A DNA stretch of 64,000 nucleotides from Octopus vulgaris (taxonomy: Eukaryota), in contig OX597815.1 in NCBI GenBank assembly GCA_951406725.2, positions 44,702,001 to 44,766,000 on the forward strand, written 5' to 3'. Position numbers and translations under genes: made by a program. Below the pieces are notes generated by a model. The model made no database searches, was not told the DNA's origin, and saw only the letters and a program-made list of their open reading frames with translations. Within the stretch, counting starts at the first letter, position 1. Each line of letters opens with the position of its first letter. Below, piece by piece: positions 1-64,000 of the stretch.

Positions 1-100
1 AGTACTTATTTCATAGACCCCGAACGGATAAAAGGCAAAGTCGACCTCGGCAGAATTTGAACTCAGGAACGCCACTAAGCATTTTGCCCGGTGTACTGAT
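1..100 (-). mobile_element. SINE family A fragment (tRNA-derived; central GTCGACTTTGCCTTTCATCCTTTCGGGGTCGATAAA-type domain)
   Basis: Reverse complement reads gagttcaaattctgccgaggtcgactttgccttttatccgttcggggtctatgaaataagtact, matching the many family A copies in the window. Confidence 0.75.
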
Positions 101-619
101 CCATATCTTAATAATACTGCCTCATCTTGATTGCTTGAGTGAGATTGCCTACATTCAATACGGATTTTTAAAGTCTTCGAAATTCTGTGAAAAAGTATTT
201 TTTAGTGTGGTCTTCCTTCATTTCTAAACTTTTGATTTTATCACACCCCTGTATTCCAAGATATTTTTATACTTCTACATTTAAAAACTTATACTACTAC
301 CATCAGGTAGTTCTATTTCAGTACCATTTTTGCTCTTAAGGCTTTCTCTTCATCGCAGCACATTTCTCCATATCAAATATCATGACTATGTCGCTGCTAA
401 ATATTCATACTTACATACTATTTTGCAAAAACGAAAAAGGATAATAATAGAAATATGTTCAATATAATGCAATGCTAGTTACGAGCTACAGACAGAAGTT
501 ATTTACAAGGCATTTGCTATCTGTTGTATCATTATTATAAACAGAAAACACGAATGAGAAAGACAAGATGGAGTAAACAAAATAAGGCCAGAAAGAAAGA
601 GAAGACACGGAGAAGAACA

Positions 620-740
620 AATAGTCATTGAGGAGGTCACAGACTGTGTAACGAAAAAACATTGATAAAATAACCAATAACTAATGATTATAAGGCTGAA
701 GTGAAAGTCAAATAGTGCGTGTGTTTTTTAACAAAATGAC
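620..740 (+). mobile_element. Decayed PLE pLTR-like fragment related to the 3201-3507 arms, with a degenerate hammerhead
   Basis: ttgaggag-gtcacag-actgtgtaac-gaaa and downstream gctgaag...aaatagtgcgtgtgttt resemble 3360-3460. Confidence 0.45.
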
Positions 741-1544
741 CGTCCCCAAATAAATATAACAATAGCTAATAAGTCATTCCATTTTTTATCTTCTTTTAAG
801 ATGATGGTGTGTGATTTGTTTGGGATTTTGACCCTTGAATAATCCAGTAGATGCTTCTGTACTGAATGACCGCTATAGAAAGTATACTCCTTTGTACACT
901 AAATTTGAAAGGAAAGGCGAATAAACATAAGTGTAATGGTTTTGCTCATATGTCTGCTTAGAGTTGATATGACATTAAATAACAATATAAAATAATAAGA
1001 TTCTCTATACAGTTTCAATGCTCGGTAAGTGTAAATGACTATAGTTTGTAAGCAAACAAGTCAGTACATACGGAATGCAGATGGTACAATCATTACAAAA
1101 ATAACTCTCAATGTTAAGCAACACTATAAGGGAAAGGGATTCATAATGACTTTTAAATAAAAAAAAGTTTCTAAAAAGCGAAAAAAAAAATGATGAAACC
1201 ACTGTTTGCAAAATTTCCCCCAAGGAATTTTTAATGCAGTCAGCACGCCTTGAACTACTAAGTTTGCGACGGTGCAATGCCATAGTTGCAAACAGGCATA
1301 AAGAGCTATGACAATGAGTGTCGCAGCTGTAAGTTTAGTAAAGTCGTTTAACTCTAAACGGCCGAGTCAGTTCAGCTGTAAAGAACAAAACTAGCACTGC
1401 GTCATTTGATGTTTACGATACTTACAATGTAGGGCTGAGATTTTGCAATGTGTAGTAAGCAAAACAAGAATAACTCAAATAATTTAAAGCATGGTAACAG
1501 AACCCTATAAATTGGGTGAAGCAGGAGAATATACTCAGTAAAAT

Positions 1545-2230
1545 GTGGTGAGCTGGCAGAATTGTTAGCAAGCCAGGCAAAATTCTCAGCGGCATTTCGC
1601 CCACCTGCGTTGAGTTTAAAATCAGCCGAGGTCGACTTTACCTTTCATTATTTCGAGGTCGATAAAATAGTACCATCAAAAACATGGCATCTGAGATCGA
1701 TGTAATCGGCATACCCCATCTCCCAAAATTGCTGGCTTTGTGCCTAAATTTGAAATTAATATCTAAACATAGTGAGTGGATGAGCACTTAAAACAGAGTG
1801 GTGAGACAGCTGCGGAGAAAATTAATTAATTATAATATTATCATCCCGAGAGAAGTCAGTTAATTGCAATAATACTTTGTGGTATCTAGTTTCACTTCTC
1901 TACATTCTGAGTTCAAATCATGCCGAGACCAATTTCCCATTACATTCTTTCGGGATCGATAAGTAAGTATGATTGATATATTTTATCGATACAATCAATA
2001 TACCGATATAAATGCGAGAAGTTGCTCTTATGTTAGAAGTTAATACGGTCTTCAAAACCTAGGTGGGAGTTTTAGTAGACTGGGTAGAGCGCTGAACAAA
2101 ATTGCATGCACTCTGTTTCTGAATCGAGTTCCAATTATCCTTTCATTGTCGATAAATCAAGTTCCAGTGAATATAATCGTCTGTATCCCTCCTGGTTAAT
2201 CGGTAGTTTTGTGCCTGTGTTGAAAAGAAA
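1545..2230 (+). mobile_element. Cluster of three family A SINE copies (about 1545-1760 near complete; about 1895-2045 and 2060-2230 decayed)
   Basis: Head gagctggcagaattgttagc, B-box-like gagtttaaa/gagttcaaa, central gaggtcgactttacctttcat...gtcgataaaa, tail ttgtgcctaaatttgaaa. Confidence 0.7.
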
Positions 2231-2589
2231 GCAGCATTATGTTCCCCGAAAGAATGAGGTAATTGGCCGGAATTTGGGGACTTGCCGAAACAATGAAGCA
2301 TCAAAAACATCAAAGAAACTTCCTTTACATTTTATTGGCATCTTAATTCATTCGTTCAATAATTCAAAGTAATTGCCATAAAATATTTATATTCATTAAT
2401 ATAATCCTCATTGATCAATTAAATTAATAATCTTATAAAAGCTTTTAAGATGTTTCTCAATCTAGCGCCATCCCCTCCTGATATTTCTTTCTAAGCCCGT
2501 GACTTTCTAAGTACCAATGTCTAGTGTATGAAGAAAGAAGACGGTTTAGTTCTTTTAATCTATCTCACAACAACTAAATCATAATATTT

Positions 2590-3100
2590 GGATTTCACAA
2601 ATTTATGTCGTATATTGTTGGAAAATTCACCCCAAAAAGCCTCCTTAAAACGATAAACGTTAAACACATTTTCCGACCCTAGTTCAGTAATATTGCTGAT
2701 TGCTCCATCATCTGGATCCTCTCAGAAAGACAGATTTTTAATTCACGTGATCCATTCCAATAGGTTGTGGTTCCATCGTTTTAGTAATGTTCACCATATT
2801 AAAGAACGTTTTGATCATTAGTCATTAAGTTTCCAGAAAAATTGGGACATTAAGGTGGTATTTTCTCTGTATTTTGATCGAAATATGCAAATATACTGAC
2901 GATAACGACCCTTTAAATTGTTCTTGGTAAGTTTTATATAATACCTTTCAATACTATCCTAGGGTGTAATTGGTGCCCAATATACAACTCGTTTGATGAA
3001 AAAGAATGTCCCAAGTGCACAATTGTGGACCAATCAACATCGGTAGCGCTTGATCAGTGACGTCCGTTTAAGAATAACTGAGCATACTTTTGTATAAATT
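2590..3100 (-). pseudogene. Decayed Penelope-like element C-terminus (GIY-YIG endonuclease)
   Basis: Manual minus-strand translation gives MLSYS*...HNCALG...RVVYWAPIT...YYIKLTKNNLKGRYRQY...FRSKYRENTTLMSQFFWKLND..SLIW...YWNGS...CLSER...LLN...IRHKF. This parallels the PLE pattern KLSYSC..CPL..VVY..YIGLT..FK.RY..H..SF...T.LSKYIW.LK...W..CLTEK..LLN..CRH. Multiple stops are present. Confidence 0.7.
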
Positions 3101-3200
3101 AAAAATGTACTTTAGTTATATGTTGATAGAAAATATGTATGTATTTATATATGTATTCGTTTTGCAGGGTTCTTGATGTTAAACTCGTGTGTTGAAACAA

Positions 3201-3507
3201 ATATTGTTGTATTTGGAGATAGTCATGTTGCCAACATAGCCAATGAAAACACATTCACTATTCATTTGGTGTTCGCTTGCTTCAGCTTTATTTAATATTG
3301 ATTATATTTCGACCAGAGAGTTCTTTTATCACACTTCGGTGACCACATCAGTGGTTCTTTCATGAGGTCACAGAAGTGTGACGAAAGAATTCTGGCTGAA
3401 ATATAATTAATATGAAATAAAGCTGAAGCAAGCGAACACCGAATAAATAGTGCGTGTGTTTTCATTGGTGAAGTTGGCAACATGACCATCCTCAAATACA
3501 ACAATAT
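3201..3507. repeat. Long inverted repeat (about 145-bp arms, about 21-nt spacer), PLE pLTR-like, with a degenerate hammerhead in each arm
   Basis: atattgttgtatttggagatagtcatgttgccaac...gcttgcttcagctttattt...cacttcggtgacc is the reverse complement of ggtcacagaagtg...aaataaagctgaagcaagc...gttggcaacatgaccatcctcaaatacaacaatat. Confidence 0.85.
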
Positions 3508-4085
3508 ATATATATATTGTGTCATATGTTATAACCAAAAGTATGCATATGCACAAGCATATACGTTGGTACATATACATGCATATATAAGAACTCTCAA
3601 ACACTAACGTGCGCACACGTACAAACACACATTGACATACAGACATACGCCCACAGAGAATGCACAAACACACACACATACGCACATACATATGTATATA
3701 GCACCACTAACACCATCGTCATCATCACTAATTTAAAATCGAAAACAAAAACCACGATGAAACAACCAACAACACCACAACTAAAACCGCCACGACCATC
3801 GCCACCTCCACCTCAACTCATAGTGGGATTTTCATCATAATGCTAACACCAACTAAGACTCCATTTAGCTCATTTAGCTGACAGGTCACCTAAGCTGCCG
3901 TGCCTGTTTGTCTAATTTCGTCTGCCCCATGTGTATGTTATTCTTTAGTTGACCATATCATGTTTCTGTCAAATGTTGTCATAACGACTCCCAAGAGCTC
4001 ATTCAACGCGACATATTTATATTGTCGATTCGCTTTTCACGACAGGTATCCAGATAAAGAGACGCCGCGTGTTTTTTCTAGACTC

Positions 4086-4150
4086 TCTATGTATAATATA
4101 TATATATATATGTGTGTGTGTGTATGTATGTATGTATGTATGTATATATG

Positions 4151-4200
<50 letters not shown>

Positions 4201-4425
4201 AACACATATATATATATATATATATATGTATAATGTATATGTATGTACGTATGTATACAGACACGCACACATATACACGTACAGATATATGTATGTGTGT
4301 ATATGTCTATATATATGTATGCAAACACACATACATATATGAATATATACGTATATAACTATGTATATATATATATGTGTGTGTGTGTATGTGTAGGTAT
4401 TTGTAAGTATAAATACATACATACT
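4086..4425. repeat. Compound microsatellite (TA)n/(TG)n/(TATG)n/(CA)n
   Basis: Seen directly; it explains the overlapping [12 protein letters not shown] ORFs. Confidence 0.95.
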
Positions 4426-5216
4426 TTATGATGTATCAATTTATAATCAACGAAAAGTATACGTGGTAAGAAATACGGGATAAGAAGATACTGGATATGA
4501 TTAACTTCTTCCATTGTGTTTACAAGGAGCCCGATGGCTGTCGCTCTTAACTTCATTGTAATCACACTTTAATTCTATATGGAAACTTGCAAGATGAGGA
4601 ATATCCCAGGCGTTGCTGTATGGCAAGCGTTTTTTTTTTTGCCAACGGCATGACTCCGTGTTCAGTCCCACAGCGTTGTGATTGAGAGGATAAGTTAATA
4701 CCAGACAATCTCCTCTGCAAAATTTCATGCTGGAATCTTGCTTGCAAAGTGTTTAAATAACAGTTTAAGAGTTGCACCTTTTGATTAACTATAAAATGAT
4801 TGGATATAAGTCGGTAAATTATTATTGGAGCATCTCGCCTGTATATCAAATGTTTTAATCCTCATCCGTTTTGCTGAACGGCCGGCATTTATTTCATATT
4901 GCATGCAAACGTTATGCAATAAATTTACAGCTCATTCACTTCCTCAGACATTCCACATTATAATTTGATTCACAATAAGCTTACTTACGAATACCATGAC
5001 AACAAAAGTGTGTCTATTTATTTAATATTATTTAATAGACATAGTATTAAGTTTTCGTATTCAGCCACTAGAAATTTAGCTGAAACTATTGCAGCACAAA
5101 ATAAAAAGAAAATTATCGAATATATAAACTCTAAATAATCATAGAACTGATATGTATAATGAAATTAAAGTTATTGATAATCATTTGGAACAAGCTTTAG
5201 ATTCTATAATTGATCA

Positions 5217-5217
<1 letters not shown>

Positions 5218-5252
<35 letters not shown>

Positions 5253-5299
5253 GGGAAGCAAGCTTCTTACCACGCAACTACGTATACATGTATATATAT

Positions 5300-5392
<93 letters not shown>

Positions 5393-5398
5393 TATAAA
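5218..5398. repeat. (TTA)n, then a short minus-strand family B SINE head fragment, then (TA)n
   Basis: The tracts flank ttgggaagcaagcttcttaccacgcaactac. Confidence 0.85.
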
Positions 5399-5818
5399 TA
5401 AAATAGGTGTCTGAGAGACACCACCATGCTGAAATAGCAGATCAAAAACCACGTTTTACTCTATCTTTGCTTTTCGCAGTTTCTATGTCCTCCCCTCTCT
5501 TTCAACCACTAACATCATACAAGACTTTGTGTGTGTGTGCGTATGTGTGTGAGGGGAAGGGAGGGGATGAGCATTACTTATAATATCTGCATATTTAAAT
5601 ACTGCGTGACATTATCTGTTTCTCACAAACATAATTTCACTGTATTAGAACTAAGGGCAACACCCATCAGCTTATCCCAAGGACCTCTTTGGGGTAATTA
5701 ATATCTTGAATAAAGCTAACTTTATATCAAAAGAATTTCTTTGAAATCCAGGTATACTTTTCAACTGCGGACATTTGTTCACTCCTAACATACACACGGA
5801 CCTAGCGCATTGCATCGC

Positions 5819-5862
<44 letters not shown>

Positions 5863-5874
5863 TATTATATTATA

Positions 5875-7480
5875 TTGAATAAGAGAAAAACCACTATTAG
5901 GCAAATCATACAATGAAAAACTTAAGCCAATACATAAGATTAATTAATTTATATTATTTTAAATATATATCAAAATTATTAAAAAAAGATAATGAGTATA
6001 ACACTACGATCGTTTCATGGCTGTCCAATTCGTAAAAATTCGAGTTACAGTCAATCTTCAGGTGATTGAAATATCTAAGATATAATCAGAAATATTTAAA
6101 CAATATTTTTAAGATATAAATAATATATATAATATAATAATTTTACTTATAATAAACTCTATTATCAAACTAGAGACATAGAACTTAACAATTATGATTA
6201 TATCCAAATCGACTATAATGTTAAATATTAATTTTAATTTATAAGGTAAGAAACCCACCCATAATCTAATATCAATATTAGTCTATATCTAATTACATAA
6301 ATATTTAAAATGACTAATATATATAAATTATCAATGAAAATATATAAATGTATATAAATATTATAATTAAGATCTAAAATAATCTCTATAAATAATTGTA
6401 TATGCACATATAATAAAAACCTAATAAATTTAATTTTTCAAATTTAAAGATGAAATAGCTAATTTCAAAATACAAATAAACTAACTTAAACGAACTTTCG
6501 GAAATCTTATGTAAAATACTTTTAGAAATAATCAATTCGTAGTAATATAGTATCGAATAAATACTATAAATACTATAAATATAATTATCAATGGGAATAA
6601 TTATCGAATATAAATTTAAAGAAATAACTAAGTTATGCTATTAAATTAGACATGGCCTGGACCAATCTTTAGTCGAAACATATCTAAGTTTATCAAAGTT
6701 TATCTAATTTAATTATAAATTTAAAACTACAATTAATACTATTAAAAACATGTATATACAAAGCCTAACTTAATACACCTCGTATGCTTGCTATCAAATA
6801 ACAAATCTATCGCTAGGAAGTATCTTACGAATAAACTTAAATTTAATATCTAATAATATAGATAATTACGATAATTAGATCATTACATAAACAACGATAT
6901 TTACATAAGGAGAATATTATTACTCCAAAGGCTTATACAATATTAAAATTTACAATTTGAAGATCTTAAATAAATACATATTTATCTTAGCGAGGTTTAA
7001 CAATGAACTAAAATTTTGAATCAGAAAACGTCTTTTACAGCGTTTATAAGAATACTCGTGGAATTACGTTATTAACAACAAAAAAAAAAGAATAAATTGT
7101 TGAAGAATTCATTACGCGTGAGGACCCTACGTTTTATTAAAGATTGTGAATGGGAAAATTATTTGTTTATCATTGTAAATAGAATGAAATCACAAATAAA
7201 GAATAAAATCTCTCCATACTATAATATTTATTAATAAAATAACTATGATAAATGAAACTTAATACAAAATAAATTAAATGATTTAAATGATTAAAAACCA
7301 CTAATTATTAAATATATTCTAAAAATCTTATAAGATTAATAAATATATAAAAATTTATTTATATAGTAACCCCTCAACATACTATAAATTCTTTCCCATG
7401 CCCTTATAATAATAAGCTAAAATTAGTGATCATAACAAAATCTATAAATACTTATCAAAATTTGTAGTATAACTATACAT
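5875..7480 (-). mobile_element. Very AT-rich non-coding element ending in a hammerhead (putative non-autonomous PLE derivative)
   Basis: About 1.6 kb of non-microsatellite, strand-biased AT-rich sequence bounded by (TA)n tracts, with an HHR near its 3' end on the minus strand. Confidence 0.5.
6002..6064 (-). ncRNA. Minimal type-I hammerhead ribozyme
   Basis: Minus strand reads CAC-CUGAAGA-U-UGACUGU...ACAGCCA-U-GAAAC-GAUC-GUA-GUG. The core is intact, stem II has one mismatch, stem III is the palindrome ACGAUCGU, the cleavage triplet is GUA and stem I is CAC/GUG. Confidence 0.75.
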
Positions 7481-7528
7481 ACGTATACATCAATATATAA
7501 GAAAATATACATATACATATATATATAC

Positions 7529-7573
<45 letters not shown>

Positions 7574-7923
7574 CATATACATACACATACATATATACAC
7601 ATACGCACATACATACATATACATATATACACACATATATACACACACATACACACATACACATATGCGCACTCATACATACATGTACATACATACAATA
7701 CTCAATATATACACTTACACCTATATATATACACACCCACACACATACACATAAATAAATGTATATACATATACATATATATACACACACACATCATCAT
7801 ATACACATATATACATACGCACACAACCACATATATATATATATATGAGAGACAAACAGACAGATAGACAGTCATACGCTGATAGATATTTTTACACATA
7901 CATATAAATATGTATAAACATGT

Positions 7924-7991
<68 letters not shown>

Positions 7992-8030
7992 CGTGCCCGT
8001 ATTTGTGTGCGCGCGTGTGTGTGTGTGTAA
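7474..8030. repeat. Compound (TA)n/(CA)n/(TG)n microsatellite
   Basis: Seen directly. Confidence 0.95.
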
Positions 8031-8325
8031 ATTGTAACACAAATGGGCTGAGGTACACTACAGTTGTTTCAGACGAATTTCTTTTTTATTGATGAACAAC
8101 TCAATTAAATCATGCAAAAAACTTTTCTTCGGCTGTATCAAGATTAAAATCCGAAATTTAGCATCTAGGAGTTTGCTCAAAAGAATTTAGAATGTAGTTT
8201 AACCCTCTCATATCCAGAAGTAAGATACACGCGTGTGTATTCGTGCATGCGTGAGTGTGTGTGATATGTGTGTGTGTATGTGTCTGTCCCTGTGTGTATC
8301 TGTATGTGTCTGCGTGTCTGTTTGC

Positions 8326-8403
<78 letters not shown>

Positions 8404-8488
8404 CAGATGAATATGGTACTTAAGTTGAGGCATCAGAATTTAGTATGCTACAATTTCAAAATAAGATGATTAAAATCGAAATAAGCAA

Positions 8489-8546
8489 CAAGGAAATCCA
8501 GTGGTAATGCAGTACGATCGTACTGCATTACCCCTGGATATCCTTG
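8489..8546. repeat. 58-bp near-perfect palindrome at the 5' junction of the Penelope element
   Basis: caaggaaatccagtggtaatgcagtacga|tcgtactgcattacccctggatatccttg; the central 30 bp are perfect and there are 2 mismatches overall. Confidence 0.9.
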
Positions 8547-8547
8547 C

Positions 8548-10240
8548 ATCCTTCATTCTTCTACACGGAAAAGGCCAGACAGAAAAAGAAACAGACTACA
8601 TCACGAACTTCAAATGTAAACCCAGTCTTTTTTACGGCCTCCCTAAAATACATAAGAGCAAGATAATCAATGAAGCCTGCAAACAATCACCAGGCAATTA
8701 TATAAATATCCAAACGCCATAAGACTTGACTTTAAGACCCATTGTAGCTGGGCTGGCCTGTGAAACCACCGACTAAGCAATTTTCTAGACATCCTACTGA
8801 AACCCTTGCTGAAATACATCAAAAGTTTCATTAGAGATGATTTAGACATGCTAGAACACCTACCAAAAACGATTAATGAAGAGGAAATATTGGTTACCCT
8901 CGATGTTATCAATCTTTACACCAACATCCCCCATGGCTATGGAATAAAAACAATTAAATTCAGGTTGGAAAAGTACCCCGAAGTCCTCCCGGAACGCATA
9001 AACCATATCTTTATTAATGAATCCTTAAAATTTATACTTCAGAACAATTATTTCCTATTTCATGACACATACTATCGTCAGAAATGCGGAATTGCGATGG
9101 GGATGAAAGCAGCTCCTGTTCTTGCGAACCTAACAATGGGTTACTTTGAATTTACCTTATATGCAGTATCACTTCAGAAATATGGTTACCCATTTTACCT
9201 CTACATAAGAGATACCTAGATGACTGCTTTATCATCTAGAAGGAGAACATCGACAAACTTTTGGATTTCAAGTCAACACTAAATGACATAAATTGTAACA
9301 TTCAATTCACAATGGAATATAACAAAAAACAACTCCCATTTTTAGACATCATGATGAAAAAAGTTAACAATGAAATCATAACTGACATTTATTATAAACC
9401 AACTGATTCAAAACAATATATTCTCTTTAACTCCTGCCACCCGAAACACATCAAAATAAACATCCCTTTCAATTTAGCAAAAAGGATCTGCGCAATAGTG
9501 TCTGATAGAACAACTCGGGACCTTCGCCTTCAAGACCTCAAAACAACACTTATTGAAAGACAATATCCACACTCACTTATCGACGAGGGAATTAAACGTG
9601 CCAAACAATTAGACACAAAAACACTATGAACAACAAAACATAACACCACACCGCAACTCAAAACATTATTATTTATATCAACACACAGCCCCAGAAACAA
9701 TGAGGCATTCAGCACTATTGTGCGAACTCATCCTTTACTAACTACAGATCCAAAAATGAACGACATCCTGAAAACACACAAACTCATCAAATGCAAAAAA
9801 CAAGACTACTAACAAATGCGAAGCTTTACAAAACAACCACGGAACCAACGGTTGAAAAATGTGGACGCCCAAATTGTGGAACCTGCCCCAACCTGCTTGA
9901 AGGTTCGGATTTCCTTTTCAAACAAGGACAGATGTTCACAATTAAAACTAGTTTCACTTGTGCCTCTGAGAACCTAATTTATGTAATAACCAGCTCGGGT
10001 TGCGGACACCACTATATTGGACAAATGAGTATGACCTTGAGAAAGAGAACGACTCTACATAAAGAGCAAATCCGTTTTCCGCAATACAGACAAATTTCTT
10101 TCAGTGAACATATAGAAAAATGTGCAGGTAACATCAAGCCAAATTTTATAGTCTACCAGTGCAAAGACGCAATCTCTCAACTAGAACGTTTAAATAAAGA
10201 AAATTTTTTCATTGAAAAATACAAAACACCCTTAAGGGTG
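8548..10240 (+). mobile_element. 5'-truncated, frameshifted Penelope-like retroelement (reverse transcriptase plus GIY-YIG endonuclease)
   Basis: RT motifs FYGLPKIHK, RPIVAG, TLDVINLYTNIP, YRQKCGIAMG..APVLANL, RYLDD, FTME...LPFLD and YYKPT...NSCHP. Linker CGRPNCGTC. GIY-YIG motif LIYVIT...HYIGQ, then ERLNKE. Split over several ORFs by stops and frameshifts. Confidence 0.93.
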
Positions 10241-10377
10241 GGATATTGTACATATAACCTGTACATAGGTCTGGCTATAGTCCACAGTGTATACATAATA
10301 TAAATTAAAGTAATGAAACCATTGATGTATTAATAATTCTTGCTATTCTATTTTCTGTTCCCCTCATTCATTATATC

Positions 10378-10392
10378 TGTGTGTGTGTGTGC

Positions 10393-10467
<75 letters not shown>

Positions 10468-10640
10468 ATATATATGTGTGTGTGTGTGTGTAAGGGAGCT
10501 TTTATCTCCACCATAACTGGACAGTTGTGTTAGAAAACTGAGCAGAACTTTATTTACTTTCGGAGGCTGTTGGCAACATCAATACTTGAATAGATACTGA
10601 AATTCTTTATCTTCGTTTCTTTTTGTGAGCACGCGCGCAC

Positions 10641-10713
<73 letters not shown>

Positions 10714-10927
10714 CGTGCATGCGTCTGTGTGCGCGCATGTGTGTGCGTGCGTGCGTACGTGTTTATATACGTATGTTTTTTCTAATTAATATATATCTAT
10801 ATATATATATATATATATATATAACATATCGTATTTATATATACATATATATCATATATATGACGATAAACATAGGATAATTCATTCACCTATTTATATA
10901 TCATATGTATATATACATATATATATC

Positions 10928-10974
<47 letters not shown>

Positions 10975-11033
10975 TATACATATATATACATACATATATA
11001 TACATATATATATATATGGGTATGTATATATAC

Positions 11034-11090
<57 letters not shown>

Positions 11091-11104
11091 CATATATATA
11101 TATG

Positions 11105-11136
<32 letters not shown>

Positions 11137-11142
11137 TATATA

Positions 11143-11178
<36 letters not shown>

Positions 11179-11397
11179 TATATATATATATATATATATA
11201 GTATATATATATATAGTATATATACTTTTTATCATCCGACTGCAGAAGTATATGTATATATATATATATTTATATAAGTACGGACTATATAGGGGACAGA
11301 CACAAACACACACACATAAATATATATATATATATATATATATACAAGGTTTCTATATATATATATAGCAGAAGACAGTATATATATATATATAAAA

Positions 11398-11428
<31 letters not shown>

Positions 11429-11430
11429 TA
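10378..11430. repeat. Long compound (TA)n/(TG)n microsatellite block with short unique spacers
   Basis: Seen directly. Confidence 0.9.
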
Positions 11431-12290
11431 TATCAGCATGCAAAACTAAATGCAATGCCCAATGAATACACTGGACCCGGAGGAATTGCAATCCCAGAGG
11501 CACAATCAGTGCGTGACCTGGGTATTTACATGAGTGATGACGCAACCTTTCGTGTACATGTTGCTAAATTGGCAATGAAATGTAGACGACTGGCCGGATG
11601 GATTCTCAGAACCTTTAGAATAAGAGAACAAGAAACCATGATGGTCCTCTGGAGGACACTTGTCCTAAGCCACTTTGACTATTGCTCTCAGCTATGGTCA
11701 CCATCCAGTGTCAAGTTGATCACAGAACTTGAGGCGATCCAACGTGGCTACACGAAGAAGATAGCCTCTGTGCAGAATATAAGCTACTGGGAAAGACTCA
11801 AGAGATTAAAACTCTATTCCTTGGAGCGTAGGCGAGAAAGATATGCCATAATATACATCTGGAAGATCCTGGAGGGACTTGTCCCAAACTTTGGCATCGA
11901 GAGTTACACAAATGCCAGAACTGGGCGCCACTGTGTGGTGCCTAGGACTCCAAATTTGCCATCAAGATGTAGGACAAGTTACTGTGATAGCCTGGGCTTC
12001 CGAGGCCCACAGCTCTTCAATATCCTCGCGAAGAACCTAAGAGACCTGCATGGGGTGGATGCAGATGTCTTTAAAATGAAACTGGATCTCTTCTTGTCAG
12101 GTATCCCAGATGAACCAACTTCACGGCAGGAGTGCAGATGAGGGCAGCTGCATCGAACTCTCTCATACACCAAATGGCAGTTGCTAAAAAGCATTCGTGA
12201 AGTGAAACCATGTAGCAACACCAAATGGCGGTGCCCCAGCATGGCCACAGCTCGTGAGCTGAAACTAGAATCAATCAATCAATCAATCAT
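11431..12290 (+). mobile_element. 5'-truncated CR1/L2-group LINE (ORF2 C-terminus, 3' UTR, (AATC)n tail)
   Basis: ORF 11455-12141 contains VRDLGI, ILRTF, LVLSHFDYCSQLWSP, LEAIQR, SYWERLKRLKLYSLERRRER and RGPQLFN, typical of CR1-group ORF2 ends. It terminates in aatcaatcaatc. Confidence 0.88.
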
Positions 12291-12370
12291 ATATTATATT
12301 TTGTGAAATTTGATTTTGTATTTCTAAACTGAATTTTTCCCAGTAAGTTTGGAATAATAGTCCCTCATGT

Positions 12371-12910
<540 letters not shown>

Positions 12911-13315
12911 GGATATTAGGTTATATTCGATAAAGAAAGGTATTAAAAAGCCATCTTAAATGTTCGATTCACTTACGTCTGTGTGTGTGTGTGTGTTCAT
13001 TCTCTGCGTTTATTTGAATTAAACAAATCTATACATATAAATATATAATGCTTGACGTCCTTGTCCCACCTCTTGTTTTTATATAACCACATATTTGTAC
13101 ATCTCCATACATGATGCAAGCCCTTTTCGTAATACGTTTTACATGCATGAATGGTCCTTTTTGACAATAAACGAAAGTATTATTTAAGCTGATTCAGCTG
13201 GTTGAATTCGAAACACATGAATGAACATTACCGTAGCACTCGGTAACTAGGGGTCGGCACTTACGACATTAGTCTGTATTCATGAAACTGCATACAATAC
13301 AATATATATATATGT

Positions 13316-13402
<87 letters not shown>

Positions 13403-13854
13403 TGTATTTGAGTGCTATTACCCTGAGAATGTGCAATCATTTAGAGAAATATTTAGATACATATACATTCAACCATGAATGGCTGTGTGGATATTGTTTG
13501 TGCACCCTTTTCTTCTTAATCCGTCAGACGAAAATGATAGCAAGAAACCAGGTAAAGATTTAGAGATAAAGGTACAAGTGGTGATATGATAACAATCAGC
13601 AACTTTTGTCTGATACCCAGTACACGACAGAAGGTAACATAGTACATATATGTATTACTTAGTAGAATATTTGAAGGCGTGTTTCTCTTCTTGCTGTTTT
13701 CACTGCAACGAATGCATATTTAACGAGCCAACATAGTAAATTATATGCGGTCTCACGGTCTGCTTGATATAACAGCCAAGTTATCTTCAAATAACATCCC
13801 ACCGTCTTAAAAGAAAATAGGCAGTGGATAATGTAGTCTTACAAATAAACTGAA

Positions 13855-14155
13855 ACTGACACACCATTGGTTACGATTACGAGGGTTCCAGTTGATCCGA
13901 TCAAGCTGCTCGTGAAATATACGTCCAAGTGGCTGAGCACTCCACAGATACGTGTATCTTTAATGTAGTTCTCAGGGAGATTCAGCGTGATACAGAATGT
14001 GACAAGACCGGCCCTTTGAAATACAGGTACTGCACATTTTTGCCAGCTGAATGGACAGGAGCAACGTATCTTGCTCAAGGATACCACGCGCCGCCGGGAA
14101 TTGACCATACGATCAGCAGTCGAATACCCTAAACACCAAGCCATGCGCCTTCACA
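13855..14155 (-). mobile_element. SINE family C copy (tRNA-like head, CORE-like ttgagcaaga domain)
   Basis: Reverse complement has head gaaggcgcatggcttggtgtttagggtattcgac, then ttgagcaaga and tail ctgaatctccctgagaactac...gagtgctcagccactt...gaaccctcgtaatcgtaacc. Homologous to 16425-16750 and 62657-62985. Confidence 0.8.
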
Positions 14156-14627
14156 ACTTTACAAATTCAACGTCTGAAAATATAGTGGCATGGTTGCAGC
14201 TAGCAGGACATTTGACTCTAAGTTTGTTGGATCAGAACTGAATTAAGGTTAAATAAGAACAACAATGACATACATAAAGTGCAATTTAAATGTTGTGTTG
14301 TTATTGTGACCAAGTTTGGGATGGTCAGATATTGTTGTGGGAGACAGATATAAGAGCTATTGACAATCATTCTCATAATCTCGTCTGAGATTGTGCAAGG
14401 ATGAAGAGGTGGGACAAGTCAGGAAAAAATTAAGTTGAGAATAGGAAATGGATTGAATTATGTTCGTATGTATGTTAGTGTCTATGTGCGTGTTCCTATT
14501 CACCCAGTAGTCTACACAGAAATCAGTAATTATATGATACTGTGGCATCATCAACTGTTCATTCACCAGGGTGTTTCCAATTTTCTTTTTTATATCTTGT
14601 ACATCTTAATATTGTTTTACTCCTATG

Positions 14628-14900
14628 TGTCATAGTGAGTAAACTTCTACGCATATCTTCTTTCACATGTTCAGTCTTTCGTTTCTCTGTTACGGTATAT
14701 ACTAGTGGCAAGAAATATGTGGCCTTTTAGTCATTCACATGTGGTATTATGGAAAGAATACTTGATTTTGTCACAATGAGTAAACTCCTGCGAATATCTT
14801 CTTTCATATATTCAGTCTTTCTTCTCTGAATTACGGTATATACAGGTGGTAAGAAACATGTGGCCTTTAAGTCATTCAAATGTGGCATTTACACAAAGAA
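14628..14900 (+). repeat. Diverged tandem duplication, period 141 bp
   Basis: gagtaaact...gtatatac.....g.aagaaa.atgtggcctt..agtcattca.atgtgg occurs at 14637 and 14778. Confidence 0.8.
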
Positions 14901-15194
14901 GATTTAATTTTTGCATGACGAAATTTTTGCATGACGAATTTTGCTCAACAGTATTTATAAACATTGAATATTCTTTTAATCTTAATATGATCGAATCTTC
15001 AAGACTAGTTTATTGTCTCTATCTCCCGAAACACTAGGTTACTGAATATAAAGTAGGACATAAACGGATTACACATGTTTAGTGTTCTTAAGTGGTGTGA
15101 AGGTAAACACGAACACACACACACAGAGTTATATTTACAATATATAGATTAATAACATCCACTTCAAGCGAGTAATAAATATTCTTTTCTACAA

Positions 15195-15352
15195 TAGGCA
15201 CAAAGCCTGAAATTTGTGGGAATTGGGCCAAATGTTTACATCGACGCAGTGCTCAAGTGATAGTTAATTTATCGACACCGAAAGGGATGTAAGTCGAAAT
15301 CAGCATCGGCGGAATTTGAACTCAGAACATAAAGAAGGACGAAATACCGCTT
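15195..15352 (-). mobile_element. SINE family A copy
   Basis: tttatcgacaccgaaaggg...ggcggaatttgaactcagaacataaag...gacgaaataccgct. Confidence 0.75.
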
Positions 15353-15454
15353 ATATATTTATATATTTATATATATAACGACGAGAATCTGTATGGATTC
15401 CGTACAAATTTCAGTTGATTCGAAGCTTTAGTAGAAGACACTTGCCTATCTATC

Positions 15455-15561
<107 letters not shown>

Positions 15562-15573
15562 CATATATATATA

Positions 15574-15631
<58 letters not shown>

Positions 15632-16246
15632 AACTTGACATGGGCGATTCTTTCTTGTGTTGGGATTATTCACGGTCAAACGGCAGGATGGAATTGCGCG
15701 AAAAATTACACAGATGTGTAGAACGATCCGGTCGTGATCCTGAGCTTTGTCTTTCTTTATAGTTCCCATGGGTACCGAGATAATCTACTATAATAATACT
15801 CTTGTGGTTATGAATGAAAAGGAAGGGGTGATAGATGAATAAGGAAGGAAGGGGTGATGTCATACTTGGTAGTGGGATGATGAAAATTGTACGCTGAAAA
15901 AGTAAATCAAACAGCGTTTCAATCCTGTGTGAATATATGTGCGTGTATGTAAAAGGGAGGTGTATGTGAATGTGTGTGTATGGTTGTTTGTGTGTGTGCG
16001 TGTGTGCGCAATGGAAGTGGGATGGTTTATTCTTGTTCGCTTAGTATTTGGGTTTATTTTTGATTTGGTTGAATCTTGGTTGGTTTTTTTTTTTTTGTTG
16101 GTTAGTAATTTTTAGCGTTTTGACAGAAAAAGGTCATTCTAAAATTGTTTTTTAACGTAAGCATGACAAATAAGTCGAATGCTTTCACAGAGCAGTTTTA
16201 CACCCACATCATCAAAACCGACCGGGTGAAACCGAACTTAGCTGCT

Positions 16247-16410
<164 letters not shown>

Positions 16411-16424
16411 TACATACAGTCGTT

Positions 16425-16750
16425 AGCGCAATCGCGATTTCAATTCCCAGACCGGGCGTTATGAGTGTTTATTGTTCGAAAACACCTAAAGCTCCACGAG
16501 GCTCCGGCAGCGTGTGGTGTCGAACCCTGCTACACTCTTTCACCATAACTTTCTCTCACTCTTTCTTCCCGTTTCTGTTGTATTTGTATTTCAAAGGACT
16601 AGCCTTGTCACACTCTGTGTCACGCTCAATCTCCCTGAGAACTACGTTAAGGGTACACTTGTTTATGGAGTACTCAGCCACTTGCACGTTAATTTCACAA
16701 GCAGGCTGATCAACTGGAACCCTCGTCGTCGTAACCAACAGAGTGCCACG
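16425..16750 (+). mobile_element. SINE family C-related copy
   Basis: caattcccagaccgggcgtt...gtcacgctcaatctccctgagaactacgttaagggtacac...gaaccctcgtcgtcgtaacc. Confidence 0.75.
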
Positions 16751-16865
16751 ATATACATACATACATACATACATACATACATACATACATACATACATAC
16801 ATACATACATACATACATACATACATACATACATACATACATACATACATACATACATACATACA

Positions 16866-17045
16866 TAGGAGTGGCTGTGTGGTAAGTAGCTTGTTTACCA
16901 ACCACATGGTTTCGGGTTCAGTGCCACTGCGTGACACTTTGGGCAAGTGTCTTCTACTATAGCTTCGGGCCGACCAAAGATTTGTGAGTGGATTTGGTGA
17001 ACAGAAACTGAAAGAAGCCCGTCGTATATATGTATATATATATAA

Positions 17046-17128
<83 letters not shown>

Positions 17129-17360
17129 TGTATGTATGTATGTATGAGTATGTGTTTGTGTGTCTGTGTTTGTCCCCCCAACATCACTTGACAAGCGATG
17201 ATGGTGTGTTTACGTCCCCGTAACTTAGCGGTTCGGCAAAAGAGACCGATAGAATAAGTAATAGGCTTACAAAGAATAAGTCCTGGAGTCGATTTGCTTG
17301 ACTAAAGGCGGTGCTCCAGCATGGCCACAGTCAAATAACTGAAACAAGTAAAAGAGTATA
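16866..17360 (+). mobile_element. Full-length SINE family B (OR-like) with an internal microsatellite and a LINE-like 3' tail
   Basis: A-box-like tggctgtgtgg, B-box-like gggttcagtgcc, CORE-like ttgggcaagtgtcttc, internal (TA)n(TATG)n, tail ggcggtgctccagcatggccacagtcaaataactgaaac. Confidence 0.85.
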
Positions 17361-18547
17361 CATACATACATACATACATACATACATACATACATACATA
17401 CATACATACATACATACGTACATACATACATACATACATACATAAATACATACATACATACATACAGTGAAAATTTGTATGACATCAAAATTCTCCATCT
17501 GAGATCCTTATGTGAATGGATGCACACATTTGGGTGTATGAATGAACAGTTCAACCAACACACAAACTCAACCACATATTTACAAACAGGAACTCTCTTA
17601 ACTCAAAAAGTCTTGTCGTTTTGTTAGCACTCGGCTTGACCTCTCTCTAGAAGAATTTAAATTAAACTCAAAGATAAATCATGTATATTTATGCGTATGC
17701 CATTAAAATCTATTTTACGTTTTGATCTCTTCCTCTACTATTTATAATTATTTATAATTACATTTTCGCAATGAAGAAAATCACATTTTCCTGTATATTT
17801 GATAAAAAAACGTTCATTAATGCCGTCTTCAAATATATATAAACAAATTTCTTCCATCCTGGCGTATACAAACTATGCAATAACCCTTTTACGAACACAC
17901 CTACACGCACATATTTAAACACATCCTTACATATGCTGCCGCATATACAATTATACATTTCTGTATACATATATGTACTCACGTAGACTCATAAAACATA
18001 AACACAAACGTTCCCACCCTAAACAAGTAAACGTATATAATCATAAATCTGAAATGTCATTTCAGTGCGGTTTTGACTGTTAACTACAGTTTCAGATCTC
18101 TTAGTTCGTTCAGTTGTAGTAGATTTTAGATTTTAGTGTGTTAAATTTTGGTAATAAAACCTTAATGACTTTAATATAAGAAACTTTGGTAATAAAAGCT
18201 TCGGTATGTTATCTCTTCAAGCATCTGAATTATGAAACACATTGTATATTGTAGCTGTTGCACAATTCTTTGCATTCATTTTGTCGCTGTTAAAACTACA
18301 CTAACCATTAACCTTATTTCTGTAAAAAGAAATTCCCGATATGTAGTTTGCCTATATTAGTAGTTTTAACATATGTTTTGTGTTGGCTAGCAATTTCTTT
18401 CATTGTAAAAGTTTTATTGTATTCTAATAATTTTAATTATTCAGCAAGAAAAACAAATATTGCACATTCATATTTGATATTACTAATGGATTGCATATTG
18501 TTTTATACCGGTAACAAGAAAGACTTTGCATCATTCATTGACATATA

Positions 18548-18661
18548 GGTATGTGGTTAGACGATTGCGTGACATATTGGGCAAGTGCCTTATACTATAA
18601 CCGCTGGCCGACAAATGCCTTGTGAGTGGATTTGGTAGACGGAAACTGAAAGAAGCTCGTC

Positions 18662-18741
<80 letters not shown>

Positions 18742-18745
18742 TTGC
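18548..18745 (+). mobile_element. Partial SINE family B
   Basis: ttgggcaagtgcc...tgtgagtggatttggtagacggaaactgaaagaagctcgtcg followed by (TA)n(TG)n. Confidence 0.8.
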
Positions 18746-19732
18746 TGGCCTTGAACCAAAATTTGAAAACCATTATTATAATGATTAAATATTTTGTCGT
18801 ACATCTAGTCACAGGGACTTTATTCTACTACATACTGTAATGCAAAACAGAACAGTATTATATTGATGATACAGGTCTTAGATATACGACAGAAGACCTC
18901 GATGCATAATAATACATATCAATAATTCAACATATAACAAAAGCAAATATAGTTGTCTACATGTTACAGAAATTACTATCACGATGTAACTGCATAAATT
19001 TGAACATGATGTCATGGCAATTCCCTAGTCAAATTAACACAACCTCAAAATAATCTGGGAAGTTTTACCTAAAGCGTAAAATACACTATAACTACGATAT
19101 TAGTTGAATAATATTCTTAAGGCCGCAATTTACTCACACAGCATGTTTCAGAGCTACATTTTGGCATTAAAAATTGAGATTTATTCCAGTAGAAAAAGAT
19201 TACATCAAAATTTGTAGCAGCATTATAAGAGAGTAACTAATGCTACCAATCCAGTTTAGATCCAAATAACTTTCTTTTTTTATTTTAAAAGCAAAATGTA
19301 TGTATCTTAGCTTCAATGATAGAAGAAACCATGAATAATTTCATAGTTTTGTTCCCATGCAACGAACATTTATATCAAAAAAGTTGTGAGGTAAAATATC
19401 ATGAAGAAAAAGATAAGGCAAAAAATTGGATTTAAGTATAATTAACATTTTTATTTAAAAAACAAACTATATTTTAATTAAGCTTAAATTATAGATCTCA
19501 GTTTGAGGAATTTCATGGTATCAATCTCATGCGATGAAGTTTTAAAAGAAAAACTTTGTAAGTGTTTGCTTCTCAAATTTGAGGGTGATCATATAGTCCT
19601 ATATTTTTTATGAATATAGTTCTATAAGGGGACTTTTAATTTATGTCACCGGCGGCACTGAGGTAAGGAAAACATTTTTAACGACACTGCTAATTGAAAC
19701 ATTTGATACATTATTAATTAGCATAATAGCAT

Positions 19733-20586
19733 AACCTGGAAAAACATGGAAAAATGCAAGTTAGAGAAATACCATTCTTAAGATTATAAACTTGGAAAAT
19801 TACAGTATCAGTTATAACACTTGGAAAAGTTCAGGACAATTTATTACATCTGGTAAAGTACAGAAGAAAGTTTTTACTTAAAATATTGCAGCTAAGAATA
19901 AAATTTGAATATTAAATATTATTTTAAAAAAGGTATTATCATTTTGCTAAAATATTCACACACTAGAATACTTTAAAAAATGAGAGCCAGAAGTACTAAT
20001 ACAGCTAAAGTTTAATGCAAAGCAGAATAGTATAAATGGTAGGCAAATTCATTATGCAAAAATAGGCATTGGATCAAGATTAAACATGTGAAGACTTGGC
20101 AATAACTTAGGCAATAACTCTAGCAAATTTGTTGTTATAGGTAGATTTTACTGTAATACATAACTCAATTTTGTATTATTCTATTTATTGTACTAACTAA
20201 TTATGTACTACTATTATTCTTTATAACCTATTTTCAAATTTCTAATTATTAATTAATGATTAAAAATGGAATTTTTTAAAGTACAAAAATTATTTTGAGT
20301 TATTCTTTATTTTTAAAAGAAGTAGCAAGCAATGAAAAAAATAGAAGTAATAATAACTTGTAATAACATTTTTAGTTTTAATAAACACTAATATTTTCTA
20401 AATCTAAACATTTTATTTGAAATTTTATCCTTAGCTGCAAGATTTTAAGTAAAAATTTTCTAGTTCTGTACTTTACCAGATGTAATAAGTTGTCCTGAAC
20501 TTTTGCAAGTGTAATAACTTATCCTGTAATTTTCCAGGTTTATAATCTTAAGAATATTATTTCTCTTGATCGCAGTTTTCCATGTA
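19733..20586. mobile_element. Foldback-like element: about 170-bp inverted arms with 29-bp sub-repeats around a spacer of about 500 bp
   Basis: 19744-19915 (acatggaaaa...ttcttaagattataaacttggaaaattacag...catctggtaaagtacagaa...ttgcagctaagaataaaattt) is the reverse complement of 20415-20586. Confidence 0.75.
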
Positions 20587-20613
20587 ATATAAGGTTTGTG
20601 TAGTCTATTGAGT

Positions 20614-20940
20614 GAAGGCGCATGGCTCAGTAGTTAGAGAGTCGGTCTCACAATCATGAGGTAGTGAGTTCGATTCTCGGACCGGGTTGTGTGTTGTGTT
20701 CTTGAGCAAGACATTTTATTTCACATTGCTCTAGTTCACTCGTCGCTGGTACCAAGTTGTATCGGTATTTGCCTTTCCCTTGGATAACATCGGCGGCGTA
20801 GAGAGTGGAGACTGGCATGCATGGGCAACTGCTGTCTTCCATAAACAACCTTGCCTAAACTTGTGCCTCGGAGGGAAACTTGCTTATTCATAACTGAAAG
20901 GGATTATTCTCTTGGTTATTCATGACTGAAAGGGGTCTAT
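20614..20940 (+). mobile_element. SINE family C variant
   Basis: A-box tggctcagtag, B-box gagttcgattc, then ttgagcaagacattttatttcacattgct. Confidence 0.8.
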
Positions 20941-22057
20941 TGAAAAATTGATTGTTTGAATAAATATATACAATGCATTCATATTTTGTATAGAAAATCT
21001 TAAGAAAATTTATAATGCTTTATGCCAACTCATTATTCAGATTGGTCGCCTACTACAAAAAATACATACTCATCATAGAAGACCGCATCAGCCTTGAAGG
21101 TGGGAGCTATGTTTCTTAAAAGTAAATACAGAAATAAATGATAATGTTGCAACGATGTGTCCAAAAATCTAACACCATTCAATTCTACCATACTTTTCAT
21201 ATATATTGTTGTGCCTTATTTATGGGAGAAACGAGTAGTAAACTTGATTAGAACGAACAGATATACTGGCAATAACAGTTAACTCCTCTCTATTAGGTTT
21301 CCTTATCTTCTGCTACACTGAATTATATAATTGACTATTCTTGCCAATGAATATATATAATTACAAAATAAATTGCAAATTGTGCAAAATAAACATCAAG
21401 ATCCTAAAATTTGTAGCATGTCAAACATCAACATAATAAACCAAAATGTCTGACACCCTTTTCATGATAATGTATATATCATGTCATCATGGCCCACAAA
21501 ACAACAAATTCACCTCTCAGCTCATTGATCGAAAGAAAGATAGTATAGCTCTTATTGAGTTACATAGTTATCTCTAATAATCTTGATAAGTACACTTACT
21601 TAAAAATTGGGTTCCGAGGTGTATTGTTTCATCCCAGATATTTCGGTTACAGAGTAAGTAGTTGAACTGCTTACTTTCGTGTGATCAAATCATGCAGCTC
21701 CATGGTTTCTAATATATATGGTATAAGAAGAGATTCCTCAAAATATCATTTATACACTAGCTCAATCTTTCAATCTCAGGGCTGTCTTCACCAGTCTCTT
21801 GATTATTTCACTAAGGTCCACTGATTGTTTTTCATTGATAGTACAAATATCTTATGAAGAAACTGGGAGGGAAACGTTTATGCTTTTCGAGAAAGATCAG
21901 TGGTATCATTACAGTGAATTAATTTCGATTGAGTTGAGGGCTAACACTACATCACAGTTTCGATTGACTAAGGTCTAATATTTTGAATAATATTTTGAAT
22001 TGCAGCATTCATCAATGTCCGGGGAAATGATCATACCCTGATAGTTTTCAGACTTTG

Positions 22058-22272
22058 ATTTGAAATTTTGGTACAAGCCCAGCAATTTTAGGGGAGTGGA
22101 TAAGTCGATTATGTCGACCCCAGTATTCAACTGGTACTTGTTTTATCGACCGCAAAATGATGAGAAGCAAAGTCGACGTCGACGGAGCTTGAACTCAGAA
22201 CGTAAAGGCGGACGAAATGTTGTAAATCATTTTGCACGGTGTGCTAATGGCTCTGCCAACTCACCTAGTTAA
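22058..22272 (-). mobile_element. SINE family A copy
   Basis: ttgaaattttggtacaag...ttttatcgacc...caaagtcgac...tgaactcagaacgtaaaggcggacgaaa...tgctaatggctctgccaactc. Confidence 0.8.
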
Positions 22273-22809
22273 AGAAATATTGTCTCCATAAATGACACCC
22301 GTGAATCTAAGTACAATCCATGCGAAAAGTTTCAATATAGTTCCTGCCTACTCAGTTTCACTCACAGTTCTTGGCTTACCCACTTTGTAGAAGAACACCT
22401 GCCCAACATACTGCGCAGTAACTTTAGACTTGGTACTAGGTAACCGCTAAATAAACTTATTAACTACACATCCAAGTCAAAGATTGCGAATGACACGAAT
22501 CATCGTTACCGACTCCTTGAAAATCTTTGCAGCAGGACACATTTTGGGATAATTCTCTTATTATGATATATCAAATAATCTTTGTAGTTTCTAAAATATT
22601 AGAAACCATTTCTTTTAAAAATCAACAATACTGCATAATACTGGTGAATTCTTTCTGTCAGTTCGTGTTTCTGAAAAACAAATTCGAATTTCATGAATCC
22701 TAATGATATGCTTTTCCATATCACCACTTCATCAATCAAAATCTCATCCTATTGATGTGTCTCTTGTATATAGCTCTATGCATACATATATATATTTATG
22801 TATGTATAT

Positions 22810-22846
<37 letters not shown>

Positions 22847-22879
22847 CATATACATGTGCGTGTGTGTGTGTGTGTGTGG

Positions 22880-24720
22880 GTGTGTGTATGTGCATATACG
22901 GTTCTCTGCATTTTCCTCCTATATATACAAATTTTGTCTCCCATATATGACTTCTTTTCCCTAAATATTTCTTCTCCTACACCCATATCCTCCCTATATA
23001 GTCTCTTTAATTCCCTATATCTATACCCTTTCACATTTCTAACTCGGATGTTGAACGCACACCGCCAAACTCCACTTCCCACCCTTCCAATTTTCAGTTC
23101 CCCCTGCCCGCCCCTACGTTTAACACACACCTCTAACTTTCAACCACCTTCATCTCATGTTAAACTTTACCAAATTATATTTTTATCTTATTTTATTTTA
23201 TTTTTATTTTTACTTTTATTTTTACTTTTATCCTACTTCCATTTATTTTTATTTTTACTTTTATTCTACTTCCATTTATTCTCATTTTTATTTTCATCCC
23301 TTACCTTAACTCTTATAATTTTATAATTCTTATATTTCATTTCTAACTATTACATTGTATTTCTTATTTTATACTGTATTTTTTATTTCTAATTTTTACC
23401 CTTACCCTCATTCTTACCCCTAACTTATCGCTTTACACCTCTATATATGTTTATTTACTTACCTATGGATCCACTTTTTGACTATACGAGCGTCCGCGTA
23501 CGTGTGTATACGCATACATACATATGCACGCGCATATATGTACATACATATTTCGATATCTTATAGCTATACCCATGTGCGCGTGTGTCTCTGTGTGTGT
23601 ATGTGAGTGTATATGTGCACGCGCATACGGACACACAGCCGTGTGTGCGTGCACGTATAGACATGAGTACGTGACTTTTTACATACGTTCTTATATACAT
23701 CCTTTAATATCTTATATCTAGACCTAGAGGCGTGGGCATATACGTGTGTGTATGTAGGGATGGGCGCGCGTATGTACATGTGAGTGTGTACGCGTATAGT
23801 GTCCGTGTATACATGCGGATATTCTGTTGTATGTATGTATGTGTACGCGCGTGCGTGTGGGTGCGTGTGTGTTTATGTACATGTTTACACGCGAGTGCGT
23901 GTGTATGCTTATAGGCTTGGAGGCGTATATGTACGCGTGTATGTGGGTGTATGTATCCATGATGATATGTATGTACTAGAAGTCCATTTAATTCAAGAAA
24001 CCAGATTAAATGCTCATCAGCTCTGATTTACAACACATTAGGTCCCCAGACGAAACTGTTGATTTACTGACAATTCTACAACTAAATTTTATCAATCTCC
24101 TGACCACCATACTTGGTCCGTAACCTCTATACATCCCTTATTTTTACATTCTTTTACATTTTTATCATGTTTTTATCATGTTTTTTTTACTTTTATTTCT
24201 ATTTCTATTTTTACTTTATAACCTTATGCCTTTACATTTATTTATATTTCTTTATATTTCTTTATATTCTTTATACCCCCTTTACATCTCCTTATAACTC
24301 TTTATATCTTTATGCTCTACATTTTTATATTTTTCTATACTTACACCTTTTATACATTTTTTATCCCTGGTCCCGAATTCTCGCCCCTCCATCTTCACGT
24401 CTATATATGTATTTATTTATTTACATTACCTCAACATCCAGTTTTCCTCATTCTACATTGAGAGAAGAAAGAGATGGACGCTTCAATTCTATGCTGCTGC
24501 CGCATTATGTCGTACGCGAATGAGAGGATTTGCATCCCCAACCAAGAATTTTTGATGTAACACATGTCCTTGTGGAAGCTGTTGTGCGCGGCTGAAGAAG
24601 GCCACAGACATACATTATGCATTGTTATAAATCTGTCTAATAAAGGCCCGAAACATATGTACCGCTGAATCCTTCGCATCATGTTTTTATTTTATTTTGA
24701 TCAATTTACTCCACCACCTA
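22880..24720 (+). mobile_element. Pyrimidine/T-rich non-coding element ending in a hammerhead (putative non-autonomous PLE derivative)
   Basis: Strongly T/C-biased plus strand with an internal decayed (TG/CA) tract and an HHR about 60 bp from its 3' end. Confidence 0.5.
24588..24665 (+). ncRNA. Type-I hammerhead ribozyme
   Basis: GCGG-CUGAAGA-A-GGCC-ACAGA...UCUGU...-GGCC-C-GAAAC-AUAU-GUA-CCGC. Stem I is GCGG/CCGC, stem II is GGCC/GGCC, stem III is the palindrome ACAUAUGU and the cleavage site is GUA. Confidence 0.75.
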
Positions 24721-24772
24721 CACCACCAAACGGTATACACAGGTGCTTATAATTATCAAGTACTCACCCCGA

Positions 24773-24845
<73 letters not shown>

Positions 24846-24919
24846 TATTTATGTGTATATATATATATATACTTATATATATATTTGTGTGCGCGTGTAT
24901 GTCTCTTTTATCTCCTTTC

Positions 24920-25295
24920 TTTTATTTCTTTCATTCGTTAAGCTTCGGCTATGCTGGGAAAGCGCCTTGAAGGGGTTAGTCAAACAAATCGACCCAAGTA
25001 CATTTTTTTAAACCCGGTACTTATTGAATTGGTCATCTTTTCCCGAACCACTAAGGCACGGGGACATGAACAAACCAACGCCGGTTGTTAAGCGATGTTG
25101 GTTTGTTTACGAACACAAGTACACACACACATTTATATACGACAGGCTTCTTTCAGTTTCCGTCTACCAAATCCACTCACAAGGTTTTGGTTGCCTCGGA
25201 ACCACAGCAGAGGACATTTTGACCAAGGTACCACGCAGTGGGATTGAGCCCGAATCCATGTGGTTGGGCAGCAAGCTTCTTACCACATCCACACT
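24920..25295 (-). mobile_element. SINE family B copy
   Basis: cggctatgctgggaaagcgcc...gacaggcttctttcagtttccgtctaccaaatccactcacaagg...caagcttcttaccaca. Confidence 0.8.
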
Positions 25296-25641
25296 TGCGC
25301 TCATTTGTCTGGTTGAATATCTATGCGCCTGTATCTGTATGTCTTTTAGATCTACGTATAACTGAATGTATAAATCTGTTTTGCAATTTTGAGGTTCCAA
25401 GTTTAATCCCACAGCTAGGTAAGCTGGGCACATGCGTTTAATGCACATATGCAAATTGGACACAGATGCATTTTCCCTTTTTTTTTCATTTCAGTCTCGA
25501 TTATATCTTAGCCTTAAGACTGATATTGAGTCGACAGAATCTGTGGTAGCCCGTAGTTGGATAGACTGTAATAACTGTATTTCAAAATGCCAGATTTGTC
25601 ACACGGTTTTTCCAGCTGACCTTGCTTGAAGATTACATTAA

Positions 25642-25697
25642 GTGTCAGTGAAATACTATGCTTACAATAAATTGTAAGCATAGTATTTTACTGATAC
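25642..25697. repeat. Hairpin with 27-bp arms and a 2-nt loop
   Basis: gtgtcagtgaaatactatgcttacaat-aa-attgtaagcatagtattttactgatac. Confidence 0.85.
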
Positions 25698-26584
25698 CAC
25701 CTAAAATAAGAATGTGTAAGCAGTTTAGTCGATCGATCAAAAGATCAATTTACCAAAGTAAATTACATGCGCGTGACAGTGTATACCTGTCTGAAGTCAT
25801 AAAATTTTCTTTCCGTGTTTTGTAGTAGTTATAACACCAGATTATTGTTTGTGTATCAATGAACCGCTTTATTTCCACTCTCAATTAATGACATTCTCTA
25901 TTTTCCAAACTGTCTCTAAAAATTTCATTTCTTTAATTATTCTGAAATCTAATCATCAGCTTAAACTCTGAAACGTAGTCATCGTCTACTATGTAGACAA
26001 CATAGATCATTACCCTATTATTCGTTTGGTTACCCAGTGTTTCGTGATAAATTGTTTGATAAAAATAGCAATAGAGCATGTATGGACAACTTTTGTTTCG
26101 AGTTCAAATTCCTGCAGTGATTGACATTGACCTTCTTTCTTGTGGAGATCCAAGAATTTAATATCAGGGATCACTTTTGTCAGTACTACTCCTCTTAGAA
26201 TGTGTAGCTAAAAATAGGTATAGATAGAGCTATTGCTCTCTATATATGAACCACTTTTCCTACCATGCTTGAACAATCGTTCCGGAATCTATTTCCCTTT
26301 AGTGTATCTTCGTAGGCTTTAACGTTCATATTTCGATTTAAAAGAAATGCATTTTTTATGACTTTTTTTGAGAGAGTCAAATCACAAGTTACAGGCGAGA
26401 GAAAATTAAATGTACATTTTGAGTTATGAGAATTAAAATATTTTTTATTCTTTAGATCATGTATACTGTTTTCATATTTCTTTTATCGACCAACATGTGA
26501 CGAAAAACGAACCTGCCTAGAAAGGAAATCAAATTAAAAAACTCAAAAACAACAGTTACCGAATCCATTATATTTGCGATAAGT

Positions 26585-27005
26585 AAGGCAATGAACTGGC
26601 AGAATCGTTACGCTGCCAGGCAGAATACTTAGCGACATTTCATCAGACTCTTTACGCTCTGCGTTGAAATGCAGTCTAGGTTGACCTTGCCTTTCATATT
26701 TCTGAGATCAAGAAAATAAGTTGAACACTTGGGTTGATGTAATCAACATCTCCCCCCAAAATTGCTGACCTTGTACCAAAATTTGACAGCGTTTTAAAGC
26801 GATGAGCTGCAGAATCGTTACCACGCTGGACAAATTTTTACTGATATTTCTTCCGGATCTTTGCTTACTTTCCACTTTCAAATGCCACTGCGGTTGACTT
26901 TACCTTTCATCTTTTCGGGGTCAATAAAACAAGTACCAGTCAAGTATTGGGGTCGATTTCATCGACTTCTACCACCTCTCAGAATTGTTGGCCTTGTCCC
27001 ATACT
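26585..27005 (+). mobile_element. Head-to-tail dimer of SINE family A
   Basis: Two units aaggcaatgaactggcagaatcgtta...ttgtaccaaaatttga and aaagcgatgagctgcagaatcgtta...ggccttgtcc. Confidence 0.8.
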
Positions 27006-27728
27006 TGTATCTGCGGTAAATGACCAGAAGTTCTGGGAAACGAGAAATAAAGCTGCGTCAATAACAGCTTTAAAAAAATCTAAAACCATTTATCAAAATG
27101 ACATGAAATCAAATTAAATCTTCAGTACATATATAGCATTGGTTACGTTGTTTTCGTCCTAGAATTACTTTTCAAAGACCAATTGCACCGAAAATTCTAC
27201 ACTTAATTTATAATATAATTTTGCCGTTTGATTCTACACATTTTCATCTGAAGCCATTCCGAATTCATTTTCTGCTTCAGAAAGTTTTTCAGTTTCTTTA
27301 TTTCTTTCTTTATAATAGTTTATTTATTAATACGTTGTTAGTTTTGTTGGCTGTTACTTAAAGGAATAGAGTCAAAGTCACGAGTTTAATAAATTGCTTC
27401 ATAGCTTTTGATCTTCAACATTATTTTCATGTTTTCTTCTAATTTTTTATTTATTTTCATGTTACGTTCAGTGATACGTGTTTATGATGCACATGTTTAG
27501 ATTGAATGAATGTGGTCATTAAGCTTTTACTTTTATATTATACTATGGAAGACTTTAAGGAATAAAATGTATAATTTAAAGGTTTGGTTTCTGTTTAGTT
27601 ACATATTTAGGAGTCGGTTATTGATTTACTTATTGAATTTATTTACCGATACTGTTGTACATAGGGTAAATGTGTTTGAAAGTTGTAGTTTATTTGGTAT
27701 GCTTGTTCCCAAACAACATTTATTTTAG

Positions 27729-27809
27729 TGCTGTTGACACCGCCAGATTGAATGGTAATGTCCAGGTATCGAAACCACAATGATATCCGTGGGGCAGCTA
27801 ATGATGGAG
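27729..27809 (+). CDS. Candidate exon (possible first coding exon, MVMSRYRNHNDIRGAANDG from 27752)
   Basis: ttttattttag acceptor and GAG|gtatgt donor. The frame is open from the ATG at 27752 to the donor (phase 1). No homology recognised. Confidence 0.2.
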
Positions 27810-27849
27810 GTATGTTGGATTGAGGGTATGGCTGTTTTTATATATATGG

Positions 27850-28118
27850 ATATGGCCGCAGTCAAATGACTGAAACAAATAAAAGAGTAAAAGAGTATAC
27901 ATTTATATATATATATATATATATACATTGGTGTAGGAGTGGCTGTGTGGTAAGTAGCTAGCTTATGAACCACATGGTTCTGGATTCAGTTCCACTGCGT
28001 GGCACCTTGAGCAAGTGTCTTCTACTATAGCCTCGGACTGACCAAAGCCTTGTGAGTGGATTTGGTAGACGGAAACTGAAAGAAGCCCGTCGTATATATG
28101 TATATATATATACATACA

Positions 28119-28150
<32 letters not shown>

Positions 28151-28171
28151 CACACACACACACATATATAT

Positions 28172-28204
<33 letters not shown>

Positions 28205-28292
28205 TGTGTGTCTGAATATGTTTGTATGTCTATGTTTGTCCCCGCCAAATCGCTTGACAATCGATGCTGGTGTGTTTACATCCCCCGTAACG
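27850..28292 (+). mobile_element. SINE family B 3' tail followed by a 3'-truncated family B copy
   Basis: atggccgcagtcaaatgactgaaacaaataaaagag, then aggagtggctgtgtggtaagtagc...gaagcccgtcg(TA)n...catcccccgtaac. Confidence 0.82.
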
Positions 28293-29324
28293 TGTGTGTG
28301 TGTGCGTACAACGGACGTTCCGATTTTTCAAGGGAAACAAACCAATTAAGCTCATGTTAGGTTACCATAATGTAGAACTCAAAATGAAGTACGCAACTAA
28401 TTTATACTCTACGCACACACACGTGCGAACCAACGACGAAGATCTCACATGATTACTTGGCCGGGTAGAAATATCTACAAATATTCTTCAAAGTAATACT
28501 CTACTTCCGTGAAACAAAAAGTTGTGCAAGGATAAACCGGAAGTTAAACAACAGCTTGGTACACTGGCACATACATATTAATAGATATAAGTAAAAATAT
28601 TTTCGTCTGTATACGTGTGTGTGTGTGTGTGTGAGTGTGAACGTCTGCGTGTGTGTGTACGTCTGTGTGTGTGTGTGTTTGTGTGTATGCACGCCTGTTT
28701 TTCTGAATATGTGTGTAAGCGTGCATGTATATATATATATATATATACACACACATATATGTGTACACACACAAACATATATGTGTGTGTGCGTGTATGT
28801 GCGTGCGTGTATGTGTGTGTGTGTATGTGTATATATATAATACAGACACCTACGCACATGCTCACGCTTATAAGTGTATGCGTGCTTATATGGCATGCGT
28901 GCGTGCGTGTGTGTGGGGAGGTTTGGTTTTGGATGGTGTGGGTATGCGCGCTTGTTGTTAAAGCTGAAACCAATAAATGAAAGAAGAAAACTAGCATTCA
29001 TTTAGCATAAACAATAAATGACATTTATTATAAAGTTACTTGTAAAATGGCGTCGTGTTGACAGAAAAGGAACTGCATAAAGCGCCATCAAAAAGATGAA
29101 AAAAAACGTTTACTTTGAACCAAGTCGGTACATTCAGTGATCGTAAACGTTGTACAGTAACATTGAAGTAAGTTTAAAAAGTGCGCCTGTATAATTAGTT
29201 GCAGGTAACCAAAATCTTGTCAGCGTTTACATATGAAGCCGCCTGCTAACACAGTCGCTAACACATGGACAGGAAAGAGAAAAAAAAACACTAATGCTTA
29301 CGAACGAATATGAAATTTATTGAT

Positions 29325-29542
29325 TTCATATTTTGGCACAAGGCCAGAAATATCGGGGGGGAAGGAGCTAAGTCGATTACATCGACCCAACTACTCCAGT
29401 AGTACTTATATTATTGACTTCCGAAAGGCTGAAAGGCAAAGTCGACCTCGGCATCATTTGAACTCAGGACCTGAAGACGGACGAAATTCCGCTAAGGATT
29501 TTGCCCGAGGTGCTAACGATTCTGCTGGATCGCCGCCTTAAA
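29325..29542 (-). mobile_element. SINE family A, full length
   Basis: tttggcacaaggccag...aaaggcaaagtcgacctcggc...ttgaactcag...tgctaacgattctgctggatcgccgcctt. Confidence 0.85.
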
Positions 29543-30001
29543 GAATATGCAATTTATTAAGCTACATAACGTGTGATATTATAGAAAAATGTTAGATTTA
29601 ATTTTCTGTGATTCGTCCCCACAGTTCTAACTATGCATGCAATTCTCGTGTCCGTTAAAACAAAAAACGCCACTGTAAAGTCATAATTTTCGCTAGAAAA
29701 GAGTCACCTTTTATTTCAATACTATGAAAACTTAAAGTAATAAAACAAAATCATATTTTAATCAGTTATCAACTGAGAGATCACGTCCTGTACACAGTTT
29801 ATCTATGATGGCATTACGTATATCTGGAGAAATAAATAACCTTTTATTCTTATTTCTTAAATAAAGTAAGGCAATGAAACAAAATATGTCAGTCATTTAT
29901 TGACAATACATGGCATGCACAGTTTGAAAACACCTTATGGAGTTTCGTGGCATTGTATGTATATTTAGTATTTTTAATGTTGATGACTAAGAATATTCCA
30001 G

Positions 30002-30111
30002 CTGATGTCAAGAAGAAACTCGGCTACAGTCTTGCGGTTCTCCCATCGAGCAACACAAGTTATGAAGGCGTTCTTGCAACTGCACATTGCGTCGAGGAAA
30101 TGTTCTTTGAG
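30002..30111 (+). CDS. Candidate internal exon ((A)DVKKKLGYSLAVLPSSNTSYEGVLATAHCVEEMFFE)
   Basis: Branch-like tgactaag, ttccag acceptor and GAG|gtaggt donor. GC content is above the flanks, the frame is open, and it is phase-compatible with 27729-27809. No homology recognised. Confidence 0.25.
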
Positions 30112-30570
30112 GTAGGTTACTTACAGCATCCTGCGGGATGATTGAACTCATTGTCGCTTCTTCACGCTTCTTTTTTTTCAGTAACTTGTTTTTCATGTTG
30201 CTTTTCCAAATGCCAGTAAGGAGAGTTCTGACATTTGGCTAAACAGTGAGTGAATTATGAGAGGTTTTCATATAAATTAATTCTACCTACAAGTTGTGCA
30301 TCGTACGTAAGTGCAATGTAATGGAAAGAGGTGAACTGGTTTAAAAGTCTTTTGATGTATTCATTGGACTGAATAAACGAAAGCAACACCGGAGTGTAGA
30401 TGCGAAGCCATCATGAATTTTATCCATCTGCTACATTGCATTTTCTATCTTAAATCACAAACAAATAGAACGAATGTTTTCGTAGGTGAACTCATATCAC
30501 GTTATCACCTATCTGAACGTCACCTACTCATTAAACAAAAGTTATTGAAGTGCGAGTGCGCACGCGTATA

Positions 30571-30601
<31 letters not shown>

Positions 30602-30866
30602 GTGTGTGTGTGTATGTGTGTTTGAGCGAGCGTGCACGTATGTATACATGAGTGCATGTATGTTAGCATTTTGGGTAATACAATTTCAAATAACGTAATA
30701 AGGTACAGTACATACAATTAGTGCTAAGATAGAATTCGTGCTTAAACTTCGACTTTAAACGCAGAAACGTGGTAGTTGACTTATTGAGAACACACAGTAG
30801 GCAATGTGTCCTTCAAGCTAGTACATGTATAATAGAATAAAAGAATAGACAGGCAAAATCCAGGTA

Positions 30867-31018
30867 TCACCAGCACCGGTAGATAGCACAACAGCATGCC
30901 GTGATTTTACCGTTAATTGCGAAATATCAGCAGTAACCAGCCAGGCGGCTACGGCTGATGATCCGCAATTAACGGTAAAATTATGTGTTACAGTAGCGCC
31001 ATCCACCGGTACTGGTGA
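30867..31018. mobile_element. Palindromic MITE-like hairpin of about 150 bp
   Basis: tcaccagcaccggtagat...attttaccgttaattgcg..atcagcagtaacc / ggctacggctgat..cgcaattaacggtaaaat...atccaccggtactggtga. Confidence 0.75.
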
Positions 31019-31160
31019 AAATTACGTCTGCCGATATAGTCGATACTTTTTTGTAATTGTCGTCAACAAGCCATGATTTCTCGGGAGGTTCAACGCAGTC
31101 CAAGACGTTCTAAACAATACATCCAATTTAAGTTGAGTGCATGAATTAATATTCGTTAAT

Positions 31161-31458
31161 AGCCTTTCCGAAATATAACAATATCTGTTTCAACGCACGG
31201 TCTTACATCAGGAATCCTGCAACACAGATTCATAAACGTATATATTACGTTTATGAATTTGTGTTGCAAACCGTGCGTTGAAACATATTGTTATATTTCG
31301 GGAAGGTTAATTTTTATCTTTTTTGGCAAATAAACACACACACAACATATTCATTCTTCAGTCGTTTCTTATTGTTCTTATTTCATCTTATGTCCATTAT
31401 CCAGAAATCTTTCGTTACACATCTTTCTGTCCACGTGTGTCCTCTTGCTCTGCTTAAT

Positions 31459-31460
<2 letters not shown>
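31161..31460 (+). mobile_element. PLE pLTR-like fragment with a fold-back 5' end (inverted repeat 31161-31308)
   Basis: agcctttccgaaatataacaatat.tgtttcaacgcacgg...tgcaacacagattcataaacgta-tatat-tacgtttatgaatttgtgttgca..ccgtgcgttgaaacatattgttatatttcgggaaggtt. The left arm carries cctgatgtaag...cgttgaaac on the minus strand. Confidence 0.55.
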
Positions 31461-31523
<63 letters not shown>

Positions 31524-32504
31524 ATTATATTATATATATATCCTTCGGGTTCGAAGATGACCACTGACATCATTGGTGGAACTGCCGCTATGTTTATATA
31601 TTACATTTCTAAATCTCTCAGAGAGAGTTATGCAGTAACAGCACGATAAAGTGATGGTCTGTTGCCAACTTAATGTGACAGTCCCAGGAAAGTGAAGAAT
31701 GTTACTGTTTTTAACCCCAAGAAACACCGTTTCTAGTTGGCTACGTGACACAAGCGTTCTGTGTCCTTAAGCTTATATATTTCTGCATCGCGAATAGTAT
31801 CTAGTAGCATATAAAATAGGCATTTCAACTGCATTATTTCTAAAAGGGCCACTCCACTTAAAGAGTGATCTATAATCACGCCAAATGCGTTTGTTTTTGT
31901 ATTTGGTCTGGGGAGATTTTGCTCTTGTTTGTTTTTGATTTTTGTTTTTGTTTTTTTTTTCTTTTACTTAAATTTCTTGAGGACATGTTACTGTGTTACT
32001 ATGTATCATTAGTCTAGTCAGCCATTTTATCATGGGTAGAATTTTCGTTAAATAGGTTGGAAAAAAATGTTGACATTCTTTGAAAACATATGCAGTAGTT
32101 TTTTTACATGAGTTTCTAGCGGCCTACAGGCAGGAAGATAAACATTGTCGTCTATTCAGAAAGAAGTTGTTAAGCTTTAAAGAAAATTTTCAAGAAATAA
32201 AAATAGTAATCTAAAATAGAATTGTACAATCAAACTATAAATCAAGAATAAGAAAGATACATTGAATACAAATTGAAAAGTAGGAACTTTTTGAAGTAAT
32301 GGAAGTTTTATTATAACAAGCGATTCTTTAAGAGCTAGTATAATTTTGAAACCATATTAGAGCTCAGAATTCATAAGAATGTGTTGCGATTCTAAATAGA
32401 CCGTTTGTAAATAGTACAGATTACTTACCAAAGCAGAAATTCAATCACTGTAGAAATGATGTATAAACTATTCAAATCGCTTGTTATGCAAATATTACTG
32501 ATAT

Positions 32505-32666
32505 AGGCGCAGGCGTGGCTGTGTGGTAAGACGTTCGCTTGTCAAACACATATTTTCGAGTTCAGTACCACTGCATAGCACCTTGAGCTAGTGTCTTTAT
32601 AATATCCTTGAGCTGACCAACAACTTGAGAGTTGATTTGTTAGACTGAAACTGAAAGAAGCTCGTC

Positions 32667-32701
<35 letters not shown>

Positions 32702-32930
32702 GTGTTCGTGTGTGTGTGTTTGCTTGTTTGTGCATGTATTTGCTTGACAACTGACATTGGCGTTTACGTTCCTGTAACTTAGCGGTTTTCCAAAAGGGAC
32801 CGATGATTACGTAGCAGGTATTAAAGAAAATAATAAGTACTCGGGGCGATTCGTTTGACTAAAGTTTTTCAAGGTGTTACCACAGCATGACCGCAGTCTA
32901 ATGACTGAAGCAAGAAAGAGATGAAAGATA
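32505..32930 (+). mobile_element. Full-length SINE family B
   Basis: ggcgcaggcgtggctgtgtggtaag...gaagctcgtcg(TA)n...cagcatgaccgcagtctaatgactgaagcaagaaagag. Confidence 0.82.
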
Positions 32931-33684
32931 AATTATTTTATCGAGCCCTTGAAGTAAAATGTCCAATAGTTGATTTGAACTTTAAACCAAACTCAGTTCA
33001 CTGATTGTAAAAGTTTTTATTCATCACAGACGATGACTGTCACAATATGTTGTATTCACATATGTATGAAACCTCACAGAAACTGAAAAACTCCTTTCTT
33101 TATCAAGTGTAATCAAAACTTGTCCGCGGAACATATCTTGACGTCCACTACAGAAGTAACATTTCGGCAAAGTGTATATGTGACTGTATGGATAAAAAAT
33201 AATTACAGACTCAGCGTGCGGGATGTTTAACAGAGAGGTAGGAATTATTATTTACTTCTGGCTAAAGGAAAATTTATCAACATCAGAGTCCGTAGATCAC
33301 TGACAAATTCAGATCATGGAGCCACAAAATGGCAAGTCGTAGCTAACATATCGGAAGCCCTGCGTACCACCGTCACGGCAATCAGTGCAGGTTATGAATG
33401 AGTCAGATAATTACTATCCAAAAATCTTCGTTGAGCTATGAATGGCACACTCCACTTTATATTCTCAAGACAACAATAACTCTCTTTATTCAGACACCAA
33501 TGCAGCATCATATGCACCCGCTGTACGGGAAATTCTAAACCATTAAAGACAAGTTTCTACATCTTCCCGAAGGTCCAGAATGACAATATCTTCTGTCTTT
33601 CTCTGTGAGAGGAACCATCTCAGCTAATCCCGTCAGTGAACTGTCAAAATAAGATAATGATTATATCACTAGCCGTATTGAATC

Positions 33685-34009
33685 CAGCGCTGGATTAACC
33701 ATTAAGCAAAATTAGCACGTGTTTAGGGTGTGTAATGTCTTATCTCATCTAAGTATAGAAGCGTAAGTTTAACGTAAATTTAATTTTAACGGTATCATCA
33801 AAGACTTGTCCGCGGAACATTTCTTGACGTCCACTACAAGGAATACACATTATTTTCCGTCTTACTGTTAATTTTGTTACATTTTGAAAAATAAAGATTT
33901 ATTTTATGGTTTATTATAGTTTACATTTTGAACCATTTACGTATACTTAAGAGCACAAAAACCTTTTAAGTGCTCAGGTAGGGCTTCTATGGGCCTTAAT
34001 TTGGCCCTG
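33685..34009. mobile_element. hAT-like MITE (CAGGGCCGG-type TIRs, 8-bp TSD)
   Basis: TIRs cagcgctggattaa / ttaatttggccctg; flanks attgaatc (33677-33684) and tttgaatc (34010-34017). Confidence 0.6.
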
Positions 34010-34187
34010 TTTGAATCCACAGTACACATGCTTCAACTGAGTTGATTCGGACATATAGTACACAAAGTTGACTCCGATCACGCCCCACAACATCTTCTTT
34101 GTCCTGCTACATTGAAAAACTAGAGTGACGTCAGCCTATCATCATCGCAAGATATTGTTTTAATGGTCTGACTATTGAAGTGGATTA

Positions 34188-34330
34188 CGGAATAGAGCTG
34201 GAGGTAGGGGCGGTCCGCCCCAGGCGGCACTTTTCGGTTTGCTGTAGGCAATATGTGTTTTTTTGAAGGGTCCGGGGCCGGCAAACGGAAGGGCCGCCCC
34301 GGATGGCACACATTCTAGCTACGCTAGTGG
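34188..34330. mobile_element. GC-rich MITE remnant
   Basis: GC island with ggggcggtccgccccaggcggca and ggccgccccggatggca sub-repeats, ending in ctagctacgctagtg. Confidence 0.45.
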
Positions 34331-34854
34331 CATGAAGGGGAATCTTACAATCAGCAGAAACGAAAACAAGAGTCTCACATATAGAGTTAGATGTACGTCT
34401 CCAACTAAATATTTTTTATAACTTGTCTACGATTGGACACTGATAAAGTGTCGGAATGTAGTCATGAAATGAAACACAAAAGTAGAAGCTGATTGTTAGA
34501 CGAAGCTGATGTGGACGACCATTAATAATCGATGGAATCAAGAATAACTATGTGGTTAAATTGTTCCTTTGTTCCAAAGGACATGGATCCGCTTTCAATA
34601 CCTCTGCATAATACACTAGATAAGTGTTTTACCATTGACTTTGTTTGACCAAAGCAAAGACCTCGGATAGACGAAACTCTAAGTGAAAGTTATATAACGC
34701 ATTATACTTATAATTCAAATGACAAGTTGTGGTTAATTGCGTGACACTTAGTTTCGCCAGCCACTGATAATATAATTCATTAAGCAAGTACGTACTTCAG
34801 ATAATTGATTGAACTAAAAAAAACCTACACGTCGTCAGTACTGATAGATTTATC

Positions 34855-35685
34855 TTTTTATCTTTTATCTTTTACTTGATTCAGTCATTGGGCTGCTGTC
34901 ATGCTGGGGCACGGCCTTAAAGGGTTGTAGTCGAATGGATCGACCTCAGTAGTTATTTTTAAAGCCTGGTACGGATCTTTTCGGTTTGAACGGCAGTTTT
35001 TTCTAGCGGTGTCATATGAAATTGTCACCCATAATTATGACCCTAGTATCGATCTATTGCATTTCAATCTGTTTTAGGGTTAGGGTTAGTTAGGGTTAGC
35101 TAGGGTTAGGGTTGGGTGGAAAGGTATCTTTTTTTCTTCACAAATGTAAATAAACCCAATCTGTTTCTTAAACGAGGGACATATTCATACGGCACAGCAT
35201 GTTTTTTTTACATCAACAGACGTCATTGATTGGTTGAAATTGCAGAAATTGAAGAAAAAAACAACAAATATCTTACAAACTATAGAATTTTCTCAATAAA
35301 GCCAAGAGAAAAAGATGTTCTATAAACACATTCTACCAGTATACGAAGTTTAAAAGTGTTTAGGTACGTGGAAATTATTTTAAAAAACTGCCGTTCAAAT
35401 CGAAAATATCCCCTGGTACTTATTCTATCGGTCTCTGATGCCTAAATACTAAGTTTCAGGGACGGAAACAAACTAAGATCAGTTGTCAAATAATGGGAAG
35501 GATGAACACATACACAAAGACAAATCCTCTCCCCACACACACATATACCTATGCATGTAACGTATGTATCTATGTATCTTTGCGTGTATACACGACAGGC
35601 TTCTTTCAGTTTCCGTCTAACTAATCCACTCACAAGGTTTTGCGCCACTTAGGGCTTTAGTAGAGGACACTTGCCCACGGCGCCA
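34855..35685 (-). mobile_element. SINE family B copy interrupted by a TIR element
   Basis: Tail ttcagtcattgggctgctgtcatgctggggcacggcc at the left; the SINE resumes after 35411 with cctggtacttattctatcgg...gacaggcttctttcagtttccgtc...gacacttgccca. Confidence 0.82.
34973..35411. mobile_element. Non-autonomous TIR element (Merlin-like: GG-starting TIRs of about 30 bp, 8-bp TSD) containing telomeric TTAGGG repeats
   Basis: TIRs ggatcttttcggtttgaacggcagtttttt / aaaaaactgccgttcaaatcgaaaatatcc. Exact TSD cctggtac at 34965-34972 and 35412-35419. TTAGGG cluster at 35074-35116. Confidence 0.85.
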
Positions 35686-35867
35686 GTCCATATGCTTTAT
35701 CTACTTCCAATATTTACTTCCTGTCTGTTAATTGTGAGATGTTTCGAATTTTGTTGTTGAACATTGACGTTGGCAAATCTCTGAGAAATACTAGCAAAAT
35801 GAACGCAACGCAACGCAAGAAAAACATTATCGCCATCACCAGTATTATCATCACAAAGAACTGAAAT

Positions 35868-36901
<1,034 letters not shown>

Positions 36902-37418
36902 CTTCACAGATCTAAATGTTTGTGCAGGTGTGCTTTAATTTGTATTGGAGTTTCGCTTTCTTTCGTTCTTTCTTTCTTTCTTTCTTTCTTTTCATTGGGT
37001 TCTCTATCTTGTGGTATTTGACAGTAGAGTTATTTCTATGATTGCTTAGTAGAAGAATGTATGTCGTTGCCTTTCATTGCTATTGTTGTTGTTTTTGTTT
37101 TTCTTGGGTGGTGGTGGTGGTGGGGACAGGTTTCAATGTATTGGCCTCACTATTATTTCATTTCTTTTCTTTATTCTCTTCTTAAAATAAAATTATTTTT
37201 GAATAAATAAAAGAACACAAGAGAGAAGGAGAGAGAAAAAAGAACACTTCCTTCACCCTCACCCTCCCAACACCCCTAATAAGAATAAAAAACAGAGAAA
37301 AGAAAAAAATTAGGCACGTCAAAATTTTCTCTGAGAATGAAAGATACAAAAATTAAGGGAAAGAGAAAAAAAACACAAAAGTTTTGAAAACAAGATGGTT
37401 GCTATTTATTTCTAACTA

Positions 37419-37580
37419 TACGAGGGGTTGCTGAAAAGTTCCTGGCTTTAAGGGTTTCGAGAAAGGCCTGGTTGGAGGCCCAAGTGTGTGAATCTGAAAA
37501 AGGAATATGTTGAATAAAATTATAATTAATTGATCCTGCTGATTTTCTTTTACCTAAAGCCAGGAACTTTTCAGCAGACA
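37419..37580 (+). mobile_element. Mariner-derived MITE
   Basis: TIR cores ctgaaaagttcctggcttta / taaagccaggaacttttcag, starting tacgagggg. Confidence 0.75.
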
Positions 37581-37586
37581 TTCATT

Positions 37587-37725
<139 letters not shown>

Positions 37726-37736
37726 ACACACACACA

Positions 37737-40700
37737 CTAGCTGAATGACCCGGCGTTGCCAGGCTTACTGCTGTTCTTAATCGGATTAGTAAACAATAAA
37801 TATAAAGATGTATTCACATAATTATTTCAAAATATTTATATTTTATTTTTTTAAATATCCAAAAGCGTAATGATAATAGAATTTAGAGCTGAAAATCTGT
37901 CAATATTGAAGCACCTCGGGGTAAACAATATTCATTGTGTAATTTTTTCGTTGGTGCTGAAATGAATAAATTGTTGCTATTTCCAACTACCGAGCAAGCA
38001 GCATAGAGAGATCAAATTCAACTACCTTGAGGGATTGACCCTAAGATTTATTAATTGAAATACCAAAACTTAGTTTGACTGGTAACTGAAGCAACTTAAA
38101 TCCAAATGGAACATCTGTAGGTATCAGAGGAACTTTTGGAATAAGGACATTTTCTCCTTTGTGACTACCTGTTATGACTGTTGCCTGTAGGACATGGAGC
38201 TTCATGGAAGTAACAATTAAGCGAATTCCATTACACAGGTGAGATGGGTGAAGATTCCTAAGCAACATAATGGGAGCACCCAGTTTTAGTGTCAAGTTAT
38301 GAGGTGACATTCCAGTGGGTTTAAGTGCGTTCAGTAATTCAACAGGGTATTGAACAACCTGATTTTGATCTACTGTTGTCAATTGATCGAAAAGTCATTT
38401 CTGATGTATCTGTTAACTTTTAAAGAAGTTTATAATTGAGTTTATCAACAATTTCATTAGCTGGCGCTAGTATAACTGTTTCATACAGCCAGTTTACATC
38501 AGTGTAATTGACAGATAAATTAGGAAATACTTTATCCACAAGATCCCTAGGAGAAAGTATCATTTGACCGCATGCAATTTCATGTAGCTGAAGTCTTGGG
38601 CTGAATGTTAAAATCCCATTACCAATCTTAAAAAGTTCGTATGATCACCTTGTAGAAGTACTCTGATGTTGCTTGTAACATGAAGGTTTTGCAAGTCTCC
38701 AAAGATAAGTTTTTTAAAGCATGCATTAATCTAATCAGCTTTTGATCTTTTGGGGATAAATGGCGACGTTTGATGAAAATCTCATGCAAGAAGAACTGTT
38801 ACTCCTCCCACGAACGTGCTATTCTGTTTTATGTCTTGGGTACGGTCAAATGCCTCTGGAGCTCTACGATGTAGCAATGCACTCTTCCCAAACAATGACA
38901 CAACTTTGTTGGAGAACTGTTACTATTACAGAGTTTCTGGAAATGTTGCACATTTGAGATTCATTCATCGCAAGGTTTAGAGGGAGCTTGAACATGAAAT
39001 GAGCAGTTCTTTCCTCATTGAGGAGGGTAGCTACAATACCAGAAGATGTAACAATGGAAGATTTTATTTTCTCCCATTTAGGATTGTAGGTGAAACTTAC
39101 AAAAAGATCTGGTTTTCCATATGTCCTGACATATTCCATAGCATCTTGCGTTCTTCGTGCACATATCGAAGACCACCTGTAAATGACGATGGGAGAATTA
39201 TATGTTGCCCCATGTTTTGAATATCACCATCTGTCCTCAGAGCATCTTGGAGATGAACATCATTTTAGTCAACTATTTTTTATTGTTATGAATATAGAAG
39301 AGACGCTAACTCTCAACTTTAGCATACATATCAAGTAGGCATTGCTGAAATACATCACGGTACATTTGTAATTGATTTGATTGTTCTGGTCTTAACCTCA
39401 GTTGGTAAGAATAAAAGTCATTTGACGAAACCTTTTTTTGTTTGTAATTTGCTCTCCTGTTGCAGGTTTTATCTGTGGAAAATCGAAATGATATCCACCT
39501 TATCCATTCCACAGAATAAGAGGATACTGGAGAGCATCATAAAAGGGATGAGCTTCTGAAACACGTTTATGGATGTTATCATGAATGAGAATATCATGAT
39601 TTTCATGGGGATCACCTACTATAAGGGTGGCTATTTCATTAGATGTAGGATCATTAAAACGGCGTAAAATGTCCTTTATTATAGCTTACTATAAACATGA
39701 CGAACGCGGAAGCACAGACACATAGACACTCATAGAATTGATAATATTGAAAACAGCAAAACGTGCACACATGAAGTTCAAGCGAAACGAAATGTAGTCA
39801 ATATAGGTGCAAAATCTACTTTCTGTAGCATACTTATGCTATTACAAATTTTTTAGGGAATATTTCCAAAAGAAATATTCCAGCGTTGGAAAGTCACCAA
39901 TTTAGCAAAATTACTATACGTCACCAATGTAACAAAATAAAGAAAGTTAACATTTATTTGGAATATGTATTAAATGTTATAAACTTCAGGATTGAAAGTC
40001 ACTGTTAAGAAAGTCAAGCTCTAAGAAAATTCAGAAGGCATAATTCAATTTTTCATGCAAAAATAATTTACTATTTTACAAATTTAAACGAACACTGAAC
40101 AACGTATATACAAAGGAATATGTTGCTGTTTGGAACGTTAATTAATGGGAAACATTTGCTGAAGGATGTATGTAGCAAGAGATAAATTAATTTGACATCA
40201 CTTACTATATAATTCAAGTGTGTAAGTTTATTGGTTGTAGAATGAATATTGACCAACGCATTAAAAAGGTTGTGCTGTGTTAAATACTCACATTGATAAA
40301 GCAGCATAGCAGGAATACGATAAGGACACCAGGATTGTTTTAAAAAAAGCATTATCTTCAAACTGGAATAACGTTTCTGTAATTATATTGAAAGAGCCTC
40401 TATGGCTTTCTACTTCGGCAAGTTTCCGAATTTGTTATAATAACCAGAATAACATTTTCAGATATATTTGCGAGTGCTGTGAGTGTTTGTTATAAAAACC
40501 AGAATAATATTTCAGCTCATAAGTAGTGATAAACGTTAATGCTGTTTAAACCGCAACTCTTGATGATGGAAAGGAAAACCCAAAGTCGTACTTTAAAGTG
40601 AACGCTGTTGTTCGTTCAACGTCCAGGCCGCAACTAAACTAAGCTCTTTCAAAATCGGGCGTTTCACTGTTGGACAGTACAGTCACTTACATACTAAGAC

Positions 40701-41190
40701 AGACACAAACAGACATATATTCAGGCACACCTCAAACCTCTGCGTGTTTGTCTAAGTCTTTAGATGTGTGTGTGTGTCTGTGTGTGTATGTGTGTGTGTA
40801 CGTCAATGGTTACAAAAATGTATGTATACTGACACACACATACACCGTCACATAAATATACTCCTCAGTCATCGGCCTAACTTACGTAACGAAGGCACAA
40901 ACACACACACACTGTCAGGCACATACTCATACAGAAAATGTGACGTGGTAGTCGTCGTCGTCGAATAAAATGTCGTTTATGATAGCTTACTTAGAGAAAG
41001 CTTATAATGTTAAATTTTTTCCGATATAAATATGTCAATGAAAATAAAGTTTATTTGGTAGCAGAAAGATTACGGAATCTTTTGATACCTCATACGTCAA
41101 AATCGGCATCTCAGTTTTCGAATCCATAAGAAACATTCGCACAGACACACAAACAAATACAAACTTTCTTTTATATATATATATACATAT
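37737..41190 (-). mobile_element. Internally deleted Helitron (Rep/Pif1-helicase remnants, terminal hairpin and CTAG)
   Basis: Rep-side motifs FYSYQLRLR, FQQCLLDMYAKVE and YGKPDLFVSFTYNPKW. Helicase motifs SSGIVATLL...TAHFMFKLP and LKLGAPIMLLRNL...LCNGIRL...QLPVKLSFGISINKS. The 3' end is the cctggcaacgccggg hairpin followed by CTAG|T at 37737-37763. A probable 5' end (TA)n-aaagaaag lies near 41185. Confidence 0.85.
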
Positions 41191-41215
41191 GTATCTATAC
41201 ATACACACTTTGATA

Positions 41216-41435
41216 TACCAGGAGGTGCTGAAAAGTTCCTGGCTTGAAGGATGTTGCGTAAGGCCTGTCTGGTGGCCCAACCTTCCGAGTACTTTTATAG
41301 AACTTAGAAAAACTGAAGGGCCGCTGCAATAAGTGTGTGAATCTGAGAGGGGAATATGTTGAATGAAATTGTTAACTGCTCCTCCTCTATTTTCTTTTAC
41401 CCAAAGCCAGGAACGTTTCAGAACACCACTCATAT
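41216..41435 (+). mobile_element. Mariner-derived MITE retaining the transposase C-terminus
   Basis: Same TIR core as 37419-37580; encodes LEKLKGRCNKCVNLRGEYVE*, which resembles mariner C-termini. Confidence 0.75.
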
Positions 41436-42076
41436 AGTCTAACTACTACTACACCATTTTCACCTCTGCCACAAACATTTCCGCTGCCAACAAGAAAAAC
41501 GACACAAACGTTTCTATCACTCTTATTGGGAACACCATCGTGGCTTCAACCTTTACTACTATTGCTTCAACAACAATAACAACAATAACAGCAACAACAA
41601 CAATAACAGCAACAACATCAACAAAAGACAACAATAAGAAGAAGTAGGCAAAATAGTAAATGATTCTTATGAAGGTTTAATCAAATACTGTGTGCACCTG
41701 TGATCTTAAAAGAAGAAATAGTTGACATGGGAAATATCTCCTACATTTTCAAATGCTATTTCATGCCTTAAATCTGCTTAGCTATTTGCGTATTTACGTT
41801 TATAATTATTTATAGGTTTGTTTGTCCTAATTAGTATCTTATTCAAGTAGTAGTAGTAGTAGTAGTAGTAGCTATGGTTTTTTTTTCACTTTCTGCCTGA
41901 ATTATAATAAAAGATAATAAAAAACGGAAATTAGAGGTTAAAATTTTTGCGTTTGCAGAAGTGTGTTTGTGTATGTATGTATGTATGTATGTATGTATGT
42001 ATGTATGTATGTATGTATGTATGTGTGTATGTGCATGTGTGTGTGAGTATGTGTTCGCGCGTGTGTAATATATGTG

Positions 42077-42128
<52 letters not shown>

Positions 42129-42974
42129 GAGAGAGAGAGAAAGATGAATAGATATGTTTGTGTGCAGGTGTGTGTGCACATGCATATTATATATATGTAT
42201 ACGTAATATACATTTACATACATACATACATATACATATATATACACACACATATATATATATATGTACACACTTCGACTTAAACGGGTGTATGTATGTA
42301 CTTACGTACTTATATATGTATGTATTCATGTATGTATATATTATGTTTTATGTCCGTCTGTCTGTATGTATGTATATTGTAATTAAATTCCTGAATATTC
42401 CGTACAAAATAATGATTTGTAACACGAGTACGAACACTAAATCATCTCAATTGAACGGAAAACTTATCCAGGCATAACTAATCCAAAATATGTTCGTAAG
42501 TAATAAGGTAGAGAATAGCGTAAAGCTTCAATTGGCATTACAGATAAGATTGAAATGGGGAAATATCGCATTCAAAGTCTATAACAAAAACATTCATAAC
42601 ACAATATTCAAACTTATAGCAAGTTGGATTACGGCTAAACCTAACCAAACGGCGACCTTTACTTCCGTACGTGTGTGTGTGTGTGTGTGTGTGTGCGTGC
42701 GTGCATACATACATACATACATACATACGTACATACATACATCATTTTAAAAATATTTTTGTTTCTTTCAGTCATTCGACTTAGGTCATGCTGTTTATAT
42801 TTTCTTTAAGCCTGGTATTTATTTTAACGAGGAAGTGACGAGGACGTAACCGAAGCAAGATCGGTTGTCAAGCGATGGTAGGGTGGGGAACATGAAGGCA
42901 AATACATAGGTATACACATATGTAGCGGATGCGGTGAATATATCGTTGTCTAAATTACACTGACATCTATTATA

Positions 42975-43462
42975 TATTTACCAAAATTCCATTAAAATAT
43001 CTTGAAATACTAAAAGAGTAAATTTATTCATTAAATTGCCATTGGTTTCAACCACAGTCTGCAGACGACTTTGGAATCTCCTGCAAAACTTCTGGATAGT
43101 CTCTTTGTTGAAGTTGGTGAATGCTGCCATAATCCTTGCCGTCAATTCATCTTTGGTGTTACAAAGAGTTCTGCAGGTCTTTCGCTCAACTGCGCCCCAC
43201 AGATAATAATTAAGGGGGTTGAAGTTTGGGGACTTAGGTGGCCTGATGTTAGGGGTGATGTGGTCGGAGAAATTGTTAGACAGCCATGACTGGGTTCTCC
43301 TACTTGTGTAGCATGGTGCAGAGTCCTGTTGGCAAACAGAGTCTTCCAGCAGGCACCCTTTTGCCCCCAGTACAGCACTACCTCCTCCAGGTACTTGATG
43401 TAGTCCTCTGTGTTGAGTCTGAAGCCAAGATGGATGGAAGCATAATGTCGCCTTCACTCAAG
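42975..43462 (-). pseudogene. Tc1/mariner transposase fragment, DD37D (maT) spacing
   Basis: QQDSAPCYTS...RPPKSPNFNPLNYYLWGAVE. I count 37 residues between the QQD aspartate and the mutated third catalytic position. Confidence 0.82.
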
Positions 43463-43479
43463 ATATATATATATACATA

Positions 43480-43677
43480 TAAAGTTAATCCAAACAAGAA
43501 AGCACAGAAAAAAACACAGCAACGCGAGGACGTGGAACAATTAAAGTATTATTTGACGCTCAGGAAAGAAGGGAAGGAGGGTTTAACGTTTCGAGCGGAG
43601 CTCTTCGTCGGAAACAAAGGAGAAGGAAAGATCCCGAGAAGGGAAGACAGAGGCAAAAATTTTTTTTGCTGGTGGTG

Positions 43678-43680
<3 letters not shown>
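43480..43680 (-). mobile_element. Solo PLE pLTR-like element containing a minimal hammerhead (43581-43615)
   Basis: Minus strand reads GUUU-CCGACGA-A-GAGC-UCC-GCUC-GAAAC-GUU-AAAC; flanked by (TA)n tracts. Confidence 0.65.
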
Positions 43681-43744
<64 letters not shown>

Positions 43745-43754
43745 ATACATATAC

Positions 43755-43788
<34 letters not shown>

Positions 43789-43909
43789 CACGTGATCACG
43801 TGATCACGTGACCGACCTGACCATCAGATGTTTTACACATCGCTTGTCACAATGCGTTCGCATTGTTTTAGCCTTCAAATGACGCCACTCCGCTGGCTAA
43901 GCGAGCAGG

Positions 43910-44018
<109 letters not shown>

Positions 44019-44062
44019 ATATATACACATATATATATATATACGTAGTGAATTTGATAAAA

Positions 44063-44340
44063 ATGAAACTATTAAAAGTGAAACTATTAAAAGTGAAACT
44101 ATTGATAGTGAAACCATATAAAAGTGACACTATTATATCACATTACAACAGAGATGTTATTGTTTTACTTTTGACACCTAATACCGAACAGTCTAAGCTG
44201 AAAATTGTTTTGGACCTTGACACTCCATGGATCCTAAATAATGCATGCGTAAAGCTTGAATGAAATCGGTTGGGTAGTTCTCGAGTTTTAGTGATGATCA
44301 GACATACACATATGCACACTCACACATGCACAGACAACCC
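44063..44340 (-). mobile_element. Helitron-like end fragment with 15-bp tandem repeats; a 145-bp part is duplicated at 45278-45422
   Basis: About four copies of tgaaactattaaaag. The aaatcggttgggtagttctcgagtttta...cagaca segment resembles the Helitron 5' region at 41100-41160. Confidence 0.45.
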
Positions 44341-44631
44341 AGTTACATCATGCTATAAATCGTTTTCTTAAGATGAATTAAAATTTGAAAAACTTTAACA
44401 ATATCAGATTTTGCACATAAAGAATGTAAAATGTATTTTGACACTCTTCATCTCTGTGACGATGGAGACAGAGAGAATATGCCCGTGTGATTTTACATAT
44501 ATATGAGTATTTATATTGATGAGTATACTGATCTCTCCATGAGCATGTATACCTAAGTGACAGGACAAGTTCGTATATAAATTACCATGTGCGTGAGAGC
44601 GGCATGTATACATGGATAGGCTATTCTCGGC

Positions 44632-44780
44632 CAGGGCCGGCTCTAGGGTTGCTGGCGCCCCAGGCAAGCTGAACTTCGGCGTCTACAAATTGACGGTCGT
44701 GGAAATTTCCTTGTCTTTGTCACGCCCTCCTTGATGCCCCGGACAACTGCCCTAGTTGCCGGTATCTTGAGCCGGCCCTG
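44632..44780. mobile_element. hAT-like MITE (149 bp)
   Basis: Perfect 12-bp TIRs cagggccggctc / gagccggccctg; TSD not clear. Confidence 0.75.
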
Positions 44781-45444
44781 CTTCGACTCTACCTTGATAT
44801 TCTTATTATTAAAATGCCTTGATTCTATTCATTCATTAACTGTATATTTACGTACATACTTGAGGTCAGGAAGTCAATAAGAGACATAACTCACACCGCC
44901 AAGTAGTAGTAATTCAGAAATTAGGTGAAAATTTAAAAACATTTACCCTAATTCATCTTTTAGACGATGCATCGTTTCTGTGTTATTAATGATTAAATTA
45001 GCTTAATTAAATTAAATTAAGCTAATCTACCATAGGTCACACTTCATCAGTAAAAAACCTGGGAGAGACAAATATACACGAGGCATCTGTATCGATGCCT
45101 CCGGAATATCTGTCTTAAAATTTTCAAGACCGACGTATTCGCGCCAAACTTATCAGCAGTAAATATAAACTGCCGATTCAATCTCAGAATCAAGATATCT
45201 CGAAATATTACGTAATAAGAAAAGAACAGGCTACAATGTTTTTATTAATAAGGTTATACATGAAAAAGGGAAGTTGTTGAAACCATATAAAAGTGACACT
45301 ATTATATCACATTAAAACAGAGATGTTATTGTTTCACTTTTGACACCTAATACCGAACAGCCTAAGCTGAAAATTGTTTTGGCCCTTGACACTCCATGGA
45401 CCCTAAATAGTGCATGCGTAAAACATTCTTGTAACTTCTGAAAA

Positions 45445-45810
45445 CTTTAGGTTCTGAGTTCAAATTCCGCTGAGGTCGATTTTTACCTTTCATTCTCTCG
45501 GGGTCGATAAAAATAAGTACCATTTAAGCACTGAGGTCGGTGTATTCGACTGATAACTTCACCTGAAATGACTGGCCTTGTGCCAAAATTTGAAACCAAT
45601 TTTATATCAGTAACTAAGGCGGCAAGCTCGCTTAATCGTTAACACACTGTACAAAATGCTTGGCAGCTTTTCTTTCGGCTTTACGTTCTGAATTCAAATT
45701 TCGCTCAGATCTACTTTACTTTTCATCCTTTCAGGGTCAATAAAATAAGTACCAGTCAAGCGCTGTAGTCGATGTAATCGAACGGCCTCCTCGTTCCAAA
45801 CTTCAAATTT
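45445..45810 (+). mobile_element. Head-to-tail dimer of SINE family A
   Basis: ...ggccttgtgccaaaatttgaaacc, a short spacer, then aaggcggcaagctcg...cctttcatcctttcagggtcaataaaataagtaccag. Confidence 0.8.
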
Positions 45811-46519
45811 GTGAGGAGGAAGGCAGTCGTAGATGTATTACTACAGGGTAAATAAGAGTAATCCTTTTAAATAAGACATCATTGTAATACAGTGTTCGGG
45901 TTAAATTTAACCGTTTGCATGAAAGGAAAATGATCATTCTAGTGAAATTCAACTTGGGTCTGTCGCAGAGTTTCTCAGATTCTCTTCAAATTTACATCTT
46001 TTCTTAGTATCCATGAGATGAGTAATTTCTGGAAATTTCACTCAGCTCCATAGCTATCACCAGTCACATTTTATGGGCATTTAATGTTTTAGGCAATTAC
46101 CGGAACTTTCGAAATATTCAGTTTCTTACACTTTTGGGGTCGATCATTCCAAATAGGCTTGATAACATAGCTTGGAAAGTATGTTTCTTTAATCCTCACC
46201 GTCTCAAGTCTCTCAGACATTAAAAGTCAATTATTTTAACTTAGTCAATGTAGAAGAAATGCCTACCGAAGATTTCAAAAAGTTCATGTCTTGGATCTAT
46301 TAATTAAAATAAAAATTAAGTTTAGGCAGATATTACTTAATAGCAACAGTTGGTGAGCATCTTTTATGTTCTCTAATCTTACAGTAAGTTCTGAAATCTT
46401 AACACAACACATGAATTCACTTCGCAAAAGCCTGTTTTCTTTTGTGAGGTTAATTTAAAAGGTTTGTGAGGTTAGATTAAAAAACCAATTCTATCCTGCA
46501 CTGTAGTCAATTTTTCTTT

Positions 46520-46594
<75 letters not shown>

Positions 46595-46616
46595 TGATCA
46601 CACACGCACACACACA

Positions 46617-46670
<54 letters not shown>

Positions 46671-47286
46671 CTCTCTCCCTCCCTCTCTCTCTCTCTCACA
46701 CACACACACACATACACACACACTGTCACTCGGAAAGAAAGCAGCTGAGTTTATACCTGTGTAATCAATTGTAATGCTTATTTATTCATACTGTTTTGAA
46801 TTTATCATGCAATATCTAATTTAGCTTCGAGATTTCAATGTTTTTCTTTATTACTATAGTAACATTGTAGCATAGGTCTGAGAGGTCAAACCTGGCCAAA
46901 TTGAGCATAAAACAGGTAGAATATGTCATGAAGGCGCCCGTATGACTATGTCAGGCCTTTTGGGCGGCACCCTGGAAGCTGCTGTTTATGAAGCTTTCCT
47001 ATATTGTTGTTGAAAGCTCGAAATAGGTAGTAATTAACAGTCGACAACTGAAGAGGAGCTAGACTTCTTTTGGTTATTTGTCCCGTAGTTGTCTCTCATG
47101 TATTTACGTATTTTCCACTCATTGGTGATATCCTGTTCTTATTTTATATTTTTTCGGTAATTTGTCCTGCACTTATCGCTCGTGTATCTTATCACTCGTT
47201 GGTGATGTCCTGTATATGATGTATATTATACTTATTCATGTATGTATGTATATATATATTTCTAAATAGAATTTTTCCTATATATT

Positions 47287-47354
<68 letters not shown>

Positions 47355-47418
47355 TTGTACTTGCATATATGTGTGCATGTATGTATTTCGTAAATAGTGT
47401 GTGTGTGTATTGTGTGTA

Positions 47419-47455
<37 letters not shown>

Positions 47456-47671
47456 GAAGAAATTTGTATATATATATGGATGTGTATGTGTGTGTGTGTG
47501 TGTATTTGTGTGTGTGCGTGCGTGTGTGAACTTCAGATTCAAGGTTAGTCTGAAGAAAAAATACAATTGTTACCACGTGTAGAAGAATAACAGACAACTC
47601 TATATACACTTGTATAGATGTATAATTAGGTTTGATAATATACCACTATGGGTACTGGATATATGCATACA

Positions 47672-47702
<31 letters not shown>

Positions 47703-47870
47703 CATACATACATACATACATACATACATACATACATACATACATACATACATACATACATACATACATACATACATACATACATTCAGAGACAGACAAA
47801 CAGAGAGACAGATTGACAGATAGACACATATATATGTGTGTGTGTGTGTGTGTGTATACATATATATACA

Positions 47871-47902
<32 letters not shown>

Positions 47903-49279
47903 TACATAGACACATGCATATATACATATATGTCGCTATGCATTTACATCACTATATATGCGTACGTGCCTCTGACACTCATTGTTTTCACAAATCATCA
48001 GAACCTCATATTAACGTCTAGCTTCCATAACCGTGATTATAATGATATATTTTGCCCACTTGTTTTTATTAAAGCCACCCCTACGCTCCTCTCTGATCTA
48101 TGAAGACTACACTCTTACTAGAAGCACAATTTCGTGATTTCCTTTCAGGCACTATATATTTATCAGTGTTTTGTCGACAATGTATTTCAATTTTCTTTTC
48201 TAAACTATATGGATGTGATTTGAGTTTGTTTTTTTTTTTGTTTGTTAATACTAACCAATTCTTTATTTTTTTTGGTATTAAATTATTTTTTTTTTTTTTT
48301 TTTATTTTTTTTATATTATTATATATTATAATTAGAAGAGAAAACACTTATTATTTTATTGTTTCTTATTTTTTTTTTTTATTTTTTTTTTTTTTATTAC
48401 TATTTTTTTATATAATATTATTTATTTTTATATTAAAAATATTTTTTTTTTAATTTGTTTTTTTACATATTTAGAAATTTTCAATTTAAAATATTTTTTT
48501 TTAATTTTATATAAAGTTAATTTTTGAATACATATAATTTTTTTTTTTTTTATTTGTATAAATTTTTTTTTATATACAAGCAATGTGGCGGATAAAATTG
48601 AATCCTAGGATATGCCAGTGTTGTTGGAGTGTAGTGAAGAGAAAATTCCCGCATGGTTGCGGAGTATGAAATCCACTATCGGAACTAAGAGAAGAATATT
48701 ATAATAAATTGGTAGGTAATATTGACAGGAGATTTTCATGACAGACACGATCGAATGCTCTTTTGCATGTCGATGGCGACGATACTACTTTCACGAATTT
48801 TTCGAGGGCATAAACACATTAGTGAATGACCAAAGATGTAGGGGTTTTTAATAGAGCTAACTTTACAGAATACATATTAGTATACATTTGTGTGTGTGTG
48901 CGCGCGCACACACACACACACACACATACATACATACACACATACATACATGCATACATACATACATACATATATACATACATACATACATGCATACATA
49001 CAGAGCAGAGGAAGGGGAGACAGAAAAAAAGAAAGAAAGAGTTTGAGAGAGATTTAAGATACCGGAAGCTGAACACGTCTTTTCCATCAAATTTTCAGAG
49101 TCCGGCTTACCAAGTTAGTCCATCGGAAGTCTTTGAGTACAATTGTCAGCGCTGTTAGAGTAGAAGCGGTAGGCTTTAGTAATGATTTAGTCTTAGAGGA
49201 GTCTAGAAAAGAGGAGATCTTGTTAGAAAAATAGATACATACACACATACATACATGCATACACCATACATACATAAAC

Positions 49280-49780
49280 ATACATACATACATGCATACA
49301 TACACAGAGGAGCAAACAGAAAAAACAGAAGAAGAGTTTGTGTTGTTGGCGGGTGAACATAAAACCAAAAACAAGTCCGGCACCAAAACAAACAAGTCAA
49401 TGATGTTACAGATGTGTAGTTTAGCGGCACTTTGTTGAACTGTACGGAGCGCACGGTGGGGCGAAGCCAGAGGTGGATTTCACCTCCAAACTTGAAAACA
49501 TGCTGCACCTTTCGGCCAACAGTTCGGAGTTCTGCGAAATGCCGTTAACAGCCGAAGATATACAAGACGTGATGATTAGCTGCTCACGAAAGAAGTCTAC
49601 AGCTCCCCTTTGAGCTTTATCTTACTGAGACATGTTCGGTGATTCTTGGCAAAACAACAGGAAACAGTGATTTTGTAACGAAATAGATAATTTTAGACCC
49701 GTAACTCTACTAATTGCAGATTACAAGATTTTGGCCAAGATGTTAGTCAAGAGGTTGGCGCTTGTTGTCGATAAACAAAA
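49280..49780 (+). pseudogene. L1/Tx1-type LINE reverse transcriptase fragment
   Basis: CEMPLTAEDIQDVM...KKS...; DNFRPVTLLIADYKILAKMLVKRLALVVDK matches the L1/Tx1 RPISLLN.DYKILAK.LA.RL motif. Confidence 0.75.
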
Positions 49781-50717
49781 GTTCTTTTATCTAGGGTTTT
49801 ATAAATTCTTCTATCAAACACATCTACTTTGCACTCTAGACATTCCCTAGTCTCTTGAAAAACTGGTATCTCGATTGAGAAGGATTCTAAATTTCTGTAT
49901 TTTCATATTTCTCCCTCTCAGATGACGATATACTTAACTTACCTAGAATTCTTTTGTCAATAACATATGATCTACCTGCTTAGCTATTCTAGAAACAACT
50001 GTAAGAGAATTTACGTATCTATTATAACTAATCTACACTATGTTTATATTATACATTAAATATTCTAGAGTGAAACCAAATATTTTGCATGTTCATTATC
50101 TGCTTTAATGTATATCTACCCGCTCAATGATGAACCACTTCTAGCCGTCTTTAATAGGCAATTTCAGCAGCACATTTTTCAGTTGCAGATTAACCCGGAG
50201 TTTTTGTGGTAAACCGAACTGAGTACTGATAATACATACCTATTACATTACGTCAGTTGACGAAATTTTTTTTTATAACATTATATTAATTAATCGTTTA
50301 TTAAAGAGAAAATTCCATGTTCATATTGAATATACACAATACAAAAGAATAATTTAATGATAAATATTTGCCGTAGAATGATTGTAATCTCTGTTATTGT
50401 TGCTGTTATTCTTATTGGATTTTTTGTTGCTATCGTTGTCGAACGATTAGCATAACATTTTATGGTTGCATGAAGGCATATAATACATTCTGCTATCTAT
50501 ATTTTATGACGATGTTCTATTTTTCATGAACTATTAAAATTGAAAGCGTTTACGTTTAAGTAAAAGGACACGTATACAATTCGTGTTTGAATATTGAATA
50601 CTCACACAAACACAAACAGACACACTCACTCGTGCACGCGTACACACGCACACACACACACACGTATATACATATCTATATATATATACATACATATACA
50701 TGTATGTATGTATATGT

Positions 50718-50766
<49 letters not shown>

Positions 50767-51014
50767 CCTATGTATATACATATATGTATATGAAGTTTAT
50801 CTTTATGTACATTTATACCATAAACACGCACCAGTAGATATACACATTCATACATTTAAGGACTCATCCACACACAACGCGCACGCATACGCACGCACGC
50901 ACAGACACATGCATACATACATACATACATACATACATACATACATACATACATACATACATACATACATACATACATGCACATTTGTGAATGTAAAGGA
51001 AGGGAATTGAGTTT

Positions 51015-51965
51015 GGGCAGCTTCGCGGCATTTCGTCCGTCTTAATGTTCTGAGTTCAAATTTTGCCGAAGTCAGCTTTGCCTTTTATTCTTTCGGGGTT
51101 GATAAAATTGAGGGTTGATGTAATCGACTTACCGCCATCAGAGAAATTGCTGATCTTGTGTCCAAATTGGAAACGATCAAGTCGGCGATCTGGCAGAATT
51201 GTTAGTACGCCGGGGAAAATACTTAGCGGCATTTCGTTAATCTTTGTGTTCTGAGCTCGAATGTTGCAAGGTGGACAGTCAAGTACTTGGGTCGATGCAA
51301 CCGACTAGCTCGCTTCTCTCAAAAAACTTCTCTCCCTGTGCCAAAATTTGAAACCATTATTAAGGCGGCGAACTGCAGAATCGTGTGTTCTGAGCTCGAA
51401 TGTTGCAAGGTGGACAGTCAAGTACTTGGGTCGATGCAACCGACTAGCTCGCTTCTCTCAAAAAACTTCCCTCCCTGTGCCAAAATTTGAAACCATTATT
51501 AAGGCGGCGAACTGCAGAATCGTGTGTTCTGAGCTCGAATGTTGCAAGGTGGACAGTCAAGTACTTGGGTCGATGCAACCGACTAGCTCGCTTCTCTCAA
51601 AAAACTTCTCTCCCTGTGCCAAAATTTGAAACCATTATTAAGGCGGCGAACTGCAGAATCGTTTGAGCCGGACAAAAGGCTTAGCAGCTTTACGTTTGGA
51701 TTTGAAATTCCGCCGAGATCGACTTTACTCCTCATTCTTTCGGGGTCGATAAAATATGTACCAGTTGAGCACTGAGGTCGTTGTAATCGACTTACATGTA
51801 CCACCACCACCACCACCACCACCACCAAACTGCAGGCTTTGTGCCAAAATTTGAAACTATTACTACAATTATTATGGCGGCGAGCTAGCAAGAATTGTTA
51901 GCACACCGGACAAATGCTTAGCGGTGTTTCTACGGTTTTATGTTCTGAGTTCAAATTTCGAGTTT
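51015..51965 (+). mobile_element. Head-to-tail array of SINE family A, including three near-identical 139-bp units
   Basis: The unit tgtgttctgagctcgaatgttgc...ccaaaatttgaaaccattattaaggcggcgaactgcagaatcg has its ctgagctcg at 51251, 51390 and 51529. Confidence 0.88.
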
Positions 51966-52541
51966 GTCATTTACTTCATCCCGTTAACATTTTTCTCCTA
52001 TATCATGACATTCTGACCGGATTCAGAAAGAGTTTGAATAGAAAGAGATCATGATGTTTAATGTATCACAGAAATAGATTATAACTTAAATGCTCACAAC
52101 TAGATTCTCTTCAAGAGAAATTAAGTTTATTACAGTTACATTAAATTAAATTTAATTTAACTATGTGCAATTGTTTAGTTTAAATTAGATTAAGTGATTA
52201 TATTAAAGAACCGAGTGCTTGATAAAGCTAGTCATTCAGCGATTACTTGTTCCGTCAGATCACTTGTCTTGTTATCAACATTATTTCCGGATAATCTCAT
52301 TAGTATGTCCGTCTGCAATGGTTTGATCTTTAGGGAGTGTATTTGTTTCTGATTGTATATGTCATGTCATTTACTTCATCCCGTTAAGATTTTTCTCCTA
52401 TGACTCTGACATAGTTTTTGTTAACCTACTCGACCGGATTCAGAAGTGAGTTTCTTGCTTCAGCTCTGCAACCCTCATCACGTCGACGTGACGTCCCAGT
52501 CTTAGACACTCTTCAATTGTTATGGTCACAGGAAATGGCCT

Positions 52542-53401
52542 GATAAACTTTCTGTCTTAGTTCCGAATTTGGTACGTTTGTTCAGTGTTTTGAAACTTCT
52601 TCTGATGGATAATACATGAAAGTTTAATAAACCCCAGTAGCCTGTTTATTGTTTTCCCTAGATAATTTCTTTTTCTTGATTTGATAGCTGCCTGCTGATG
52701 TTAGGGGTGGAGGGCCTTTTGAAGGTTCTGCCCTGTTATGGGTGACCAGCATTATATTGCAAAGATGTTTTGAACGAGTAACAAGCTAATCACCTCGCTT
52801 ACTGGTTCTAATGCGGGCAACGCGACCCTTATTCACTCGGGCGACGACCAATCCGATATAAATTCTGCTTTGTAGTCGTTAAGATGTTAGAGGTTTGCAA
52901 AGCCCACAAAGATTGGTGTTTTGAATGAGACACCATCACCTTTATTCATCGTTACTCAAAGAAACCTGGTAGAATCGTTAGCACACCCGGCAAATTGTTT
53001 AACGACATTTCATCCGTCTTTACGTTCTGGGTTCACATTCCACCGAGGTCAACTTTGTATCTCTTCCTTTCGCAGTCGATAAAATAAAAAGCAGTTGAGC
53101 AGTGAGTCGATGTAATCGACTGTCTACAAAACTTATCAAAATGTAGTATTTATTATTATTATTATTATTCAGCACGTTGTTGCCTCCGGTTGTTGTTTGT
53201 TGTTTTATTGATCAAATTTGTTTGCACTTTCATTTTCTGAGATAAACTTTCTGTCTTAGTTCCGAATTTGGTACGTTTGTTCAGTGTTTTGAAACTTCTT
53301 CTGATGGATAATACATGAAAGTTTAATAAACCCCAGTAGCCTGTTTATTGTTTTCCCTAGATAATTTCTTTTTCTTGATTTGATAGCTGCCTGCTGATGT
53401 T
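52542..53401 (+). repeat. Exact 161-bp direct duplication (52542-52702 and 53241-53401)
   Basis: gataaactttctgtcttag...gcctgctgatgtt appears identical in both places. Confidence 0.9.
52965..53125 (+). mobile_element. SINE family A copy
   Basis: ctggtagaatcgttagcac...gaggtcaactttg...gtcgataaaataa...gtcgatgtaatcgact. Confidence 0.78.
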
Positions 53402-53466
53402 CTTCTTCTGGTTCACATTCCACCGTACCAATGGTAGGAAGGATTATTATTATTATTATTATTATT

Positions 53467-53508
<42 letters not shown>

Positions 53509-53511
53509 ATT

Positions 53512-56100
53512 GAGTGACAGTGCAGTGCATACCATCAAAGTGGCACTGGGGTACAAATATACGAAGCCCAGTATACCCATCATGACTACCCGTCTGATAA
53601 GTGTACATTAGGCACATGCATCACAACCATATGTGCGCGACATAGTGATCTCATATCAAGATTAACAGCACATGATCTTGCAGGTGGGACCCAGTTAGAA
53701 TTTTCTTCAGGTTGGGTAGCCCACCCTGCCCAAAAGATTCCTGAATAAGGGTTATATAAGGATGTTGAACGAAACACCCATGTTTCCAAAGGTGAATTAT
53801 CCAAACCCTAAATAATTCCTCTCAACACGTGGTTATGATGCTCCCCCACTACTTCTGCTTGTGACCAGAGATGCATGTATCGTCAGCCAGTAGAGGACAT
53901 GCTCAACTGGTTGAGATCAAACAACTGACAAGCAAATCTGCTATGTTGTCATGACGTTTCTTATATTCTTTCTGGGTTAGTGGCGTTTAATGACTGGTAA
54001 TATGACATATGGTTTCGTCATTTTGTCTACAAATTCTGTACTTATCAATTTCTGATGCATTGTCTATTATGTATTTGATGTAATTGGTTCTTAATGCTTG
54101 CTCTTGGGCAGCACAGATTAGAGCCTCCGTTTCCGATTTTAAATCACTTTTAGTTATCAATAGCCATCTTTTTTCTCTGTTTGTCTTATCCCTATGAAAT
54201 TGTCCTTGCATTTTTTTTACTCACCTATTTTCAGTTTCATTCCTTCTCAAGTGCTTTATATTTGCAATCTTCCATCCTACATAAGCCTGACCTTCTTACT
54301 TCCAATAATAGCGGCTTTTTTTTACTATGCTATGTTGTTTTCTTCTGCTCTAATGCTGTGTTCGCATCCAATCAGTCCTCTTCTGCCTCTTTTTCTTGAT
54401 ACATACAGTCTCTGTGTGTCACTTTTTGAGTGGAGTATCCCACATCAAGTTAGTAACTTCCATGTCTTTCTGTATAAGCTGTTTATTTCGTCTACTGTCA
54501 GTGCGATTACCCCTGTTCCATATCTAAGGAGCGAAACCGCCCAGATGTTGATACCTTCAGTCTTATTCCACCCGTTTCGACTTAAGGATCAGTTTCAGTC
54601 TGCGCAAATACTCCACCTTAAATTTTTCAGTCATTTCTTTCACCATCAATTTATCCATTTCCAATATCCCCAAGTACTTATAGCCCGTCTCTTCTATCTG
54701 CTGCATAACCCCACCCCCACCCCCGACGGTATCGCTAGCCCGTCAATACATTTAATTTTGCCTCTCTTCAAGACTAACACACCGCACCGTTTCAGTCCGA
54801 ACTCCATTCTGATATCAGCAATGAAAGTATACACCGTGTCAACGAGGGAACTGAATTGGGATTCATTTTTACCATAAAGTTTGAGGTCATCCGGATGTTA
54901 CTCCAAAACCTTTAACTTTTAATTTTATCTGGTATCAACTTTTCATCTATACTTTCCATCTATTTCTTTGTAGAATCTCTTCTGATCTACTCTGAATAGC
55001 CTATTCTGTTGGTATCCCTTCATTCTTTTGACGTATTTTACTATCCTTGCTTTCTTTGCAACGAGGCGCGGTTTCAGTTCCTCCATTACCACTTTCAGGC
55101 CCTTTTTTCATACTTCCTGTTCGGTGCCCTGTATTTATGTTCACTTTTAAGATCCCACTTGTCTTTTCGGTCTAATACAGAAATGTCCTTCGAGAGCATA
55201 TCTAACCCCACCTGTATTCTTTTCCACTATGGATCTTTTCTTTTGTCACACCCATTATATTTCTTTTCTTGACATCAACACCCATATTTTCTGCGACATC
55301 AATACTTGCAGTCGTGATCAAATTATTTGTTTCTATGATGTTTTTGTTTCTTGGTTCAATTTCCACTGAACAGCATTTGTAAGGCCGCAAATAATGTCGC
55401 TATCGTACTCCTGTATCCATACCTTTATTCTGTCGTAGATTAACTTTTACCCATCTGTCATGTCACCGTTATTTTTATTGTCTTCTTACAGACCAACTAT
55501 ATGTCTCTCATAAAGCAAGTTATCACTGTTCCTTTCCTGTGGTTTATTAGAGATCATACCTGTGTTTTCTGCTATCAGATTACTTTTATTAGTAAGAACT
55601 GTATTTTCATCGTTTCCTCGGCTGCTGTTTTCCAATACCTGTCTTTTGATAGCTTTGAGCTTTACTTCTGTGAACCAACGACTTTTTCCCTATTACTCTA
55701 GCTTGATCACATAATCTCTGTTCCGCGAGTTGAAACAATCCTCTTTTTCTTCATTGATCATATATACATTGTCGGTATCCCCTAATATAAGCACCATTTT
55801 CGTCTTCAGAGTTGCTCAGGTAGTAACACTCCATGATCACAGCATTGACTTGTTTGTTCGATCTACGCCGTATGTACTGGTCCATTGCTGGATAATGACA
55901 GGCTGGAGTCGGACCAGTATCTCTGAGCCTGCTGGGTGCAACTCTCACCATCAAGAGCTTCAGTTTCGTTATCACCGCTATTCACAATGTTTTGTTTTTT
56001 CATTATCACTGGTATGAGGTTGTGCAATTACCAGTGTTTTTATTGTGACACCATCACTAGATGTATCATCGATCAGGACATGGGAAGATTCCAACCGCAT
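53512..56100 (-). mobile_element. Dong/R4-type (RLE-clade) LINE, long but internally deleted and degenerate
   Basis: N-terminal RRRSNKQVNAVIMECYYLS..RGYRQ; RT motifs DDLKLYGK..IRMEFGLKRC and YKYLG; C-terminal LKSETEALICAAQEQALRTN...YRICRQNDETICHI. A 3' UTR and (AAC)n(AAT)n tail follow at 53443-53511. Confidence 0.85.
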
Positions 56101-56149
56101 CCTTTCATTATTATTATTATTATCATCATCATCATCATCACTGATATTA

Positions 56150-56547
56150 TTTTCAGTTTTTACTCTATGCTGAGTATGATGGAAAGTGTCAGCTGTCTAC
56201 AGCCAGCAGACTATGGTGACACTTGTTTACTGATCATGCTTCAAGAACCCTGCGAAGAATTCTTGCAGTTCCAAGAAATACTGATTTTTGTAGGTTTTTC
56301 TACCTTCACACTTGCACCAATCTTTTTCAGCCATGTTGGTAGTTGAGTGTTGATACTTCCAAGTGCAACAATTACTACTGGTATAACAACTATTTTCATT
56401 GACCACAACTTTCGTATTTCCTACTTCAAATCGTCATAGTTGTTTATTTTTTCTTCTTCATTCACATTGATCCTGTTGTCACCGGGCATGCTATGTCGAT
56501 TATCGTACATGTTCTTTCTTTTTTATTCGCCACATGTACGGTTTCTA
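56150..56547 (-). mobile_element. Dong/R4-type LINE 3' fragment (restriction-like endonuclease end)
   Basis: IIDIACP...EEEKINNYDDLK*EIRKLW...VIPVVIVALG...LQKSVFLGTARILRRVL. Confidence 0.8.
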
Positions 56548-56558
56548 TTTTATTATTA

Positions 56559-56629
<71 letters not shown>

Positions 56630-56674
56630 GTTGCTGCTACTGCTGCTACTACTACTACTACTACCACCACCACC

Positions 56675-56709
<35 letters not shown>

Positions 56710-56735
56710 CACCACCACTGCTACTACAACTATTA
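56548..56735. repeat. (ATT)n-(GCT/ACT/ACC)n microsatellite
   Basis: Seen directly. Confidence 0.95.
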
Positions 56736-56759
56736 TATACGCACAACTGATTAGACTGT

Positions 56760-57185
56760 TGAGGAAGAAAAATCCTAGCATCGGGTTACAAGTAACCTTA
56801 GATGCTTGTAGATGCTTGTAGATGTCTTAGATGCCACGAATCCTCCTAAGTGTCCTAGTTGTCCCGAACAACACTGTTTTCTGCAGCTGCACTAAACAGG
56901 GTTTTACGCCTATTTCCTCTATCCATCGGTTCAGATTTTTATGCACCTTAACACGACTGGGATACATTTTACCCGCACATTCCATACATAGTCAATGGCT
57001 AGGTCCTGGTACTTTGCTATTTTTTCTATATCTCTCATATTGATTTTTTCATCATTTGGGACTGTACAGTCAAATATTTTGCACTTTCTATTCTCTTTGT
57101 CTACTTCTACTAAATCAGGCCTTCTAGCTTCTATTACTCTGTCAGTCTGAATATTAACGTCCCACAACATCTTGTATTTCTTTCT
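56760..57185 (-). mobile_element. Dong/R4-type LINE 3' fragment (RLE domain)
   Basis: LWDVNIQTDRVIEARRPDLV...IFDCTVP.D.....EKIAKYQDL...W...IPVV...LQKTVLFGTTRTLRR, a PD-(D/E)xK-type RLE motif. Confidence 0.85.
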
Positions 57186-57189
57186 AGTT

Positions 57190-57510
57190 CATTCTAGCAA
57201 ATTTGTTGAAAGGTGGGTGAATGTAGCGAGGATGGCCCGTATGAATGGGCCTACTCTGAATTTTGGCTTATAAACCAAATGCGTTTCAGAAGAGATGTGC
57301 CTGCTGAAGCGCATCTGGCGGTCGGGATAACCAGAATGTGTGGGGTTTCTCGGTTGTTTCTGTGAGGACCTCCCCTCTTTTGAGGAATTTTATGTTTAAT
57401 TGTTTTTGTTCTTTATTGTATACACGGCATTGTTAAAAGCCCAAATTGTCCCTTGTATTGTATTGTCCCTATATATTTTGTGTCCGGCCCTTGTAACCAA
57501 TAAAAGAAAT
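57190..57510 (+). mobile_element. Probable L1/Tx1-type LINE 3' end
   Basis: KFVERWVNVARM ORF end, T-rich 3' UTR and AATAAA immediately before an (ATT)n tail. Confidence 0.5.
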
Positions 57511-57541
57511 TATTATTATTATTATAATTATTATTATTATT

Positions 57542-57582
<41 letters not shown>

Positions 57583-58439
57583 TATTATTACCATTATTGT
57601 TATTATTATTAGTAGTAGTAGTAGTATTATACAATACTTCTATAGTACAATCTTTCTAGCAAGTATTGGCTTTCTCAAAAAATGTAAGCAATTATTCGAA
57701 CCATTCCTATTCCCATTCTCATATTAACTATTCTTATTTTTTAATGGAACTGTATTTATGTTTAGTAGATAAGTTTTTCGCTACACATTCCTGCCCATAA
57801 TCTTTGCAACAACTTCTTATTCTTTCCTGTGTTTGTGGTTAATGAAGTTATAAAGTTTATTGACATTTTGTACTTATTTACTTTGGCCTGTATTAAGAAG
57901 AGTCTTTCTTTTTTAAAGATTAATTGTTTCTATCTAGCCCGGAGTATCAACTTTGTATCTCAGTCTTGTCCGCAAAACCAAAGGGTTTGAACTCCTAGTG
58001 TCAATAGCGATTAAGACGGAAAATATTACAGGTTTTCCTTTGTTTTTCTATTTTTTACAGCCCATCCCTATCAACGCTTTTCCTGAATAGCATTTAATTT
58101 GTATAAAACTGTAAACTGTTCGCTAATAATTGAATACAAACACATATGTACGACTGTGTATATTAAGCTACGATTTATAGTTAAGAGAATGGCATTCTAC
58201 ACATTAACATTTATTTGTTTGATTTCCTGTTCAGGGAAAAATAACAGACTATTGTATTATATTTTTGTAGATGACACTCTTACTGCATTGTACGCTTGTT
58301 CTTTGCTTTCTACTTATTTCCGTGTTAATCTAACTATGGAATTTCCTGCAAGGAAATAACATTGATGAGTGATATTGTATGTTTTTAAAACGCAAAACTT
58401 AATATGCTTATTGATAAATTGATAAACCTAAATAAAAAT

Positions 58440-58700
58440 GTGGAGGCGTGTGGCCTTAGTGGTTAGGGTGTTGAACTCATGATCGTGAGGTTGTGGTTTC
58501 GATTCCTGGACCGGGCGATGCGTTGTGTTCTTGAGCAAAACACTTCATTTCACGTTGCTCCAGTTCACTCAGCTGGCAAAAATGAGTAACGCTGCGATGG
58601 ACTGGCGTCCCGTCCCGCTGGGGAACACATACGCCATAGAAACCGGGAAACCGGGCCCATGAGCTTGGCTAGGCTTTAAAAGGGCGCATTTATTTATTTT
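58440..58700 (+). mobile_element. Well-preserved SINE family C variant
   Basis: A-box tggccttagtgg, B-box gtttcgattcc, ttgagcaaaacacttcatttcacgttgctccagttcactcagctg, (TTTA)n tail. Confidence 0.85.
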
Positions 58701-58779
58701 TAAACAAAAATATTGTCGTACAACAAACAGGTTGAATAGTAGTTACACACAAAATTGGATATAAAAACTGTGACATCTA

Positions 58780-59258
58780 AACATACATATGTATGTGCAG
58801 ATTTGTATGTTTTATCTATGTATCCTCATGCATATATTTGCATATCTAGAAATGCTCGTATATACTTAAATCGTAATCTTCTGGAAAGTTTTACAGATTT
58901 TTACAGTTCCAGTGGTGGACAGGATCTGTAGTCTTCGAATTAACCTCCTCCTTTCTGAATTTGAGAAGCCTAATTTCTCAAGATTGGTATTTAGGCTGTG
59001 AGTTACATATACCAGGGCCTCAATAATTATAGGTATAAACCTGAACTTGTACTCTGGATAGAGTAACTGCATATTTCTTAATAGTTCAGCGTAGGTATCC
59101 TCTTTTTCACTGATCTTCAGTTTTATGCTAACATCCGCTGGACAGCTAATTTCCACAACTATTCCCAGTTTCTCTTCTCCATCCCAAATCATTATATCAG
59201 GTCTGTTGTGCTTACATTTTATTGAGGTCTTCACTGGTACATTTCACCAGTATTCCTT
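58780..59258 (-). mobile_element. RLE-clade LINE 3' fragment (a subfamily distinct from the three above)
   Basis: KHNRPDIMIWD...VVEISCPAD...EKEDTY..L...FIPIII.AL...TGTVKICKTF; its 5' end abuts a (TACA)n tract. Confidence 0.8.
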
Positions 59259-59358
59259 TGTATGTATGTATGTATGTATGTATGTATGTATGTATGTATG
59301 TATGTATGTATGTATGTATGTATGTATGTATGTATATACAGACATACACAGACATAAT

Positions 59359-59452
<94 letters not shown>
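59259..59452. repeat. (TATG)n and (GATA)n microsatellites
   Basis: Seen directly. Confidence 0.95.
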
Positions 59453-60245
59453 GTGTGTACAGATATATTTTTGCATAGCTACACATGCCCATAAGTATTT
59501 ATTTATTAGTTTCATATTGAAAATTATTGAACGATAGGTTTGGTAGTAACAGGTTTTGAACGAGCCATCATTGCAAGTGACATTCTGATGATTGTCTTTC
59601 ATAATGACAGCTGTCTTTAAATTGGGTTTAAATTTTTAAATCTCTCTAGGGGGGGGAGTGAATTTTTTGCTGCAAGGGAAATTGAATAAACTTAATTTTT
59701 TAAAGTCATTATAATATATAAGTTACAATCTACTGTTGATTGCGTGTGTGTGTGTACATATATACATTCATATATACATACCCATTAGTATATATACATA
59801 TACACATATATATGCACACACATGCACACTCACAAGCACACACTCACACCGACACACACACATATACATACACATATACATACACATATACATATACACC
59901 TATATATATATACACACACACACATACAAATAGTGCGATTGAAGTTTTATGTTATAATTCGATTTTCATGACACTGCAATCTTCGGAGAAGAACTGTTAC
60001 AGTACGGTTTGGTAGTATATTTCTAGTCGTTGATGTGGATATAGTCTCATGCTTGTATTTGTTCATTAGTTTACATTTCCTATTTCTTAAGTCTTTTTCT
60101 CTGCTGCGATAAATCCGAGTTGCAACAATTCTCATTTGATAACCGCAGTGGCCTCTAAATCCAGTCGAGATAAAATTTCAGTTCGACAAATTATATATTC
60201 AACATGTATTAAACAGTTCTTTCTCATTCATTCGACACAGTTCAG

Positions 60246-60368
<123 letters not shown>

Positions 60369-60639
60369 ATCTGTGTGTAAGTATATATGGATCTATAGGG
60401 ATAAATTTTACACGTTAGAGCATTTTCCTTAACTTTCTCTGTTTTGAAAGAGAATAAATATACGCAAAGTTTCGAACAACGGTAGGCTTGAATATGTTAC
60501 GAGATATATACAGGAATTTAGAGCATGATAATAGCCGCTTAAATTCCATTAATTGGATATATATATATATATACCCAAACTCATCTACATAATCTTTTAC
60601 TCACCATATGTGGACCGCGGCCTGCAAGTCTAAGTGTTT

Positions 60640-61720
60640 ATATAAGGTGCCGAAGAGAAGCATCACACTGGTTATACAACTGTGTTTTGAGGCGATTGGA
60701 ATCTTGCAAACATCGGATTTAATTCTTTAAATTATGTCGTAATCACTGATTAGAGCTATCATGGAACATGGGGACAAAATAAAAGCTTCAGCCACGACAG
60801 ACTATCTGCTTTAAGTGTAGATGACAAAAGGCAACGCCACATGCCATTCAGGAAAGTTATCCTGTTCATGCACGGGTTGTTTTGATAAATGCATACGACA
60901 GCATAACCTAGAAAAGCATGTATGTGTCTTGTGAAGCTGCAAATACAGAAACTCAGGCAGTTAAGGAATGTTCTCGAATTCTTAAGAGCATCATTGAATG
61001 TGGCAACTGTCCTCACTAATTTGCTTTCATTGTAGATGAAACAGACCTTTTAGAGAAAGAAGTGCCAACTCAAATTTTCATCTTCCTAGAAGTTAAACAT
61101 GCTTCTAGATTAAAAAAAAAATCCTCTTAACACTTTACTTAGTGTTCATAGTACAGGGGACTTCAAGCTGAAGCCAAGATCCATTTATCATTCAGAAAAA
61201 TGACGAGCAGTGCAACTCCCTGGTATTTGGAAATGAAAAAAGATTTAGATGACAATAGAAATTTTTATTCAGTAGTTTGTTTCGTATCTTTATCCATTAG
61301 TGTAAAAATATTACAAAGAACATACCATTAAATTAATGGTATTGTTGATGCTTGATAATATTCCAGACCACTGAACATTGTTCAGATCTCCATTCCTGAC
61401 AAAATAGGTTAACCACCAAACATCATTTTCTTACTCCAACCCATTTATCAAAGTGTAACTTTAAATATCAAGGCCTTCAAACAACTTGTGGATGGAACGT
61501 TTGAAAGAAAAAAGCTATCGTATTGAAGGAAGACCATCTTAGGACAATATACTGAGAATTGCATGAACTGTTTGGAAGAAGCAGTAATCGGAGGCATGTA
61601 ATGATTTCCTGAAATTTTACGAAGAAACAATACCAGCAGTCTTTAAGGACATCATGGTACTAGTCAATCGAAGAAGAATATAAAGTGCCAATGCGAACGA
61701 TTTGAAGTAGTTAATACAGT
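60640..61720 (+). pseudogene. Decayed Tigger/pogo-family transposase
   Basis: Manual translation of 61030-61480 gives FIVDETDL..K.VP...GDFKLKP.SIYHSE..RA..LPGIW...MT..IF...F...VLLMLDNIPDH...LQPIYQ.V....KA, matching the Tigger DDE pattern DETGL..GDFKLKP..HSENPRA..LLLLDNAPGH..QPMDQGVI. Confidence 0.8.
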
Positions 61721-62104
61721 TGCATTGAATATCTACAGGAGTTAGATTAGAAACGCATCCAAAATATGCTGGGAAAATCTATTATAGAGAAAATATGATA
61801 CTGAATTCCCCAATACCAATGTTACGAAGATTGTGATAATGATAGACTAGTTTACTGGTAATAATCATGATTTGAAGTGCTGGAACAAAAAAAAAAGCAA
61901 GATGATTTGGGTATGATATTCTGTTACTGTGAATTGATGTAAGCGCCATATTCTAGAAGTAACTTCTATACGACGATAAACCAAAAACTGAACCTTCATC
62001 CCAGTTATTGTCTCTTCAGTTCTATATTTAAGAGATGAGGAATTATGTACATTATTTACATTATTTACATTTGCCGGATATTTGTCCTCATCTTTTTTGT
62101 TGTC

Positions 62105-62146
62105 AACACTACGTTTCGGCTGATATACCCTCCAGCCTTCGTCAGG
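62105..62146 (-). ncRNA. Minimal hammerhead ribozyme (left arm; 5' strand of stem I deleted)
   Basis: C-CUGACGA-A-GGCUG-GAGGGUAUAU-CAGCC-GAAAC-GUA-GUGUU. Confidence 0.7.
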
Positions 62147-62186
62147 TTCGAACCTGGGTTCTCATTCCTAAGGTATTTTTGGATGC

Positions 62187-62278
<92 letters not shown>

Positions 62279-62435
62279 TCACTGCCTCGAATCGAACTCG
62301 GAATCTTGGGGCTGGTAGCCCGTACTCTTAACCACTACGCCATATGCTCGTGCATATGGCGTAGTGGTTAAGTAGCTCTCAGGGAGATTCAGTGTGGCAC
62401 AGAATGTGATAATAATAATAATAATAATAATAATG

Positions 62436-62495
<60 letters not shown>

Positions 62496-62542
62496 TCAAA
62501 AAATACCTTAGGAATGAGAACCTAGGTTCGAAATTATCCCAA

Positions 62543-62588
62543 GACACCTGACGAAGGTTGGAGGGTATATCAGCCGAAACGTTGTGTT
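62543..62588 (+). ncRNA. Minimal type-I hammerhead ribozyme (right arm)
   Basis: GACAC-CUGACGA-A-GGUUG-GAGGGUAUAU-CAGCC-GAAAC-GUU-GUGUU. Stem I is GACAC/GUGUU, stem II has 5 bp and stem III is the loopless palindrome AACGUU. Confidence 0.8.
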
Positions 62589-62656
62589 AACAACAAACAA
62601 GATGAGGACAAATATCCGTCAATTGTAAATAATGTAAATAATTGTCTCTTCAGTTG

Positions 62657-62985
62657 TGAAGGGACATGGCTTACTGGTTAGGGGTATGTGGCTCACGATC
62701 GTAAGGTCGCGAGTTTGATTCCCGGCGGCACGTTGTGTCCTTGAGTAAGATACTTTATCTCTCGTTGTTCCAGTTCACTCGCTTGGCAAAAAATAAATTG
62801 TACCTATATTTTAAAAGGCCAGACCATGTCATATCCTGTGTCACACTGAATCTCCCTGAGAGCTACGTTAAGAGTATGCATGTCTGCGGAGTGCTCAGCT
62901 ACTTGCACGTTAATTTCACGAACAGGGTGTTCGGTTAATCGGATCAATTGCAACCCTCTTCGTCGTGACCGACGGAGAACCAGTT
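62657..62985 (+). mobile_element. SINE family C copy
   Basis: gaagggacatggcttactggttagggg...gagtttgattcccggc...ctgaatctccctgagagctacgttaag...caaccctcttcgtcgtgaccgacggag. Confidence 0.82.
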
Positions 62986-63564
62986 GAATTAAAACTTTTT
63001 TTTTTTTTGGTCTTTTCAGTTATAATCTCTTTATTCACAATTGTTGTTCCTTCTGTTAAAAATAGCTTATCAAGCTCATATCTCTATTTATGCTATCATA
63101 TAATCGCCTCATATAGTGTTATTTAATTTAGACTGCATTTTTAAAGGCGCGTATATCGACGCTTAACCGAGATATCGCAGAAGAAAGCAAAAGGAAAAAA
63201 GAGAGAAGGGGAGCAGCTATCGCTGCCAAAAAATATTTCCCCATACTTGGTGATGTCAGTATTTATCGGCTGGTCCTGTTCATGTAAATTTCTGATATAT
63301 TAAATGGGAGCAAGGTCACAAGAAAAACGCATTTCATCACAGACCGGTCGATCAGGACTGTTATGGGGCTAAACAAGAACAATAGCCAAGTGTTATTCGT
63401 TGAGAGAAAGGAAGGCATCTGCGTGATCGTTCAACGTGTCTGAAGTAGTAACTAAGTTTTTCCTTTTATCACACCGTTATCCTAAATCAGGAAAGGGCAC
63501 TTTAGACAATGTACTTCTATGTACACCAAAAGCCAAGATAATACACACGCTGTGTATTTTACAT

Positions 63565-63800
63565 GTTTCCATCATTAAACTGTGACCATGCTGGGGCACC
63601 GCCTGAACAGCTTTTAGTCAAACGAATTAAGCCAGTATTTTCTTATTTTACGCCTGGTATTCATTCTATTATTCTCTTCTGCTGAACCGCTAACTTACAG
63701 ACCAACACTAACAGTGACAGCGTTGGTCTGTAACTGAACGTAAACACACCAACACAGGTTATCAAACGGTGTGGGGGACAAACACTCATGCGCGCGCGCA
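63565..63800 (-). mobile_element. SINE family B 3' half (a further tail fragment lies at 63950-64000)
   Basis: tgtgaccatgctggggcaccgcc...gcctggtattcattctat...gctgaaccgctaac...gtgggggacaaacac. Confidence 0.78.
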
Positions 63801-63804
63801 CATA

Positions 63805-63848
<44 letters not shown>

Positions 63849-64000
63849 GGCCCCTAGGGCAAAAGCATCCAAGGACAAAAGGTCACATAGTTAAAGTGTG
63901 AAAGTGGACAAAAGCCCCACGGTTATATTTTTCGGTAATTTTTTTTTATTTTCACCTACTTGATTCAGTCATTAGGCTGAGGCCATGCTGGGGCACCGCC

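What the first reader, a model, noticed from the sequence alone, without database searches (positions are those of the whole stretch)
62008..62655. Candidate ribozyme-armed SINE: tRNA-like Pol III head, (AAT)n and hammerhead, inserted as a head-to-head palindrome with a flanking duplication
Seen: read outward from the centre, the left unit is a tRNA-like head (A-box TGGCGTAGTGG, B-box GAGTTCGATTC), an (AAT)n tract, a minimal hammerhead (CUGACGA...GAAAC-GUA) and a tail ending ...taaataatgta. The right unit mirrors it from a perfect 21-bp-arm hairpin at 62327-62372, but swaps in about 35 nt of family C SINE tail (ctcagggagattcag.gtg..acagaatgtga) before its (AAT)n and an intact HHR. The whole is bracketed by the 15-bp direct repeat attgtctcttcagtt. 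Known: Penelope-like elements carry minimal HHRs with palindromic stem III that cleave as dimers and produce inverted 5' repeats; schistosome Sm-alpha is a precedent for a tRNA-derived repeat containing an HHR. Inference: this is a non-autonomous Pol III-driven retrozyme/SINE that uses self-cleavage to define its 3' end and borrows PLE RT. The fold-back and the chimeric arm would then record self-priming and template switching.
Basis: partly seen in the sequence, partly recalled or inferred. Interest (0 to 1): 0.82.

Follow-up and report, generated by a model that had tools for sequence, protein, structure and literature searches.

The report
Penelope retrotransposon carrying a tRNA-like promoter

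Summary
The anatomy is real, but it is not an independent SINE. The head–(AAT)n–hammerhead–tail unit is the pseudo-LTR of a high-copy Poseidon-type Penelope-like element (PLE). The head follows the RT–endonuclease ORF in 26 of 30 loci. The tail runs into the ORF start in 28 of 30. Hammerhead and tail are read in frame. The palindrome, the one-sided 35–45 nt tail and the target-site duplication are standard PLE insertion features, seen in dozens of copies. Self-cleavage does not set the 3' end: ends lie 50–95 nt past the cut. The left hammerhead lacks stem I. The new part is the tRNA-derived head inside the pseudo-LTR, absent from 80 other PLE loci (a hammerhead was located in only 20). Of 90 head-bearing copies, 71 begin within 9 nt of it, against about 5% expected. 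This points to a Pol III start site, inferred and not shown. The ORF strand also lacks T4 terminators (P 0.01–0.04), weakly allowing Pol III transcription of the whole element. RNA-seq was uninformative.

The parts
62007..62021 (+). Left target-site duplication; last 5 nt double as the element's distal end (microhomology)
62017..62050 (-). PLE 'tail' extension, present on the left arm only (distal RT start site, inferred)
   Evidence: Frangieh 2024
62051..62187 (-). Left arm hammerhead and tail region (ORF 5' end of the PLE); 14-nt deletion removes the 5' strand of stem I, ribozyme probably dead
62188..62275 (-). (AAT)n tract of the left pseudo-LTR
62277..62349 (-). Complete tRNA-derived head with A box (62332-62342) and B box (62289-62297); family head aligns best with a tRNA-Arg(TCT) gene among 25 genome tRNAs compared
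62327..62372 (.). Central perfect hairpin, 21-bp arms; grown from a native 5-bp hairpin at the head's 5' edge in the full element
62352..62372 (+). Fold-back stub of the head (A box only, no B box)
62372..62408 (+). 37-nt filler copied in antisense from another SINE family, probably from the neighbouring copy (shares a private allele)
62409..62495 (+). (AAT)n tract of the right pseudo-LTR
62514..62642 (+). N-terminal coding frame of the PLE ORF (ATG at 62514; one stop in this copy), running through hammerhead and tail
62543..62588 (+). Intact minimal type I hammerhead: stem I 62543-47/62584-88, core 62548-54, bulged A 62555, stem II 62556-60/62571-75, GAAA 62576-79, palindromic C-G 62580-81, predicted cut after 62583
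   Evidence: definition
62589..62641 (+). Right arm end, short class without tail (proximal RT start site, inferred)
62641..62655 (+). Right target-site duplication
62656..62985 (+). Neighbouring tRNA-type SINE of another family; its 62829-62871 segment is the likely donor of the filler

Best explanation
The locus is a short, two-armed insertion of the pseudo-LTR of a Poseidon-type Penelope-like retrotransposon whose pseudo-LTR contains a tRNA-derived head, and that head likely works as an internal RNA polymerase III promoter that makes the short template RNA. Shown: the order ORF-head-(AAT)n-hammerhead-tail-ORF; a sharp 5' boundary of copies at the head; two discrete 3' ends, one per arm; target-site duplications; both arms from the same source lineage. 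Inferred: Pol III starts about 6 nt before the tRNA +1 position, so the RNA begins with a 5-bp hairpin. The element's own RT-endonuclease nicks both target strands and primes one cDNA from each, at its two internal start sites, as shown in vitro for the Anolis element. The left cDNA ran to the RNA 5' end and folded back for about 21-26 nt. The right cDNA stalled in (AAT)n. The gap was bridged by 37 nt copied from a SINE next to the target site. The hammerhead was read through uncut and set neither end.
For: Head follows the ORF end in 26 of 30 endonuclease-selected, 13 of 13 RT-selected and 20 of 22 protein-selected loci that reach it (the sets overlap). The tail precedes the ORF start in 28 of 30 loci; L215 is a partial tandem. 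RVT_1 hit; C-terminal domain similar to a PF01541-bearing relative, E 2e-13. The right arm's frame matches the N-terminus of PLE protein P0019, E 4e-6 for the pair. 71 of 90 position-ordered head copies start within 9 nt of the probe and 19 extend 20-1600 nt; 4.6% expected from the truncation rate beyond, P about 1e-76. 41 of 47 two-armed copies have exactly one tail. Arms of one insertion share non-majority letters at 7.4% against 2.8% for shuffled pairs; the window is the only C/C pair at a column where C is 14 of about 307. The filler shares with the neighbour a C seen in none of 19 other distinct copies. Two-strand extension, two RT starts and a dispensable hammerhead are reported for the Anolis element. 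No T4 run in 2469 majority columns of the sense strand.
Against: No Pol III transcript was seen: three RNA-seq runs give equal depth on both strands, a profile that follows copy number, and no sharp start or end. The 5' boundary is spread over about 10 nt (26 copies at -1 to +3, 20 at -2 to -7, 25 folded back) and coincides with a native hairpin, which could itself cause the stop. The T4 result is weak (P 0.039 and 0.013), and the closest control PLE (L316) is also T4-free in its ORF without any A or B box. The filler lacks two of the neighbour's own alleles (34 of 37 identity, others up to 33). The one mapped Penelope promoter is a LINE-like TATA-less one.
Confidence: 0.6

Rival explanations
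1. Ordinary Pol II-driven PLE that passively captured a tRNA or SINE head in its 3' UTR; the sharp 5' boundary comes from cDNA snap-back at the native hairpin or from RNA processing at the tRNA-like 5' edge, with no working Pol III promoter.
For: A native hairpin sits exactly at the boundary; 25 of 71 head-start copies fold back there; no element-specific RNA start was seen; (AAT)n attracts other insertions, so capture is easy; the known Penelope promoter is LINE-like.
Against: 46 of 71 head-start copies stop there without a fold-back of 8 nt or more. A 5-bp hairpin is unlikely to displace an RNA-DNA hybrid unless the RNA ends there (inference). The acceptor stem needed for tRNA-like processing is not retained (read from the sequence). 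Both boxes are intact in the family.
Confidence: 0.3
2. One reading: an independent non-autonomous Pol III SINE or retrozyme that borrows PLE RT and uses self-cleavage to define its 3' end.
For: Short head-start units far outnumber ORF-linked ones, 71 to 19; tRNA-derived, hammerhead-bearing Sm-alpha exists; some solo units may themselves be sources, which I could not exclude.
Against: The whole unit is part of the autonomous element; no diagnostic split between short and ORF-linked units, and both share the same subfamily alleles; 3' ends lie 50-95 nt beyond the cut; 39 of 51 tail-sampled arms read through the whole ribozyme.
Confidence: 0.07
3. The palindrome and the chimeric arm arose after insertion, by recombination or repair between two independent nearby copies.
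For: Arms differ by about 6% and a 14-nt deletion; within-pair mismatch (9.1%) is only slightly below random pairs (10.1%).
Against: One perfect 15-bp duplication brackets both arms; the same architecture recurs in 47 of 90 copies with duplications in 28 of 47; both arms share a rare allele. The filler alone could still be later repair.
Confidence: 0.03

Closest known systems
Poseidon_Ac (PAc) Penelope-like element of Anolis carolinensis (Frangieh et al. 2024, PMC11167929)
   Same: Single RT-endonuclease ORF, hammerhead overlapping the ORF start, two RT start sites bounding a tail, both strands extended, hammerhead not needed for insertion (read: parts 1-2 of 4 of the text).
   Different: No tRNA-derived head is described in the parts read; here a head and (AAT)n sit in the pseudo-LTR and most copies start at the head.
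Canonical EN+ PLEs (Craig et al. 2021, PMC8557442; Cervera and de la Pena 2014, PMC4209133)
   Same: Partial tandems, inverted 5'-truncated partner, 30-40 bp one-sided tail, minimal dimer-type hammerhead with bulged nucleotide, G10.1-C11.1 and palindromic 15.2-16.2 (passages).
   Different: Truncation is concentrated at one site here; the mapped Penelope promoter is LINE-like and TATA-less (PMC2377424 passages); 'tRNA' and 'polymerase III' do not occur in the 2014 paper's main text.
Sm-alpha / Sj-alpha SINE-like elements of schistosomes
   Same: tRNA-related sequence plus hammerhead, thought to be Pol III transcribed (passages of PMC2770079 and PMC6765202).
   Different: Described as head-to-tail repeats released by cleavage, with no autonomous parent named in those passages; here the unit is part of its autonomous parent, inserts head-to-head and is not delimited by the cut.
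TRIMp3 elements Cassandra, Helenus, Ajax (Kojima 2024, PMC10886601)
   Same: Small-RNA-derived Pol III promoter embedded in a terminal repeat, possibly by SINE insertion (passages).
   Different: Those are non-autonomous LTR elements; that paper argues their autonomous partners must use Pol II. Here the tRNA-derived head is in the autonomous, protein-coding element itself, and it is a PLE.
Non-LTR retrozymes (Li et al. 2026 preprint, 10.64898/2026.07.22.740005)
   Same: Non-coding hammerhead units derived from PLE pseudo-LTRs (part 1 of 5 and passages).
   Different: Defined as head-to-tail tandems; 'tRNA' does not occur in its main text; the units here are mostly inverted pairs or solos.

Membership tests
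Penelope-like element, Penelope/Poseidon clade | Reverse transcriptase domain in a single ORF | tested here: met
   RVT_1 E 5.8e-8 in L050; 784-codon open frame in majority columns; a natural 569-aa stop-free RT-EN stretch in L423
Penelope-like element, Penelope/Poseidon clade | C-terminal GIY-YIG endonuclease | tested here: met
   Aligns over the PF01541 region of P0066, E 2e-13; no direct Pfam hit on our own copies
Penelope-like element, Penelope/Poseidon clade | Pseudo-LTR by partial tandem | tested here: met
   L215 and L418 tandems; tail upstream of the ORF start in 28 of 30
Penelope-like element, Penelope/Poseidon clade | Inverted 5'-truncated partner and one-sided tail | tested here: met
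   56 of 90 head loci have an inverted arm; 41 of 47 measurable have exactly one tail
Penelope-like element, Penelope/Poseidon clade | No zinc-finger linker between RT and EN (separates it from Neptune/Nematis) | tested here: met
   None seen by eye in translations; criterion; no tree built
Penelope-like element, Penelope/Poseidon clade | Retained intron in the 5' region | not tested
   Optional feature; not examined
Minimal type I hammerhead | CUGANGA and GAAA cores, stems I and II, bulged base, G10.1-C11.1, palindromic 15.2-16.2 | tested here: met
   Right arm and family majority; left arm lacks stem I; no Rfam hammerhead hit
Minimal type I hammerhead | Self-cleavage as a dimer | not testable with these tools
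   Monomer catalytic fold is unfavourable, +5.4 kcal/mol; the cofold minimum is a different duplex; bench assay needed
tRNA-derived SINE | tRNA-derived head with A and B boxes | tested here: met
   Collinear with genome tRNA genes, best tRNA-Arg(TCT), z 10.4 among 25 tRNAs of 6 amino-acid types; parent provisional
tRNA-derived SINE | Pol III transcription | not testable with these tools
   Only indirect: 5' boundary; RNA-seq lay uninformative
tRNA-derived SINE | Separate non-coding lineage whose head is absent from the autonomous partner | tested here: not met
   Head is in the autonomous element; no diagnostic split; body is coding
tRNA-derived SINE | 3' end in a simple repeat or poly(A) | tested here: not met
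   (AAT)n is internal; ends fall at two unique sites
Non-LTR retrozyme | Head-to-tail tandem units delimited by hammerhead cleavage | tested here: not met
   Mostly inverted or solo; 10 of 135 internal 5' ends near the cut against 5.9 expected, P 0.07
Non-LTR retrozyme | Circular RNA intermediate | tested here: inconclusive
   No joint of the expected size among the 15 shown of 103; library and multicopy mapping unsuitable
TRIMp3 (Cassandra/Helenus/Ajax) | True LTRs with PBS and PPT, non-autonomous | tested here: not met
   Pseudo-LTR of a coding PLE; PBS and PPT were not searched for

The most novel reading that the evidence does not exclude
The whole autonomous element is a Pol III transcription unit: Pol III starts at the tRNA-derived head in the upstream pseudo-LTR and reads the terminator-free 2.8-kb monomer, so a protein-coding retrotransposon is expressed from an uncapped Pol III RNA and is its own SINE. 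Consistent with no T4 run on the sense strand, rarity of that among other PLEs (1 of 28 at matched T content), and full-length copies whose upstream repeat begins at the head (L404, L407 among 30).
Probability: 0.25. Interest if true: 0.82.

Novelty: new variant of a known kind. Interest (0 to 1): 0.58.

Why it matters
SINEs normally arise by fusing a tRNA head to the end of a partner element and then live apart from it. Here the autonomous element keeps the head inside its own terminal repeat, so one locus would yield both the coding RNA and a short SINE-like RNA. That gives a concrete route from Penelope elements to tRNA-plus-hammerhead repeats such as schistosome Sm-alpha, whose origin is open. 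The many short two-armed copies are also a large natural test set for the unresolved steps of PLE insertion (second strand, tail, role of the ribozyme). If the whole element is Pol III-transcribed, it would contradict the stated expectation that autonomous retroelements need Pol II. Practically, an estimated 13,000 heads and 30,000 hammerhead arms in this genome are liable to be annotated as SINEs or microRNA-like hairpins (one search gave only sub-threshold miRNA hits).

Tried and rejected
Rfam found no hammerhead or tRNA at this locus or in L082; ARAGORN none in the window. Pfam gave no GIY-YIG hit on our copies. A metagenome scan with the endonuclease found nothing; the alignment scan gave only distant PLEs, about 29-48% identical to P0019. 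Run search: no RNA holder listed; not used as evidence. RNA-seq lay: reads on both strands, no sharp ends. A search for a sister PLE family in the genome as a control returned only this family in the 30 loci fetched. Single fold-back model rejected. Hammerhead-defined 3' end rejected; a hammerhead-defined 5' end is at most a minor class (12 of 408 arms start at 90-93; P 0.07 for the preset window; sample biased toward copies carrying the upstream part). Stem covariation could not be judged, since copies of one family decay neutrally; no covariance model was built. Earlier-findings look-ups returned nothing. Literature searches showed no description of a PLE with a tRNA-derived head; Repbase, Dfam, subscription papers and supplements (including the repeat library of PMC13282606) were not seen and may hold the consensus.

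Full report
Observation. The left hammerhead lacks stem I through a 14-nt deletion. The left arm extends about 35 nt beyond the right one, and its last five bases coincide with the end of the left duplication.

The unit is a large family. Exact probes give 2007 head hits and 4130 hammerhead hits, with 0 for reversed controls. Exact-match rates in loci not selected by those probes (16 of 108 and 21 of 154) give rough totals of 13,500 heads and 30,000 hammerhead arms. Arms differ from the column majority by about 5%.

It is the pseudo-LTR of a Penelope-like element. One tail-selected locus had an endonuclease-like frame directly upstream of the head. That frame has at least 2790 candidates in the genome. 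The head follows the ORF end in 26 of 30, 13 of 13 and 20 of 22 loci of three overlapping sets. Upstream lies an RT and the C-terminal domain matches a GIY-YIG-bearing relative. At the other end, the tail runs straight into the ORF start in 28 of 30 loci, with clean partial tandems in L215 and L418. The frame from an ATG just before the hammerhead continues through ribozyme and tail into the ORF in natural copies and matches the N-terminus of a PLE protein 57% identical in RT. Short units (149) and ORF-linked units (70) have the same majority letter at all 22 variable columns tested; the differences are CpG decay, and the short set is partly biased by exact-match selection.

The insertion architecture is standard PLE. 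Of 90 position-ordered head loci (two pairs look like local duplicates and were kept), 56 have an inverted arm. Of 47 with both ends measurable, 41 have one full and one short end, 5 two short and 1 two full; ends cluster at 137-152 and 176-184 of a 184-nt reference. Flanking repeats of 9 nt or more occur in 28 of 47, against 0.9% in a null. Craig et al. describe the inverted partner and the one-sided tail (passages). Frangieh et al. show in vitro that the Anolis protein cuts and extends both strands, starts at two internal sites bounding the tail, and does not need ribozyme cleavage (parts 1-2 of 4). Arms of one insertion share rare letters more than shuffled pairs (7.4% against 2.8%, 91 pairs), and the window's arms share a rare core allele. 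Loop orientation does not predict the tailed arm, which favours two cDNAs over one fold-back.

The ribozyme does not set the ends. The family motif fits the minimal hammerhead defined by Cervera and de la Pena (passages). The cut is after reference position 89, yet 3' ends lie 50-95 nt further on, and 39 of 51 arms sampled downstream of the cut read through the whole ribozyme. A small cluster of 5' ends at 90-93 is not significant.

The filler. The 37-nt piece is antisense to a SINE that begins beside the right duplication. It shares with that neighbour a C absent from 19 other distinct copies and a T seen in 2 of them, but lacks two other neighbour alleles. Copying from the neighbour during gap repair is likely, not certain.

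What is new. The head aligns collinearly with genome tRNA genes, best with tRNA-Arg(TCT) among 25 compared. None of 80 other PLE loci shows an A-plus-B box after the ORF; a hammerhead was located in only 20 of them, many are short or from one data set, and all are distant. 71 of 90 head-bearing copies begin within 9 nt upstream of the probe, against 4.6% expected: 25 fold back 8 nt or more, 20 start 2-7 nt before tRNA +1 and 26 start at about +1. An RNA 5' end there is the simplest cause, and its spacing from the A box fits a type 2 Pol III start (recalled knowledge). A native hairpin at the same spot is the main confounder. The sense strand has no T4 run in 2469 majority columns against 30 A4 runs; codon-preserving nulls give P 0.039 and 0.013. 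Control ORFs are T4-free in 3 of 59, or 1 of 28 at matched T content, but that one is the closest relative and has no boxes. Three RNA-seq runs show reads on both strands with depth following copy number and no sharp ends, as expected from copies embedded in host transcripts; this neither supports nor refutes a Pol III RNA.

Comparison and novelty. It is a member of the Penelope/Poseidon clade and works partly like a SINE, but fails SINE membership on independence and on the 3' end. Nearest analogues are schistosome Sm-alpha (passages), TRIMp3 elements (passages) and PLE-derived retrozymes (part 1 of 5 and passages). The Penelope promoter mapped so far is LINE-like (passages). A recent octopus repeat annotation has no mention of hammerheads or ribozymes in its main text (part 1 of 3 and a term search). 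Eight searches showed no PLE with a tRNA-derived head; papers listed there but not opened were seen as listings only, and Repbase, Dfam and supplements were not seen.

Verdict. PLE pseudo-LTR identity about 0.97; working Pol III start at the head about 0.6; Pol III transcription of the whole coding element about 0.25. New variant of a known kind, interest 0.58.

Noticed in passing
L003, L012, L194; L160, L193; L005, L015, L018, L023, L029, L200, L042, L043, L055: The element's (AAT)n tract is repeatedly joined to the ends of at least three other retroelement families, two with frames recalled as R4/Dong-like; it looks like a landing pad for microsatellite-targeting elements, which would explain many head-less copies.
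   Followed up: partly
L423 (G000:C2:165608907-165610592): A copy with a 569-aa stop-free RT-endonuclease stretch followed by head, hammerhead and short end; most other copies carry stops.
   Followed up: partly
tail region, e.g. window 62625-62642 and 62044-62071: Copy number of a 9-nt repeat varies between copies in steps of three codons; 10 of 12 measured lengths keep the frame, fitting a coding tail.
   Followed up: partly
L254, L260, L395, L401, L405: A few arms begin at or within 3 nt of the predicted ribozyme cut, with almost none in the 20 nt upstream; possibly a minor class of cleaved templates, not significant and confounded by sampling.
   Followed up: partly
window 6012-6061 (-): A second hammerhead-core-like pattern followed by a similar cut-site context, unrelated in sequence to this family; perhaps another PLE remnant.
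   Followed up: no
window 13869-14158, 16578-16743, 20612-20742, 58455-58582, 62656-62985: Further copies of the tRNA-type SINE family that donated the filler.
   Followed up: partly
L082 and L084; L102 and L103; L175-L178: Near-identical insertions with shared flanks at separate positions, suggesting local segmental duplication.
   Followed up: no
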